36,110 bases of DNA from positions 1 to 36,110 of the forward strand of contig JACQWH010000011.1 of NCBI GenBank assembly GCA_016209345.1, written 5' to 3'. The notes beneath the pieces are model-generated. The model saw only the letters and a list, made by a program, of their open reading frames with translations. It was not told the DNA's origin and ran no database searches. The position numbers and the translations under genes were made by a program. The DNA comes from Candidatus Uhrbacteria bacterium. GTDB taxonomy: Bacteria > Patescibacteriota > Patescibacteriia > JACQRZ01. Shown piece by piece: positions 1 to 36,110 of this stretch (positions within the stretch are counted from its first letter, which is position 1; the number at the start of each line of letters is the position of its first letter).

Positions 1-80
1 CACGGCGCATTGTAGCGCTTCGTTTTTCAGATCAAAACTCAGTAAATCATGATTTCAAAGGTCGAACACTAAAACAAACC

Positions 81-126
81 AATGTGACATTTTAACTTCC
101 CTGGGAATGTGACATTTCTACTTCCC
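81..126. repeat. two 21-nt direct repeats, 25-nt period
   Basis: AATGTGACATTTTAACTTCCC (81-101) and AATGTGACATTTCTACTTCCC (106-126) match at 19/21. Confidence 0.85.
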
Positions 127-272
127 GTTGACACAAGTTCATCTCCGTGATGCCCGTAATGATTAGCGGGCCCCAGTGAGGCGCGCACCTCGAGCCATGA
201 TCGCCCCACTGGTGCTTCATGCACGCCAGGAGACGTGATATTTCCTTCATCCATATACGTTTGTATCAATAT

Positions 273-833
273 TTAATGATGTAAGTATAGCAGGTCTGAG
301 CATATTAAGTCAAGACGTTCAAGGAACTCGTCTGTCGTACCATTGTTTTCTATTACATGGTCCGCTCGCGTTTTTAATCCCTCGATAGTGCGGTTGCTGT
401 CATCGCTGTCTTTTTCGGCGAACTGTTCAAAGCTCATTTCCGCATCGCCGGGTTTTCGTGCCGCATCGCGATTACGCTCATACCTTGTATGAATATCACT
501 CTCGATATAGAGAAATACAAAACCGGGAATGGCTGAAAGCCCGTCGAGCTCCTGTCCGCGCCGAATCCCCGTCAGAACAACAACATCTTCCTTTCGCTGC
601 TCAAGCTCGCGCAAAACGGCGTTGTTGAATATTTTTTGCCCATACGTCGCGCGAAGAAAAATAGACAGTGCGTTGATGTTTTTGCGTTCATGCGGCACGT
701 CAAAAATATCCAATATCTGATAGAGAAACTGAGAATAATCAATAGAGCCGGCGTGATACCGACTGATGATATGTTCGGCGGCGATTCCCTTGCCGCCCGC
801 GATTTTTCCCGCTATGCCGATAATTGTTTTCAT
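273..833 (-). CDS. P-loop nucleotide/nucleoside kinase-like protein (dephospho-CoA kinase / dNMP kinase-like fold), paralog A
   Basis: 186-aa ORF with an N-terminal Walker A loop (GIAGKIAGGKG). It aligns along its full length with the neighbouring ORF 975-1541 (shared LDI[FY]D[IV]P, ATYG/RTYG, G[IL]RR, ENNG/DNNG). The exact substrate is not inferable. Confidence 0.6.
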   Translation of the reverse strand: MKTIIGIAGKIAGGKGIAAEHIISRYHAGSIDYSQFLYQILDIFDVPHERKNINALSIFLRATYGQKIFNNAVLRELEQRKEDVVVLTGIRRGQELDGLSAIPGFVFLYIESDIHTRYERNRDAARKPGDAEMSFEQFAEKDSDDSNRTIEGLKTRADHVIENNGTTDEFLERLDLICSDLLYLHH

Positions 834-929
834 TCGTTCTCTTCCAAATAATATGAAAGTGGTGAAAAATGTTTTTTAACCGATCTATTGAGCGTTTCTA
901 TACAATGAAGTACTTAACAGATAACGCTT

Positions 930-957
930 CTGGATCCCGCAACCATGTGCGGGATGA
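930..957 (-). repeat. hairpin repeat copy R1
   Basis: CTGGATCCCGC-AACCATGT-GCGGGATGA, with stem ATCCCGC/GCGGGAT, in the spacer between the two kinase paralogs. Confidence 0.8.
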
Positions 958-984
958 TTCTGTAGAACAAAATTCTACAGAATC
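956..984. repeat. perfect 12-bp-stem palindrome GATTCTGTAGAA-CAAAA-TTCTACAGAATC
   Basis: Direct reading. It overlaps the stop codon (975-977) of kinase paralog B and abuts R1. No U tract follows on the minus strand, so a terminator role is uncertain. Confidence 0.85.
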
Positions 985-1541
985 AATTTTTCAATAAACG
1001 TATCGACGTTTTTTTCAAGCTGCCGCTTGAGTTGTTCGGGAGATCCGTTATTGTCAAGCACAATGTCGGCGTACTCTTTCAATGCTTCTATTTGCTGTTG
1101 CGGCTCTTCGGAGTCCTTTGCGATAAACTCATCAAGCGTCATCGTGTCGTCGCCGACATTCTCGTTGCGGCCGACCGAGCGGGTGTGGCGTGTGCGCTGC
1201 TGTGCATCGACATAGATAAACAGAGAGTGCTCAAATGACCGAATAACTTCGATATCAACAAGGCGGCGCAGGCCGTCAAATATGACAACTTCCGCGCTTG
1301 AATGCGACAGGTATCGCTTGACTGCTTTTGCGATGATATCCTCGCCGTATGTCCGACGCACGAATGTCGAGAGCGCGTCGAGGTGCTCGCGGGTCTGAGG
1401 AATATCATAGATATCGAGCGTTTGACGCAGCGGATCCGATGAACGCGTTTTGTCGGCGCCATAGATCGCCACCAAGTGTTTGGCAACCGTCCCCTTGCCG
1501 GATGCAAGTCGGCCGGTAAGTCCGATAACAATTTTTTTCAT
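975..1541 (-). CDS. P-loop nucleotide/nucleoside kinase-like protein, paralog B
   Basis: 188-aa ORF with Walker A GLTGRLASGKGT. It is colinear with paralog A at roughly one third identity by eye. Its stop codon lies inside a perfect 12-bp-stem hairpin. Confidence 0.6.
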   Translation of the reverse strand: MKKIVIGLTGRLASGKGTVAKHLVAIYGADKTRSSDPLRQTLDIYDIPQTREHLDALSTFVRRTYGEDIIAKAVKRYLSHSSAEVVIFDGLRRLVDIEVIRSFEHSLFIYVDAQQRTRHTRSVGRNENVGDDTMTLDEFIAKDSEEPQQQIEALKEYADIVLDNNGSPEQLKRQLEKNVDTFIEKLIL

Positions 1542-1547
1542 ACGCTG

Positions 1548-2228
1548 TTATTTTGCCGTGCTCTCGCCTTCTTTCTTATCCTTGTCTTCAGCGGCCGGAA
1601 CCTCTGCCGGCGCTACCGCCGCACCTTCCTTTTCAAGCTTGGCCAGCTCCGCCTCGCTTACCGGCGGTGTTGCGATGACAATGGTATCCGTGGGGTCGTG
1701 ATGGAGAATCTCAATTCCGGGAGGAATTGCAATATCATGCATGGTAATAGAGTCCTCGAGATTTTCCAGTGCCGAAAGGTCGACAGTGATATGCGCCACC
1801 AAATCCTGCGGAAAGCAACGGATATCAACCTCGGAAATATTTTTTACCAGGATTGCCCCCTGCTCCTTAACCGCCTTTGACTCTCCGACAAATTCAAAAT
1901 GGACGGCGGTCGTGAGTTTTTCAGTCATGGTGACGCGAAAAAAATCAACATGCGAAATGCGGCTGGTCGTCGGGGAAAACTGCACGTCATGAATGAGTGT
2001 TTTTACGGGCAACCCCTGGCCGACGCTCAGGTCTATCAAACTGCTCTCCCCCGCCTCGCGATATACCCGCTCAAACTCATTATATGCCAGTGAAATGTTT
2101 TCATTTTCGCCGCCTCCGCCATAGACAACGCCCGGAACACGACCGGCATTGCGTACGCTTTCTGTCTGTTTACCCGTTTCGCTGCGCACAAGCGCCGCAA
2201 GCGCCAAAGATTGTTTCGTCATATACAC
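1548..2228 (-). CDS. rplY: 50S ribosomal protein L25, long Ctc form
   Basis: 226-aa ORF. The N-terminus (R..TGK...R..G.VPGVVYG) and the two-domain length are typical of L25/Ctc. It has an acidic/Ala/Lys-rich C-terminal tail. Confidence 0.8.
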   Translation of the reverse strand: MYMTKQSLALAALVRSETGKQTESVRNAGRVPGVVYGGGGENENISLAYNEFERVYREAGESSLIDLSVGQGLPVKTLIHDVQFSPTTSRISHVDFFRVTMTEKLTTAVHFEFVGESKAVKEQGAILVKNISEVDIRCFPQDLVAHITVDLSALENLEDSITMHDIAIPPGIEILHHDPTDTIVIATPPVSEAELAKLEKEGAAVAPAEVPAAEDKDKKEGESTAK

Positions 2229-2275
2229 ATGTATTCAAAATAATGCTGGCAGTATAGGAAAAAAACGCGATGGTG

Positions 2276-3388
2276 TCAACCCTGCGGGGTGTGCACCGTT
2301 CGGTGAATACTGATGCTTTGGAGTAAACCGAATGCCAGCAATGTGACGAAAAGCGAACTGCCGCCATAGCTAATCAGCGGCAATGCAATACCGGTAAGAG
2401 GGACAAGACCCAGATTTCCGCCGATATTGATGGCCACCTCCGAAAAAATCATACTCACGCCGCCAAGAATGATAAATGCGGAAAAATCATCCGTCGCGTT
2501 TTTAAGCAATGCGTATGCGCGGTAAAAAAAAATGCACCAGAACAGGAGCAAAAAAAAGACGCCAACAAAGCCAAGCTCCTCGGCGATGACGGAATAAACA
2601 AAATCGGTCTGTGTTTCGGGAAGAAATTTGAGCTGGCTTTGGGACCCCGCGCCGATACCGGTACCGAAGAGTTGTCCCGCGCCGATCGCAATACGCGCCT
2701 GGCGGACATTATAACCCGACCCTTGGATGTCAGCTGCCGGAAATATAAACGTCGCTATGCGTTCCTTTTGGTAATCCGCAAAGAAAAAAAGCCAGGCAGA
2801 TGAGAAAAGAACGACAAGAATCAGTCCAAGCGAAATAACATATCGTTTTGGGATGCCGCTCATACCTATTGCCACCGCCCAAATAATGAAAAGAATGACG
2901 GCAGATCCGAAATCCGGCTGGGCAAGAATGAGAAGAAATGGCACTGCCATACATGCGCCACTCACGAGAATATGGCGGAGGCGGCCCACCTGCCGCGTCC
3001 ATGATGAAAAATACCACGCGAGCATCATGATAAGGGCAATCTTCGCAATTTCGGCCGGCTGGACTCCAATACTGCCGAGGAAAAACCAGCCGCGCGTCCC
3101 ACGTATCTTTTCTCCGAACATCAGAACCCCCAGCAATAAAAGGACCGAGCAGATATAGAGTGGGATGCTCACATTGCGGTAAACGCGGTAATTAACCAGC
3201 GCGATGCCAAGCGCAGCGAGCAAGCCAATACCAAGGATTACTGATTGATGGATAAGATACTCGAATGTCTGCGGGTCTCTCCCAAGACCGATGCTATATA
3301 GTGCCGCAATGCTGAAAAAAGAAATGCCAACGACAGAACAGAGCAGGAGAATATCAAGCTGTTTTAGTTTCTGAATATACGCGAACAT
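2276..3388 (-). CDS. SEDS-family peptidoglycan glycosyltransferase (FtsW/RodA/SpoVE)
   Basis: Polytopic membrane ORF with SEDS motifs (QPSEFAK-like 'QPAEIAKI', 'PDFGSA', 'LPETQTDFVYSVIAEELGF', 'PLTGIALPLISYGGSS'). I moved the start from 3529 to the ATG at 3388 (MFAYIQK). That ATG has a GAGGA 7 nt upstream, and the longer ORF would read through a structured palindrome. Confidence 0.8.
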   Translation of the reverse strand: MFAYIQKLKQLDILLLCSVVGISFFSIAALYSIGLGRDPQTFEYLIHQSVILGIGLLAALGIALVNYRVYRNVSIPLYICSVLLLLGVLMFGEKIRGTRGWFFLGSIGVQPAEIAKIALIMMLAWYFSSWTRQVGRLRHILVSGACMAVPFLLILAQPDFGSAVILFIIWAVAIGMSGIPKRYVISLGLILVVLFSSAWLFFFADYQKERIATFIFPAADIQGSGYNVRQARIAIGAGQLFGTGIGAGSQSQLKFLPETQTDFVYSVIAEELGFVGVFFLLLFWCIFFYRAYALLKNATDDFSAFIILGGVSMIFSEVAINIGGNLGLVPLTGIALPLISYGGSSLFVTLLAFGLLQSISIHRTVHTPQG

Positions 3389-3404
3389 AAAGGAGTCCTC
3401 AATT

Positions 3405-3552
3405 AGCTTTGAATTACGAAACCCTTGTTTGGGTGTTTCTCCACAGGGGTATACGGAGGGCGACGGCCCGAGTCTAAGGGATTTTTCAGCAGAAAAATAC
3501 CCGACCCCGAGGAAGAAATACCCAGACAAAAGGGGGTTCGTAATTCAAAGCT
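3405..3552 (-). other. ~150-nt long imperfect palindrome / structured intergenic element
   Basis: The termini AGCTTTGAATTACGAAACCC (3405-3424) and GGGGTTCGTAATTCAAAGCT (3533-3552) are reverse complements at 19/20. Pairing continues inward (CCCTTGTTTGGGTGTTTCTCC vs GGAAGAAATACCCAGACAAAAGGG), and the centre holds small hairpins (TTTTTC-AGCA-GAAAAA). Confidence 0.7.
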
Positions 3553-4393
3553 ACAAAGCCGGCCGAAGCGATGATGGCTGCAATACATCAATATCCGGAA
3601 CTATTTCAAACGCTGAAGCGCTGACCGGATATTCCCAATTCGCTTCAAGTCGCTTTTTTTCATCTCTGTCTATTGAAAACACCGGCAGAAGCGCAACTGC
3701 AGACACTGTCGCGCCCTGTTTTAATACAACAGGCACGCGGAAATCCCAAAATTTGTAGACGCTATTGTTCTGCACCATAAAAGTAAGGCGCATCCCGCCC
3801 TGTATCCCTCCCGCTCCCTGACCGGGCGCAAGATTGATATCGCGTATTTCAAACTGATTCCTGTCGACAATCGCGGCAGTGTCAGCGCGAGAGAGGCGGC
3901 GCCACCCAAGATTTGCGATACGATACGATACCGTCGGCAGGCCTTGGGCCGCGATGCCTGTTTTCAATATGTATTTTTTTTCAAACGGGAACAAAAAAAC
4001 GTGTTGCGCCGACTGCTCAGCGCCATTGAGCGAATAGAAAAAATCAAAGTCCGCGCGCCATCCTTGATTGGGATTTTTCAGCTCCGCATACAAGTCATAC
4101 TGCCCCTGCCCATGAGGCACCGCGCCATAGGAAAGAATAGAGGGCTCGGGAATGCTAATAAGCGGCAATTCCGTCTCCGCGTTTGCGCGCAGCGGATCGA
4201 CGATTTTTTCCTCGCGAACAAATGCGTAATAGGCATAGCCGCCGAATTGAACAAGAACGAGAAGAATGACGATGCTTTCGATGGCAATAAAAAAAATCGC
4301 GGTATTCTTGCGAAATGTGCCAAGGTGTTGCAAAAGCCAATAGCTTTTTTTGAGAGTATCGGTTGTGATTGCTTCCGGACGGTCTGTGCGCAT
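3551..4393 (-). CDS. hypothetical membrane-anchored protein (one N-terminal TM helix, beta-rich ectodomain)
   Basis: 280-aa ORF with a hydrophobic segment AIFFIAIESIVILLVLVQFGGYAYYAF. No family recognised. Confidence 0.45.
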   Translation of the reverse strand: MRTDRPEAITTDTLKKSYWLLQHLGTFRKNTAIFFIAIESIVILLVLVQFGGYAYYAFVREEKIVDPLRANAETELPLISIPEPSILSYGAVPHGQGQYDLYAELKNPNQGWRADFDFFYSLNGAEQSAQHVFLFPFEKKYILKTGIAAQGLPTVSYRIANLGWRRLSRADTAAIVDRNQFEIRDINLAPGQGAGGIQGGMRLTFMVQNNSVYKFWDFRVPVVLKQGATVSAVALLPVFSIDRDEKKRLEANWEYPVSASAFEIVPDIDVLQPSSLRPAL

Positions 4394-4434
4394 ACGGGGG
4401 TTAATGCCAGTTTTGACAATTCAAAAATTATTTT

Positions 4435-4491
4435 TGTCATCCCGGCGCGTGAGGGCCTGTCCCCGACTGGATCGGGGACCGGGATCCAGTC
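4435..4491 (+). repeat. hairpin repeat copy R2 (expanded, nested hairpins)
   Basis: TGTCATCCCGG...GTCCCCGA-CTGG-ATCGGGGAC-CGGGATCCAGTC. The outer stem is ATCCCGG/CCGGGAT and the inner 8-bp stem is GTCCCCGA/TCGGGGAC. Confidence 0.8.
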
Positions 4492-4530
4492 TATAACTAT
4501 GGCGTTTCCTTATACGGATTTATTTTTAGT

Positions 4531-4558
4531 CTGGATTCCCGCCTCCGCGGGAATGACA
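4531..4558 (-). repeat. hairpin repeat copy R3
   Basis: CTGGATTCCCGC-CTCC-GCGGGAATGACA. Confidence 0.8.
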
Positions 4559-4722
4559 GCTTCGACGAAATGTGACCTCTTTGACAATTTCAGGATGTAC
4601 TCATTTCATTACCAAGTTAACCCATACTCGATAATTCAAAGTAAGTATATCAAACCTTCGCGAAATGGTATATGGTCTTGACATAAATAATGGGTTTGAT
4701 ATTCTGCGCAAATCCTTATATG

Positions 4723-4773
4723 GGATTCCCCGCCGCCAACGGCGGGGGAAAAGGGCCCACCCCCGGTGGGCCC
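4723..4773 (-). repeat. repeat-related pair of GC-rich hairpins (R4)
   Basis: GGATT-CCCCGCCG-CCAA-CGGCGGGG (4728-4747, 8-bp stem), then GGGCCCACC-CCC-GGTGGGCCC (4753-4773, 9-bp stem). The head resembles R3, but the GTCAT end is missing. Confidence 0.6.
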
Positions 4774-4903
4774 ACGCAACCAGGAGAGCAGGAAGGAGCA
4801 GCTCCCTTCTCCTCCCGTGCCAATGGTTGCATTCTGGACGGTCACTACCAGAAGGTTATTCCCTCTGGCATACCGTCCTCTTTTTTTTCGCGGAGTTTTC
4901 CCC

Positions 4904-8318
<3,415 letters not shown>

Positions 8319-8388
8319 TTTCTATGAAAAATCTCAAGGTACGACTCAGCCCTGCCGTTATAGCCCTTTTGCTGATAAATCGTCCCTC

Positions 8389-8416
8389 TTGACAGAAGTT
8401 GCGTATGCGCTACACT
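8389..8416 (+). promoter_or_regulatory. candidate sigma70-type promoter for secE-nusG-rplKA
   Basis: TTGACA (8389-8394), 16-nt spacer, TACACT (8411-8416), about 55 nt upstream of the secE ATG. Confidence 0.35.
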
Positions 8417-8471
8417 GATGATAATAAAGGCCGTGGGGTCTTTTTTAATTACGGAAAACAACAATTTTACT

Positions 8472-8678
8472 ATGAGTGCGCTTACCACAGCCATACAGGC
8501 GACAACACGATATTTTCGTGATTCATACAATGAAATGCGCAGCGTCGTTTGGCCTTCACGAAAGCAAACCGTGCTTCATACAATCATGGTCATTGTCTTC
8601 AGTATTATCATTGCCGTATTCTTGGGTTCTCTCGATCTGCTCTTTTCGTTCATTCTTGAAAAAACGCTTGTTAAATAG
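8472..8678 (+). CDS. secE: preprotein translocase subunit SecE
   Basis: Small protein (MSALTTAIQATTRYFRDSYNEMRSVVWPSRKQT + one TM helix) immediately upstream of nusG. The motif E..KV.WP and the position are classic. Start moved to ATG 8472. Confidence 0.75.
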   Translation: MSALTTAIQATTRYFRDSYNEMRSVVWPSRKQTVLHTIMVIVFSIIIAVFLGSLDLLFSFILEKTLVK

Positions 8679-8679
8679 T

Positions 8680-9225
8680 ATGCCAAAGCAAGTAGAGGAA
8701 CAAGGATGCCACTGGTACGCCATTCATACGAATTCAGGGTATGAAGAGGCGGTTGTCCGCAATCTCAAGCAGCGCGTGGAGTCCATGGACATGGAGGAGA
8801 AAATTTTTAATGTCCTCATTCCGACGGAAACGAAAATAAAGATAAAGAATGGCAAGCGCAAAACAGTCAAGGAAAAAATATTTCCCGGCTACGTGCTTGT
8901 ACAGATGCTTGTCACCGACGACTCGTGGTATGTCGTGAGAAATACGCCTCATGTCACCGGCTTTATCGGAAGCGGTACCACCCCCTCGCCGGTGTCAGAC
9001 CAGGAAATAGAATACCTCATGAAGCGCATGGGTGTTGAAGAGCCAAAATACGAGTTTGACCTGCCGACAAATACGCCCGTGCTCATTATTGACGGGCCGT
9101 TTAAAAATTTTGAGGGAAAGGTGCTGGAAGTGGATGCTGATAGGGGGAAGGTAAAAGTGCTCGTCACGATGTTTGGTCGCGAGACGCCTGTTGAACTCGA
9201 CTTTTTACAAATTAAAAAAACCTAA
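8680..9225 (+). CDS. nusG: transcription termination/antitermination factor NusG
   Basis: WYAIHTNSGYEEAV..., an NGN domain, then KOW (ID GPFKNFEGKVLEVD...KVKVLV.MFGRETPVEL). The start at ATG 8680 is 1 nt after the secE stop. The longer ORF from 8476 overlaps secE out of frame. Confidence 0.9.
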   Translation: MPKQVEEQGCHWYAIHTNSGYEEAVVRNLKQRVESMDMEEKIFNVLIPTETKIKIKNGKRKTVKEKIFPGYVLVQMLVTDDSWYVVRNTPHVTGFIGSGTTPSPVSDQEIEYLMKRMGVEEPKYEFDLPTNTPVLIIDGPFKNFEGKVLEVDADRGKVKVLVTMFGRETPVELDFLQIKKT

Positions 9226-9237
9226 AACACCTATTCT

Positions 9238-9666
9238 ATGGCCGCAAAAAAAATCAAGGCGCTTGTAAAACTCCAGATTCCGGCAGGAAAGGCAAATCCC
9301 GCACCTCCGGTCGGTCCGGCACTTGGCCAGCACGGTTTGAATATCGCCGAATTCTGTCAAAAATTCAATGCTGCAACCGCGGGTAAGGGCGATGATATTA
9401 CGCCTGTTGAGATTACTGTTTATGAAGACCGCACCTATACGTTCATTCTTAAAACGCCTCCTGCCTCAGAGCTTATCAAAAAAGCGGCAGGCATTCCAAA
9501 GGGCTCACCCAAAGCATTGACGCAAAAGGTGGCAAAGATAACGAAAGATCAGCTCAAGGAGATTGCCGAGAAAAAGATGCCCGACTTGAATGCGAATGAT
9601 ATTGATGCCGCGATGAAAATAATCGCTGGAACTGCCCGACAAATGGGCGTTGAAATCGCAAAGTGA
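9238..9666 (+). CDS. rplK: 50S ribosomal protein L11
   Basis: [30 protein letters not shown] is the canonical L11 N-terminal domain. 142 aa. Confidence 0.95.
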
Positions 9667-9802
9667 TTTAATCATAAGGTGGGACCTTAAGGCAATGAAA
9701 AATTTGAAATTATAGATGAGCGTATCCCCTTTTTTCCGACTATCATTTATAATCTATCATTTCTAATTACTGCGGGGGTTTGTACCACCAAAGGAGAACG
9801 GT

Positions 9803-10489
9803 ATGAGAAAAAAATCTCCCTTATTCAGCGAGAAGATAAAGGATCTTGATTTGAAGCGAACGGTATTTCAGCCGCGAGAGGCGCTTGATCTTGCGCAAAA
9901 GTTGTCGTACGAGAATTTTGATGCATCCCTTGAGGTGCATGTGCGCACCGGCATTGATCCCAAAAAAGGCGATCAGATTATTCGAGCAAGCGCCACACTG
10001 CCCCATGGCACAGGAAAAACAAAACGTGTTGCGGTCTTTGCGGACGGCGAAAAGGCATTGGAGGCAAAAGAGGCGGGCGCTGACCTTGTCGGCGGAACAG
10101 AGCTCATTGCGGAGATTAAACAATCGGGAAGGGCGGATTTTGACATCGCCATTGCTACGCCCGATATGATGAGAAATCTTGCTGGCGTAGCTAAGGTTCT
10201 TGGCCCGCGGGGACTCATGCCATCGCCGAAAAACGACACCGTCACGCTCAACATAAAGGCAGCCCTGGATGCTGTGAAGGGTGGAAAAATAAACTTCAAA
10301 AATGACGATTCGGGCATTGTTCACCAGGTCATCGGCCGGCGATCATTTACCCTTGATAATCTCTATGAAAATTATGCCGCATTTATCGAGTCGGTACGAA
10401 AAGCGCGTCCTGCGCCGGTAAAGGGTACCTATATCAAGGCAGTCACCATTGCCACAACCATGGGCCCGGGCATCCGCATCGCGGTGTAG
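9803..10489 (+). CDS. rplA: 50S ribosomal protein L1
   Basis: 228 aa with FDASLEVHVRTGIDPKKGDQIIRASATLPHGTGK and ATPDMM..L...AKVLGPRGLMP. AAAGGAGAA RBS 7 nt upstream. Confidence 0.95.
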   Translation: MRKKSPLFSEKIKDLDLKRTVFQPREALDLAQKLSYENFDASLEVHVRTGIDPKKGDQIIRASATLPHGTGKTKRVAVFADGEKALEAKEAGADLVGGTELIAEIKQSGRADFDIAIATPDMMRNLAGVAKVLGPRGLMPSPKNDTVTLNIKAALDAVKGGKINFKNDDSGIVHQVIGRRSFTLDNLYENYAAFIESVRKARPAPVKGTYIKAVTIATTMGPGIRIAV

Positions 10490-10496
10490 CGGCAAA

Positions 10497-10577
10497 GAAA
10501 TCGGATCTCCCCTCATCTCAAGTAAAATAGTCGTGTTATAATAACAACGTCATCTTATTTTCAGGAGATCCGATTTC
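10497..10577 (+). promoter_or_regulatory. perfect 14-bp inverted repeat enclosing an extended -10 promoter-like element
   Basis: GAAATCGGATCTCC (10497-10510) and GGAGATCCGATTTC (10564-10577) are exact reverse complements. The 53-nt loop contains TGtTATAAT (10534-10542). Confidence 0.4.
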
Positions 10578-10585
10578 ATCCATCT

Positions 10586-12367
10586 ATGCCATCGAATACT
10601 AGGACATGCCAAAAATGCCAGACCCGGTTTCCTATTGAGGAACGTGATCTGGCATTTTATATTTCCGTGAATGTACCGGAGCCGACGTTCTGTCCAACAT
10701 GCCGTGCGCGTCGTCGTATGGCGTGGATCAATTTTCATAGTCTTTACAACAGGAAACTCACCGATGGTGGTAAAAACGTTATCTCAATGTATTCGCCCGA
10801 TAAGCAGTTTAACGTAGTTGAGGATAGCGCGTGGTGGGGCGATACCTATGACCAAACTAGCTACGGCCGTAATTATGATTTTTCGCGTCCTTTTTTTACG
10901 CAATTCCAAGAATTGTTGCGTGTCGCGCCGCTCCCCCATCTTCATCGTGATTTTTCCCGCATGGAGAACAGCAACTATTGTAATGCGTGCACGGGGCTAA
11001 AAAACTGTTATCTCTGTATGGCTGCCGATGAAGCAGAGGACACGTACTATGGTTTTAAGATTGAAAAACTTAAAAATTGTGTTGACGTATCCTTCACCAA
11101 CAACTCGGAGCTGTGCGGAAACAGCGCTTTTCTATCGGAATGCTACAATGTTCAATTTTCAGAACACTGCGAAAACTCCAACGATCTCTCTTTTTGCAGT
11201 GATTGCAACGGGTGTACATCGTGCGTGGGATGTATCAATCTGCGAAATAAGTCGTATTGCATTTTTAATGTTCAATACGACAAGGACGAATATGAGAACC
11301 GCGTTAAGGAGATGCGGCTTGACACGTTCTCCGCTGTCTCAAAGATCGCCTCTGAAGCGCAGCAATTCTTCCGCACACAGCCACATCGCTTCATGCATGG
11401 TCGCAACAATGTTGATGTAACCGGAGATTTTATCTATAACTCTAAGAATGTTACCGACTCCTACGCCGTACAGTTTTCAGAAAATTGTCGATTCGTAAAC
11501 TCTCTCTCCGCCATAGATGAGCGGAATGCCGATGCGTACGACTGGAGTCAATTTGGCATTGGTTCGGAGCGTATCTATGAGTGCTCCTGGTGCGGATTGC
11601 GATGCAATACCGTGCTCTTTTCTTTTTGGAACTACTATGCGCACAATCTCACCTACTGCTTTGGGTGTCATTCATCAGACAATCTCTTTGGGTGTATTGG
11701 CTTAAGAAAAAAGCGCTACTGCATTCTCAATAAGCAATATTCAAAGGAAGATTATGAGGAGCTTGTTGAAAACATTCGCAAACAGATGGCGGATGTTCCC
11801 TATACGAGTACCGACGGGACAATCTACCGCTATGGCGAGTTCTTTCCGTCGGAACTTTCGCCGTTTTGCTACAACGAGACCGAAGCGTATGATCATCTTC
11901 CCCTCACCAAAGACAGCGCGGTAGCGAAGGGATTCAGCTGGTACGATGCACCGCAGCGACAGCCCATTGCGGGAGCCGTTTCTTCAAAGGATATCCCTGA
12001 CTCTATTGATGCTCTCACGGCAGGTTGTGCATCCTCGACATTTATTTGTTCATCGTATACCGATGATGGTGAAGACGCAATTATGCGTGGATGTACGAGA
12101 TACTATCGATGCATCCCCCAAGAAATCTCATGGTATCGGAAGAAACATATTCCGCTTCCGCGGTCATGTCCGCAATGCCGGTATCGCGAGCGACTCAAAC
12201 ACCAACCGCTTTTTCGTTCGTATGACCGCGCGTGCATGTGCCATGAGCAGACGGGGCACGATTGGCATCAGGGTGTGATATGCGAAAAACAATGCGTGAC
12301 ATCATATGCTCCTGACCGAGTAGAACCCATCTATTGCGAAAAATGCTATTCAGCGGTAGTGTATTAA
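10586..12367 (+). CDS. Cys-rich multi-zinc-ribbon protein of unknown function, paralog 1
   Basis: 593-aa ORF with about 39 Cys by my count. N-terminal CQKC-x3-F-x-I-x3-D-x2-FY...PEPTFCPTCRARRR. The C-terminus repeats the same module (YRCIPQEISWYRKKHIPLPRSCPQCRYRER...CEKC). The central Cys ladder is present twice (CxGC..L[RK].K.YCI.N.QY.K[DE][DE]YE). The stop is 3 nt before the gatB ATG. Confidence 0.7.
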   Translation: MPSNTRTCQKCQTRFPIEERDLAFYISVNVPEPTFCPTCRARRRMAWINFHSLYNRKLTDGGKNVISMYSPDKQFNVVEDSAWWGDTYDQTSYGRNYDFSRPFFTQFQELLRVAPLPHLHRDFSRMENSNYCNACTGLKNCYLCMAADEAEDTYYGFKIEKLKNCVDVSFTNNSELCGNSAFLSECYNVQFSEHCENSNDLSFCSDCNGCTSCVGCINLRNKSYCIFNVQYDKDEYENRVKEMRLDTFSAVSKIASEAQQFFRTQPHRFMHGRNNVDVTGDFIYNSKNVTDSYAVQFSENCRFVNSLSAIDERNADAYDWSQFGIGSERIYECSWCGLRCNTVLFSFWNYYAHNLTYCFGCHSSDNLFGCIGLRKKRYCILNKQYSKEDYEELVENIRKQMADVPYTSTDGTIYRYGEFFPSELSPFCYNETEAYDHLPLTKDSAVAKGFSWYDAPQRQPIAGAVSSKDIPDSIDALTAGCASSTFICSSYTDDGEDAIMRGCTRYYRCIPQEISWYRKKHIPLPRSCPQCRYRERLKHQPLFRSYDRACMCHEQTGHDWHQGVICEKQCVTSYAPDRVEPIYCEKCYSAVVY

Positions 12368-12370
12368 CAT

Positions 12371-13879
12371 ATGTTCACCTATACCATCGGACTGGAAATC
12401 CATGTCCAACTGAAAACAAAGTCAAAAATGTTTTGTCGCTGTTCAAACGATGGTGAAAATCAACCGGCGAACACGACAATCTGCCCTGTGTGCATGGGGC
12501 ATCCAGGCACGCTGCCGGTCATAAACGAACAGGCAATCCGTTGGGGCGTAAAAACGGCACTAGCGTTGAACTGCACGATAAACGAAATCAGCAAGTTTGA
12601 CCGTAAAAACTATTTTTACCCTGACCTTCCCAAGGGGTATCAAATATCCCAATACGACAAACCAATCGGCATAATGGGGCACGTTGACATCACCATACCC
12701 GACGGAGGGATGCGAACAACCGCCCGGATTGGCATCACGCGCCTGCACATGGAGGAAGATGCGGCAAAGCTGCTCCATGCACCCGAGGCAGGTGCCTCAT
12801 TGGTTGATTTTAATCGTTCTTCCACTCCGCTGATGGAAATTGTCACGGAGCCGGATTTTGTTTCTCCGGCCGAGGCGAAAGTATTTTTGCAAGACCTGCG
12901 CCTGCTCACGCGTTACTTGGACGTATCTCACGCGGATATGGAAAAGGGGCATCTGCGCTGCGATGCGAATGTTTCCATCAATGTGACGAGCGATGACGGC
13001 ATTACCACGCAGTCCCCCATTTCCGAAATTAAAAATCTTAATTCCTTCCGTGCCGTTGAACGTGCCCTTGAATACGAAGGAAATCGTCTCTGGGAAGAGT
13101 GGCAAGGTGGCGGTGATGTTCGCACACGGAACTATAAAATTACTGTCGGATGGGACGACGATAAGCAGGAAACAGTGCTCCAGCGCTGGAAGGAAGAGGC
13201 GCACGACTACCGCTATTTTCCCGAACCGGACATTCCACCGCTCCATTTCACGCATGAGTATATCACAACCGTTAAGTCGGAGATTCCCGAGCTGCCGAAT
13301 CAAAAAAAAGAACGATTCTGCCGTGATTTCGGCATCACGCCTGAGGATGCTCGTATTCTTGTTGAGGATAAAGAGCTCGCGGCATTCTTTGAAAATACCG
13401 CATCGGAACTCGATGCGTGGCTGTGCAGTATGGATTCCTGCGACGACGCGTTCAAGACGCGCACATACAAGTTGCTTGCGGGGTGGGTCATCAATAAACT
13501 GGGCGGACTTCTTGCCGTCACGGAGACACGGATTGAGCAGTGCACTGTTTCTCCGGCAGATATGGCAAAACTAATCGCGCTTATTGCAGAAGAGCAAGTA
13601 AATAGCACTACGGCCCAAAAAGTGCTGGAGGCAATGATCCAAAACGGCATCGATCCACTGACGATGATCCAAGAGCAGGGACTCGAACAAATTCAGGACA
13701 CCGGCCTTATCGCATCGGCCTGTCAAAAAGCTGTCGAGGCGAATCCTGATGCTGCCGCTAATTTCAAAAACGGCAAAGAAAATGCGATTATGTTTCTTGT
13801 CGGTCAGGTGATGAGGGAGCTCAAAGGAAAAGGTCAGCCGGAACTTGTTAAAGACGAATTAAAAAAATTACTCGGATAG
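12371..13879 (+). CDS. gatB: Asp-tRNA(Asn)/Glu-tRNA(Gln) amidotransferase subunit B
   Basis: IGLEIHVQLKTKSKMFCRC...CPVCMGHPGTLP, QISQYDKPI, RLHMEEDAAKL, MEKGHLRCDANVS, and a C-terminal YqeY-like tail (FLVGQVMRELKGKGQPELV). No gatA or gatC adjacent. Confidence 0.93.
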   Translation: MFTYTIGLEIHVQLKTKSKMFCRCSNDGENQPANTTICPVCMGHPGTLPVINEQAIRWGVKTALALNCTINEISKFDRKNYFYPDLPKGYQISQYDKPIGIMGHVDITIPDGGMRTTARIGITRLHMEEDAAKLLHAPEAGASLVDFNRSSTPLMEIVTEPDFVSPAEAKVFLQDLRLLTRYLDVSHADMEKGHLRCDANVSINVTSDDGITTQSPISEIKNLNSFRAVERALEYEGNRLWEEWQGGGDVRTRNYKITVGWDDDKQETVLQRWKEEAHDYRYFPEPDIPPLHFTHEYITTVKSEIPELPNQKKERFCRDFGITPEDARILVEDKELAAFFENTASELDAWLCSMDSCDDAFKTRTYKLLAGWVINKLGGLLAVTETRIEQCTVSPADMAKLIALIAEEQVNSTTAQKVLEAMIQNGIDPLTMIQEQGLEQIQDTGLIASACQKAVEANPDAAANFKNGKENAIMFLVGQVMRELKGKGQPELVKDELKKLLG

Positions 13880-13902
13880 GGTCTTGTCCCACTATCCCAT
13901 CC

Positions 13903-13931
13903 TTGTCATCCCGCCGAAGGGCGGGAACCAG
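13903..13931 (+). repeat. hairpin repeat copy R5 (TTGTCATCCCGCCGAAGGGCGGGAACCAG)
   Basis: It matches the reverse complement of copy R9 (17425-17453) at 29/29 positions. The stem is ATCCCGCC/GGCGGGAa with loop GAAG. It lies between gatB and the second Cys-rich gene. Confidence 0.9.
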
Positions 13932-13939
13932 ACAAAAAT

Positions 13940-15604
13940 ATGGATTCAAAAACAAAACAGTGCACCGCGTGCAATGCACATTATCAAATTGAACCGGAGG
14001 ATCTTGAGTTTTACCAAAAAATGAACGTTCCCGTACCGCGGTTGTGTCCCGACTGCCGTTTTAAGCGGAGAGCGCAGTTTCGCAATGAACGAATATTATA
14101 CAGCAGAACGTGCGACAAATGCCATAAAAACATTATTTCTGTCTACCATGAGGAATCGCCCTACACGGTGTACTGCCTTGAGTGTTTTGATGCAGACGAT
14201 TGGGATGCTTTCCAATATGGCGCTCGGTATGACGCCAGTAGACCCTTCTTTGAACAAATGGATGAGCTATTGAAAAGGGTTCCAAAAAAAGCCCTCCTTA
14301 TTACTGGCGGCGACAATAACGTGAATAGTGACTATACAAACGTGGCTGCAAATAATAAGAATTGCTATCTGCTCTTTAATACTGCTTACTGCGAAGATTC
14401 GATGTATTCGCGCGGGATCAAGGGGTGTCGCGATACGGTTGACGCCTATTTCGGTATTGAAATGGAGCGTTGCTATGAGGCAGTGAATGTTCACAAATCA
14501 TCGGGGGTCATATTCGGACACAATGTAACAAACTGCGTAGATTCATGGTTCCTCCTCTCGTGCACTGACTGCATAAACTGTTTTGGCTGTGTCAACCTCC
14601 GCCATAAGAGCTACCATTGGTTTAATGAAGAACTTTCAAAAGATGACTATGAGAAGCGGCTTACTCACGTAAAGGGAAGCTATCAACGGATGAATGAGAT
14701 GCGCAAGAAATTTGAAGCGTTCGCACTCCAATTTCCTCATCGGGAAAACAACAACATGAAATCAGAGGACTGCACCGGCGACTATCTCTTCTCATCAACG
14801 GCCTTGCGTGATTGCTATGAGATTACCGAAGGAGAAAACTGCAAATACATGTTCGCGTCCAAGAATATCAAGGACTCGTATGATACGCTTGGCTATGGCT
14901 ATGGAAGCGAACTGCTCCTTGACTGCGCGGCAACAGGGTATGCCAATCGTGTCATCGGCTCGTATTGGGTTGAGAATGGCCATGATTGCGAGTATTGCTT
15001 TTTTACGCTCTCGTCGGAATATTGTTTCGGTTGTGATGGATTAAAGAAAGGGAAATTCTGCATCCTGAACAAACAGTATAGCGAGGAAGAATATCACGCA
15101 ATTCGAAAAACAATTAGTGAGGAGCTTACGCGTGATGGTGAGTACGGATTATTTTTTCCTCCTCATATTGCACCATTTGCCTATAATGAAACAGTCGCGC
15201 AGGACTATATGCCTCTTGCAAAAGACGAGGCGCTTGCACAAGGGTTTCGCTGGCAAGAAAAGCTGCCAATGACAACAGGTGCCGAAACGCTTGCTCCCGA
15301 ATCTATCCCCGACCACATCATGCAGGTGACAAGCTCTATCACAAAGGATATCCTTGCGTGTCTTGACTGCAAGCGAAATTATAAAATTACGCCCAAGGAA
15401 TTTGCATTTTATCAAAAAATGTCGCTTCCCGTTCCTCGGCAATGCTTTAGCTGTCGGCATGTGGACAGAATCAAACGCCGTGGTCCAATGAAACTTTTTG
15501 ATCGTTCATGCGCAAAGTGTTCTAAAGATATTCGCACGACATTCGCGCCACCCCGCACGGAGATCGTGTATTGTGTTGAGTGCTATCAAACGGAAGTAAT
15601 ATAA
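13940..15604 (+). CDS. Cys-rich multi-zinc-ribbon protein of unknown function, paralog 2
   Basis: 554-aa ORF with about 34 Cys. The N-terminal module CTACNAHYQIEPEDLEFYQKMNVPVPRLCPDCRFKRRAQFRNERILYSRTCDKCHKNIISVY...VYCLECF is repeated at the C-terminus (CLDCKRNYKITPKEFAFYQKMSLPVPRQCFSCRHVDRIKRRGPMKLFDRSCAKCSKDI...VYCVECY). It is colinear with paralog 1. Confidence 0.7.
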   Translation: MDSKTKQCTACNAHYQIEPEDLEFYQKMNVPVPRLCPDCRFKRRAQFRNERILYSRTCDKCHKNIISVYHEESPYTVYCLECFDADDWDAFQYGARYDASRPFFEQMDELLKRVPKKALLITGGDNNVNSDYTNVAANNKNCYLLFNTAYCEDSMYSRGIKGCRDTVDAYFGIEMERCYEAVNVHKSSGVIFGHNVTNCVDSWFLLSCTDCINCFGCVNLRHKSYHWFNEELSKDDYEKRLTHVKGSYQRMNEMRKKFEAFALQFPHRENNNMKSEDCTGDYLFSSTALRDCYEITEGENCKYMFASKNIKDSYDTLGYGYGSELLLDCAATGYANRVIGSYWVENGHDCEYCFFTLSSEYCFGCDGLKKGKFCILNKQYSEEEYHAIRKTISEELTRDGEYGLFFPPHIAPFAYNETVAQDYMPLAKDEALAQGFRWQEKLPMTTGAETLAPESIPDHIMQVTSSITKDILACLDCKRNYKITPKEFAFYQKMSLPVPRQCFSCRHVDRIKRRGPMKLFDRSCAKCSKDIRTTFAPPRTEIVYCVECYQTEVI

Positions 15605-15613
15605 ATACGGCAT

Positions 15614-15904
15614 ATGCCAGCCGAACCATCACGACCAGATAAATCAATTTTTGACCATCCTGAGATCCCGGAACTAAATTCTATTGAAAAAATTATGTAT
15701 ATAGCAGAAATGCTTTCTATGCGCGGTGTTCATTGGGATAGCGGTATATGGAAAGTACCCATGGATATAACAAACCTTTCAAAAATTGGCCCATGGCTTA
15801 CAGTGTGTCAGCGGGAGGGTTTAAAAATTGTAGATATTACAAAAGATATGGATCCAGTAAGTGCAACTCCTTGGATGTATTTCAAGCGTGAAGATGCATT
15901 CTAG
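15614..15904 (+). CDS. hypothetical small protein
   Basis: 96-aa ORF starting 9 nt after the paralog 2 stop. It is visibly more AT-rich than its neighbours, and its last 23 nt overlap the convergent 3' end of miaA. No family recognised. Confidence 0.35.
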   Translation: MPAEPSRPDKSIFDHPEIPELNSIEKIMYIAEMLSMRGVHWDSGIWKVPMDITNLSKIGPWLTVCQREGLKIVDITKDMDPVSATPWMYFKREDAF

Positions 15905-16943
15905 CCATCATGAATTTTTTTATATTTCTAACTCCCTGAGAATATGACGTTACGTATGTAATGTCATTTTGCTTTCGATACCAGGTGAGTTGGCGGCGTG
16001 CATAGTGATGAATGGCAAATTTCAAACGTTCGATCATTTCTTTTCTTGATCCCCCGGCAGAGCCGGGCAAGCTGGCCATCTTGCCTGCCGCAGGCAGGGG
16101 TCGGGATGACAAGGAATCCAGATATTCGCTGATGAATCGGCTTTCAAGCCCCAGTCCTTGGAGCCATTTTTTTGATACACCATTTTTACGCAGTCGCTCC
16201 ACCTCACGAATCATTCCTTTTTTAATTCGCTCGTCCACTCGTTTGTCAATACGTTTGTAAAGTGTCGCTCGCGGTACATCAATGCAGAGTTGAAGGCAAT
16301 CATAGCGCTTTGTCATTCCGATCCCCTCCTTGTCATCCCGACCGGAGTGGAGGGATCTACCAGTTTGTAAATACCATTCTGACGGCTTCCTTTTTGTCGC
16401 ACGGTAAATTTCCAGCGCGCGCATAACACGCCTCTTATTATCGCGATCGTTCCAGTCGCGCATATTTGTATCAGCTTGATACAATTGTTTTTGGAGCACG
16501 GCCAGTGATTTTTTTTCTAGCCTATTTCTGTATTCATGATCCGGTGGAACACTTGGAATATCATAATCATAGAGAACAGCGCGCACATAGAGCTGTGTGC
16601 CCCCAACAAGAAATGGCACTTTCCCCCTGCTCCAAATGTCCTGAATCGCACGATCTGCACATGTTCTATAATCAGCCAGCGTGAACGGCTGGACACCGCC
16701 CTTCCACCGCTTTGGCGGCGTGACAATATCAAGGCAATGATGCCGAACAATGTTCTGCTCTTTCTTTGTTATTTTTCCGGTACAGAGGTTAAGCTCTTTG
16801 TAGATCTGTCGTGAATCGGCCGAGACAATTTCACCGTTAAACTTTTTTGCAAGCTTAATGGCCATGTCTGACTTTCCCGACGACGTCGGCCCGATGATGG
16901 CAATTACCTGGTTATCGTGTGACTTGACATTATTTTCAGCCAT
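15882..16943 (-). CDS. miaA: tRNA dimethylallyltransferase (i6A37), carrying two in-frame repeat-derived insertions
   Basis: P-loop IIGPTSSGKS, SADSRQIYKELNLCTGK, LVGGTQLY, RALEIY and YARRQLTW are all MiaA hallmarks. It is longer than E. coli MiaA at two places that coincide with repeat copies R6 and R7. Confidence 0.88.
   Translation of the reverse strand: MAENNVKSHDNQVIAIIGPTSSGKSDMAIKLAKKFNGEIVSADSRQIYKELNLCTGKITKKEQNIVRHHCLDIVTPPKRWKGGVQPFTLADYRTCADRAIQDIWSRGKVPFLVGGTQLYVRAVLYDYDIPSVPPDHEYRNRLEKKSLAVLQKQLYQADTNMRDWNDRDNKRRVMRALEIYRATKRKPSEWYLQTGRSLHSGRDDKEGIGMTKRYDCLQLCIDVPRATLYKRIDKRVDERIKKGMIREVERLRKNGVSKKWLQGLGLESRFISEYLDSLSSRPLPAAGKMASLPGSAGGSRKEMIERLKFAIHHYARRQLTWYRKQNDITYVTSYSQGVRNIKKFMMARMHLHA
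16084..16121 (-). repeat. hairpin repeat copy R6, inside the miaA coding frame
   Basis: The minus strand reads CTGGATTCCTTGTCATCCCGACCCCTGCCTGCGGCAGG (GTCATCCCG head + CCTGCC/GGCAGG hairpin). It is translated as LDSLSSRPLPAAG in miaA. Confidence 0.8.
16311..16362 (+). repeat. hairpin repeat copy R7 (compound), inside the miaA coding frame on the opposite strand
   Basis: TGTCATTCCGATCCCCTCCTTGTCATCCCGACCGGAGTGGAGGGATCTACCAG has two GTCAT[TC]CCGA heads and a GATCCC(C)TCC/GGAGGGATC stem. Its reverse complement is translated as TGRSLHSGRDDKEGIGMT in miaA. Confidence 0.8.
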
Positions 16944-17093
16944 AGTAATATGATAGTAAAGACTTTCGGCCTGTGGTTTATACTACCACGCGTAGCGGAA
17001 GGTCTTCTATAATGAACTCTCTGCACGAGGGTTTATTTAATTATTATCGAAATACTCTAAAGATACGACGCGCTGTGATCCTGCCATCTCCAC

Positions 17094-17122
17094 TTGTCAT
17101 CCCGCCGAAGGGCGGGATCCAG
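17094..17122 (+). repeat. hairpin repeat copy R8, the left terminal inverted repeat flanking the GIY-YIG gene
   Basis: TTGTCATCCCGCCGAAGGGCGGGATCCAG, ending 3 nt from the GIY-YIG stop codon (17126-17128). Confidence 0.9.
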
Positions 17123-17125
17123 TCC

Positions 17126-17416
17126 CTAAATTAAATCCTCATACAAATCCCTCCACTCTGGGTTCTGTTCCTCAATAATTCGAAGTTTCCATATCCGGTT
17201 CCATTCTTTTAGAGCCTTCTCTCGAGCGATTGCATCCTTGACGTCCTGGTATTCCTCGTAATATACAAGAAGTTTCACGTGATATTTCTGTGTAAATCCA
17301 GATATCAGCCCCTCTTTATGCTCCCATACTCGTCGCGCCAGATCATTCGTGACACCAATATAGAGCGTACCATTACGTTTGCTTGCGACGATATAGACAA
17401 AATAGGAATTCATCAT
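17126..17416 (-). CDS. GIY-YIG nuclease family protein (UPF0213/COG2827-like, stand-alone URI domain)
   Basis: 96 aa. YFVYIVASKRNGTLYIGVTNDLARRVWEHK...REKALKEW matches GIY-(x10)-YIG, the conserved R and H/E, and the C-terminal E..(I/L)K.W motif of the small bacterial GIY-YIG family. Confidence 0.85.
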   Translation of the reverse strand: MMNSYFVYIVASKRNGTLYIGVTNDLARRVWEHKEGLISGFTQKYHVKLLVYYEEYQDVKDAIAREKALKEWNRIWKLRIIEEQNPEWRDLYEDLI

Positions 17417-17424
17417 TTTTTGGC

Positions 17425-17453
17425 CTGGTTCCCGCCCTTCGGCGGGATGACAA
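17425..17453 (-). repeat. hairpin repeat copy R9, the right terminal inverted repeat flanking the GIY-YIG gene
   Basis: CTGGTTCCCGCCCTTCGGCGGGATGACAA. Its reverse complement matches R8 at 28/29 and R5 at 29/29. It begins 8 nt upstream of the GIY-YIG ATG. Confidence 0.9.
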
Positions 17454-17518
17454 GAGTGAATGGTGGAAATGACGCAGACTGTGCGCTCGGGATGACAAGA
17501 ATGAACGGTGGAAATGAC
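17444..17518 (+). repeat. two 30-nt direct repeats (45-nt period) extending from the R9 end
   Basis: GGGATGACAAGAGTGAATGGTGGAAATGAC (17444-17473) and GGGATGACAAGAATGAACGGTGGAAATGAC (17489-17518) match at 28/30. Confidence 0.8.
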
Positions 17519-17586
17519 AAAGGATGAAAATTAATCAGGAACAAGCTGGCGTAATATTGATATCCGCATCCTCAACCACGCAACCA

Positions 17587-18495
17587 TTAAAAATAGCAAC
17601 CCCAAGAATCCATATCAACCGATCTGACAAACGACAAGTCATCTTTGATTTTCTTCTTCCAATAGTATCCTTTATCCTCATCCACGGTAAGCATCTCAAA
17701 ATAGCTTTCGTCGTTCGCTTGAGAGGGAAACATATCTTCAGGAAAAACATCCTCCGCTGAGGAAATGAGATTATTCAATCGAAGATATGTTTGAAGCATC
17801 GCCTTTGCCGAGCGAGGAACGTGTATAATGAGCCCGCTGGGAATTTCAGTTATCTCGCAGTCAAAATTTGGAGTCGAATTATCTAGACGATTATTGAATA
17901 AAGGGATTGGGATTGTGGGCGGTTTTTGATAAAAAATATTATTTGAGTATAAATAAATATTGATGAAAAAAAGTGTAGCCGAGAATATGGCTATAATGAT
18001 ATTATATCGTACTTTCCTCCGCCGTGAATAATAGAGAGGTACTAAGCAGAGCGCGCAAACGCTAACGATTAAAAAAAATAAGTTTGCGGAAGTATAGAAA
18101 ATATCTTGGAGTGGTCTAGAATAACCAAATGCAGGATTATAATCGAAAATACTCTCAAGTGTGTAGTTTATGCCGCCTGCGAGAAGAAAAAATAGAGCGG
18201 CGGAGATATAGAACGTATAGACAAAAGATGTTGCTTTTGTTCGTGTAAAGAAGCGCCTAAGCATAAGGACTAGAGCACATATGCCTATCACCGCGACGAC
18301 ATAGAGCAAGACAACTCTTCTTAAAGGGTACGAATCACGAATAGCCGAAAGAGAATCGGTCAACTCCAACATTAGATATGTCCCCACAACAACAAAAAAA
18401 ATTGCAGAGATGATAAAAAAAATGTTCAACACGAATATGAAAAAATGCTTCACTGTTTTTATGATCATACCGCTATTGTAGAATAAAGAATCCAC
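17587..18495 (-). CDS. hypothetical polytopic membrane protein with a C-terminal soluble domain
   Basis: 302-aa ORF with about 6 hydrophobic helices in the first ~200 aa. It lies in a clearly AT-rich stretch. No family recognised. Confidence 0.5.
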   Translation of the reverse strand: MDSLFYNSGMIIKTVKHFFIFVLNIFFIISAIFFVVVGTYLMLELTDSLSAIRDSYPLRRVVLLYVVAVIGICALVLMLRRFFTRTKATSFVYTFYISAALFFLLAGGINYTLESIFDYNPAFGYSRPLQDIFYTSANLFFLIVSVCALCLVPLYYSRRRKVRYNIIIAIFSATLFFINIYLYSNNIFYQKPPTIPIPLFNNRLDNSTPNFDCEITEIPSGLIIHVPRSAKAMLQTYLRLNNLISSAEDVFPEDMFPSQANDESYFEMLTVDEDKGYYWKKKIKDDLSFVRSVDMDSWGCYF

Positions 18496-18578
18496 TCAAG
18501 CAAGCGAATGCCACGAAAGCATGAACTGTGATCGTACTTGATGCGCGATCCAACCATAAGATTAAAATCATTTTTAGC

Positions 18579-18632
18579 ATGGATCCCAGCCGGAGTTTAT
18601 CCCGAGTATTTCCGAGGGACAGGGATGACAGG
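18579..18632 (-). repeat. hairpin repeat copy R11 (degenerate), overlapping the miaB 3' end
   Basis: The minus strand reads CCTGTCATCCCTGTCCCTCGGAAATACTCGGGATAAACTCCGGCTGGGATCCAT (GTCATCCC head ... GGGATCCA tail). It encodes the last residues PVIPVPRKYSG and the stop of miaB. Confidence 0.7.
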
Positions 18633-19964
18633 GGCGGAGCCATACAATATCCACTCCACCGCGCGGTCGATGGTGACGCTCTGTATCGTGCCGATGAACG
18701 ATTCATCGCCTCTGAAAATAACGCGCTTCATCTCTCGCGAGTTTCCACTGCAAAGTCCCTTTTCGCACGACTCAACCAAAACCGATACGGTGCGGCCGAC
18801 ATATGCCTGATTCTTGCGAAGCGCTGTTTCCTCCATCAACCTTTGCAACTCATTCCAGCGTCGCTTCTTCTCCAGACGTGAAACATCGTCTTTATACATC
18901 CGCGCGCCGGCGGTGCCGGAACGAACGGAATATTGCGCGGTGTAGGCAATGTCAAAGTCGCATTCCCTATACAAATCCATTGTCTGTTCAAAATCCTCAT
19001 CTGTTTCACCGCTAAATCCAACAATAATGTCAGTGCCCAGCGCGATGCCGGGTTTTACTGCACGAATCTCTTTAACTTTATCAATATAATACTCTCGCGT
19101 ATAGGGGCGATTCATACGCTTCAGCACCGTATTACTCCCCGCTTGCACGGGCAGATGAATATAGTTGATGTCCTTTGGCATTGTAAGCGCCGCGACGGTC
19201 TGCTCATCCATATACTGTGGGTGTGGCGCAGTAAAATGAATCCTTTCTATTCCATCAATCTGATTAACCTCCCACATGAGCGCCGCAAAGCCATTTTTTG
19301 AGTAATCAAGGGGATTGTCTTTTGAAAAATTTTCTTTGTCTGGCGGATTATACAAATTAACGCACTGTCCCAAAAGCGTTATCTCAAGGACACCTGAGAC
19401 GGCAAGACCGCGCGCCTCATCAAGCACATCAATAAGCGGCCGATCTTTTTGCCGACCGCGGGCATAGGGGACCACACAGTATGTGCAAAATTTATTGCAC
19501 CCATTGCTAATCGCAAGATACGCCTGAAATGTATTCGAATAGGAGGGTGCGATTTTCAGATAATGATCGTACTCATCTCCCACCCCGGACGGATCAATCA
19601 ACGTTGGATTGAGCCCGCTCAAAGCTCGCGGAAGATGAATCATCTCCTCGGTTGGAAAGAACAAATCAACAGCCGAGAGTCGCTCCCTGATCTTACCGTC
19701 ATGATCGCGCCCCGCCATACACCCCGTGATTGCCACGATGAGATTGGGATTGTTTTTTTTGAGTTGCTCAAGAGTGCGATGAATACCGTATACACGATCT
19801 TCCGCCTTTTGACGCACAGCGCATGTGTTATAGATCAACACATCTGCCCGCTCCTCATCATCCGTGCACACAAGACCGCTCCGAGTCAAAATTGAGCTTA
19901 ATCGTTCAGAATCCGACTTGTTCATCTGGCATCCGAATGTGATGATTTTATACATTCCGGGCAT
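18597..19964 (-). CDS. miaB: tRNA-i6A37 methylthiotransferase (radical SAM MTTase)
   Basis: N-terminal UPF0004 domain (TFGCQMNKSDSE, YNTCAVRQKAE), radical-SAM CNKFCTYCVVP, and a C-terminal TRAM domain (VGRTVSVLVE...). An alternative start is at ATG 19955. Confidence 0.9.
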   Translation of the reverse strand: MPGMYKIITFGCQMNKSDSERLSSILTRSGLVCTDDEERADVLIYNTCAVRQKAEDRVYGIHRTLEQLKKNNPNLIVAITGCMAGRDHDGKIRERLSAVDLFFPTEEMIHLPRALSGLNPTLIDPSGVGDEYDHYLKIAPSYSNTFQAYLAISNGCNKFCTYCVVPYARGRQKDRPLIDVLDEARGLAVSGVLEITLLGQCVNLYNPPDKENFSKDNPLDYSKNGFAALMWEVNQIDGIERIHFTAPHPQYMDEQTVAALTMPKDINYIHLPVQAGSNTVLKRMNRPYTREYYIDKVKEIRAVKPGIALGTDIIVGFSGETDEDFEQTMDLYRECDFDIAYTAQYSVRSGTAGARMYKDDVSRLEKKRRWNELQRLMEETALRKNQAYVGRTVSVLVESCEKGLCSGNSREMKRVIFRGDESFIGTIQSVTIDRAVEWILYGSAPVIPVPRKYSG

Positions 19965-20135
19965 ATATCTGCCAATGATATATCAAGCACAAAACGAGTC
20001 AAAATGTCAGTATCGGTTGCTTAGCCGGCACTATAGGGGCAACTTTTTCCCGTACCGATTACTTATAACATTTATGACAATAAACCCCTGATACGCGCAA
20101 CAATCGCGCAATAAATCTCACATTAAAAAAGTGCT

Positions 20136-21890
20136 TCAAAGCTCATGCGATCTGCTCACAATCTTCTCTGTTGCGTGGCGAATAAAATCTTCTCGTGTGC
20201 TCTCAATGGTATCCTTTGATCCGCGTTTGCGTACCGATAGAACTTTGAGATCCTTTTCCTTATCGCCAATCACGAGCATATAGGGTACTTTCATTTTCTC
20301 GGCATTTCGGATTTTTTTACCAACACTCTCACTTGAATCATCAACCGTCGCGCGGATCGACTGCGCGGTCAGCTGATCTGCGAGCTGTTTACACGCTTCA
20401 GTATGTGTAAGCCCCACCGGTAATACTTGCACCTGCACCGGGGAAAGCCAAAGCGGAAACGCTCCGGCAAAATGCTCTATGATAACGCCGAGAAACCGTT
20501 CCGTGGAACCCAAAATGGCGCGGTGTATTACAACCGGCCGTTGTTTTGAGTTGTCGTCTGCCGTATATTCAAGTTCAAAACGCTCCGGCAGATTCATGTC
20601 AAGCTGAATGGTCGAAAGCTGCCATTCTCTGCCAATCGCGTCTTTTGCCATGAAATCAAGTTTTGGACCATAAAACGCCGCCTCACCCACTCCCGTACTG
20701 TGCGTCCATCCACGATTCTCGATGAGCCGTGACAGGGCTTCTTCAGACGTCCGCCATACGTCTGGATTACCAATATAGTTATCCTTATTGGCCGGATCAT
20801 GCGTTGAAATGCGCACCCAAAAATTATCAAAATGAAACGCGCGGTAGGTCTCATCGATCATATCAAGCATAAGGTTTACCTCTTGCTCTATCTGGCTGGG
20901 CAGGCAAAAAACATGGCAGTCATCCTGCGTTAATGCGCGAACGCGAGTAAGACCGGACAGCTCTCCGCTTTTTTCATATCGATAATTTGTTGTCGTGCAT
21001 GTCCAGCGCACCGGCATCTCGCGATATGAATGAGGGTTTTCCTTATAGAGCATCATGAAGTGGGGACAGTTCATCGGCTTGATATAATACGAGTCCTCAT
21101 CGGGAAGCTCCATTGGCGGATAGAGGGCGTCGTATTTCTGCAGGTGCCCCGAAATCTCATACAGGCGTTTTTTCGTGATGTGGGGAATCCATATCGGCTC
21201 ATATCCTCTCCGCTCTTGCGCTTCGATGATAAAGTTTTCCACCAATCGCCGCAATAGCGCGCCTTTCGGATAAAACAGCGGGAGACCGGCGCCGACCTCA
21301 TCAACAAGCGCAAACAGCTGCAGCTCTTTCCCGAGTTTTCTATGATCACGTTTTTTCGCTTCCTCCTGGTCATGGAGATATTGATCAAGCTCCGCTTTTG
21401 TCGCAAATGCCAATCCATAGATACGCGTGAGCATTGGGTTCTTCTCGCTGCCGCGCCAATAGGCACCGGCCAAATGCGTCAGTTTGAACGCGCCCGCGTC
21501 TATCTGTGATGCATTCTCCGCATGGCCCCCCCGGCACAAATCCTGAAAATCGCCCCAGGTATAAATCGTTATCGCCTCACCCTTTTCCGCAATATCACAG
21601 ATAAGCTCTTTTTTAAACTCATTGTCTGCAAACAGCGCCAACGCCTCTTCTTTCGATACTGTTTTTGAGCCGACCAATGTCCATGTTTTCAATATCGAAC
21701 GCATTGTCTTCTCTATTACCGCAAGGTCGTCTGATGATATCGGATGCGAGAAATCAAAGTCATAATAAAATCCATTATCTATCGCTGGCCCGATAGTCGG
21801 CCTGGCGTCGGGATAATGCGTAAGCACTGAAGATGCAAGCAAGTGGGCAAGCGTATGCCGCGCATGTTCCAGTTTTGTGCGTTCATCCAT
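20136..21890 (-). CDS. thrS: threonine--tRNA ligase (no N-terminal TGS domain)
   Basis: Editing-domain HTLAHLLA at the N-terminus, class II motifs (FRNE-like 'YRYEKSGELSGLTRVRALTQDD', 'GPKLDF', 'HRAILGSTERF') and an anticodon-binding domain. Start set at ATG 21890 (MDERTK), because the longer ORF start abuts a terminator. Confidence 0.92.
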   Translation of the reverse strand: MDERTKLEHARHTLAHLLASSVLTHYPDARPTIGPAIDNGFYYDFDFSHPISSDDLAVIEKTMRSILKTWTLVGSKTVSKEEALALFADNEFKKELICDIAEKGEAITIYTWGDFQDLCRGGHAENASQIDAGAFKLTHLAGAYWRGSEKNPMLTRIYGLAFATKAELDQYLHDQEEAKKRDHRKLGKELQLFALVDEVGAGLPLFYPKGALLRRLVENFIIEAQERRGYEPIWIPHITKKRLYEISGHLQKYDALYPPMELPDEDSYYIKPMNCPHFMMLYKENPHSYREMPVRWTCTTTNYRYEKSGELSGLTRVRALTQDDCHVFCLPSQIEQEVNLMLDMIDETYRAFHFDNFWVRISTHDPANKDNYIGNPDVWRTSEEALSRLIENRGWTHSTGVGEAAFYGPKLDFMAKDAIGREWQLSTIQLDMNLPERFELEYTADDNSKQRPVVIHRAILGSTERFLGVIIEHFAGAFPLWLSPVQVQVLPVGLTHTEACKQLADQLTAQSIRATVDDSSESVGKKIRNAEKMKVPYMLVIGDKEKDLKVLSVRKRGSKDTIESTREDFIRHATEKIVSRSHEL

Positions 21891-21938
21891 AGGATACTGT
21901 CTATACAAATAATGATGAAATTGTATCTCACGTAGCAT

Positions 21939-21969
21939 AAAAAAACAAGTCCGGCTGAGCGGGCTTGTT
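21939..21969 (-). terminator. rho-independent terminator
   Basis: Minus-strand RNA AACAAGCCC-GCUCAGCC-GGACUUGUU followed by a U run: a 9-bp stem with one mismatch, then U7. Confidence 0.55.
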
Positions 21970-21982
21970 CTTATGCTATAAG

Positions 21983-22006
21983 AAAAAACGGCGGCAGATT
22001 ACCGCC
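21983..22006 (-). terminator. weak terminator-like hairpin overlapping the stop codon of the upstream gene
   Basis: Minus-strand GGCGG-UAAUCUG-CCGCC followed by GUUUUUUC. The stem is only 5 GC pairs. Confidence 0.35.
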
Positions 22007-23159
22007 CTTTCAAAATCCGAATGGTAATGTGATCTATCAGAAGCGGAGCGGTGGTCACCCAAAAGGGATAAAACGCAACTGAAACATCGGAAATATCATC
22101 ATATCCCCGAAAATACTCGACAATGTCATCGCGGGAAAGGCCAATGAGATCTTTTTTATGGTAGGGCTGCAAGTCGTCGGTTCGTATCTTGCCTCCGGTT
22201 GCCTGCACGGACAGCGTCGCGGCGTGTGCTGCGGGATCGATTCGAACGATTGCTGACTGAATATCTGATGGCAGAGGATCAATTAGCTGATACCCTGATG
22301 ATAGGTTTCCAAGCAATGCTTCATGCAAGACCGCGTTAAATTTCTGTTCATCGTACAACACGGCAGTAAATCTTGCTTTCAGTGTAAGAGTAAACTCTTT
22401 TGCCTGCTCTCCGACAGCATGATCCGACGTCCTGTCAACACTATCAGAACGAATGGCGCTGGCGACCGAGGATGCGCTTACCTTCGTCTTTTCCGCGTCG
22501 AGCATCAATTCAAACTTCTTCTCAAGTTGTTTGAGAAGCTCGCTTTGGGCATTTGAGATGTCCGCATCTGTGACGGTGCGAACCTCCCGGGCTCCCGCCG
22601 TCCCTTTTATGAATGAAACGCCATAGATCTGTTTTTGCGCCTCGGGCCAAAGTGCCGGCAGTATAAAACGCATACCACTCAAATTTCCCGGATCGCCGCT
22701 TGCATCCGCAACCACTGCAACATCGGCTTGACCATTGGCAGGGACGGTGACGAACTCCGTCGACCGAAACAATACGTTTCCGGAAGAAAGAAAACGCGTT
22801 GTCGCGCGAAGCGGCTGCGGCCGGCCCGACGTATTGACCACTGTCAGCGTTCCGCTTACTTTTTCCTGAACCGTGTTTACCGCTGTCGGCGTAAAGGTAC
22901 CGGCCGCCTCAAGCTCTTGCTGAATCACCGCTCCCGAAACAGCGCCGGCAATGGAAAGCGGCTCCTCTTGAACAACAAGAGACACCGTATCTGATACCTG
23001 CTTGACCGTCGGGGTAATCGTCACGGTTGCCCATGAAAAAGAAACCGCGAAAATAACAATCGCGACAATGACCGATATGCTAAAAAAGGTAAGAGCGATT
23101 TTACGATACAAAAAAGAGCGAGCATCGTTGTTTTTCTTAAAAAGCCGTCGAAGAAACAT
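21999..23159 (-). CDS. hypothetical membrane-anchored protein
   Basis: ORF with one N-terminal TM helix (IALTFFSISVIVAIVIFAVSF) and a long Thr/Val/Ala-rich ectodomain. Start moved to ATG 23159 (MFLRRLFKK) to avoid overlapping the dnaE 3' end. No family recognised. Confidence 0.5.
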   Translation of the reverse strand: MFLRRLFKKNNDARSFLYRKIALTFFSISVIVAIVIFAVSFSWATVTITPTVKQVSDTVSLVVQEEPLSIAGAVSGAVIQQELEAAGTFTPTAVNTVQEKVSGTLTVVNTSGRPQPLRATTRFLSSGNVLFRSTEFVTVPANGQADVAVVADASGDPGNLSGMRFILPALWPEAQKQIYGVSFIKGTAGAREVRTVTDADISNAQSELLKQLEKKFELMLDAEKTKVSASSVASAIRSDSVDRTSDHAVGEQAKEFTLTLKARFTAVLYDEQKFNAVLHEALLGNLSSGYQLIDPLPSDIQSAIVRIDPAAHAATLSVQATGGKIRTDDLQPYHKKDLIGLSRDDIVEYFRGYDDISDVSVAFYPFWVTTAPLLIDHITIRILKGR

Positions 23160-23169
23160 AGTATGAAAA

Positions 23170-26100
23170 TTAGGAATAATTATTGGCGTGAGCGAAGCCC
23201 ATCTCGTCTGACTCATTCAGTTGGGCGTTTGCATTGGGTGCAAGAGATGCAAGCTGAGCCAGCAAGGCGTCATCTACAGCTCGCACCTTTGAACAAATAA
23301 TCTTTAACTCATTGTCCTTTCTCGATACACGACCCTCGACTGCCAGAATCGTCTCATCGCTCCAAAACGGTGCGGTATCCTTATACACGCTCGGAAATAC
23401 AATAACCTCAACCGATCCGCTTAAATCCTCCGCATAAGCAAAAAGCATCGTTTCATTCTTTTTCGTTATTACCTTTTTGCTCCCGGTGATAATGGCACAT
23501 ACGCGAACGATTGAGTCGTCTGATTTAGAAGCCAACTCAGCGCACTGTGTCACATACGCCCTCACCAGCGGCTCTATCGCCTTGAGCGGATGCTCGGTAA
23601 GGTAGAGCCCCAAAAGCTCCTTTTCCCAGCGAAGACGAACCCTGCTATCTAGCGATGGGGCATCCTGCAATATGAGCAGCGGCTTTTGCGCCAGCAGCGA
23701 TCCAAAAAGCGATGCTTGTCGCGATTCGACTGCCCCGATCGCGCTTCGATGATACGCAAGCATTCTTTCTATATTATAATACATTTTATTACGATCATCA
23801 AATCTATCCAGTGCTCCGCTGCGGATCAAGCTTTCCAGCGACTTCTTGTGTAAATCCTTATCAGGTACGCGCTCAAGGAAATCAACAAGCGAAGCATAGG
23901 GACCGTGCGCTGCTCTCTCGGCAACAATCGAGTCAACGACGTGTTCTCCAATATTTTTTATCGCAAGCAATCCAAAGCGGATCAGTGATGACGAATCGGA
24001 TGCGGGAGCGCGGACAACGGTAAATGACTTGAAGCTCTCATTGACATCCGGCGGCTCGACGGTAATGCCCATCTGTCTGCATTCCTCAATTTCAATGGCA
24101 ATACGATCGGAATTATGCTGATCTGCCGTGAGAAGCGCTGCCATAAACTCCGCGGGATAGTGCGCCTTCATATACGCCGTCTGATACGCAATGAGCGCGT
24201 AACACGCCGCATGACTTCTGTTAAACCCATAGCCGGCAAACGGCTCGATAAATTCAAAAATTTTGACGGCCAAGTCCTTCGAAATGCCTCTGCCAACACA
24301 GCCGGAAATAAATTTAACTTTCTGCTCGGCAAGAAGTTTTGAAATCTTTTTTCCCACGGCCTTGCGAAGCACGTCCGCTTCACCGAGCGTAAATCCCGCC
24401 AAGTCCTGTACAATACGCATCACTTGCTCCTGGTAGACGGCTATTCCGTATGTTTTTGACAGGATTGGTTCAAGAAGGGGGTGGAGATAATGGGGTTTTT
24501 TAATCCCCTTCTTCCCGGCAATAAACTCGGGGATGAGATCCATGGGGCCCGGCCGATACAGCGCTACCATCGCGATAATATCTTCCATTTCATTGGGGCG
24601 TAGCGCCTTGAGATATCGCTTCATTCCCGCGCTTTCAAGCTGAAAAACGCCCGTTGTCTTTCCGTCCTGCAAAAGGCGGTATGTTGCCCTGTCGTCCAAT
24701 GGAATCGAATCATATTCAATAAGCACTCCCCGCGTTTGGCGGACGATTCCTTGCGCATTTTCAAGAATTGTGAGGTTGCTCAGTCCAAGAAAATCAATTT
24801 TAAGCAATCCAAGATCCTCAACGGAGTGCAGTGAATACTGTGTGATAATGGTCTTGTCGTCGGGAGATGCGTATTGGCATGGTACGTATTCGGTAAGCGG
24901 CTTCGGAGTGATGACAACGCCACAGGCGTGCGTTGAAGTGTGCCGCGCCACTCCTTCAAGTTTTCCGGCGATGTTCATAATCGCTTTCGCGTCGGGATTA
25001 TTCGCAATAAGATGCGCGAGCTCCGGCACCGATTCCGACGCCTGAGTCAGGGTCATATTCGCAGGAATCATTTTTGCCAGCATATCGCAAAAGGAATACG
25101 GCATGCTCAGCACGCGCCCGACGTCGCGGATCGATACGCGAGCCGCCATCGTGCCAAATGTAATAATCTGGGCAACATGGTCCTTGCCGTATTTTTCCTC
25201 AACGTACGAAAGCACCTCATCGCGCCGCGAATCCGCAAAATCAAGATCGATATCAGGCATGGAAACGCGTTCGGGATTAAGAAACCGTTCAAAATACAAA
25301 TCGTACGCGATCGGATCAATATTGGTAATCTTAAGCAAATACGCAACGATGCTGCCCGCCGCGCTCCCCCTCCCCGGGCCGACAACAATACCCTGCCGCT
25401 TTGCCCAAGCAACGAATTCCTGCACGATTAAAAAATATGATGCAAATCCCGCCTTGAGTATCACGCCAAGCTCATAGTCAAGCCGTACGCGCACGTCTGC
25501 CGTTTGCCTGTCGGGATACCGCTCGAGGATACCTTCGTCGCAGAGGCGATGAAGCTCCTGCTCCGGACTCGTGCCATGCGGAAGAGCATACTCGGGCAAA
25601 ATCGTTTTACCGAATGAGAGATGTACATCCGACTGCTCAGCGATGCGACCCGTATTGTCAATCGCCGAAGGGACATCGGAAAACGCCTCAATAAGCGCCG
25701 AACCGTCGGTAAATGAAAAATCCTCGCCCAACATGCACATTCTGTTCGTGTCGCTCTTCTCCTTCTTTGTCTGAAGACACAACAGCACATCGTGCGCGTC
25801 GGCGTCATCGCTCGTAAGATAATGAGAGTCAAGCGTTGCAACCAGCCCCACGCCCAGTTCTGTCGAAAGATTCTTGAGTGCCGTATTTATGACATCCTGA
25901 TCGGGCAAATGCGGATGGTGTTGAAGTTCAAAATAAAAATCATGCCCGAAAATATCGAGAAAGCGCTGTGCAATAGGTCGCGGATCCCTACCCTCAAGAA
26001 TGGCTTGCCCAAGGGGACCGTTTATGCACGCGGATGTCGCGATAAGCCCGTCGTGATGCTTTTCCAGCAGCTCGAAATCAACGCGCGGACGATAGTAAAA

Positions 26101-26448
26101 ACCCTCCAAATGCGCGCTGGTCACCAGTTTCAACAAATTTCTATACCCCTGTTCATCTTTTACAAGAAGTATGAGGTGGTTTCGCTTGTCGTGCTCCTTG
26201 CCACCCTTATCATGCCGGCTCGCATCGGTAAGATACGTTTCAACGCCGATAATCGGCTTAATTCCAGCCCTTTTGCATGCTTTATAAAATTCAATCGCGC
26301 CATACAGCGCACCATGGTCGGTCAGCGCCAAGGCGGTCATGCCAAACGAAACGGCACGCTCGACAAGTCCCTCGATTCGCGCAAGCCCATCGAGCAAACT
26401 GAAATGACTATGGGTATGGAGGTTAACAAATCTGGACTGCACAGACAA
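23170..26448 (-). CDS. dnaE: DNA polymerase III alpha subunit
   Basis: 1092 aa. PHP domain (FVNLHTHSHFSLLDG, LALTDHG), the palm (PGRGSAAGS, PDIDLDF), the fingers (GLLKIDFLGL, YRPGPM, FNRSHAACYA) and a C-terminal OB fold. Confidence 0.95.
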   Translation of the reverse strand: MSVQSRFVNLHTHSHFSLLDGLARIEGLVERAVSFGMTALALTDHGALYGAIEFYKACKRAGIKPIIGVETYLTDASRHDKGGKEHDKRNHLILLVKDEQGYRNLLKLVTSAHLEGFYYRPRVDFELLEKHHDGLIATSACINGPLGQAILEGRDPRPIAQRFLDIFGHDFYFELQHHPHLPDQDVINTALKNLSTELGVGLVATLDSHYLTSDDADAHDVLLCLQTKKEKSDTNRMCMLGEDFSFTDGSALIEAFSDVPSAIDNTGRIAEQSDVHLSFGKTILPEYALPHGTSPEQELHRLCDEGILERYPDRQTADVRVRLDYELGVILKAGFASYFLIVQEFVAWAKRQGIVVGPGRGSAAGSIVAYLLKITNIDPIAYDLYFERFLNPERVSMPDIDLDFADSRRDEVLSYVEEKYGKDHVAQIITFGTMAARVSIRDVGRVLSMPYSFCDMLAKMIPANMTLTQASESVPELAHLIANNPDAKAIMNIAGKLEGVARHTSTHACGVVITPKPLTEYVPCQYASPDDKTIITQYSLHSVEDLGLLKIDFLGLSNLTILENAQGIVRQTRGVLIEYDSIPLDDRATYRLLQDGKTTGVFQLESAGMKRYLKALRPNEMEDIIAMVALYRPGPMDLIPEFIAGKKGIKKPHYLHPLLEPILSKTYGIAVYQEQVMRIVQDLAGFTLGEADVLRKAVGKKISKLLAEQKVKFISGCVGRGISKDLAVKIFEFIEPFAGYGFNRSHAACYALIAYQTAYMKAHYPAEFMAALLTADQHNSDRIAIEIEECRQMGITVEPPDVNESFKSFTVVRAPASDSSSLIRFGLLAIKNIGEHVVDSIVAERAAHGPYASLVDFLERVPDKDLHKKSLESLIRSGALDRFDDRNKMYYNIERMLAYHRSAIGAVESRQASLFGSLLAQKPLLILQDAPSLDSRVRLRWEKELLGLYLTEHPLKAIEPLVRAYVTQCAELASKSDDSIVRVCAIITGSKKVITKKNETMLFAYAEDLSGSVEVIVFPSVYKDTAPFWSDETILAVEGRVSRKDNELKIICSKVRAVDDALLAQLASLAPNANAQLNESDEMGFAHANNYS

Positions 26449-26453
26449 TGGTA

Positions 26454-26762
26454 TTATTCCTCATGCGATTGCGCTTGCTTTTTCCGCGTTGTGCGTTTGC
26501 GGTCACGAGACACCGCGTAGGCGGCTCCGGCCGCTTTGAGCGTCTGGAGACCAATCTCGATAATGTTTTTTAATGAGGCGATTGAATGAAGCGCCTCTGA
26601 GAACCGATAGACGCATTGCTGTATGTTCTGCTCCGTCTGGCGCGAAACCGCGCCCCAAATCTGCAATATGCGCGTAAGGTAATACAGCGCGGCGCATGCA
26701 AATCCCGTAAGGAATATGATACAAATGGTTGCGACGAGCAAGAACAAGTCGTATGCAGTCAT
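26454..26762 (-). CDS. hypothetical small membrane protein
   Basis: 102-aa ORF with one N-terminal TM helix and a basic C-terminal tail. It is packed 5 nt upstream of dnaE and 9 nt downstream of the preceding gene. Confidence 0.4.
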   Translation of the reverse strand: MTAYDLFLLVATICIIFLTGFACAALYYLTRILQIWGAVSRQTEQNIQQCVYRFSEALHSIASLKNIIEIGLQTLKAAGAAYAVSRDRKRTTRKKQAQSHEE

Positions 26763-26771
26763 ATAAAAAAA

Positions 26772-27881
26772 TTAAAGTTTAATTCGTATGTCGCGGCTCC
26801 GGTCTCCTGATTTAATTTTCAAACCAACGCTATCCCCTTTTTGATAGCGCGAAAGGAGCTGGGTAAGATTCGTAAGGTCGTCGAGCGCCTCGTCATTGAC
26901 ATGAGTGATAATATCACCGGACGAAAGACGTTCCGCCAAGCCATCCTCTGTCGGAAGGGACTGCGATGAGGAGTCAAGCTGCACAAGAGCTCCGAACTGC
27001 GGCTTATCCGCAGGGCCGAGCAGCACGGGTGCCTGGGAAAGATCAATATAGCGCAGGGTGACTGTTGAGCGGTTTACCGATCCGCTCTGGAGAATGCTTC
27101 CCAGCGCCGTCTGCAGATAGGCAAACGATACGGCACCCCGTGATGCCGTGCAGCCAACAACATCCAGCGTATCGGAAATAATCGGCATACACAATACGGC
27201 AAAAGTGCGATCGGGCATCATGCGTTTATCCAAGATCCGCGTAGAATGAATATAATCAGCCGAAGCGAGGGGTGCCGAATAGAGGGCTGGGCCAAGAACC
27301 ACCTGTTCGGCAGTATTCCATCCGGTAAGCAACGCTCCGCTGCGGACATCTGTTGCATCATCTTCAAATTTTGAAAACTGGATCGGGTCTAAATTTTTTG
27401 CGGCAATCTTTATAAATGTGATGCCGAGAAACGGATCTGCGATTGCCTTGTCGACCGAATAGGCATCCCCCTCCTGCGTGATAAGGCGGTAGGATACCGG
27501 CGACACGCTCATAGCAATGGTCGTGACGAGCCAGCCGTCCGTTGTCAATGCCAATGCATATCCGCGCAGCGATTCTTGAACGGGAAGCGCAGCAATGGCG
27601 TCGGATGAGCGAACAGACCGAGCGTCGTCGTATACCGCAAGCATGCTTGCCCGTGTCCGCACCAGTCCGTTATTGATAAACGCGCCACCGGCATCACCCC
27701 GTGTCCTATCCTTAAAAATTACCGGCCGCGCGATGTTCTCGCCGCCACTATCAAGTGACGAACGCTCGACAAGTACACCACCGAGAAACCCGCTTACACC
27801 CGATATGCCGATAATGACGAGCCAGAAAAAAAACGGTCCGGAAACAACACTTCCCAATTGTGAATAACGCGTACCAGCCAT
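26772..27881 (-). CDS. membrane-anchored HtrA/DegP-like protein with a C-terminal PDZ domain; catalytic His and Ser apparently absent
   Basis: N-terminal TM helix, then a trypsin-fold-like core colinear with HtrA. The positions expected for TNxHV and GNSGGP read TTIAM and AVLCMPI. The C-terminal PDZ-like segment is GDIITHVNDEALDDLTNLTQLL..GDSVGLKI. Confidence 0.5.
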   Translation of the reverse strand: MAGTRYSQLGSVVSGPFFFWLVIIGISGVSGFLGGVLVERSSLDSGGENIARPVIFKDRTRGDAGGAFINNGLVRTRASMLAVYDDARSVRSSDAIAALPVQESLRGYALALTTDGWLVTTIAMSVSPVSYRLITQEGDAYSVDKAIADPFLGITFIKIAAKNLDPIQFSKFEDDATDVRSGALLTGWNTAEQVVLGPALYSAPLASADYIHSTRILDKRMMPDRTFAVLCMPIISDTLDVVGCTASRGAVSFAYLQTALGSILQSGSVNRSTVTLRYIDLSQAPVLLGPADKPQFGALVQLDSSSQSLPTEDGLAERLSSGDIITHVNDEALDDLTNLTQLLSRYQKGDSVGLKIKSGDRSRDIRIKL

Positions 27882-27933
27882 AGAATGATAGGAATAAAAT
27901 TGACCTAATTAACCTAAGTACTCTAATCAAATA

Positions 27934-27957
27934 CCAATGTCCCAATGTCCCAATGTC
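27934..27957. repeat. 3 x perfect tandem octamer CCAATGTC
   Basis: Direct reading of 27934-27957. It lies inside a 200-nt intergenic spacer that also contains an 11-bp inverted repeat (27898-27908 / 28013-28023). Confidence 0.9.
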
Positions 27958-28082
27958 TAATCATCTTACTGACGTGTATCTCTCCCTTTGGGATTTGGTG
28001 TTTGGGTATTGTTTAGGTCAATTAGAAATTAGGTGAATTACCCAAGTACTTTCTCCGCCCATGGAGAATCTGAAAGAATCTA

Positions 28083-28868
28083 TTAGCGCCATTGCGCAAG
28101 CGCCACTATCCATACTATCATAAGAATACAGATAAGAAAAGAAATGGCGCGTTCTTTCACGCTGCGCGGTGCGGCATCCTTCATAAAAATAATCGAATCA
28201 GTGAAAAGAAAAAATGCTATCACGCTGACGAGGGCCTGCACCGCATAGGAGCTCGGCAGCCACAGCTGCGCCAGTGTCACTTCGAGAAGGACGCACAAGA
28301 AAACGGCTGTATACAGCATGGCGCGGGGCAGTGGAATTTTTTCTGCCCACGCACAGCTCGAAAAAATCGCGGCGGCAAGGAACACGTATGGAAACACGTA
28401 GAAAAGCGCGTAGCGAATATTGTAATAAAAAAGCGGCGCGAAAAAAATAAGAGCAAGGAGAAACATATTTACCTGAGAAAAAATTCTCATGGTATCGCTC
28501 ATCGTGTCGCGCATATCAACCGCGTGTTTGCCGAAGGAATACCGCAGATGGAATAGAAATAACGCATGGAGGCCCACCAACGCAAAGAGGAGCAGCGCTT
28601 TAAATGCCGGCTCTTCGAGAAACAACAAAAGAATACTGCTCGAAGCGGTTGCGAGCACGGGCTGAAATGAAAACGCGCCGCACGTTCTCCATCCGCCCGA
28701 GCTCGTCACGACTCCATAATATGCCGCGGCGACAAGGATTCCGACGCCTCCAATGGGTATCAGAAGCTCGTCCTTAATAATTCCAATACCAAGGAGAAGA
28801 AAAACAGACCCGATAAAAAGGGGCCAGTGCCCAAGCATCCATTGTCTGATATCAGATGTGCAAATCAT
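28083..28868 (-). CDS. hypothetical polytopic membrane protein
   Basis: 261-aa ORF that is almost entirely hydrophobic helices. Its start overlaps the stop of the upstream glycosyltransferase gene (ATGA). Confidence 0.5.
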   Translation of the reverse strand: MICTSDIRQWMLGHWPLFIGSVFLLLGIGIIKDELLIPIGGVGILVAAAYYGVVTSSGGWRTCGAFSFQPVLATASSSILLLFLEEPAFKALLLFALVGLHALFLFHLRYSFGKHAVDMRDTMSDTMRIFSQVNMFLLALIFFAPLFYYNIRYALFYVFPYVFLAAAIFSSCAWAEKIPLPRAMLYTAVFLCVLLEVTLAQLWLPSSYAVQALVSVIAFFLFTDSIIFMKDAAPRSVKERAISFLICILMIVWIVALAQWR

Positions 28869-29992
28869 AACGGTGCGGTATATCGAGCATACACGCCTGC
28901 CGTCTCGCGTGCAAGCCGTTCCCAGGAAAAGCTCTGCGCGCGGCGGGAACCACGGGCGATTAATTGGTGGCGCGTGCTCGGTTTGTTAAGAAGGGACTCC
29001 ATTGCCTTTGCGATGTCATCGCTATCGTATGGATTGAAATAGAGCGCTGCGTCGCCGCACACCTCCCGAAGCGACGGAATATCAGAGGCAAGCACAGGGC
29101 ATCCGTGAAGAAACGCTTCGACGGCAGGCAGCCCAAACCCCTCCTCGAATGATGGGAATACATACGCAATGGCATGCGCATAGAGCCATGCCAGACATGC
29201 GTCCGATACGGAGCCGAGGTGGACGACCGCGTCGGAGAGCCCAAGTTTATTAATGCGCGAAAGGACCTTTTTTTGAAAATAATCTTCCTGTCCGCAAAGA
29301 AGCAGAACACCATGCGGAGCTGTTCTCCGGACGCGTTGGAACGCACGTAAGAGCCCCTCAAGATTCTTGTGAGGATACGCATTCCCGGCTCGAAAAAAAA
29401 ATTGTGTATTTGAAAAGCGGCTCAAGCGCGCGCACGACTCCTGCGCCGGAAGAGGATCGGCTGCCTCATAGATTACCGAAATGCGCTCAGAAGCCACTGA
29501 ACACAATCCCACCAAATCATTTTTAACTGATTGCGAAATGGTAATGATGTGCCGAGCGCGTCTCAATGCAATCCGCAGGATTATACGATAACACCAATGT
29601 TTGATCGTATGGATAAGCGGGTGGCGCGTTGATGAGGCGGATGTTGCGGAAAGCGGGTGCTTGAGCAGAATAAGATCGTGAATCGTCATGACAAAAGCGC
29701 CCGGGTATGCAATCGGAACATTCATGTGGGGGAAATGCATGCAATCAAGGCGGTGCCAAAGTAGAATCAACGGCAACAAAAACTGCTCAGATGGTGAATA
29801 CCATCGTATGTTGACGCATTTCTTTACAAACCTTTCGTGGCCGGGATGATATGAGTCCCAATTTTTTCGTGTTAAAAAAATAATATATGTATCAGCGCTG
29901 TCCATGCGCTCAAGGTGCGCAATAAGCTTTGCTATATACCTGCCAATCCCCAAGCCCTCATCATACATGCGCGCGTCAATTCCTATTCTCAT
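28865..29992 (-). CDS. glycosyltransferase family 4 (GT-B, Glycos_transf_1)
   Basis: 375 aa. N-terminal MRIGIDAR...GIGRY and the C-terminal EEGFGLPAVEA motif (E-x7-E) are typical of GT4. Confidence 0.8.
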   Translation of the reverse strand: MRIGIDARMYDEGLGIGRYIAKLIAHLERMDSADTYIIFLTRKNWDSYHPGHERFVKKCVNIRWYSPSEQFLLPLILLWHRLDCMHFPHMNVPIAYPGAFVMTIHDLILLKHPLSATSASSTRHPLIHTIKHWCYRIILRIALRRARHIITISQSVKNDLVGLCSVASERISVIYEAADPLPAQESCARLSRFSNTQFFFRAGNAYPHKNLEGLLRAFQRVRRTAPHGVLLLCGQEDYFQKKVLSRINKLGLSDAVVHLGSVSDACLAWLYAHAIAYVFPSFEEGFGLPAVEAFLHGCPVLASDIPSLREVCGDAALYFNPYDSDDIAKAMESLLNKPSTRHQLIARGSRRAQSFSWERLARETAGVYARYTAPL

Positions 29993-31143
29993 AGCCGTGC
30001 CTCCTTTACTACGGTTTCAAATACCGATCGTGTTGCCGCAGCGGTCGTTTCCCACGAATACTGTTTTGCCGCTTGAAACGCGGATGTCCGTATGCTCTGT
30101 GATCCCCCTCCTTCATCGCACAGCGCGTACTCAAGCGCGTATTCCATATCATGCACATTGCACGGATCGACAAGCAGCGCGCCGTTGCCTATCACCTCTC
30201 CGATGCCACCGCGGCCCGATGAAACGATGCGAACGCCTGCCCGCGCCGCCTCAACCAGAGGTAATCCGAATCCTTCATAGATGCTCGGATACAAGAGCAC
30301 GCGCGCACGGGCAAAAAGCTCGCGCTTTTCTTTTTCGGACTGAGTGCTGAAAAGCAGCACGGCGCCTTCCATTTCGTACTGTTGTATGCGGCGGGCAATC
30401 CTACGAAATAGTGATCCCTCTTTTGCGATCAGTACAAGCGTATATATGCGGACAGCGGGATTTCGCCGCCAAAGCAGCGCAAATGCTTCAAGCGCGCCAA
30501 ATGCGTTTTTCCTCTGCTCATGCGCGCCCAAAAGTATAATATACGTACGAGGGTGGCTGCTCTGCGCGTCAGCCGGTTGCGTTTGAGACGATTGATCGCA
30601 ATCATGGTGCACAACGGTAATATCCTGCGGTGATTTTTTGCACAGCGCGATGCAATCGCGTTTGGTGGAATCGGATACCGCGATAATATGATTCATGCGC
30701 GCTATAAGCGCGGACGGCCGAGTGCACCGATGCCACCAATACGACTTTGCCGACAGTAACTGAGGATGCACCATAAACGAAAAATCATGTACCGTAAGAA
30801 CGGCTGGCGTGGCACCCGAGAGCGCCGCAAAATGAACATTGGGGAAAAAAAACAGATCGGGTTTCCTGCCACTCATGCGTTGCACGAGAGTATCAAGGCA
30901 GGGGCGCCGCACCGTCATCTGCGCAAGATGAAAAAATTTGTTCGGATATCGGCACTGCACGATTGTATGGCGAGGCCCGCTCGGCGCTATCCAGTCGGTG
31001 CAATAGTTCTTCCATGAATTGGCAAACAGAATATAGGTATGCGTCTTTTCAGTCGCGATAAGCGTACGCACGATATTTCGCGTATACTCGGCAACGCCTC
31101 CAACTCCCTGGCTTAACGCGCGAATATCAATGGCAATCGTCAT
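29989..31143 (-). CDS. glycosyltransferase family 4 (GT-B, Glycos_transf_1)
   Basis: MTIAIDIRAL..GVGGVAEYTRN at the N-terminus and YEGFGLPLVEA near the C-terminus. Start set at ATG 31143, 4 nt after the stop of the upstream gene. The longer ORF from 31260 would overlap that gene. Confidence 0.8.
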   Translation of the reverse strand: MTIAIDIRALSQGVGGVAEYTRNIVRTLIATEKTHTYILFANSWKNYCTDWIAPSGPRHTIVQCRYPNKFFHLAQMTVRRPCLDTLVQRMSGRKPDLFFFPNVHFAALSGATPAVLTVHDFSFMVHPQLLSAKSYWWHRCTRPSALIARMNHIIAVSDSTKRDCIALCKKSPQDITVVHHDCDQSSQTQPADAQSSHPRTYIILLGAHEQRKNAFGALEAFALLWRRNPAVRIYTLVLIAKEGSLFRRIARRIQQYEMEGAVLLFSTQSEKEKRELFARARVLLYPSIYEGFGLPLVEAARAGVRIVSSGRGGIGEVIGNGALLVDPCNVHDMEYALEYALCDEGGGSQSIRTSAFQAAKQYSWETTAAATRSVFETVVKEARL

Positions 31144-31147
31144 AGAA

Positions 31148-32005
31148 CTATTTGACATACACTCTATTATCAAAACGAGCGTCAATATACTGAATGGTTG
31201 AACGTTTTTTTTCCGAATATCGATCACGTACTTGGCGAACATGTTCAAACTGTTCGCCAATATCTCCTAGAGAGCTGACAAGCGCCCTCCATCCTTCCGT
31301 CGTCACGAACGTGATAGTCGGATTGTTATCCGTAAGAAGCGCGTAGGAGGGGTCTATACCGCCCTGGTCGAATACGCGCCAGGCATCGACGACGAACAGA
31401 AGCGATTCGGATGATATCACGCTGTCGCCGACAACCGGGGGCTGGCCGCCCTCATCAACAATGACAGGGATGTCGGTTCGTCTGCCGCTCTCATCCTTCA
31501 TTCCCGCCACGCTCTGTACAAGCGCGCTTGCGGCAATTGGTGAGGACGGGTCTATCGCTCGAAACACCGTCCCGTCGGACGCAATGTCGTGTACCGACCT
31601 ACCGGCCACCCAAAGCAACCGAAAGGGCTTGCCGGACAACGTAAGCGACAACGTGTGCGGCGGCTTGCGCATCAATAAAAAAGAATCAATAACAAATTGC
31701 TTTTTAAGATTGGCTTCAAGCTCTTTTTTTGAAATCATGAATACATTCCTTTGTGAAAAAATACCAAAACGGTTTCTGTTCATCTGTTCAAATACGACTG
31801 AGCGTACCGCGGTCTGGTCGATGCCATCGGGCGCAGCAACATCGATGAATTGTATGGATACCAACGGTGAAAAAAAGAGCGCGTATGTCGCGAAACCAAG
31901 CAAGCCGAGACCGGCAACGCCGGAAGCAATGAAAAAAGAGCGGGATATTTTTTTACGCCCCGTGCGAATGTCAGAAAGACGGGCTGAACGAGATACGAGG
32001 TGCAT
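31148..32005 (-). CDS. cell division protein FtsQ/DivIB-like (TM + POTRA)
   Basis: The N-terminal basic segment and TM helix are followed by a POTRA-like pattern (IQFIDVAAPDGIDQTAV...NVFMISKKELEANLKKQFVIDSFLLMRKPPHTLSLTL). This is a pattern match by eye only. Confidence 0.55.
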   Translation of the reverse strand: MHLVSRSARLSDIRTGRKKISRSFFIASGVAGLGLLGFATYALFFSPLVSIQFIDVAAPDGIDQTAVRSVVFEQMNRNRFGIFSQRNVFMISKKELEANLKKQFVIDSFLLMRKPPHTLSLTLSGKPFRLLWVAGRSVHDIASDGTVFRAIDPSSPIAASALVQSVAGMKDESGRRTDIPVIVDEGGQPPVVGDSVISSESLLFVVDAWRVFDQGGIDPSYALLTDNNPTITFVTTEGWRALVSSLGDIGEQFEHVRQVRDRYSEKKRSTIQYIDARFDNRVYVK

Positions 32006-33270
32006 TATCGTGTAATCGCCGAAAAACCGCAGTAGGGAACAAGTACGGACGGTATACTCACACTGCCATCTTCCTGCTGGTAATTCTCAATAAGAGCAAT
32101 AAGTGTTCGCAGATCCGCGCATCCGGTATTATTCAGCGTGTGGACAAACCTTTTTTTCCCGCTTGCATCCCTAAATTTGCAGTTCAGGCGGCGCGCCTGA
32201 AAGTCGGTGTCATTACTGCATGAGTTCGTTTCGCGATATGCCTGTTGCCCGGGCATCCATGTTTCAATATCATATTTCTTTGCATTTGGCGCACCGATAT
32301 CGCCGGTACACATATTGACAACCTGATAATGGAGCCCAAGCGACTGGAGAAACTCTTCAGAACATGCAAGCAGGAACTCATGCTGCGCCCAGGACACATC
32401 CGGATTGCAGAAAATAAACATTTCAATCTTATTAAATTGGTGGCCGCGCATAATACCTTGGAGATCTCTGCCGTAGGTTCCCGCTTCACGGCGGAAACAA
32501 CCGGAATATCCCACGTACCGCAGAGGTTTGCCGGCAACGTCTATGGTTTCATCCATGTGGTAGCCCGCCAATGGCACTTCCGCGGTACCCACGAGATAGA
32601 GACGATCATCTGATTCATTGACCGCGTAAATTTCATTCTCGTCCGCGGGGAAAAATCCAGTTCCTTTCATTGCCTGAGAGCGGACAATCATGGGTGGAAT
32701 CATCGGATAAAACCCCTTCTGCGTGTAAAAGTCAAACGCGTAATGCATCAGAGCAAATTCCAATCGCGCAAGATGCCCGGTAAGATACCAAAAACGGCTT
32801 CCCGATACCTTTGCGGCGCGAACGCTGTCAATGAGCGGCTCTATGGCAGGCACGGCATGGTGCGGCAGGGGTGTAAACGAAAAGATCGGTTTTTCGCCCA
32901 CGGTTTTTATCACCACATTGCCTTTCTCGTTCGGGCCAATGGGTACGGATTCGTGGGTGATATTCGGCAAGCGAAGGACGGCATCATTCCACGTATCAAT
33001 CACGGCATTTGCTTTCGCTTCCAACTGTGCAATGGATGCCTTTGCGTCGCGCAGCGCCGCCTTTTGTTTCACTTTCTCTTCATCACCGAGCGCAACAAAC
33101 GCATCCGCGGCCGCATTGTGAGCCGCTCGCATCTCATCGAGACGCGCAATGTACTCACGCCGATCCTCATCAAGATGAAGAAAAGCATTCAAATCAAATG
33201 TCATTCCCCTTCGCTCTATCTCTTGTCGGACTCGCTCGGGATGTTCTCTGACAAATGTTATATCAAGCAT
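32005..33270 (-). CDS. serS: serine--tRNA ligase
   Basis: MLDITFVREHPERV..., an N-terminal coiled coil, and class II motifs (FRREAGTYGRD..G..R.HQF.K.E, GD.G....KYD.E.W.P, NNTGCA.LRTL.ALIENYQ). Confidence 0.95.
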   Translation of the reverse strand: MLDITFVREHPERVRQEIERRGMTFDLNAFLHLDEDRREYIARLDEMRAAHNAAADAFVALGDEEKVKQKAALRDAKASIAQLEAKANAVIDTWNDAVLRLPNITHESVPIGPNEKGNVVIKTVGEKPIFSFTPLPHHAVPAIEPLIDSVRAAKVSGSRFWYLTGHLARLEFALMHYAFDFYTQKGFYPMIPPMIVRSQAMKGTGFFPADENEIYAVNESDDRLYLVGTAEVPLAGYHMDETIDVAGKPLRYVGYSGCFRREAGTYGRDLQGIMRGHQFNKIEMFIFCNPDVSWAQHEFLLACSEEFLQSLGLHYQVVNMCTGDIGAPNAKKYDIETWMPGQQAYRETNSCSNDTDFQARRLNCKFRDASGKKRFVHTLNNTGCADLRTLIALIENYQQEDGSVSIPSVLVPYCGFSAITR

Positions 33271-33679
33271 GGCGGTTTTTTATGAGATAAGCTGAGTGAT
33301 ACCGTCGGGCGCGATATGAACGCGCCATAACGATGCGAACCGGCTTTTTGGACCCCTTTTGCATGCGGCATGCCAAAGCGCGCGCCGCCTGCTTTTGGTC
33401 ATACCCGAAACAGATAATATCCGGCCTGCATGCGAGAACGTTGCGCCATGAATCATCCTGGTCTCCAAGCACCACCCTGTCAACGCTCCGCACGGCAGCA
33501 ACAATCTTCATCCGCTCACCTTGTGTAAAAAGCGCGCGCCGCCCCTTACGGCGGAGTACCGCCGCATCGGGAGTGACGACCGCGATAAGCACATCTCCAT
33601 GCCGCTTTGCTTGTTCAAGATAAGAAAGGTGTCCCGGATGAATAATATCAAATGTGCCGAATGCGACAACTGTTTTCAT
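33263..33679 (-). CDS. cytidylyltransferase-fold nucleotidyltransferase, resembling the archaeal-type FMN adenylyltransferase RibL
   Basis: 138 aa. GTFDIIHPGHLSYLEQAK..GD.LIAVV and the overall layout match the (T/H)xGH nucleotidyltransferase family. The substrate call is tentative. Confidence 0.55.
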   Translation of the reverse strand: MKTVVAFGTFDIIHPGHLSYLEQAKRHGDVLIAVVTPDAAVLRRKGRRALFTQGERMKIVAAVRSVDRVVLGDQDDSWRNVLACRPDIICFGYDQKQAARALACRMQKGSKKPVRIVMARSYRARRYHSAYLIKNRHA

Positions 33680-35166
33680 ATCTCCTCTTCCTCCTTGCGC
33701 TGCCGGAGTGTTGGAAAAAGGATGACTTCCTTGACGTGCGATTGGCCGGTGCAGAGCGCAACAAGCCGATCAATGCCGAGCCCCATTCCGCTGGTTGGCG
33801 GCAAGGCATGCTCAAGAGCGAAAAGAAACTCCTCATCGAGGAACTGCGCATCAGCGCTCCCGCGCGATCTCAGTGCCTCTTGCTCCAAAAATCTATCACG
33901 CTGGTCAACGGGATCATTGAGCTCATGATAGTAAGCGTTGATGACTTCTGATCCGCCCACGAGAAGCTGAACCGATGCGCTTTTACTGGGATCATCCGGC
34001 GATGCTTTTGCAAGCGGTTTGAGCTCAAGCGGATAGTCGAAAACCCATGTTGGCTGATCCAACGATGCGCGAGCCGTTTTTTTATACAGCTGATCGTACT
34101 GCTCGCCGAGGCCGACGCAGCCGTCAAACGATATATCAAGTCCTCTTTTTTTCACTTCAGCAAGCAATGAGTCCTCGGTACGGTGCAGGTCAATATCAAT
34201 AGCGGCATGTTCCATAATCGCCTCGCGAAAGGTCAAGCGGCGCCATGGTTTGGAAAAATCATAGTCGCCATTGCTCTTTTTCAGCGTACCAGTGCCAAGC
34301 GCGTACTGCAGAGCCGAGCGAACCATATTCTCAAGAAAACCGACAAAAACCTCTTTGTTCGGCGCATACGCCCAATACAGTTCAATGGATGTAAATTCCG
34401 GATTATGCGCGTGGTCAATGCCCTCGTTTCTGAAAAGCCGCCCTATTTCATAGATTTTTTCAAAACCGCCGATGATAAGCCGCTTCAAGTATAATTCCGG
34501 CGCAATGCGGAGATAGAAATCCGCATCAAGGGCATTATGATGGGTGACAAACGGCCGAGCATTCGCTCCGCCGGGTATGGACTGCAATATCGGCGTCTCC
34601 ACTTCCATAAATCCGCTTTCATCCAAAAAACGGCGCAGTCCCGAAACAATACGGGATCGGATAATGAAGCGCTCTTTCACTTCCTCATTTGCCAACAGAT
34701 CGAGTTCTCTGTGCCGATACCGCTGCTCGATATCTGAAAGACCATGCCATTGTTCGGGAAGCGGGCGCAATGCCTTGGCGAGCATGCGCACCGCATCAAC
34801 AATAAGAGTTTTCTCGCCTGTTTTTGTACGCATCAGCGTCCCGGTCGCCTCCAAAATATCCCCCATGTCCAGATAGTCGGACACCAACACATAGTCCCCA
34901 CCCAATGCGTCGCGCTTGCAAAAAATCTGCAATGGCCCGGTATCATCCTGAATACTGATAAAGCAAGACCCTCCATGCCTGCGAATACTGCGTACTCTGC
35001 CCACAATCGTCAGCGCGGCCTTTGTCTGCTCAAGCGAATCAAAATTTTCCTGAGCATCACGGCATGTGTGGGAACGAAAAACATCCCCCGGATAGGGTTG
35101 GATGCCCAGCGAGAACAGATCTTCCCGCTTTTTGCCACGAACGGAATATTCGTCGCTTTGCTGCAT
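33676..35166 (-). CDS. lysS: lysine--tRNA ligase, class II
   Basis: 496 aa. N-terminal OB anticodon-binding domain (GRVRSIRRHGGSCFISIQDDTG.LQ), motif 2 (FRNEGIDHAHNPEFTSIELY) and motif 3 (PPTSGMGLGIDRLV). Confidence 0.95.
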   Translation of the reverse strand: MQQSDEYSVRGKKREDLFSLGIQPYPGDVFRSHTCRDAQENFDSLEQTKAALTIVGRVRSIRRHGGSCFISIQDDTGPLQIFCKRDALGGDYVLVSDYLDMGDILEATGTLMRTKTGEKTLIVDAVRMLAKALRPLPEQWHGLSDIEQRYRHRELDLLANEEVKERFIIRSRIVSGLRRFLDESGFMEVETPILQSIPGGANARPFVTHHNALDADFYLRIAPELYLKRLIIGGFEKIYEIGRLFRNEGIDHAHNPEFTSIELYWAYAPNKEVFVGFLENMVRSALQYALGTGTLKKSNGDYDFSKPWRRLTFREAIMEHAAIDIDLHRTEDSLLAEVKKRGLDISFDGCVGLGEQYDQLYKKTARASLDQPTWVFDYPLELKPLAKASPDDPSKSASVQLLVGGSEVINAYYHELNDPVDQRDRFLEQEALRSRGSADAQFLDEEFLFALEHALPPTSGMGLGIDRLVALCTGQSHVKEVILFPTLRQRKEEEEI

Positions 35167-35190
35167 ACGGTGTCATCATGAATATCTTGT

Positions 35191-35219
35191 AGAATACCCG
35201 AAAAAACGAATACCGTCAA
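35191..35219 (-). promoter_or_regulatory. candidate sigma70-type promoter for the lysS operon
   Basis: The minus strand reads TTGACG (35219-35214), 17-nt spacer, TATTCT (35196-35191), about 25 nt upstream of the lysS ATG. Confidence 0.4.
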
Positions 35220-35264
35220 CGCTAAAGTGAATAAAAGGGGTTGATGACAACAGCCCAAAACTCC

Positions 35265-35822
35265 TTATTTAAGTTTTGCTTCTAGCATTTTAAATATATC
35301 CTTAATGGTACTAATATTTTCTTCTAGTTGTTTTCGTGTAGTTGAAATCTCATGATCTCCATGTACTATAGAATCCCTTGTTGATGAAATTCCATCCAAT
35401 AATTTTAACGCTGTATTTTCGTGGATTATAAAAAATATACCAAGGGAATTAAAATGATTTTTAATAGAAAATGATTTATTTCTAGCCTTCTTATTCCTAG
35501 TAAAATTAGAATAATCTATTCCTGATTTATCTTTTTCGTAAACACCCAGGATCTCTCCTATTGTAAATTTCTCTTTGTCAGGATTGCTTCCATAGAAATT
35601 TTGCAATAAAAAACATATATGCATATCTTTTACCGCTTTGTTCCTTTTTGTCAGATCAATATATTCTTCGACTTTATCTTTTACGGCACCCTCAAATTCA
35701 GCACACAGCATGACCCACATTGAATTTAACAAATACTTTTCTAATTCATTAGCCGGTTCCCCGTCTGTTCCAGTAAAAGATTCTAATACTTGTTGAATAT
35801 TTTCTATTCTGCTAATCGACAT
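35265..35822 (-). CDS. HEPN-like protein (Rx4H motif; Abi/MAE_28990-like architecture)
   Basis: 185-aa, all-helical-looking ORF in a strongly AT-rich segment. It has a C-terminal STRDSIVHGD (R at 35376-35378, H at 35361-35363) and an N-terminal acidic helix (LCAEFEGAVKDKVEEYI), as in HEPN families. This is a pattern call from memory. Confidence 0.55.
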   Translation of the reverse strand: MSISRIENIQQVLESFTGTDGEPANELEKYLLNSMWVMLCAEFEGAVKDKVEEYIDLTKRNKAVKDMHICFLLQNFYGSNPDKEKFTIGEILGVYEKDKSGIDYSNFTRNKKARNKSFSIKNHFNSLGIFFIIHENTALKLLDGISSTRDSIVHGDHEISTTRKQLEENISTIKDIFKMLEAKLK

Positions 35823-35823
35823 T

Positions 35824-36108
35824 CTATTTATTGATCAGAAGACCTTTAATGCTATTTACGCGTGTCGATATTTGTTCACTTCCAGCCTCTTTTTTCAATG
35901 ATTTTTTAAATTTATCATCGTCCATTAGTTTCTTTAATTTTTTGATAAAATTATTTTTACTAACTACAATTGTATCCTCCTGAATTAGTGAGAACGCAAG
36001 CATTTCAGCATCATAAAGCGCTCTGTTTGAGGTTGGATACCAACTGTTTGTATTTTTTATATAAATAGAGAAAGATTTCTTGTCTAAATATTTATCAACT
36101 TTCTTAAG
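35824..36108 (-). CDS. 3' part of an unknown gene, truncated by the window edge, co-oriented with the HEPN-like gene
   Basis: My manual translation of the minus strand gives an open frame of 94 codons (...SWYPTSNRALYDAEMLAFSLIQEDTIVVSKNNF...STRVNSIKGLLINK). It ends at TAG 35826-35824, 1 nt before the HEPN-like ATG. It is not in the supplied ORF track because it has no start in the window. Confidence 0.4.
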   Translation of the reverse strand, partial: LKKVDKYLDKKSFSIYIKNTNSWYPTSNRALYDAEMLAFSLIQEDTIVVSKNNFIKKLKKLMDDDKFKKSLKKEAGSEQISTRVNSIKGLLINK

Positions 36109-36110
36109 AG

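Follow-up and report, generated by a model that had tools for sequence, protein, structure and literature searches.

What do two large cysteine-rich proteins do on either side of gatB in a Candidatus Uhrbacteria genome? In the stretch of DNA analysed here (36,110 nucleotides in its entirety, hereafter the window), paralog A (10586-12367, + strand) encodes 593 aa with 39 cysteines and paralog B (13940-15604, + strand) encodes 554 aa with 34 cysteines, i.e. Cys accounts for ~6% of residues. An earlier note, written from the letters of this DNA, had described both ORFs with these sizes and cysteine counts and had called them colinear paralogs, which BLASTP bears out (34% identity over the full length, E = 5e-114). 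Its call that both are coding also holds up, given the thousands of full-length homologs of A as well as B.

The locus around gatB

The gene enclosed by the paralogs (12371..13879, + strand, 502 aa) is a genuine gatB: it scores 584 bits with NCBIfam NF004012, for which the cutoff is 338, and matches Pfam GatB_N and GatB_Yqey. The stop codon of A (TAA, 12365-12367) is separated by a 3-nt gap from the ATG of gatB at 12371, a spacing that suggests co-transcription of A and gatB. Between gatB and B lies a 60-nt spacer (13880-13939) that contains a ~30-nt GC hairpin repeat, CTTGTCATCCCGCCGAAGGGCGGGA (13902..13931, + strand). Further copies of this repeat at 17093-17122 (+) and 17430-17450 (-) flank a GIY-YIG ORF, and no copies were expected from 100 shuffles. 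Because the hairpin is not followed by a T-run, it is not a canonical terminator. Both junctions and the repeat copy in the spacer are as the earlier note had described them.

Upstream of A, secE, nusG, rplK and rplA (8418..10489, + strand) were assigned from the window translations and the Pfam annotation of relatives; the same order is Pfam-annotated in two of the relatives, L080 and L082. The usual rplJ-rplL-rpoBC continuation is missing downstream of rplA in the window, and neither gatA, gatC, rplJ, rplL nor rpoB is found among the ORFs of 120 aa or more scanned in the window, in line with the unusual context that had originally drawn attention to the trio. Convergent with B lies miaA (15882..16943, - strand; Pfam IPPT), which is syntenic in L080. 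The neighbourhood had also been described as rich in tRNA genes. This is correct for tRNA-acting enzymes (miaA, miaB and three aaRS are encoded in the window) but not for tRNA genes themselves, as ARAGORN and Rfam detect no tRNA or other RNA genes in the window.

Modular architecture and putative metal sites

Modules traced in a 30-sequence alignment show a five-part order: a finger pair, repeat 1, repeat 2, an acidic linker and a second finger pair. The N-terminal pair joins a treble clef of the zf_Tbcl type to a CxxC-x17-CxxC ribbon, and the C-terminal pair is a copy of it. In B, the N-terminal finger module (aa 1-94; 13940..14221, + strand) carries the tetrads C8/11/36/39 and C58/61/79/82 and has a pLDDT of ~90 in the AF2 model. 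Its C-terminal counterpart (aa 468-554; 15341..15601, + strand; net charge +9) carries C474/477/502/505 and C524/527/545/548, the latter tetrad with the exact spacing CxxC-x17-CxxC, and reaches 22 bits with Pfam zf_Tbcl_2 and 19 bits with TIGR04272, both sub-threshold. In A, the alignment and Cys map place a zf_Tbcl-type CxxC...CPxCR module at the N terminus (aa 1-94; 10586..10867, + strand; a sub-threshold 14.5 bits with Pfam zf_Tbcl), the second ribbon of which has lost its Cys tetrad, while alignment and hhalign define a C-terminal finger module (aa 482-593; 12029..12364, + strand) with lineage-specific inserts. N- and C-terminal modules are homologous to each other (hhalign probability 99.8%, E 4.7e-28). 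Across the 30 members, zf_Tbcl_2 (24/30) and zf_Tbcl (19/30) are the only recurrent Pfam domains, and BFVD matches are confined to the zinc-ribbon modules.

The central part consists of two homologous repeats (hhalign probability 99.8%, E 1.7e-27). Repeat 1 spans aa 118-244 of A (10937..11317, + strand), where ~nine 12-residue coils end in CSDCNGCTSCVGCINLRNKSY, and aa 118-245 of B (14291..14674, + strand), where a 12-residue period (NCYLLFNTAYCE / DSMYSRGIKGCR / ...) is predicted to be solenoid-like. Repeat 2, defined by hhalign and repeat register, spans aa 266-414 of A (11381..11827, + strand) and aa 266-400 of B (14735..15139, + strand). The column consensus of 423 sequences shows the same 12-residue register, and the AF2 model of the central domain has strands every 12 residues, suggesting ~nine coils of 12 residues per repeat and a predicted narrow beta-solenoid. 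Although the full-length AF2 model reaches a pLDDT of 82 and a pTM of 0.85, the fold is best regarded as a prediction because the pLDDT of the central domain is only 60-85. Foldseek matches are weak, every one of them a beta-helix, and phrog_15341 weakly matches aa 123-226 of A. HMM and structure searches with the ~350-aa family core returned no curated family and no PDB fold match, supporting the earlier view that it belongs to no characterised domain. The acidic linker of B (aa 401-467; 15140..15340, + strand; YGxFFP...YNET...GFxW) has a net charge of -6 and a pLDDT >90, and Y402, G403, P407, Y415, N416 and W438 are invariant in the alignment. Neither a signal peptide nor a TM segment is present in the family proteins, which start with a zinc finger and are soluble, mildly acidic and ~560 aa long.

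The cysteines had been proposed to bind Zn or Fe-S clusters, which appears sound for the termini but less so for the centre. The terminal CxxC tetrads are typical of zinc treble-clefs or ribbons and most likely hold structural Zn; ~4 Zn would be expected per monomer of B and ~3 per monomer of A. Conservation of the CSDCNGCTSCVGC run of A, on the other hand, is partial: the four positions that A and B have in common hold a Cys in 66%, 80%, 98% and 90% of members, with the first Cys of the run (C204) falling outside the scored columns. The run, which could be an Fe-S site, sits where the 12-residue repeat ends, and Cys often alternates with Ser there. Four central cysteines only are strongly conserved, and most of the others are probably not metal ligands because their columns have no conserved residue or alternate between Cys and Ser.

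A large family with ancient paralogs

A and B diverged long ago within a very large multigene family, which comprises no fewer than 2,298 clusters (50% identity, E <= 1e-30), almost all of them from the ultra-small Patescibacteria, and has virtually no representatives among 2.9 million viral contigs. B falls into a single-copy ortholog group (28 members in 28 loci) that is the best conserved in the family, with orthologs that are 50-89% identical across candidate phyla, and A into a rarer subfamily with an ortholog group of its own (40-68% identical). Family members occur in same-strand arrays of up to 11 paralogs; at least two copies are present in 47 of 79 loci, and a single locus reaches the maximum of 11 called ORFs. 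The median identity between array members of one locus is 39%, and 142 of 149 genes have their nearest relative in another genome rather than in their own array, a pattern pointing to ancient, stable subfamilies. Some members are fused to other domains: one GNAT fusion directly follows der in the run mnmA, a miaB-like gene, rnc, der, and other GNAT- and IMPase-fused members are found in unrelated contexts.

The gatB association is local

The A-gatB-B placement is local synteny restricted to a few close Uhrbacteria relatives and is uninformative on function. In L080, the closest relative, with an 89% identical B, rplA is directly followed by gatB, without copy A; in the next (L081, B 74%), B lies between metK and AbiE; and L082 keeps the arrangement with one inserted extra gene. 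The gatB-coupled function put forward in the earlier note is contradicted by the gene-neighbourhood census, in which only one of 79 species-representative loci has gatB no more than 10 kb from a family member, and none of the 80 loci anchored on the ATPase described below (61 of them with family members) does.

We therefore consider it most improbable that A and B work with GatB, be it as substitutes for GatA/GatC or as tRNA-binding amidotransferase accessories under translational coupling, a reading largely refuted by the census. Its attractions are the 3-nt junction of A and gatB, which recurs in L082, the gatB-then-B order common to the window, L080 and L082, a Staskawiczbacteria locus (L011) with a B-type copy ~1.2 kb upstream of gatB, and a window with neither gatA nor gatC. 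Yet the closest relative has no A at this site and the next has its B elsewhere, up to 11 paralogs per locus are a misfit for a one-to-one subunit, and no resemblance to either GatA (amidase) or GatC emerged from Pfam/NCBIfam scans. A broad nucleic-acid-related role for the family is possible, though not via gatB.

Linkage to VirD4/TraD-like ATPases

As conserved neighbours, the family has two soluble VirD4/TraD-like P-loop ATPases, the top neighbour cluster matching TrwB_AAD_bind, T4SS-DNA_transf, DUF87 and TraG-D_C. In the forward census, the ATPase occurs in 29 of 79 family loci, immediately upstream of the array in 17. Conversely, a census anchored on the ATPase finds the family in 61 of 80 loci and within 2 kb in 58, compared to a rough chance level of a few percent for such adjacency in a 1-Mb genome; among anchored loci of at least 12 kb, the family is present in 36 of 38. 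Arrays of 1 to 11 paralogs have the ATPases on their flanks or ahead of them, and in 19 of 27 long-to-short pairs, 1-3 family genes lie between the two ATPases. The long ATPase carries a CxxC-x17-CxxC finger at its tail in 30 of 32 cases, and the short one is 65-83% identical between genomes. Two arrangements recur, namely dnaK, long ATPase, family member (FAM), short ATPase, dnaJ; and secDF, a sigma-like HARE-HTH protein, ATPase, a small membrane protein, ATPase, sometimes cutA, and a FAM array. The linkage extends to Gracilibacteria, and B-type copies are present in 15 of the 80 ATPase loci.

No TM domain is found in the ATPase sequences examined, and no relaxase is present. Homologues of type IV coupling proteins (T4CPs) have been reported in 2,918 of 3,035 Patescibacteria genomes, hardly ever in the vicinity of virB4 (PMC12102498), and, judging from the shared Pfam families, the ATPase pair appears to correspond to these published orphan homologues. 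For A and B specifically, the link is one of family membership only, because the window encodes no VirD4/TraD-like ATPase. Moreover, in the forward census the 10-kb surroundings of ~60% of the family loci lack an ATPase, and most B-type orthologs reside in other housekeeping contexts, e.g. with mur genes or ArgRS/IleRS. Co-location might also be a matter of expression context, dnaK, dnaJ and secDF being core genes with high expression, and gene neighbourhood alone is no proof of a physical or functional interaction.

Proposed role and alternative explanations

Based on genomic linkage, we infer, at about even chances, that the family paralogs are clients or adaptors of the orphan coupling-protein ATPases. 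They would act as clients or specificity adaptors of a hexameric-type ATPase, with the solenoid providing a rigid surface specific to each paralog and the duplicated finger modules serving as docking or nucleic-acid-binding ends, as suggested by the same finger type on the long ATPase tail. The physical interaction with the ATPase is putative, as is every functional step of this proposal.

An unlikely alternative is that these are general RNA- or ribosome-associated zinc-finger proteins, with one RNA or RNP per paralog and an incidental ATPase adjacency. Such a role would fit the stable ancient subfamilies, which suit distinct specificities, the basic finger modules (such as the C-terminal one of B), a type common among small zinc proteins, and a range of neighbours: ArgRS, a small ORF, FAM and then IleRS at several loci, rsmE inside an ATPase locus, the der run of the GNAT-fused member, and rplA, gatB and miaA in the window. 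Translation genes, however, dominate Patescibacterial genomes and are expected as neighbours by chance, none of the RNA-related ones is as recurrent as the ATPase, the other GNAT- and IMPase-fused members lack this context, and our searches found no known RNA-binding fold. Metal or redox buffering, or a zinc-dependent holdase activity in cooperation with DnaK/DnaJ and CutA1, is decidedly improbable. The high Cys content, CutA1 genes that adjoin family members (8 of 79 loci, and many of the ATPase loci), and arrays between dnaK and dnaJ would be in keeping with it, but the weakly conserved, often Ser-alternating central cysteines, the many invariant non-Cys residues, and the stable ortholog groups with their fixed modular architecture favour specific recognition over bulk metal binding.

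Beta-solenoids that are both narrow and Cys-rich usually occur outside the cell, an example being the Tenebrio antifreeze protein and its 12-residue coils. It is thus conceivable, if quite unlikely, that the family represents exported structural or effector cargo (Cys-ladder solenoid fibres, adhesins) that the T4CP-like ATPases would carry across the membrane, all the more as its tandem arrays lie beside coupling-protein-type ATPases, a small membrane protein and secDF, its C-terminal module is positively charged, and Patescibacteria VirB2 arrays of 2-11 genes offer a precedent (PMC12102498). Against export speak the N-terminal zinc finger in place of any signal peptide or TM segment, zinc fingers being characteristic of cytoplasmic proteins, and B-type orthologs that are >50% identical across classes, an uncommon feature of effectors and surface proteins; the ATPases, too, lack TM domains in the sequences examined, and T4CP homologues almost never lie near virB4. 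Finally, we see very little prospect of the family being a component of a defence or conflict system. The ATPase does weakly match the PADLOC Mad8 and HerA models, there is a match of the sigma-like neighbour to MzaA region 4, some copies have AbiE and ParE genes close by, and multi-paralog arrays are common in conflict systems. But the PADLOC search gave no match for the family itself, the conserved short ATPase and loci syntenic in core operons are unlike patchy defence islands, viral contigs are essentially devoid of the family, and its paralogs are ancient rather than rapidly diversifying.

Comparison with known systems

The terminal modules of A and B share Cys spacing and flanking motifs with zf_Tbcl (PF13451) and zf_Tbcl_2 (PF23477)/TIGR04272, and zinc binding has been demonstrated for small zinc-finger proteins of Methanosarcina mazei (PMC12704099). 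Known zf_Tbcl-type proteins are single domains of ~40-60 aa or short tails of other proteins, whereas here two finger pairs, scoring under the curated cutoffs, cap a ~350-aa core outside any curated family. The C-terminal module also resembles the double Cys4 finger of LIM-domain adaptors. LIM domains are eukaryotic and act as protein-docking modules. The profile similarity to CRP/LIM is weak (E 0.003, 6/30 members, below any family threshold), and finger spacing and the conserved FY/PxP motifs differ.

The predicted solenoid, with its short regular repeats and small or hydrophobic inward-facing positions, is reminiscent of Qnr/MfpA pentapeptide-repeat proteins, bactofilins and the Tenebrio antifreeze protein, sharing with the last its 12 residues per coil. 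Sequence and Foldseek searches gave no significant match to these proteins, from which the family differs in its zinc-finger caps, two homologous (predicted) solenoid halves and, by our reading, cytoplasmic location.

With VirD4/TraD/TrwB T4CPs, the neighbouring ATPase has the nucleotide-binding and all-alpha domains in common, and T4CP-substrate systems likewise place a dedicated ATPase beside related putative client genes. Unlike T4CPs, the family-linked ATPases lack a TM domain (in the sequences examined), come without a relaxase and are almost never near virB4 (PMC12102498); their putative clients are conserved zinc-finger repeat proteins rather than effectors or relaxosomes. The Patescibacteria VirB2 pilin arrays likewise comprise 2-11 tandem paralogs tied to a T4SS-derived component (PMC12102498), but whereas VirB2 pilins are small, Sec-dependent membrane proteins near virB4, the proteins described here are ~560 aa long, soluble and encoded near orphan T4CPs.

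Genomic context of gatB and the flanking paralogs

The two Cys-rich ORFs on either side of gatB, A (10586-12367, + strand; 593 aa, 39 Cys) and B (13940-15604, + strand; 554 aa, 34 Cys), are colinear paralogs with 34% identity end to end (E = 5e-114), and they enclose a true gatB, which matches NCBIfam NF004012 at 584 bits (cutoff 338) as well as the Pfam domains GatB_N and GatB_Yqey. The layout described in the earlier note was likewise borne out: secE, nusG, rplK and rplA lie upstream of A, the A stop is 3 nt from the gatB start, gatB is 60 nt from B with a copy of a hairpin repeat inside the spacer, and gatA, gatC, rplJ, rplL and rpoB were not found among the window ORFs. From this arrangement, the note had proposed that the family to which A and B belong is coupled to gatB and hence has a nucleic-acid or translation-linked role.

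Comparison with other genomes speaks against this proposal. In a forward census of 79 loci from species-representative genomes encoding a family member (flanks of up to 10 kb per side, probed with all window proteins), gatB was near the family in a single locus and rplK, nusG and secE in one other, and gatB was missing from all 80 loci of the ATPase-anchored census described below. Neither A nor B nor any of 30 family members showed homology to GatA (amidase) or GatC in Pfam and NCBIfam searches. Since the family occurs in other contexts and shows no association with gatB, the functional inference drawn from gatB adjacency is not supported.

The A-gatB-B arrangement is narrow local synteny. 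A metagenome contig (L082), whose A and B orthologs are 68% and 82% identical, carries rplA, A, gatB, an inositol monophosphatase gene and B in this order. The closest genome, also Candidatus Uhrbacteria (L080; B 89% identical), shares 20 kb of synteny and has gatB directly after rplA (7625-9845) with A absent, and in the next relative (L081; B 74% identical) B sits between metK and an AbiE module. Tight spacing to the well-known gatB in one genome was here a matter of local synteny and held no functional signal, which is a warning for similar scans. In the lineage of the window, rplJ-rplL-rpoBC does not come after rplA (window 9803-13879).

The other genes of the window are generic housekeeping genes, i.e. 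those for L25, FtsW, GyrB, miaA, miaB, ThrRS, DnaE, SerRS and another class II aaRS. Scanning for tRNAs and Rfam families gave no RNA gene anywhere in the window. Across the A-gatB-B trio, predicted promoters did not exceed shuffled expectation and no informative terminator was found. GyrB (4947-8318, + strand) measures 1,123 aa, compared with 673 aa in the syntenic L080, and the additional segment, running from CFSGETKV to VHNS, has ends like those of an intein. A 96-aa ORF (15614-15904, + strand) that begins 10 nt past the B stop and runs into the 3′ end of the oppositely oriented miaA has no family match above any curated cutoff; the closest relative has no called gene at this position, and the ORF may not be a real gene.

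The hairpin repeat of the gatB-B spacer is a GC hairpin of ~30 nt (CTTGTCATCCCGCCGAAGGGCGGGA) found at 13902-13931 and 17093-17122 (+) and at 17430-17450 (-), with no copies expected by chance. The latter two form an inverted pair that brackets a GIY-YIG ORF (17126-17416, - strand) and is adjoined by two tandem 31-nt units (17443-17518), and a partial copy lies within the miaA ORF (16321-16340). Its layout resembles that of a small REP or MITE element linked to the GIY-YIG gene.

A large family of Patescibacteria

A and B belong to different ancient subfamilies of one very large family, which comprises 2,298 clusters at 50% identity (E <= 1e-30) according to a profile search run exhaustively over 1.84 billion representatives. 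B orthologs, all of ~555 aa and all named 'hypothetical', are 50-89% identical across Uhr-, Jorgensen-, Nomura-, Lipton- and Ryanbacteria and others; identity among A orthologs is 40-68%, compared with 34% between A and B. The named sources of family members are nearly all Patescibacteria, and 2.9 million viral contigs were essentially free of the family, yielding one fragment.

The earlier note had been unable to assign these proteins to a characterized domain, and this statement emerges strengthened: no model in Pfam, NCBIfam, PADLOC or the PDB sequence set covers the family core. A look-up of cluster names for divergent members returned no names, and a literature search found no prior description of the Cys-rich family or of its ATPase linkage. 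PHROGs gave nothing apart from a weak match of A aa 123-226 (window 10952-11263; E 3.7e-5) to phrog_15341, a phage family of unknown function. The family is large, architecturally new and almost entirely confined to Patescibacteria, a group that makes up a large share of bacterial diversity and in which much of the small proteome is without known function.

A small divergent branch carries N-terminal fusions to a GNAT acetyltransferase or an inositol-monophosphatase (IMPase)-family domain, exemplified by P0346 (8001-10196 of locus L166) and P0409 (3687-6185 of L168). These members have partly lost the cysteines of the first finger and retain an FY...PxP...RRR motif; their contigs show a richer metabolism, and one is labelled Bdellovibrionales. 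The fusion order, IMPase followed by the family part, parallels the separate genes in L082 (IMPase gene at 6864-7631). IMPase or GNAT genes as recurrent neighbours, an idea suggested by the fusions, do not recur in the 159 census loci.

Family genes often form arrays. At least two copies are present in 47 of the 79 forward-census loci, nearly always on one strand, and the largest array comprises 11 called ORFs in one locus; at ~1.7 kb per gene, arrays of this size can take up roughly 2% of a 1-Mb genome. Recent tandem amplification is ruled out by the low identity among array members (median 39%, maximum 53%) and by the closer relatives in other genomes, which 142 of 149 array genes have in preference to any member of their own array. 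B-type proteins form a clean single-copy group (28 members in 28 loci). A fixed subfamily order, which would suggest a multi-subunit operon, was considered and rejected: the other subfamilies mix, and no conserved order was found.

Zinc-finger ends and a repetitive centre

The N-terminal ~90 residues of the family proteins are homologous to the C-terminal ~87 residues (hhalign 99.8%, E 5e-28), and in each terminal module a zf_Tbcl-type finger precedes a CxxC-x17-CxxC ribbon. The only Pfam families that recur across members are zf_Tbcl (19/30) and zf_Tbcl_2 (24/30). For zf_Tbcl (PF13451), the A N-terminus scores 14.5 bits, under the cutoff of 24; the 19 matching members do so at E <= 1 (best E 1.4e-5), and the CxxC ... 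CPxCR motif is present, with C8, C11, C36 and C39 being Cys in 94-98% of sequences. At its C-terminus, B reaches 22 bits for zf_Tbcl_2 (PF23477; cutoff 27) and 19.3 bits for TIGR04272 (NCBIfam; cutoff 36); A is unmatched by either model, and the best zf_Tbcl_2 E-value among the 30 members is 3.7e-9. C524/C527 and C545/C548 of B, with 17 residues between the pairs, are each Cys in 98-99% of 423 sequences. On these scores, the domain is related to zf_Tbcl_2 but divergent. LIM similarity is weak: the best Pfam E-value is 0.015, under threshold (6/30 members), and a profile search of PDB sequences matched LIM at the C-terminus alone (E 0.003). In a Foldseek search of viral structures, the zinc-ribbon module alone found matches, namely viral 'zinc-ribbon domain' proteins.

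Three terminal Cys tetrads are conserved at 89-100%, and the fourth (C58/61/79/82 of B) is present in 56-79% of members, A having lost it. Among the central Cys, C142, C214, C217 and C365 are the only ones to reach at least 87%; most others are variable, several of them in columns that Ser and Cys share about equally, and this alternation suits packing within tight coils better than metal ligation. Given the high conservation of the terminal tetrads and the variability of the central Cys, structural Zn is likely at the termini; the same domain type binds Zn in small proteins of M. mazei, as shown by ICP-MS (PMC12704099). Of the earlier suggestion that the CxxC pairs and the CxxC run could bind Zn or Fe-S clusters, the first half is likely for the termini. 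The data speak neither for nor against the second half, an Fe-S cluster at the CxxC run. Pfam returned no Fer4 match for the window proteins or 30 members. The run reads C-x2-C-x2-C-x2-C, as opposed to the ferredoxin-type CxxCxxCxxxCP, and conservation of Cys at its first two positions is limited to 66% and 80% of members.

The centre of the proteins is an internal duplication (B residues 118-245 versus 266-400; hhalign 99.8%, E 2e-27). An AlphaFold model built on a 129-sequence alignment places strands every 12 residues, and the same 12-residue register appears in the column consensus of 423 sequences, giving about nine coils per half with a coil consensus of roughly [N/D]-[C/S]-hydrophobic-x-x-hydrophobic-x4-[s/c]-[E/K]. 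The centre is predicted to be a narrow beta-solenoid, with moderate confidence because pLDDT is 60-85 and the beta-helix matches in Foldseek were insignificant (best E > 3 against PDB for full-length and central-domain models). In Pfam, the centres of 30 members matched none of the known beta-solenoid families (pentapeptide, hexapeptide, bactofilin, pectate-lyase-like). Between the centre and the C-terminal module lies an acidic linker of very high conservation (YGxFFP...YNET...GFxW). The proteins have a pI of ~6 and no TM segment or signal peptide.

Linkage to VirD4-like ATPases

Clustering of all non-family neighbours revealed one outstanding partner, a soluble VirD4/TraD-like P-loop ATPase with TrwB_AAD_bind, T4SS-DNA_transf, DUF87 and TraG-D_C domains, which is encoded by 52 copies in 29 of the 79 loci and lies directly upstream of the array in 17. 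It comes in three types: short (~490 aa, 65-83% identical between genomes), distant (~460 aa) and long (~650-800 aa), the last with a CxxC-x17-CxxC tail finger that scores above the Pfam cutoff in 30 of 32 copies. A reverse census of 80 metagenome-contig loci anchored on the short ATPase recovered the family in 61, and within 2 kb of an ATPase gene in 58; for loci of at least 12 kb, the count was 36 of 38. The same linkage was seen in one Gracilibacteria locus. The family thus has a conserved and previously unreported genomic partner.

Two types of loci can be distinguished. The first reads PaaX-like (-), dnaK, long ATPase, one to three family genes, sometimes rsmE (-), short ATPase and dnaJ; of 27 pairs running from a long to a short ATPase, 19 have family genes between them. 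The second reads secD, secF, a sigma70-region-4/HARE-HTH protein, distant ATPase, a small membrane protein, short ATPase, sometimes cutA, and the family array.

Several side observations concern these loci. At 73% mean column identity, the short ATPase (reverse-census loci L086-L165, e.g. L103, L121 and L145) is unusually conserved for Patescibacteria. Its gene directly precedes dnaJ in 37 of 113 cases, an arrangement in which two ATPases and family genes come between the normally paired dnaK and dnaJ. A DUF5674 protein (~116 aa) and a ~97-aa ORF occupy the family slot between the ATPases or stand just before the family genes, and CutA1 genes repeatedly adjoin in the same loci (L016, L024, L033, L039, L147 and L155). 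In the secDF-type locus, the protein with sigma-70 region 4 and HARE-HTH (4877-5905 of L024 and equivalents) always precedes the ATPase-membrane protein-ATPase unit; the region 4 of this protein is in addition matched by the anti-phage model MzaA.

The window itself has no such ATPase gene, and most family loci lie outside the ATPase setting, in housekeeping operons; A and B are therefore 'satellite' copies. B-type copies are present in 15 of the 80 ATPase loci.

Possible roles and relation to orphan coupling proteins

A 2025 phylum-wide study reported 5,713 homologues of VirD4-type type IV coupling proteins (T4CPs) in 2,918 of 3,035 (96%) Patescibacteria genomes, 148 of them near virB4, i.e. 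nearly always away from secretion genes; the authors noted that in Ca. S. epibionticum the t4cp gene was not essential for epibiotic growth, and they could only suggest exaptation (PMC12102498). Because the Pfam domains are shared, we infer that the ATPases of the family loci are probably the orphan T4CPs of this survey. The genomic linkage is evidence that the family and these ATPases are functionally associated, and it gives the orphan T4CPs a concrete set of candidate partners and two defined loci.

Other explanations compete with such an association. The family might act broadly on RNA or the ribosome, its members might be exported as solenoid cargo, or they might serve in metal or redox chemistry or as chaperones. 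A role in defence is a further rival, against which stands that neither A nor B matched the PADLOC defence models. The original idea of a gatB-linked function for A and B has no support from either census.

As the preferred reading, we propose that the paralogs are clients or specificity adaptors of the coupling-protein-type ATPase; their finger pairs would provide ends for docking or for binding nucleic acid, and the solenoid a paralog-specific surface. In a more far-reaching form, which we put forward tentatively and regard as rather doubtful, the family would be the missing partner of the near-universal VirD4-like orphans in a core machine particular to the phylum and with no relation to type IV secretion. 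In it, loading, remodelling or translocation of up to ~12 zinc-finger-capped solenoid paralogs, each specifying a different cargo or target, be it nucleic acid or protein, would fall to two soluble coupling-protein-type ATPases and a small membrane anchor. In comparison with known systems, and as judged from profile scans of Pfam, NCBIfam, PADLOC and PDB sequences and from Foldseek, we rate the family as far from any described system.

Follow-up and report, generated by a model that had tools for sequence, protein, structure and literature searches.

Organization of the miaA locus

The DNA analysed here (the window) is a stretch of 36,110 nt from Candidatus Uhrbacteria bacterium (GCA_016209345.1 JACQWH010000011.1:1-36110), in which miaA, encoding tRNA dimethylallyltransferase, lies among copies of a short repeat family, with a small GIY-YIG gene 180 bp upstream of it (Table 1). 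The gene order dnaE, thrS, miaB, miaA, a gene for a Cys-rich protein, gatB, L1, L11, nusG, secE and gyrB is common to the window and to the Uhrbacteria contig L001, with the synteny of miaA and miaB retained, and the best database relatives of the window MiaA are MiaA proteins named Candidatus Uhrbacteria (Patescibacteria/CPR). The protein matches the Pfam IPPT profile over its entire length (positions 1-243 of 243, 1e-59) and scores 201.9 bits against TIGR00174, the NCBIfam equivalog for MiaA, for which the cut-off is 148.65. All columns that are invariant across an alignment of 22 MiaA sequences are kept, and the dN/dS ratio of the window gene against that of L001 is 0.15 (323 aligned codons; dS of about 1.2, near saturation). 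An AlphaFold2 model (120 sequences) has a mean pLDDT of 89.8, and Foldseek matches it best to MiaA structures, among them 3foz and 2zm5 (E. coli MiaA in complex with tRNA; TM-score of about 0.83 on the target). The first-pass annotation of this DNA had described the reading frame and motifs of MiaA as intact despite two inserted repeat copies, and this description is borne out: the gene looks intact and under purifying selection and appears functional, and the enlarged MiaA is probably an active enzyme.

The GyrB of the window contains an intein. Where proteins at least 57% identical are compared over the approximately 20 kb common to the window and L001, segments of at least 6 aa that are specific to the window are few, namely this intein, three repeat-derived segments in MiaA and MiaB, 11 aa near the C-terminus of DnaE and 6 aa in an FtsW/RodA-family protein. 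PADLOC and NCBIfam searches of the ORFs adjoining miaA gave no match.

Table 1. Positions of the genes and repeat copies considered in the text, counted from the first base of the window.
Feature	Position	Strand	Evidence
Intergenic inverted pair, tags outermost, no gene between, 41-nt spacer	4433..4558	.	Sequence reading, tags, fold of left copy
Solo canonical copy between gatB and next gene	13902..13931	+	SRM pattern
miaA, tRNA dimethylallyltransferase, 353 aa, intact by sequence	15882..16943	-	Pfam, TIGR00174, AlphaFold2, Foldseek, dN/dS
Site B insert (R6 extended), degenerate repeat copy, sense orientation	16045..16113	-	Tag, end, extra codons, pLDDT
Site A insert (R7), double-tagged repeat copy, antisense to miaA	16309..16363	+	Tags, 3' end, extra codons, pLDDT
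Canonical copy CTTGTCATCCCGCCGAAGGGCGGGATCCAG, 3' side of GIY-YIG gene	17093..17122	+	SRM pattern; z = -3.3; inverted repeat I1
ssnA-like gene, single-domain GIY-YIG putative nuclease, 96 aa	17126..17416	-	Pfam GIY-YIG 6e-17; flanking inverted copies
Canonical copy, 5' side of GIY-YIG gene	17425..17454	-	17425-17452 match SRM pattern; 12-nt tag 17443-17454
Extra tag-bearing partial copies upstream of GIY-YIG unit	17455..17530	-	45-nt tandem direct repeat D8; tag 17488-17499
Repeat-like copy giving last residues of MiaB (APVIPVPRKYSG) and stop codon	18579..18630	-	Tag TGTCATCCC at 18630

The repeat family and the adjacent GIY-YIG gene

The tag CTTGTCATCCCG occurs in the 36 kb of the window as six exact copies and two with one mismatch, against 0.15 expected, and its looser form TGTCATYCC is found 12 times against 0.52 expected. 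Seven of these 12 looser tags fall between 16111 and 18630, within 2.5 kb around the GIY-YIG unit. The tags at 6227 in gyrB and 33199 in serS coincide with no insertion relative to Pfam profiles or orthologues and are probably due to chance.

The canonical copies at 13902, 17093 and 17454 read CTTGTCATCCCGCCGAAGGGCGGGA(T/A)CCAG and have the layout TGTC-ATCCCGCC-GAAG-GGCGGGAT-CCAG, that is, an unpaired TGTC tag, an 8-bp stem (7 bp in the 13902 copy), a 4-nt loop and a CCAG tail. Canonical intergenic copies fold far better than shuffled sequence (z of about -3.3), and three of the canonical copies match the pattern published for Ssn-related motifs (SRM; HGTCWYN(0-2)YYVSBRHN(0-5)WNVSBRGN(0-2)RNCYNB), against 0.1 expected. 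The canonical 30-mer is free of stop codons in five of its six frames, the sixth yielding TGA. Inverted copies with their tags outermost bracket the GIY-YIG ORF; the arm of inverted repeat I1 that contains the 17425-17454 copy measures 47 nt and is 83% complementary. At the solo 13902 copy, the 41 bases up to the ATG share 93% identity with the DNA on the 5' side of the GIY-YIG gene (I2). The copy at the end of miaB supplies the last 12 residues of MiaB together with its stop codon, and the resulting C-terminus is unlike those of L001, L005 and L006.

The Pfam GIY-YIG domain spans residues 5-75 of the small protein, in which no other domain was found. At E <= 1e-5 the protein has 7347 homologues, the best of which are 65-93% identical and distributed across several phyla. 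Given that identity among these best homologues is still 65-75% in Ignavibacteriota, Omnitrophica, Nitrospinae and Alphaproteobacteria, the comparison suggests that the gene has spread horizontally. Against the PDB the protein has, by sequence, a single and weak match, the UPF0213 protein 1ywl (E = 0.0015). The SRM-GIY-YIG-SRM layout recurs in three Uhrbacteria-like contigs (L087, L088 and L089), next to other genes and at non-syntenic positions.

Two derived loops in MiaA

The closest orthologue of the window MiaA (P0002/L001; 70% identity by BLASTP, 74% in the alignment with 22 relatives) has neither of the two extra segments that the first-pass annotation had noticed by comparison with canonical MiaA, and the DNA that flanks both sites is strongly conserved between the window and L001. 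Codon alignment with L001 places 14 extra codons at site A (16329-16370) and 16 at site B (16050-16097), net additions of 42 and 48 nt, each a multiple of three. The loop at site A is thereby 21 aa in the window and typically 6 aa elsewhere (74 of 120 homologues), and that at site B is 25 aa and typically 6-7 aa (76 of 120). Likewise, when the Bacillus halodurans MiaA structure 2qgn is aligned to the window protein, gaps stand opposite both segments. In the AlphaFold2 model both inserts are coil (residues 192-214 at site A and 280-299 at site B) and hold the sole internal stretches with pLDDT below 50 (residues 196-206 and 291-295). Each lies between confidently modelled elements, site A between helix 188-191 and strand 215-221 and site B between helices 266-279 and 300-323. 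Together these comparisons support the view that the two segments are derived, each placed in a loop that separates conserved elements of secondary structure.

The DNA of both inserts carries the marks of the repeat family. The site A insert, which encodes most of loop LQTGRSLHSGRDDKEGIGMTK (residues 192-212), has tags at 16311-16319 and 16329-16340, the latter an exact 12-mer on the plus strand, and a 3' end ...GGGATCTACCAG at 16363, a double-tag layout also seen in the intergenic copies at 17455-17530 and in L088. The site B insert encodes most of loop SLSSRPLPAAGKMASLPGSAGGSRK (residues 277-301), has an exact 12-nt tag at 16102-16113 on the minus strand and terminates at 16045 in GGGGGATCAAG, which resembles the canonical end GGGATCCAG; the site B element most likely extends from 16113 down to 16045. 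The two inserts have 17 identical bases in common (TCCTTGTCATCCCGACC). The first-pass annotation had the segments encoded exactly by repeats R7 (16311-16362) and R6 (16084-16121). For R7 this agrees with the insert at 16309-16363; R6 as then drawn takes in approximately 12 codons at the start of the site B insert, about half of it, so that for site B the statement is right in part.

The designation of these copies as hairpin repeats likewise needs to be divided. Folded on both strands, R6 and R7 are weak (z = -0.6 to -1.4) and no better than shuffled sequence, and the term consequently suits the canonical copies, which fold well, better than the two in miaA. Both retain a stem of about 5 bp (ATCCC/GGGAT) around interiors that are larger than those of canonical copies; that of R6 consists of three small GC-rich hairpins, and a search of the window with up to three mismatches recovers this interior at R6 itself and nowhere else. 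Consequently, only 12-17 nt per insert are demonstrably repeated. Neither R6 nor R7 matches the published SRM search pattern, so that their assignment to the family is by tag, ends and context. A terminator scan of 15500-18700 found no terminator-like site at either repeat copy in miaA.

Repeat copies at the same loops in other MiaA genes

The DNA of eight other MiaA genes was read for repeat copies. At site B, L090 carries a pristine in-frame copy AATGTCATTCCCGCAAAAGCGGGGATCCAG that is read as NVIPAKAGIQ, and L006 carries the same copy (VIPAK..AGIQ), split by a further insertion of 54 nt within its loop. In L005 both the stem of the copy and its reading frame differ (CHPERSEGS), and the window copy uses the third sense frame (LSSRP). 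These site B copies, all in sense orientation and spanning three frames and different stems, represent independent events at one loop, and the occurrence of similar inserts at the same loops elsewhere argues that the window inserts are real in-frame insertions.

At site A the tag GGRATGAC shares one junction and one frame (G-M-T-[K/L]-R-Y) in three genes, those of the window, L002 and L004, and L003 has it in decayed form. In a neighbour-joining tree the MiaA genes tagged at site A do not group together, and for the window gene, as for that of L002, there is a close relative that lacks the insert. A single old insertion, with later losses and secondary growth, would account for this pattern, and so would a strong preference for the target. 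Further, the MiaA gene of L052 (Moraniibacteriota) contains at site A a pristine inverted pair in frame, with tags outermost and a spacer of 22 nt.

Repeat copies also reach the ends of these genes. The C-termini of MiaA in L001, L003 and L004 read into repeat copies, and the one closed frame of the canonical 30-mer, which gives TGA, serves as the stop codon of L001 miaA, inside GGGATGACA. A profile search of genome contigs for MiaA returned, among the matches listed, distant genes only (at most 41% identity), L052 among them. Given that L052 is the only one of the 80 more distant MiaA genes listed to carry tags, the phenomenon is concentrated in certain lineages. A copy in L089 that resembles R6 has, on reading, a different internal hairpin and was set aside as a coincidence. 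The 90%-identity cluster of the window MiaA has a single member, and no empty-site allele from the same species was found; across species, the series shows these two loops in several states, with repeat copies that are pristine, nested or decayed and with empty sites.

Relation to known repeat families

Two bodies of work describe repeats of this kind. Di Nocera, De Gregorio and Rocco (2013) defined CGTC-tagged REPs by a CGTC tag, often TGTC (or CCTC), an 8-9 bp stem starting with AT, a 4-5 nt loop and a CCA tail, and equated CGTC-1 with the Neisseria dRS3 and, in Rickettsia conorii, CGTC-1 and CGTC-4 with the Rickettsia palindromic elements (RPEs) RPE-6 and RPE-4 (PMC3733652). The intragenic copies they catalogued occur in several species and phyla and are translated in frame; frequently they form pairs or groups with a coding capacity of 20-30 aa, and a gene sometimes holds two of them. 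No dedicated transposase for CGTC-tagged REPs was known in 2013 (PMC3733652). Chenal et al. (2025) described the NTS repeat of Neisseria, CGTCATTCCCGCGMAVGCGGGAATCYRG, and related repeats from many phyla, the SRMs. These repeats are associated with ssnA, which is typically located between two of them and whose product, of about 94 aa, has GIY-YIG as its single domain (PMC11893778). Ssn cuts single-stranded DNA just upstream of the repeat, no joining activity being known for it; in Neisseria the interaction of NTS with Ssn lowers the integration of transforming DNA, only 2% of NTS are intragenic in N. meningitidis, and the authors speculate on autonomous as against miniature forms of the repeat pair (PMC11893778).

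The canonical copies of the window fit every feature of CGTC-1. They share with CGTC-tagged REPs the unpaired CGTC/TGTC tag, an 8-bp stem starting with AT, a 4-nt loop and a CCA tail, and the wider family resembles what is seen here in being often paired, in being translated in frame and in remodelling C-termini through copies at gene ends (PMC3733652). Canonical copies and the two miaA inserts alike carry the TGTC tag; the stem, loop and tail are found in the copies at 13902, 17093 and 17454 and in neither miaA copy, these being unlike CGTC REPs in their degeneracy, larger interiors and weak stems. The survey found its repeats in five phyla, chiefly in Alphaproteobacteria, and none in Patescibacteria, to which the window belongs; MiaA does not figure among the decorated genes in its available text (PMC3733652). 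Similarly, the canonical copies match the SRM pattern, lie in inverted orientation on either side of a GIY-YIG gene for a protein of about 95 aa and cluster around that gene. By its predicted parts, the layout in the window is the published SRM-ssnA-SRM arrangement, with a protein that resembles Ssn in size and in having a single domain, and for which a nuclease role is putative. The main text of the Ssn paper mentions neither Patescibacteria nor in-frame copies (PMC11893778). A literature search found no report of CGTC REP or SRM repeats in Patescibacteria.

The parallel with RPEs that the first-pass annotation had drawn is apt, in that both miaA inserts lie in frame in a conserved gene and at positions that the fold tolerates. 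The resemblance to the RPE-1 type is that of selfish palindromic DNA in frame in conserved genes and compatible with conformation and function, as described in the review PMC10969869, in which RPEs as first reported (Ogata et al. 2000) are approximately 150 bp long and confined to Rickettsia. The elements of the window differ from that type in being units of about 30-70 bp, in belonging to a family of many phyla and in having a candidate nuclease. The annotation had further proposed that the phenomenon is here extended to a different lineage and a different repeat. The lineage is indeed new; that the repeat is different does not hold, since the canonical copies fit CGTC-1, which the survey equates with RPE-6 (PMC3733652). 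On the same authority the window repeat and some Rickettsia palindromic elements are members of one superfamily, a link to RPE-4 and RPE-6 that follows that paper's statement and is made by description. Nor is the phenomenon itself extended: given that in-frame intragenic CGTC REPs in several phyla had already been catalogued (PMC3733652), the finding adds a lineage and not a phenomenon.

A more distant likeness is to REP/REPIN-RAYT systems and to MITEs such as Coxiella QMITE1 (PMC5896051), which also comprise short hairpins, inverted pairs, a single-copy gene flanked by repeats and occasional overlap with ORFs. Unlike REP/REPIN-RAYT, the present family is accompanied by a putative GIY-YIG nuclease and not a tyrosine (HUH) transposase, and its tag is TGTC/CGTC and not GTAG.

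Origin of the inserts

The loops of the window MiaA are demonstrably derived, contain repeat sequence, are retained in an intact and constrained gene and recur at the same positions in other MiaA genes; they are very probably remains of a mobile hairpin repeat that are now translated, the family being that of the CGTC-tagged REPs and SRMs. A copy that lands inside a gene would persist only when its added length is a multiple of three, a reading frame free of stops is available and the loop it occupies can accommodate additional residues. The two miaA inserts conform in frame, in freedom from stops and in loop position, and have since decayed to weak hairpins in which only the tag region is recognisable. 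The GIY-YIG nuclease may be what drives the spread of the repeat.

An unlikely alternative, although the strongest of those considered, is that miaA acquired the repeat sequence from copies close by, such as those of the nuclease unit, through recombination or gene conversion, and not by transposition of a discrete element. The tight clustering of copies around miaA, the 17-nt tag variant common to both inserts and the recurrence of double-tag arrangements in the window and in L088 speak for such exchange, and no target-site duplication flanking the repeat copies was noticed on reading the sequences. However, the pristine full copy of L090 and the inverted pair of L052, in frame and with sharp junctions, point to insertion of whole units; moreover, the two models are not mutually exclusive.

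It is considerably less probable that the inserts have been co-opted, either as new functional loops of MiaA or as intragenic nuclease-binding sites that modulate recombination or uptake at the locus in the manner of NTS in Neisseria. The same loops have been struck repeatedly, the GMT-[K/L]-RY junction is retained in several relatives, and the NTS-Ssn interaction does lower integration of transforming DNA (PMC11893778). Against co-option, the inserts vary freely in sequence, length and frame between lineages, close relatives are without them, the hairpins of the miaA copies have decayed and the loops are of low confidence in the structure model. That miaA is instead a decaying pseudogene in which the inserts are mere damage might be suspected from two insertions in one gene and from a genome rich in selfish elements, including the GyrB intein, but is highly improbable in view of the full-length ORF, the invariant residues, the score above curated cut-offs, the dN/dS of 0.15, the confident predicted fold and the synteny with miaB. 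Both loops do vary in length across the MiaA family, but that they are ordinary variable loops with a chance likeness to the repeat is hardly credible given the exact 12-mers in both inserts (0.15 expected in the whole window), their 17 common bases, the family-like 3' end of each and the repeat-derived peptides (VIPAKAGIQ) that long loops of other homologues also spell.

If, as is very probable, the extra loops are translated remnants of the mobile repeat, the question of how that repeat moves follows. Inverted pairs with tags outermost occur with the GIY-YIG gene between them (17093-17454), without a gene (4433-4558) and within the miaA of L052, and pairs with and without the gene suggest autonomous and miniature forms. 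A more far-reaching proposal, which we regard as tentative and more doubtful than probable, is that these three pairs are autonomous and non-autonomous forms of one transposable element, that Ssn GIY-YIG is the missing mobiliser of CGTC REPs, including RPE-4 and RPE-6, and that proteins of Patescibacteria are being actively reshaped by it.

Implications

The repeat family and its in-frame intragenic copies were already known (PMC3733652), and no new kind of element or mechanism is described here. What is new is the lineage (Patescibacteria), miaA as a target, the recurrence of insertions in two particular loops and the presence of the nuclease unit next to the gene. One locus thus links CGTC-tagged REPs, Rickettsia RPE-4 and RPE-6 and Ssn nucleases, and extends all three to Patescibacteria. 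The MiaA series is useful material for studying the movement of these repeats and their accommodation in proteins. For annotation there is also a warning: in these small genomes, translated repeat DNA accounts for many of the loops and C-terminal tails that are specific to a lineage. Should the tentative reading of a single transposon prove true, Ssn GIY-YIG would be the mobilising enzyme that has been missing for CGTC-tagged REPs, RPE-4 and RPE-6 included, and Patescibacteria would be a lineage whose housekeeping proteins are actively having their loops and ends remodelled by the element.

Repeat copies and cargo around miaB and miaA

In the window miaB and miaA lie ~1.65 kb apart (region 17084-18495), and the spacer holds both a 302-aa multi-pass membrane ORF, for which no family match was found, and the repeat-flanked GIY-YIG unit; the genes overlap in L001, the Uhrbacteria contig carrying the closest MiaA orthologue, and are separated by ~40 bp in L006, another relative's contig. 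Different cargo occupies the position elsewhere, namely a 205-aa ORF in L005 and a Fic protein in L002. The GIY-YIG protein itself (17126-17416, minus strand) shares 65-75% identity with proteins of Ignavibacteriota, Omnitrophica, Nitrospinae, and Alphaproteobacteria, a level unusually high across such distant phyla and consistent with horizontal movement.

A repeat-like copy (18579-18630, minus strand) encodes the MiaB stop codon together with the final 12 residues (APVIPVPRKYSG), and the MiaB C-termini of the L001, L005, and L006 orthologues are unlike that of the window. Three relatives (L001, L003, and L004; see table) have a MiaA whose C-terminal end runs into repeat copies in antisense orientation, and in L001 the TGA within GGGATGACA serves as the stop codon.

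A solo repeat lies upstream of a Cys-rich ORF (13940-15604, plus strand). Over the 41 nt from the repeat through the ATG (13902-13942), the sequence is 93% identical to that flanking the GIY-YIG gene on its 5' side (17414-17454). Because this match extends through the ATG, the region where translation starts may be provided by the repeat together with a short, A-rich leader. In L001, a tag is likewise present ~50 nt upstream of the orthologous ORF. The encoded 554-aa protein has many CxxC pairs, a weak treble-clef zinc-finger match, and 87% identity to its L001 orthologue, placing it among the best conserved after MiaB (91%) in the region common to the two contigs.

Gene-less pairs and an intein

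Repeat features and the GyrB intein
Feature	Contig	Position	Strand	Remark
Antisense repeat copy at MiaA C-terminus	L001	about 10960-11023		
Antisense repeat copy at MiaA C-terminus	L003	about 1000-1078		
Antisense repeat copy at MiaA C-terminus	L004	about 1075-1122		
Two repeat copies of distinct subtypes, inverted relative to each other	window	4433-4558		intergenic; tags outermost; 41-nt spacer
Pair of inverted repeat copies at MiaA site A, pristine and in frame (CHPALDAGSRFNCIQMQPGSPIESGMT)	L052 (Moraniibacteriota, JBAWZR010000014.1)	6524-6608		
GyrB intein	window	about 6312-7607	+	Pfam Intein_splicing match

One member of the intergenic pair, TGTCATTCCCGCGGAGGCGGGAATCCAG, is close to the published consensus of the Neisseria NTS repeat, although the match is not complete, and a second hairpin is nested inside the loop of the left copy. 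TTTGACAATT flanks the pair on both sides, 12 and 22 nt away, which may reflect chance or promoter boxes. The pair within the Moraniibacteriota MiaA is the cleanest example found of the miniature, gene-less form of the unit within a coding region.

GyrB of the window (4947-8318, plus strand) comprises 1123 aa versus 671-674 aa in relatives; residues 456-887 (CFSGETKV...VFVHN) form an intein of 432 aa, which accounts for the extra length. The intein is a second kind of selfish element, besides the repeat, that the window carries in frame within a housekeeping gene.

Follow-up and report, generated by a model that had tools for sequence, protein, structure and literature searches.

A 36-kb stretch of DNA from a Candidatus Uhrbacteria-like (CPR) genome, analysed here as a whole and called the window, very probably carries an Ssn/SRM unit, in which a short open reading frame encodes an Ssn-family nuclease and the 29-mers that flank it, together with an orphan copy at 13903, are its cognate SRMs. 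The genome is a further case of a known system. The partnership of a GIY-YIG enzyme with a dispersed hairpin, which the original prediction believed to be undescribed, was characterised biochemically and genetically by Chenal et al. 2025 (Nat Commun 16:2388; PMC11893778). That partnership is already published, and self-mobilisation of the unit is the part that is still hypothetical. Patescibacteria are not mentioned in the main text of that paper (PMC11893778), and our literature search found no later paper on Ssn. The observation is thus a correct, independent rediscovery of the Ssn/SRM system from raw sequence. It adds a Candidatus Uhrbacteria-like CPR host, whose hairpin is a variant of its own, and could interest collectors of Ssn/SRM pairs that cleave ssDNA with new specificities.

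In the published system, the 94-aa SsnA (cd10448) of Neisseria meningitidis binds its NTS hairpin solely as single-stranded DNA, neither binds nor cleaves double-stranded DNA, does not bind RNA, and cuts the motif strand only, a few nucleotides 5' of the NTS (PMC11893778). Knockout of ssnA raises transformation by NTS-bearing DNA 5-fold, and the role of the enzyme in Neisseria, restriction of incoming transforming ssDNA, has been demonstrated in one species (PMC11893778). Where a genome has over 200 repeats, the gene is present in 81% of cases (PMC11893778), as expected from the original prediction that repeat-rich genomes carry it.

The protein has the size, domain content and catalytic residues of an Ssn nuclease. 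It is 96 aa long, within the range of Ssn proteins (about 94-100 aa, GIY-YIG only), and matches Pfam PF01541 (GIY-YIG) over residues 5-75 with E = 6e-17 and no second domain; the other Pfam match, T5orf172, is weak. Aligned with the N. gonorrhoeae SsnA ortholog, a gonococcal genomic sequence standing in for the N. meningitidis protein itself, 53/90 residues are identical (59%; BLASTP pairwise E = 2e-40). By tblastn of the window protein against the N. gonorrhoeae chromosome, the gonococcal ortholog is matched at E = 3e-29, where Chenal et al. took E < 1e-10 as the mark of SsnA homology. Residues Y8, Y19 and E66 align with the catalytic Y6, Y17 and E64 of SsnA and are invariant in a family alignment of 26 homologs. 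The closest protein (P0002) is 93% identical.

Structure prediction agrees with this assignment. The AF2 model is a single compact domain with a confident GIY-YIG fold (pLDDT 94), and its fold matches are UPF0213, Slx1 and the N-terminal domain of UvrC. The UPF0213 proteins BH0048 (1zg2) and EF2693 (1ywl), Slx1 and UvrC share the fold but are distant from the window protein, at about 23% identity and E about 1e-6. The UPF0213 structures have no known function and no known link to hairpins, and Slx1 and UvrC, unlike single-domain Ssn, are multi-domain or multi-subunit repair nucleases. Among solved structures these distant relatives were the only matches, with no Ssn structure among them.

Both flanks of the gene carry the hairpin (Table 1). 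The 29-mer TTGTCATCCCGCCGAAGGGCGGGATCCAG is found exactly in the left copy and with 1 mismatch in the inverted right copy, and the orphan has the same 1 mismatch to the left copy and is identical to the right one; in 100 shuffles no 29-mer occurrence was expected by chance. Sequence search bore out the position of the reading frame, the 28/29 match of its inverted 29-bp flanks, their 3-nt and 8-nt gaps to the stop codon and first ATG, and the 29/29 match of the orphan to the right flank. In ssDNA folding the left copy gives a stem of 8 bp (-9.7 kcal/mol, z = -3.5); the right copy, credited with a stem of the same length in the original prediction, forms one of 7 bp with an A.A mismatch at its base (-9.3 kcal/mol). 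The inverted repeat around ssn reaches beyond the hairpins and spans 47 nt, of which 83% are complementary (17084-17130 / 17417-17463). The published SRM pattern, HGTCWYN(0-2)YYVSBRHN(0-5)WNVSBRGN(0-2)RNCYNB, matches at 17095-17122 (+), 17425-17452 (-) and 13904-13931 (+), three matches against 0.12 expected from 100 dinucleotide shuffles, and strict NTS matches are absent from the window. SRM hairpins stand both 5' and 3' of ssn, the flanking that marks the Ssn/SRM system.

Table 1. Features of the Ssn/SRM unit and related elements in the window.
Feature	Position	Strand	Remarks
ssn gene	17126..17416	-	96-aa single-domain GIY-YIG nuclease, Ssn family, cd10448-like
Upstream SRM hairpin	17425..17453	-	motif strand is the gene sense strand; ends 8 nt before ATG
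Predicted Ssn cut at upstream SRM	~17455-17458	-	few nt 5' of motif; predicted from PMC11893778
Downstream SRM hairpin, inverted	17094..17122	+	motif strand is plus; 3 nt past stop codon
Predicted cut at downstream SRM	~17089-17092	+	few nt 5' of motif
Orphan SRM	13903..13931	+	between gatB and a 554-aa ORF, 8 nt before the ATG of the latter
Partial direct duplicate	17488..17518	-	31 nt, 94%, of upstream SRM outer end and flank (17443-17473)
Long SRM-like variant	4434..4492	+	boxes TGTCATCCCGG...CCGGGATCCAG around nested second hairpin
Degenerate long SRM-like element	18580..18638	-	encodes last 12 MiaB codons (APVIPVPRKYSG*)
Degenerate SRM-derived insert in miaA	16308..16367	+	in frame, peptide QTGRSLHSGRDDKEGIGMTK
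Second SRM-derived miaA insert	16047..16121	-	in frame, peptide LDSLSSRPLPAAGKMASLPGSAGGS

Of the SRM copies in the window, 3 are intact and about 5 degenerate. Orphans had been described as scattered through it; one of them is intact, while the rest are long, degenerate or partial variants. The similarity of the intact orphan to the ssn 5' leader covers 41 nt (93%). Outside the unit, the partial duplicate gives rise to an array of SRM 5' boxes, and akin half-site arrays occur at three other loci (L006, L026, L049). As ssDNA the long variant folds at -14.9 kcal/mol. The degenerate long element forms the miaB-side edge of a ~1.65-kb insertion and resembles a long variant in a close relative (L082 8702-8751); ssDNA folding gave it no significant fold. 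Beyond this genome, the exact SRM variant of the window occurs in 21 metagenome stretches, solo or as a doublet, and no ssn was found adjoining those 21 copies.

Some of these sequences have entered genes. The first miaA insert is missing from most MiaA homologs. Rickettsia palindromic elements are likewise inserted in frame in protein-coding genes. NTS copies in Neisseria are seldom intragenic (2%; PMC11893778), whereas SRM-derived sequence in the window lies in frame in miaA and at the end of miaB.

The bracketing of ssn by hairpins recurs across phyla and is not due to chance. We surveyed 84 homologous genes at 81 loci from many phyla with our own box-plus-stem hairpin finder. A hairpin lies upstream of 64/84 genes (median about 13 nt before the start) and an inverted one downstream of 59/84 (median about 3 nt past the stop), and both flanks carry the motif in 52/84, which upholds the expectation that homologous GIY-YIG genes would be repeat-flanked. 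With the published pattern, 0/16,207 random positions were flanked on both sides, which excludes chance flanking. A motif-free comparison, which overlooks loci whose two hairpins differ in stem, gave an inverted-repeat score above the 99th control percentile in 57/80 genes (p = 5e-39). The published pattern is less sensitive than our finder, with at least one match within 100 nt in 47/84 genes, and by it the orientation is F/R in 19 genes versus R/F in 1. In the dominant orientation of the survey set the upstream motif strand is the sense strand; the gonococcal locus has the reverse.

The hairpin itself is under selection as DNA, as its stem pairing and compensatory changes show. Taken together, 301 family elements give the consensus TGTCATTCCCGCGAAAGCGGGAATCCAG, which is in essence the NTS of Neisseria. 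Across the family, stem positions are 97-100% Watson-Crick, with 86% at the outermost pair, and the pairs include several compensatory types and G.T at no more than 2%.

Two deflationary explanations are, in our judgement, highly improbable: that the hairpins are signals of RNA or expression only (terminator, mRNA stabiliser or autoregulatory operator), or that the bracketing is a chance outcome of repeat density. Hairpins of the REP type can stabilise mRNAs, and the ssn ATG is 8 nt away from the upstream copy, as the ATG of another gene is from the orphan. The chance explanation conflicts with the shuffles, in which no 29-mer was expected, and with the random positions, none of which was flanked on both sides. 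Terminators and promoters were considered and rejected as candidates: no T-run follows the stems, no terminator was called and no promoter-like site lies inside. RNA elements were rejected as well, with no Rfam match in the window, G.T pairs (tolerated in RNA stems) at the low frequency given above, and an SsnA that does not bind RNA.

It is equally hard to credit that ssn is a free-standing GIY-YIG homing endonuclease gene that inserted into pre-existing hairpin doublets, the hairpins being its double-strand target and not its termini. A GIY-YIG domain is characteristic of homing endonucleases, the protein has a weak NCBIfam match to TIGR01453 (group I intron endonuclease; E = 1e-4, 22 bits against a cut-off of 56), and gene-less F...R doublets are common, so potential homing sites exist. 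However, the 96-aa protein has no DNA-binding domain, unlike I-TevI and Seg enzymes with their separate one, and characterised SsnA neither binds nor cleaves dsDNA (PMC11893778). The phage search gave no match, and the gene does not sit in an intron or intein. Moreover, the tight SRM-ATG and stop-SRM spacings are kept across phyla, which fits co-inheritance as a unit better than repeated independent insertion.

An Ssn nuclease acting on its flanking SRMs suggests a specific mode of action. By homology to SsnA, Ssn would bind the hairpin only in single-stranded DNA, on the strand reading TGTCATCCCG...CGGGATCCAG, would require GTC 5' and C 3' of the stem, and would hydrolyse the motif strand a few nucleotides 5' of the motif. 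The predicted cuts fall just outside the unit, one per strand (plus near 17090, minus near 17456), and one more is predicted on the plus strand immediately 5' of 13903. Homologs differ in specificity, which depends in part on sequence (PMC11893778), so the ssDNA-only behaviour and the exact cut position given here are extrapolations. The nuclease probably cleaves SRM-bearing ssDNA, either incoming transforming DNA or DNA exposed in replication or recombination, and would therefore modulate recombination. CPR bacteria are thought to rely on DNA uptake. Of the hypothesis that began this work, the small GIY-YIG protein as trans-acting partner of the hairpin held; its propagation of the repeat is still a conjecture, the demonstrated activity being strand-specific ssDNA cleavage.

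The locus resembles several mobile systems in layout and differs from them in enzyme. Like REP/RAYT REPtrons, it has a lone nuclease gene between inverted copies of a dispersed, clustered and paired hairpin, and, as in REPtrons, the hairpin and a short 5' head would be recognised in ssDNA. The REPtron geometry of the original prediction thus stands as layout but not as enzyme: RAYTs (TnpA-REP) are Y1 HUH transposases with covalent DNA intermediates, whereas the window enzyme is a hydrolytic GIY-YIG nuclease, for which Pfam gives only GIY-YIG and the weak T5orf172. REP heads are GTAG-like, in contrast to the GTC head of the window SRM. With IS200/IS605 the unit shares small size, hairpin ends with predicted recognition as ssDNA and cleavage nearby, and the lack of a target-site duplication. 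However, IS200/IS605 elements carry both hairpins on one strand and are excised as a single-stranded circle by a Y1 transposase; in the window the hairpins are inverted, with motifs on opposite strands, and a GIY-YIG enzyme would cut one strand per site. Compared with classical IS and MITEs, which have target-site duplications and, in the autonomous copy, a DDE-type transposase, the inverted termini are present, but there is no transposase domain.

These likenesses raise the question of whether the unit moves itself. Chenal et al. noted the NTS-ssnA-NTS architecture, likened it to REP/BIME/RAYT and IS200/IS605, and put forward an IS-like origin as a hypothesis (PMC11893778). The layout of a gene between its own sites probably reflects an origin that was IS-like or selfish, and the unit appears to have moved or been duplicated as a block in evolution, with Ssn as a putative catalyst of the movement. 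A bolder proposal, which we consider possible though rather doubtful, is that SRM-ssn-SRM is an autonomous mobile element in which Ssn mobilises the unit and spreads solo SRMs as well as SRM-bracketed non-coding units, the analogues of MITEs and REPINs.

Comparative evidence for movement comes from several genomes. In L082, a close relative whose MiaB is 91% identical as far as residue 443, miaB and miaA overlap, which represents an empty site; in the window about 1.65 kb is inserted at miaB|miaA, with ssn, a 302-aa ORF and outward-facing SRMs at the edges, and homology stops 8 nt 5' of an SRM box. In a second Uhrbacteria genome (L081), ssn and this SRM variant occur together in unrelated surroundings. 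One MAG carries a 517-bp unit at two places (L035/L074) that is 98.6% identical, with unrelated flanks and sharp ends; in another (L045/L070), paralog homology begins 2 nt 5' of TGTCATCCCC, about at the reported Ssn cut. Multi-copy or decayed genes also occur (3 copies in L003, a tandem in L060, a frameshift in L005). Among the repeats, F...R pairs surround short non-coding cargo in 37 doublets and in three ~137-nt units in L039, solo SRMs are closer to the gene-flanking SRMs of their own locus than to those of other loci (0.87 vs 0.76, p = 6e-21), and in-frame SRM remnants lie within miaA.

Other observations weigh against Ssn as the driver of autonomous movement. GIY-YIG enzymes are DNA hydrolases, unlike transposases that form covalent intermediates or carry out strand transfer, and to our knowledge neither activity occurs in the GIY-YIG superfamily. 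Because SsnA cuts the motif strand alone, two inverted SRMs would receive one cut per strand, but excision of the IS200/IS605 type needs two cuts on one strand. The 517-bp unit shows no target-site duplication at either place. Its ends are formed by a 20-nt terminal inverted repeat that lies about 60 nt beyond the SRMs, and the unit could therefore have been mobilised by a different system. Identical proteins (P0042, P0062) occupy the same locus in every sample examined, and the window holds a single ssn copy. Matches to ssn number 32/72,556 plasmid records, mostly chromids or mislabelled chromosomes, and 0/50,697 phage records, so that neither kind of element is an obvious vector of the unit.

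The empty site and the sharply bounded duplicates are compatible with a mobile element, with Ssn as the putative mobilising enzyme. We put forward only tentatively, and with more doubt than conviction, that SRM-ssn-SRM is or lately was an autonomous mobile element, mechanistically of a new class, whose ends are set by Ssn cuts outside the inverted hairpins, which can carry cargo (here the 302-aa ORF in the ~1.65-kb insertion) and which seeds solo hairpins, including in-frame copies in essential genes of a CPR genome that is itself reduced. If true, movement powered by an ssDNA nuclease that acts by hydrolysis would represent a new transposition chemistry, and would explain both the hundreds of copies of the hairpins and their entry into coding sequences. 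Concrete material for the mobility question comes from the miaB|miaA junction, empty in one genome and occupied in the other, and from the paralogous units with their sharp boundaries.

The closest parallel is still Neisseria Ssn/NTS. Both systems have a single-domain GIY-YIG protein of about 95 aa with catalytic Tyr, Tyr and Glu, oriented boxes with GTC 5' and C(C)AG 3' of the stem, and inverted copies on both gene flanks in addition to dispersed ones. They differ in host, here a Candidatus Uhrbacteria-like CPR bacterium, and in stem, which is ATCCCGCC-GAAG-GGCGGGAT in the window versus ATTCCCGC-GMAV-GCGGGAAT in Neisseria. With that stem the window copies are not strict dRS3 repeats. The cross-phylum family consensus has Neisseria dRS3 (ATTCCC-N8-GGGAAT) as its palindromic core, and NIMEs are grouped with the dRS3 repeats as the Neisseria comparison for the SRM family.

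The window's ssn gene, a small GIY-YIG member of the Ssn (single-strand-DNA nuclease) family, lies between two inverted copies of a 29-nt hairpin, the Ssn-related motif (SRM), and an orphan copy is found several kilobases away. The ORF, its flanking 29-mers, their spacing and the identical orphan agree in coordinates and matches with the original prediction, and 100 shuffles of the window produced zero matches to the 29-mer. The orphans had also been described as scattered; one intact orphan stands, while its remaining relatives are long or decayed variants.

Features of the ssn locus and SRM-derived sequences in the window
Feature	Position	Strand	Remarks
Long or decayed SRM variant	4434-4492		
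Orphan SRM	13903-13931	+	Identical to right-hand copy at 17425-17453
miaA	15882-16943	-	
In-frame insertions of degenerate SRM in miaA	16308-16367, 16047-16121		Peptides QTGRSLHSGRDDKEGIGMTK and LDSLSSRPLPAAGKMASLPGSAGGS
Left (downstream) SRM, TTGTCATCCCGCCGAAGGGCGGGATCCAG	17094-17122	+	3 nt from ssn stop codon
ssn ORF, 96 aa, between the two inverted SRMs	17126-17416	-	Pfam GIY-YIG, E = 6e-17
Right (upstream) SRM, reverse complement of TTGTCATCCCGCCGAAGGGCGGGATCCAG with one mismatch	17425-17453	-	8 nt from first ATG
Partial tandem copy of SRM, 31 nt	17488-17518		

Folded as single-stranded DNA, the flanking copies form stems of 8 bp (-9.7 kcal/mol) and 7 bp (-9.3 kcal/mol) with a GAAG loop, and all three intact hairpins carry a GTC head and a C after the stem. 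The inverted repeat around ssn reaches 47 nt, imperfectly. The ATG of a conserved 554-aa ORF follows the orphan after 8 nt, and the orphan's likeness to the ssn leader continues across this spacer as far as the start codon (41 nt, 93%; 13902-13942 versus 17414-17454). In the Uhrbacteria relative L082, a 50-nt long SRM variant (8702-8751) takes the orphan's place at the orthologous site on the gatB side. Direct repeats of the SRM outer half (GGGATGACA plus ~10–35 nt) are arrayed just outside the ssn unit, in the window (17443-17473 and 17488-17518) and in the flanks of three surveyed loci (L006, L026, L049), sometimes on both sides; they could have arisen by slippage, by nested insertion or as repair footprints.

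A keyword search found no literature tying GIY-YIG to REP, RAYT or MITE elements. The window protein does have a tblastn match in Neisseria gonorrhoeae, and the core of the derived family consensus is the neisserial dRS3 repeat, ATTCCC-N8-GGGAAT. The partnership between a GIY-YIG enzyme and REP-like repeats, originally thought undescribed, has in fact been published as the Ssn system (Chenal et al. 2025, Nat Commun 16:2388; PMC11893778); a literature search found no later papers on the family. Its Neisseria member SsnA (94 aa; cd10448, GIY-YIG_unchar_3) acts on the NTS repeat, CGTCATTCCCGCGMAVGCGGGAATCYRG, alongside which the degenerate SRM was defined (PMC11893778). Purified SsnA binds NTS only as single-stranded DNA and on one strand only, cuts a few nucleotides 5' of the motif, has no action on double-stranded DNA or RNA, and loses cleavage in Y6A, Y17A and E64A; the GTC before the stem is important for cutting and the C after it for binding (PMC11893778). 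NTS-bearing DNA transforms an ssnA knockout 5-fold better (PMC11893778). SRMs lie near 71% of SsnA homologs, flanking 42% on both sides, and 81% of genomes with >200 SRMs carry the gene (PMC11893778), in keeping with the original expectation that repeat-rich relatives would have it. Chenal et al. liken the ssnA arrangement to IS200/IS605 and REP/BIME/RAYT and propose domestication; their main text does not mention the CPR lineage (PMC11893778).

We assign the window locus, which lies in a CPR genome, to the Ssn/SRM system; the assignment is sequence-based and follows from agreement in protein identity, catalytic residues, fold and motif. Window Ssn shares 53 of 90 residues (59%; E = 2e-40) with the SsnA ortholog of N. 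gonorrhoeae. The published catalytic residues correspond to its Y8, Y19 and E66, which do not vary across the family alignment. AF2 modelling gives one GIY-YIG domain with high confidence (pLDDT 94); its closest matches among solved structures are limited to uncharacterised UPF0213 proteins, Slx1 and the N-terminal domain of UvrC. The published SRM pattern fits each of the three intact hairpins (3 hits versus 0.12 expected). Their stem, ATCCCGCC rather than ATTCCCGC, keeps all three from matching the strict Neisseria NTS. The hairpins were called as neither terminators nor promoters, and no Rfam family matched them.

The flanked arrangement is general. The closest proteins to window Ssn are from Candidatus Uhrbacteria (93% identity), and homologs at 60–75% identity number in the thousands across many phyla. 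We surveyed 80 loci from species-representative genomes, with lineages taken from record titles: Verrucomicrobiota, Pseudomonadota, Planctomycetes, Latescibacterota, Terriglobia, Ignavibacteria/Bacteroidetes, Omnitrophota, Deltaproteobacteria, Dehalococcoidia, Calditrichaeota and Patescibacteria-group. One layout is near-universal, with TGTCATTCCCGCGAAAGCGGGAATCCAG shortly 5' of the ATG and CTGGATTCCCGC....GCGGGAATGACA directly after the stop. A box-plus-stem finder detected the upstream motif in 64/84 genes (median gap ~13 nt), the inverted downstream motif in 59 (~3 nt) and both in 52, so other GIY-YIG homologs are hairpin-flanked too. With the published motif, 0/16,207 random positions in the survey loci were doubly flanked, which excludes chance flanking. 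When the 120 nt upstream were compared with the reverse complement of the 120 nt downstream, without reference to any motif, 57/80 genes scored above the 99th percentile of 1,580 control positions (Mann-Whitney p = 5e-39). The survey and the published work thus uphold both the proposed nuclease–hairpin partnership and its inverted-flank geometry; propagation of the repeat by the nuclease is a hypothesis.

SRM stem positions are 97–100% Watson-Crick (86% at the outermost pair), with several compensatory pair types and G.T pairs at ≤2%, and the motif-strand loop is GAAR in every class of copy. Solo SRMs are more similar to the gene-flanking SRMs at the same locus than to those at others (0.87 versus 0.76, p = 6e-21). 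N-terminal extensions of several called homologs (e.g. SFPRKRES, PAFAGMT) are translated hairpin. In an Ignavibacteria MAG (L044 7944-8607), a 69-nt unit made up of an SRM and a second conserved hairpin is repeated in tandem at least 8 times as a BIME-like cluster, and a Dehalococcoidia genome (L039 4364-4934) has, just upstream of ssn, three MITE-like ~137-nt units, each with a conserved non-coding interior between an SRM and its inverted copy. At gonococcal ssnA (L085 2860-3310; NZ_CP119142.1, a 2.17-Mb chromosome filed as a plasmid), repeat orientation is opposite to the majority, with the inverted copy ~110 nt upstream and the motif strand directly after the stop; a frameshift is possible there, since the conserved frame has no in-frame ATG.

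By homology to SsnA, the predicted target of window Ssn is the TGTCATCCCG...CCAG strand, recognised only when single-stranded, by its folded hairpin and the asymmetric sequences on either side; hydrolysis of this strand would fall a few nucleotides 5' of the motif. Predicted cuts fall just outside the ssn unit, near 17090 (plus strand) and 17456 (minus strand), with another 5' of 13903. With the SRMs inverted, each strand would be cleavable at a single place, the 5' edge of the unit on that strand. IS200/IS605 elements are excised by cutting one strand at both ends, a route that would therefore be unavailable here.

That Ssn itself mobilises the SRM-ssn-SRM unit seems doubtful to us. GIY-YIG chemistry is hydrolytic, which counts against it; several loci count in its favour. 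In L082, whose MiaB is 91% identical to window MiaB as far as residue 443, miaB and miaA overlap; in the window (16944-18638 versus L082 5940-6060) ~1.65 kb separates them, comprising the ssn unit and a 302-aa ORF (17587-18495) that matched no Pfam domain, bracketed by outward-facing SRMs. A degenerate long SRM (18580-18638) supplies the last 12 codons of window MiaB, and SRM remnants lie in frame within miaA. Another Uhrbacteria genome (L081) has ssn and the same SRM variant beside unrelated genes. A Desulfacyla MAG carries a 517-bp ssn unit (4868-5384), 98.6% identical on two contigs (L035, L074), with unrelated flanks and sharp ends; however, it lacks a target-site duplication, and its ends are formed by a distinct 20-nt terminal inverted repeat (GCATTACCAGTTTGTTAAAG) that lies ~60 nt beyond the SRMs. 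An extra hairpin lies between that repeat and the SRM. Paralog homology in another MAG starts 2 nt 5' of TGTCATCCCC, short non-coding inserts are bracketed by SRM pairs, and ssn occurs in multiple, tandem and frameshifted copies, but identical Ssn proteins occupy one locus in all samples examined, and in the collections searched hardly any plasmids and no phages carry ssn. In one metagenome lineage (L107 1-6294), ssn, next to a MiaB-like gene, has a primase/HTH_17 block on one side and a large serine recombinase on the other, which suggests carriage on an integrative element.

The SRM-derived MiaA insertions are absent from most homologs, a few of which have other inserts containing 'GMT' at the first site. 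Two further relatives (L083, L084) have a Fic gene directly upstream of miaA. Elsewhere in the window, a 1123-aa GyrB ORF (4947-8318, +) contains an intein splicing domain (PF14890, residues ~500–887) between its GyrB and Toprim domains; L082 GyrB appears to be intein-free, since it is listed at 673 aa.
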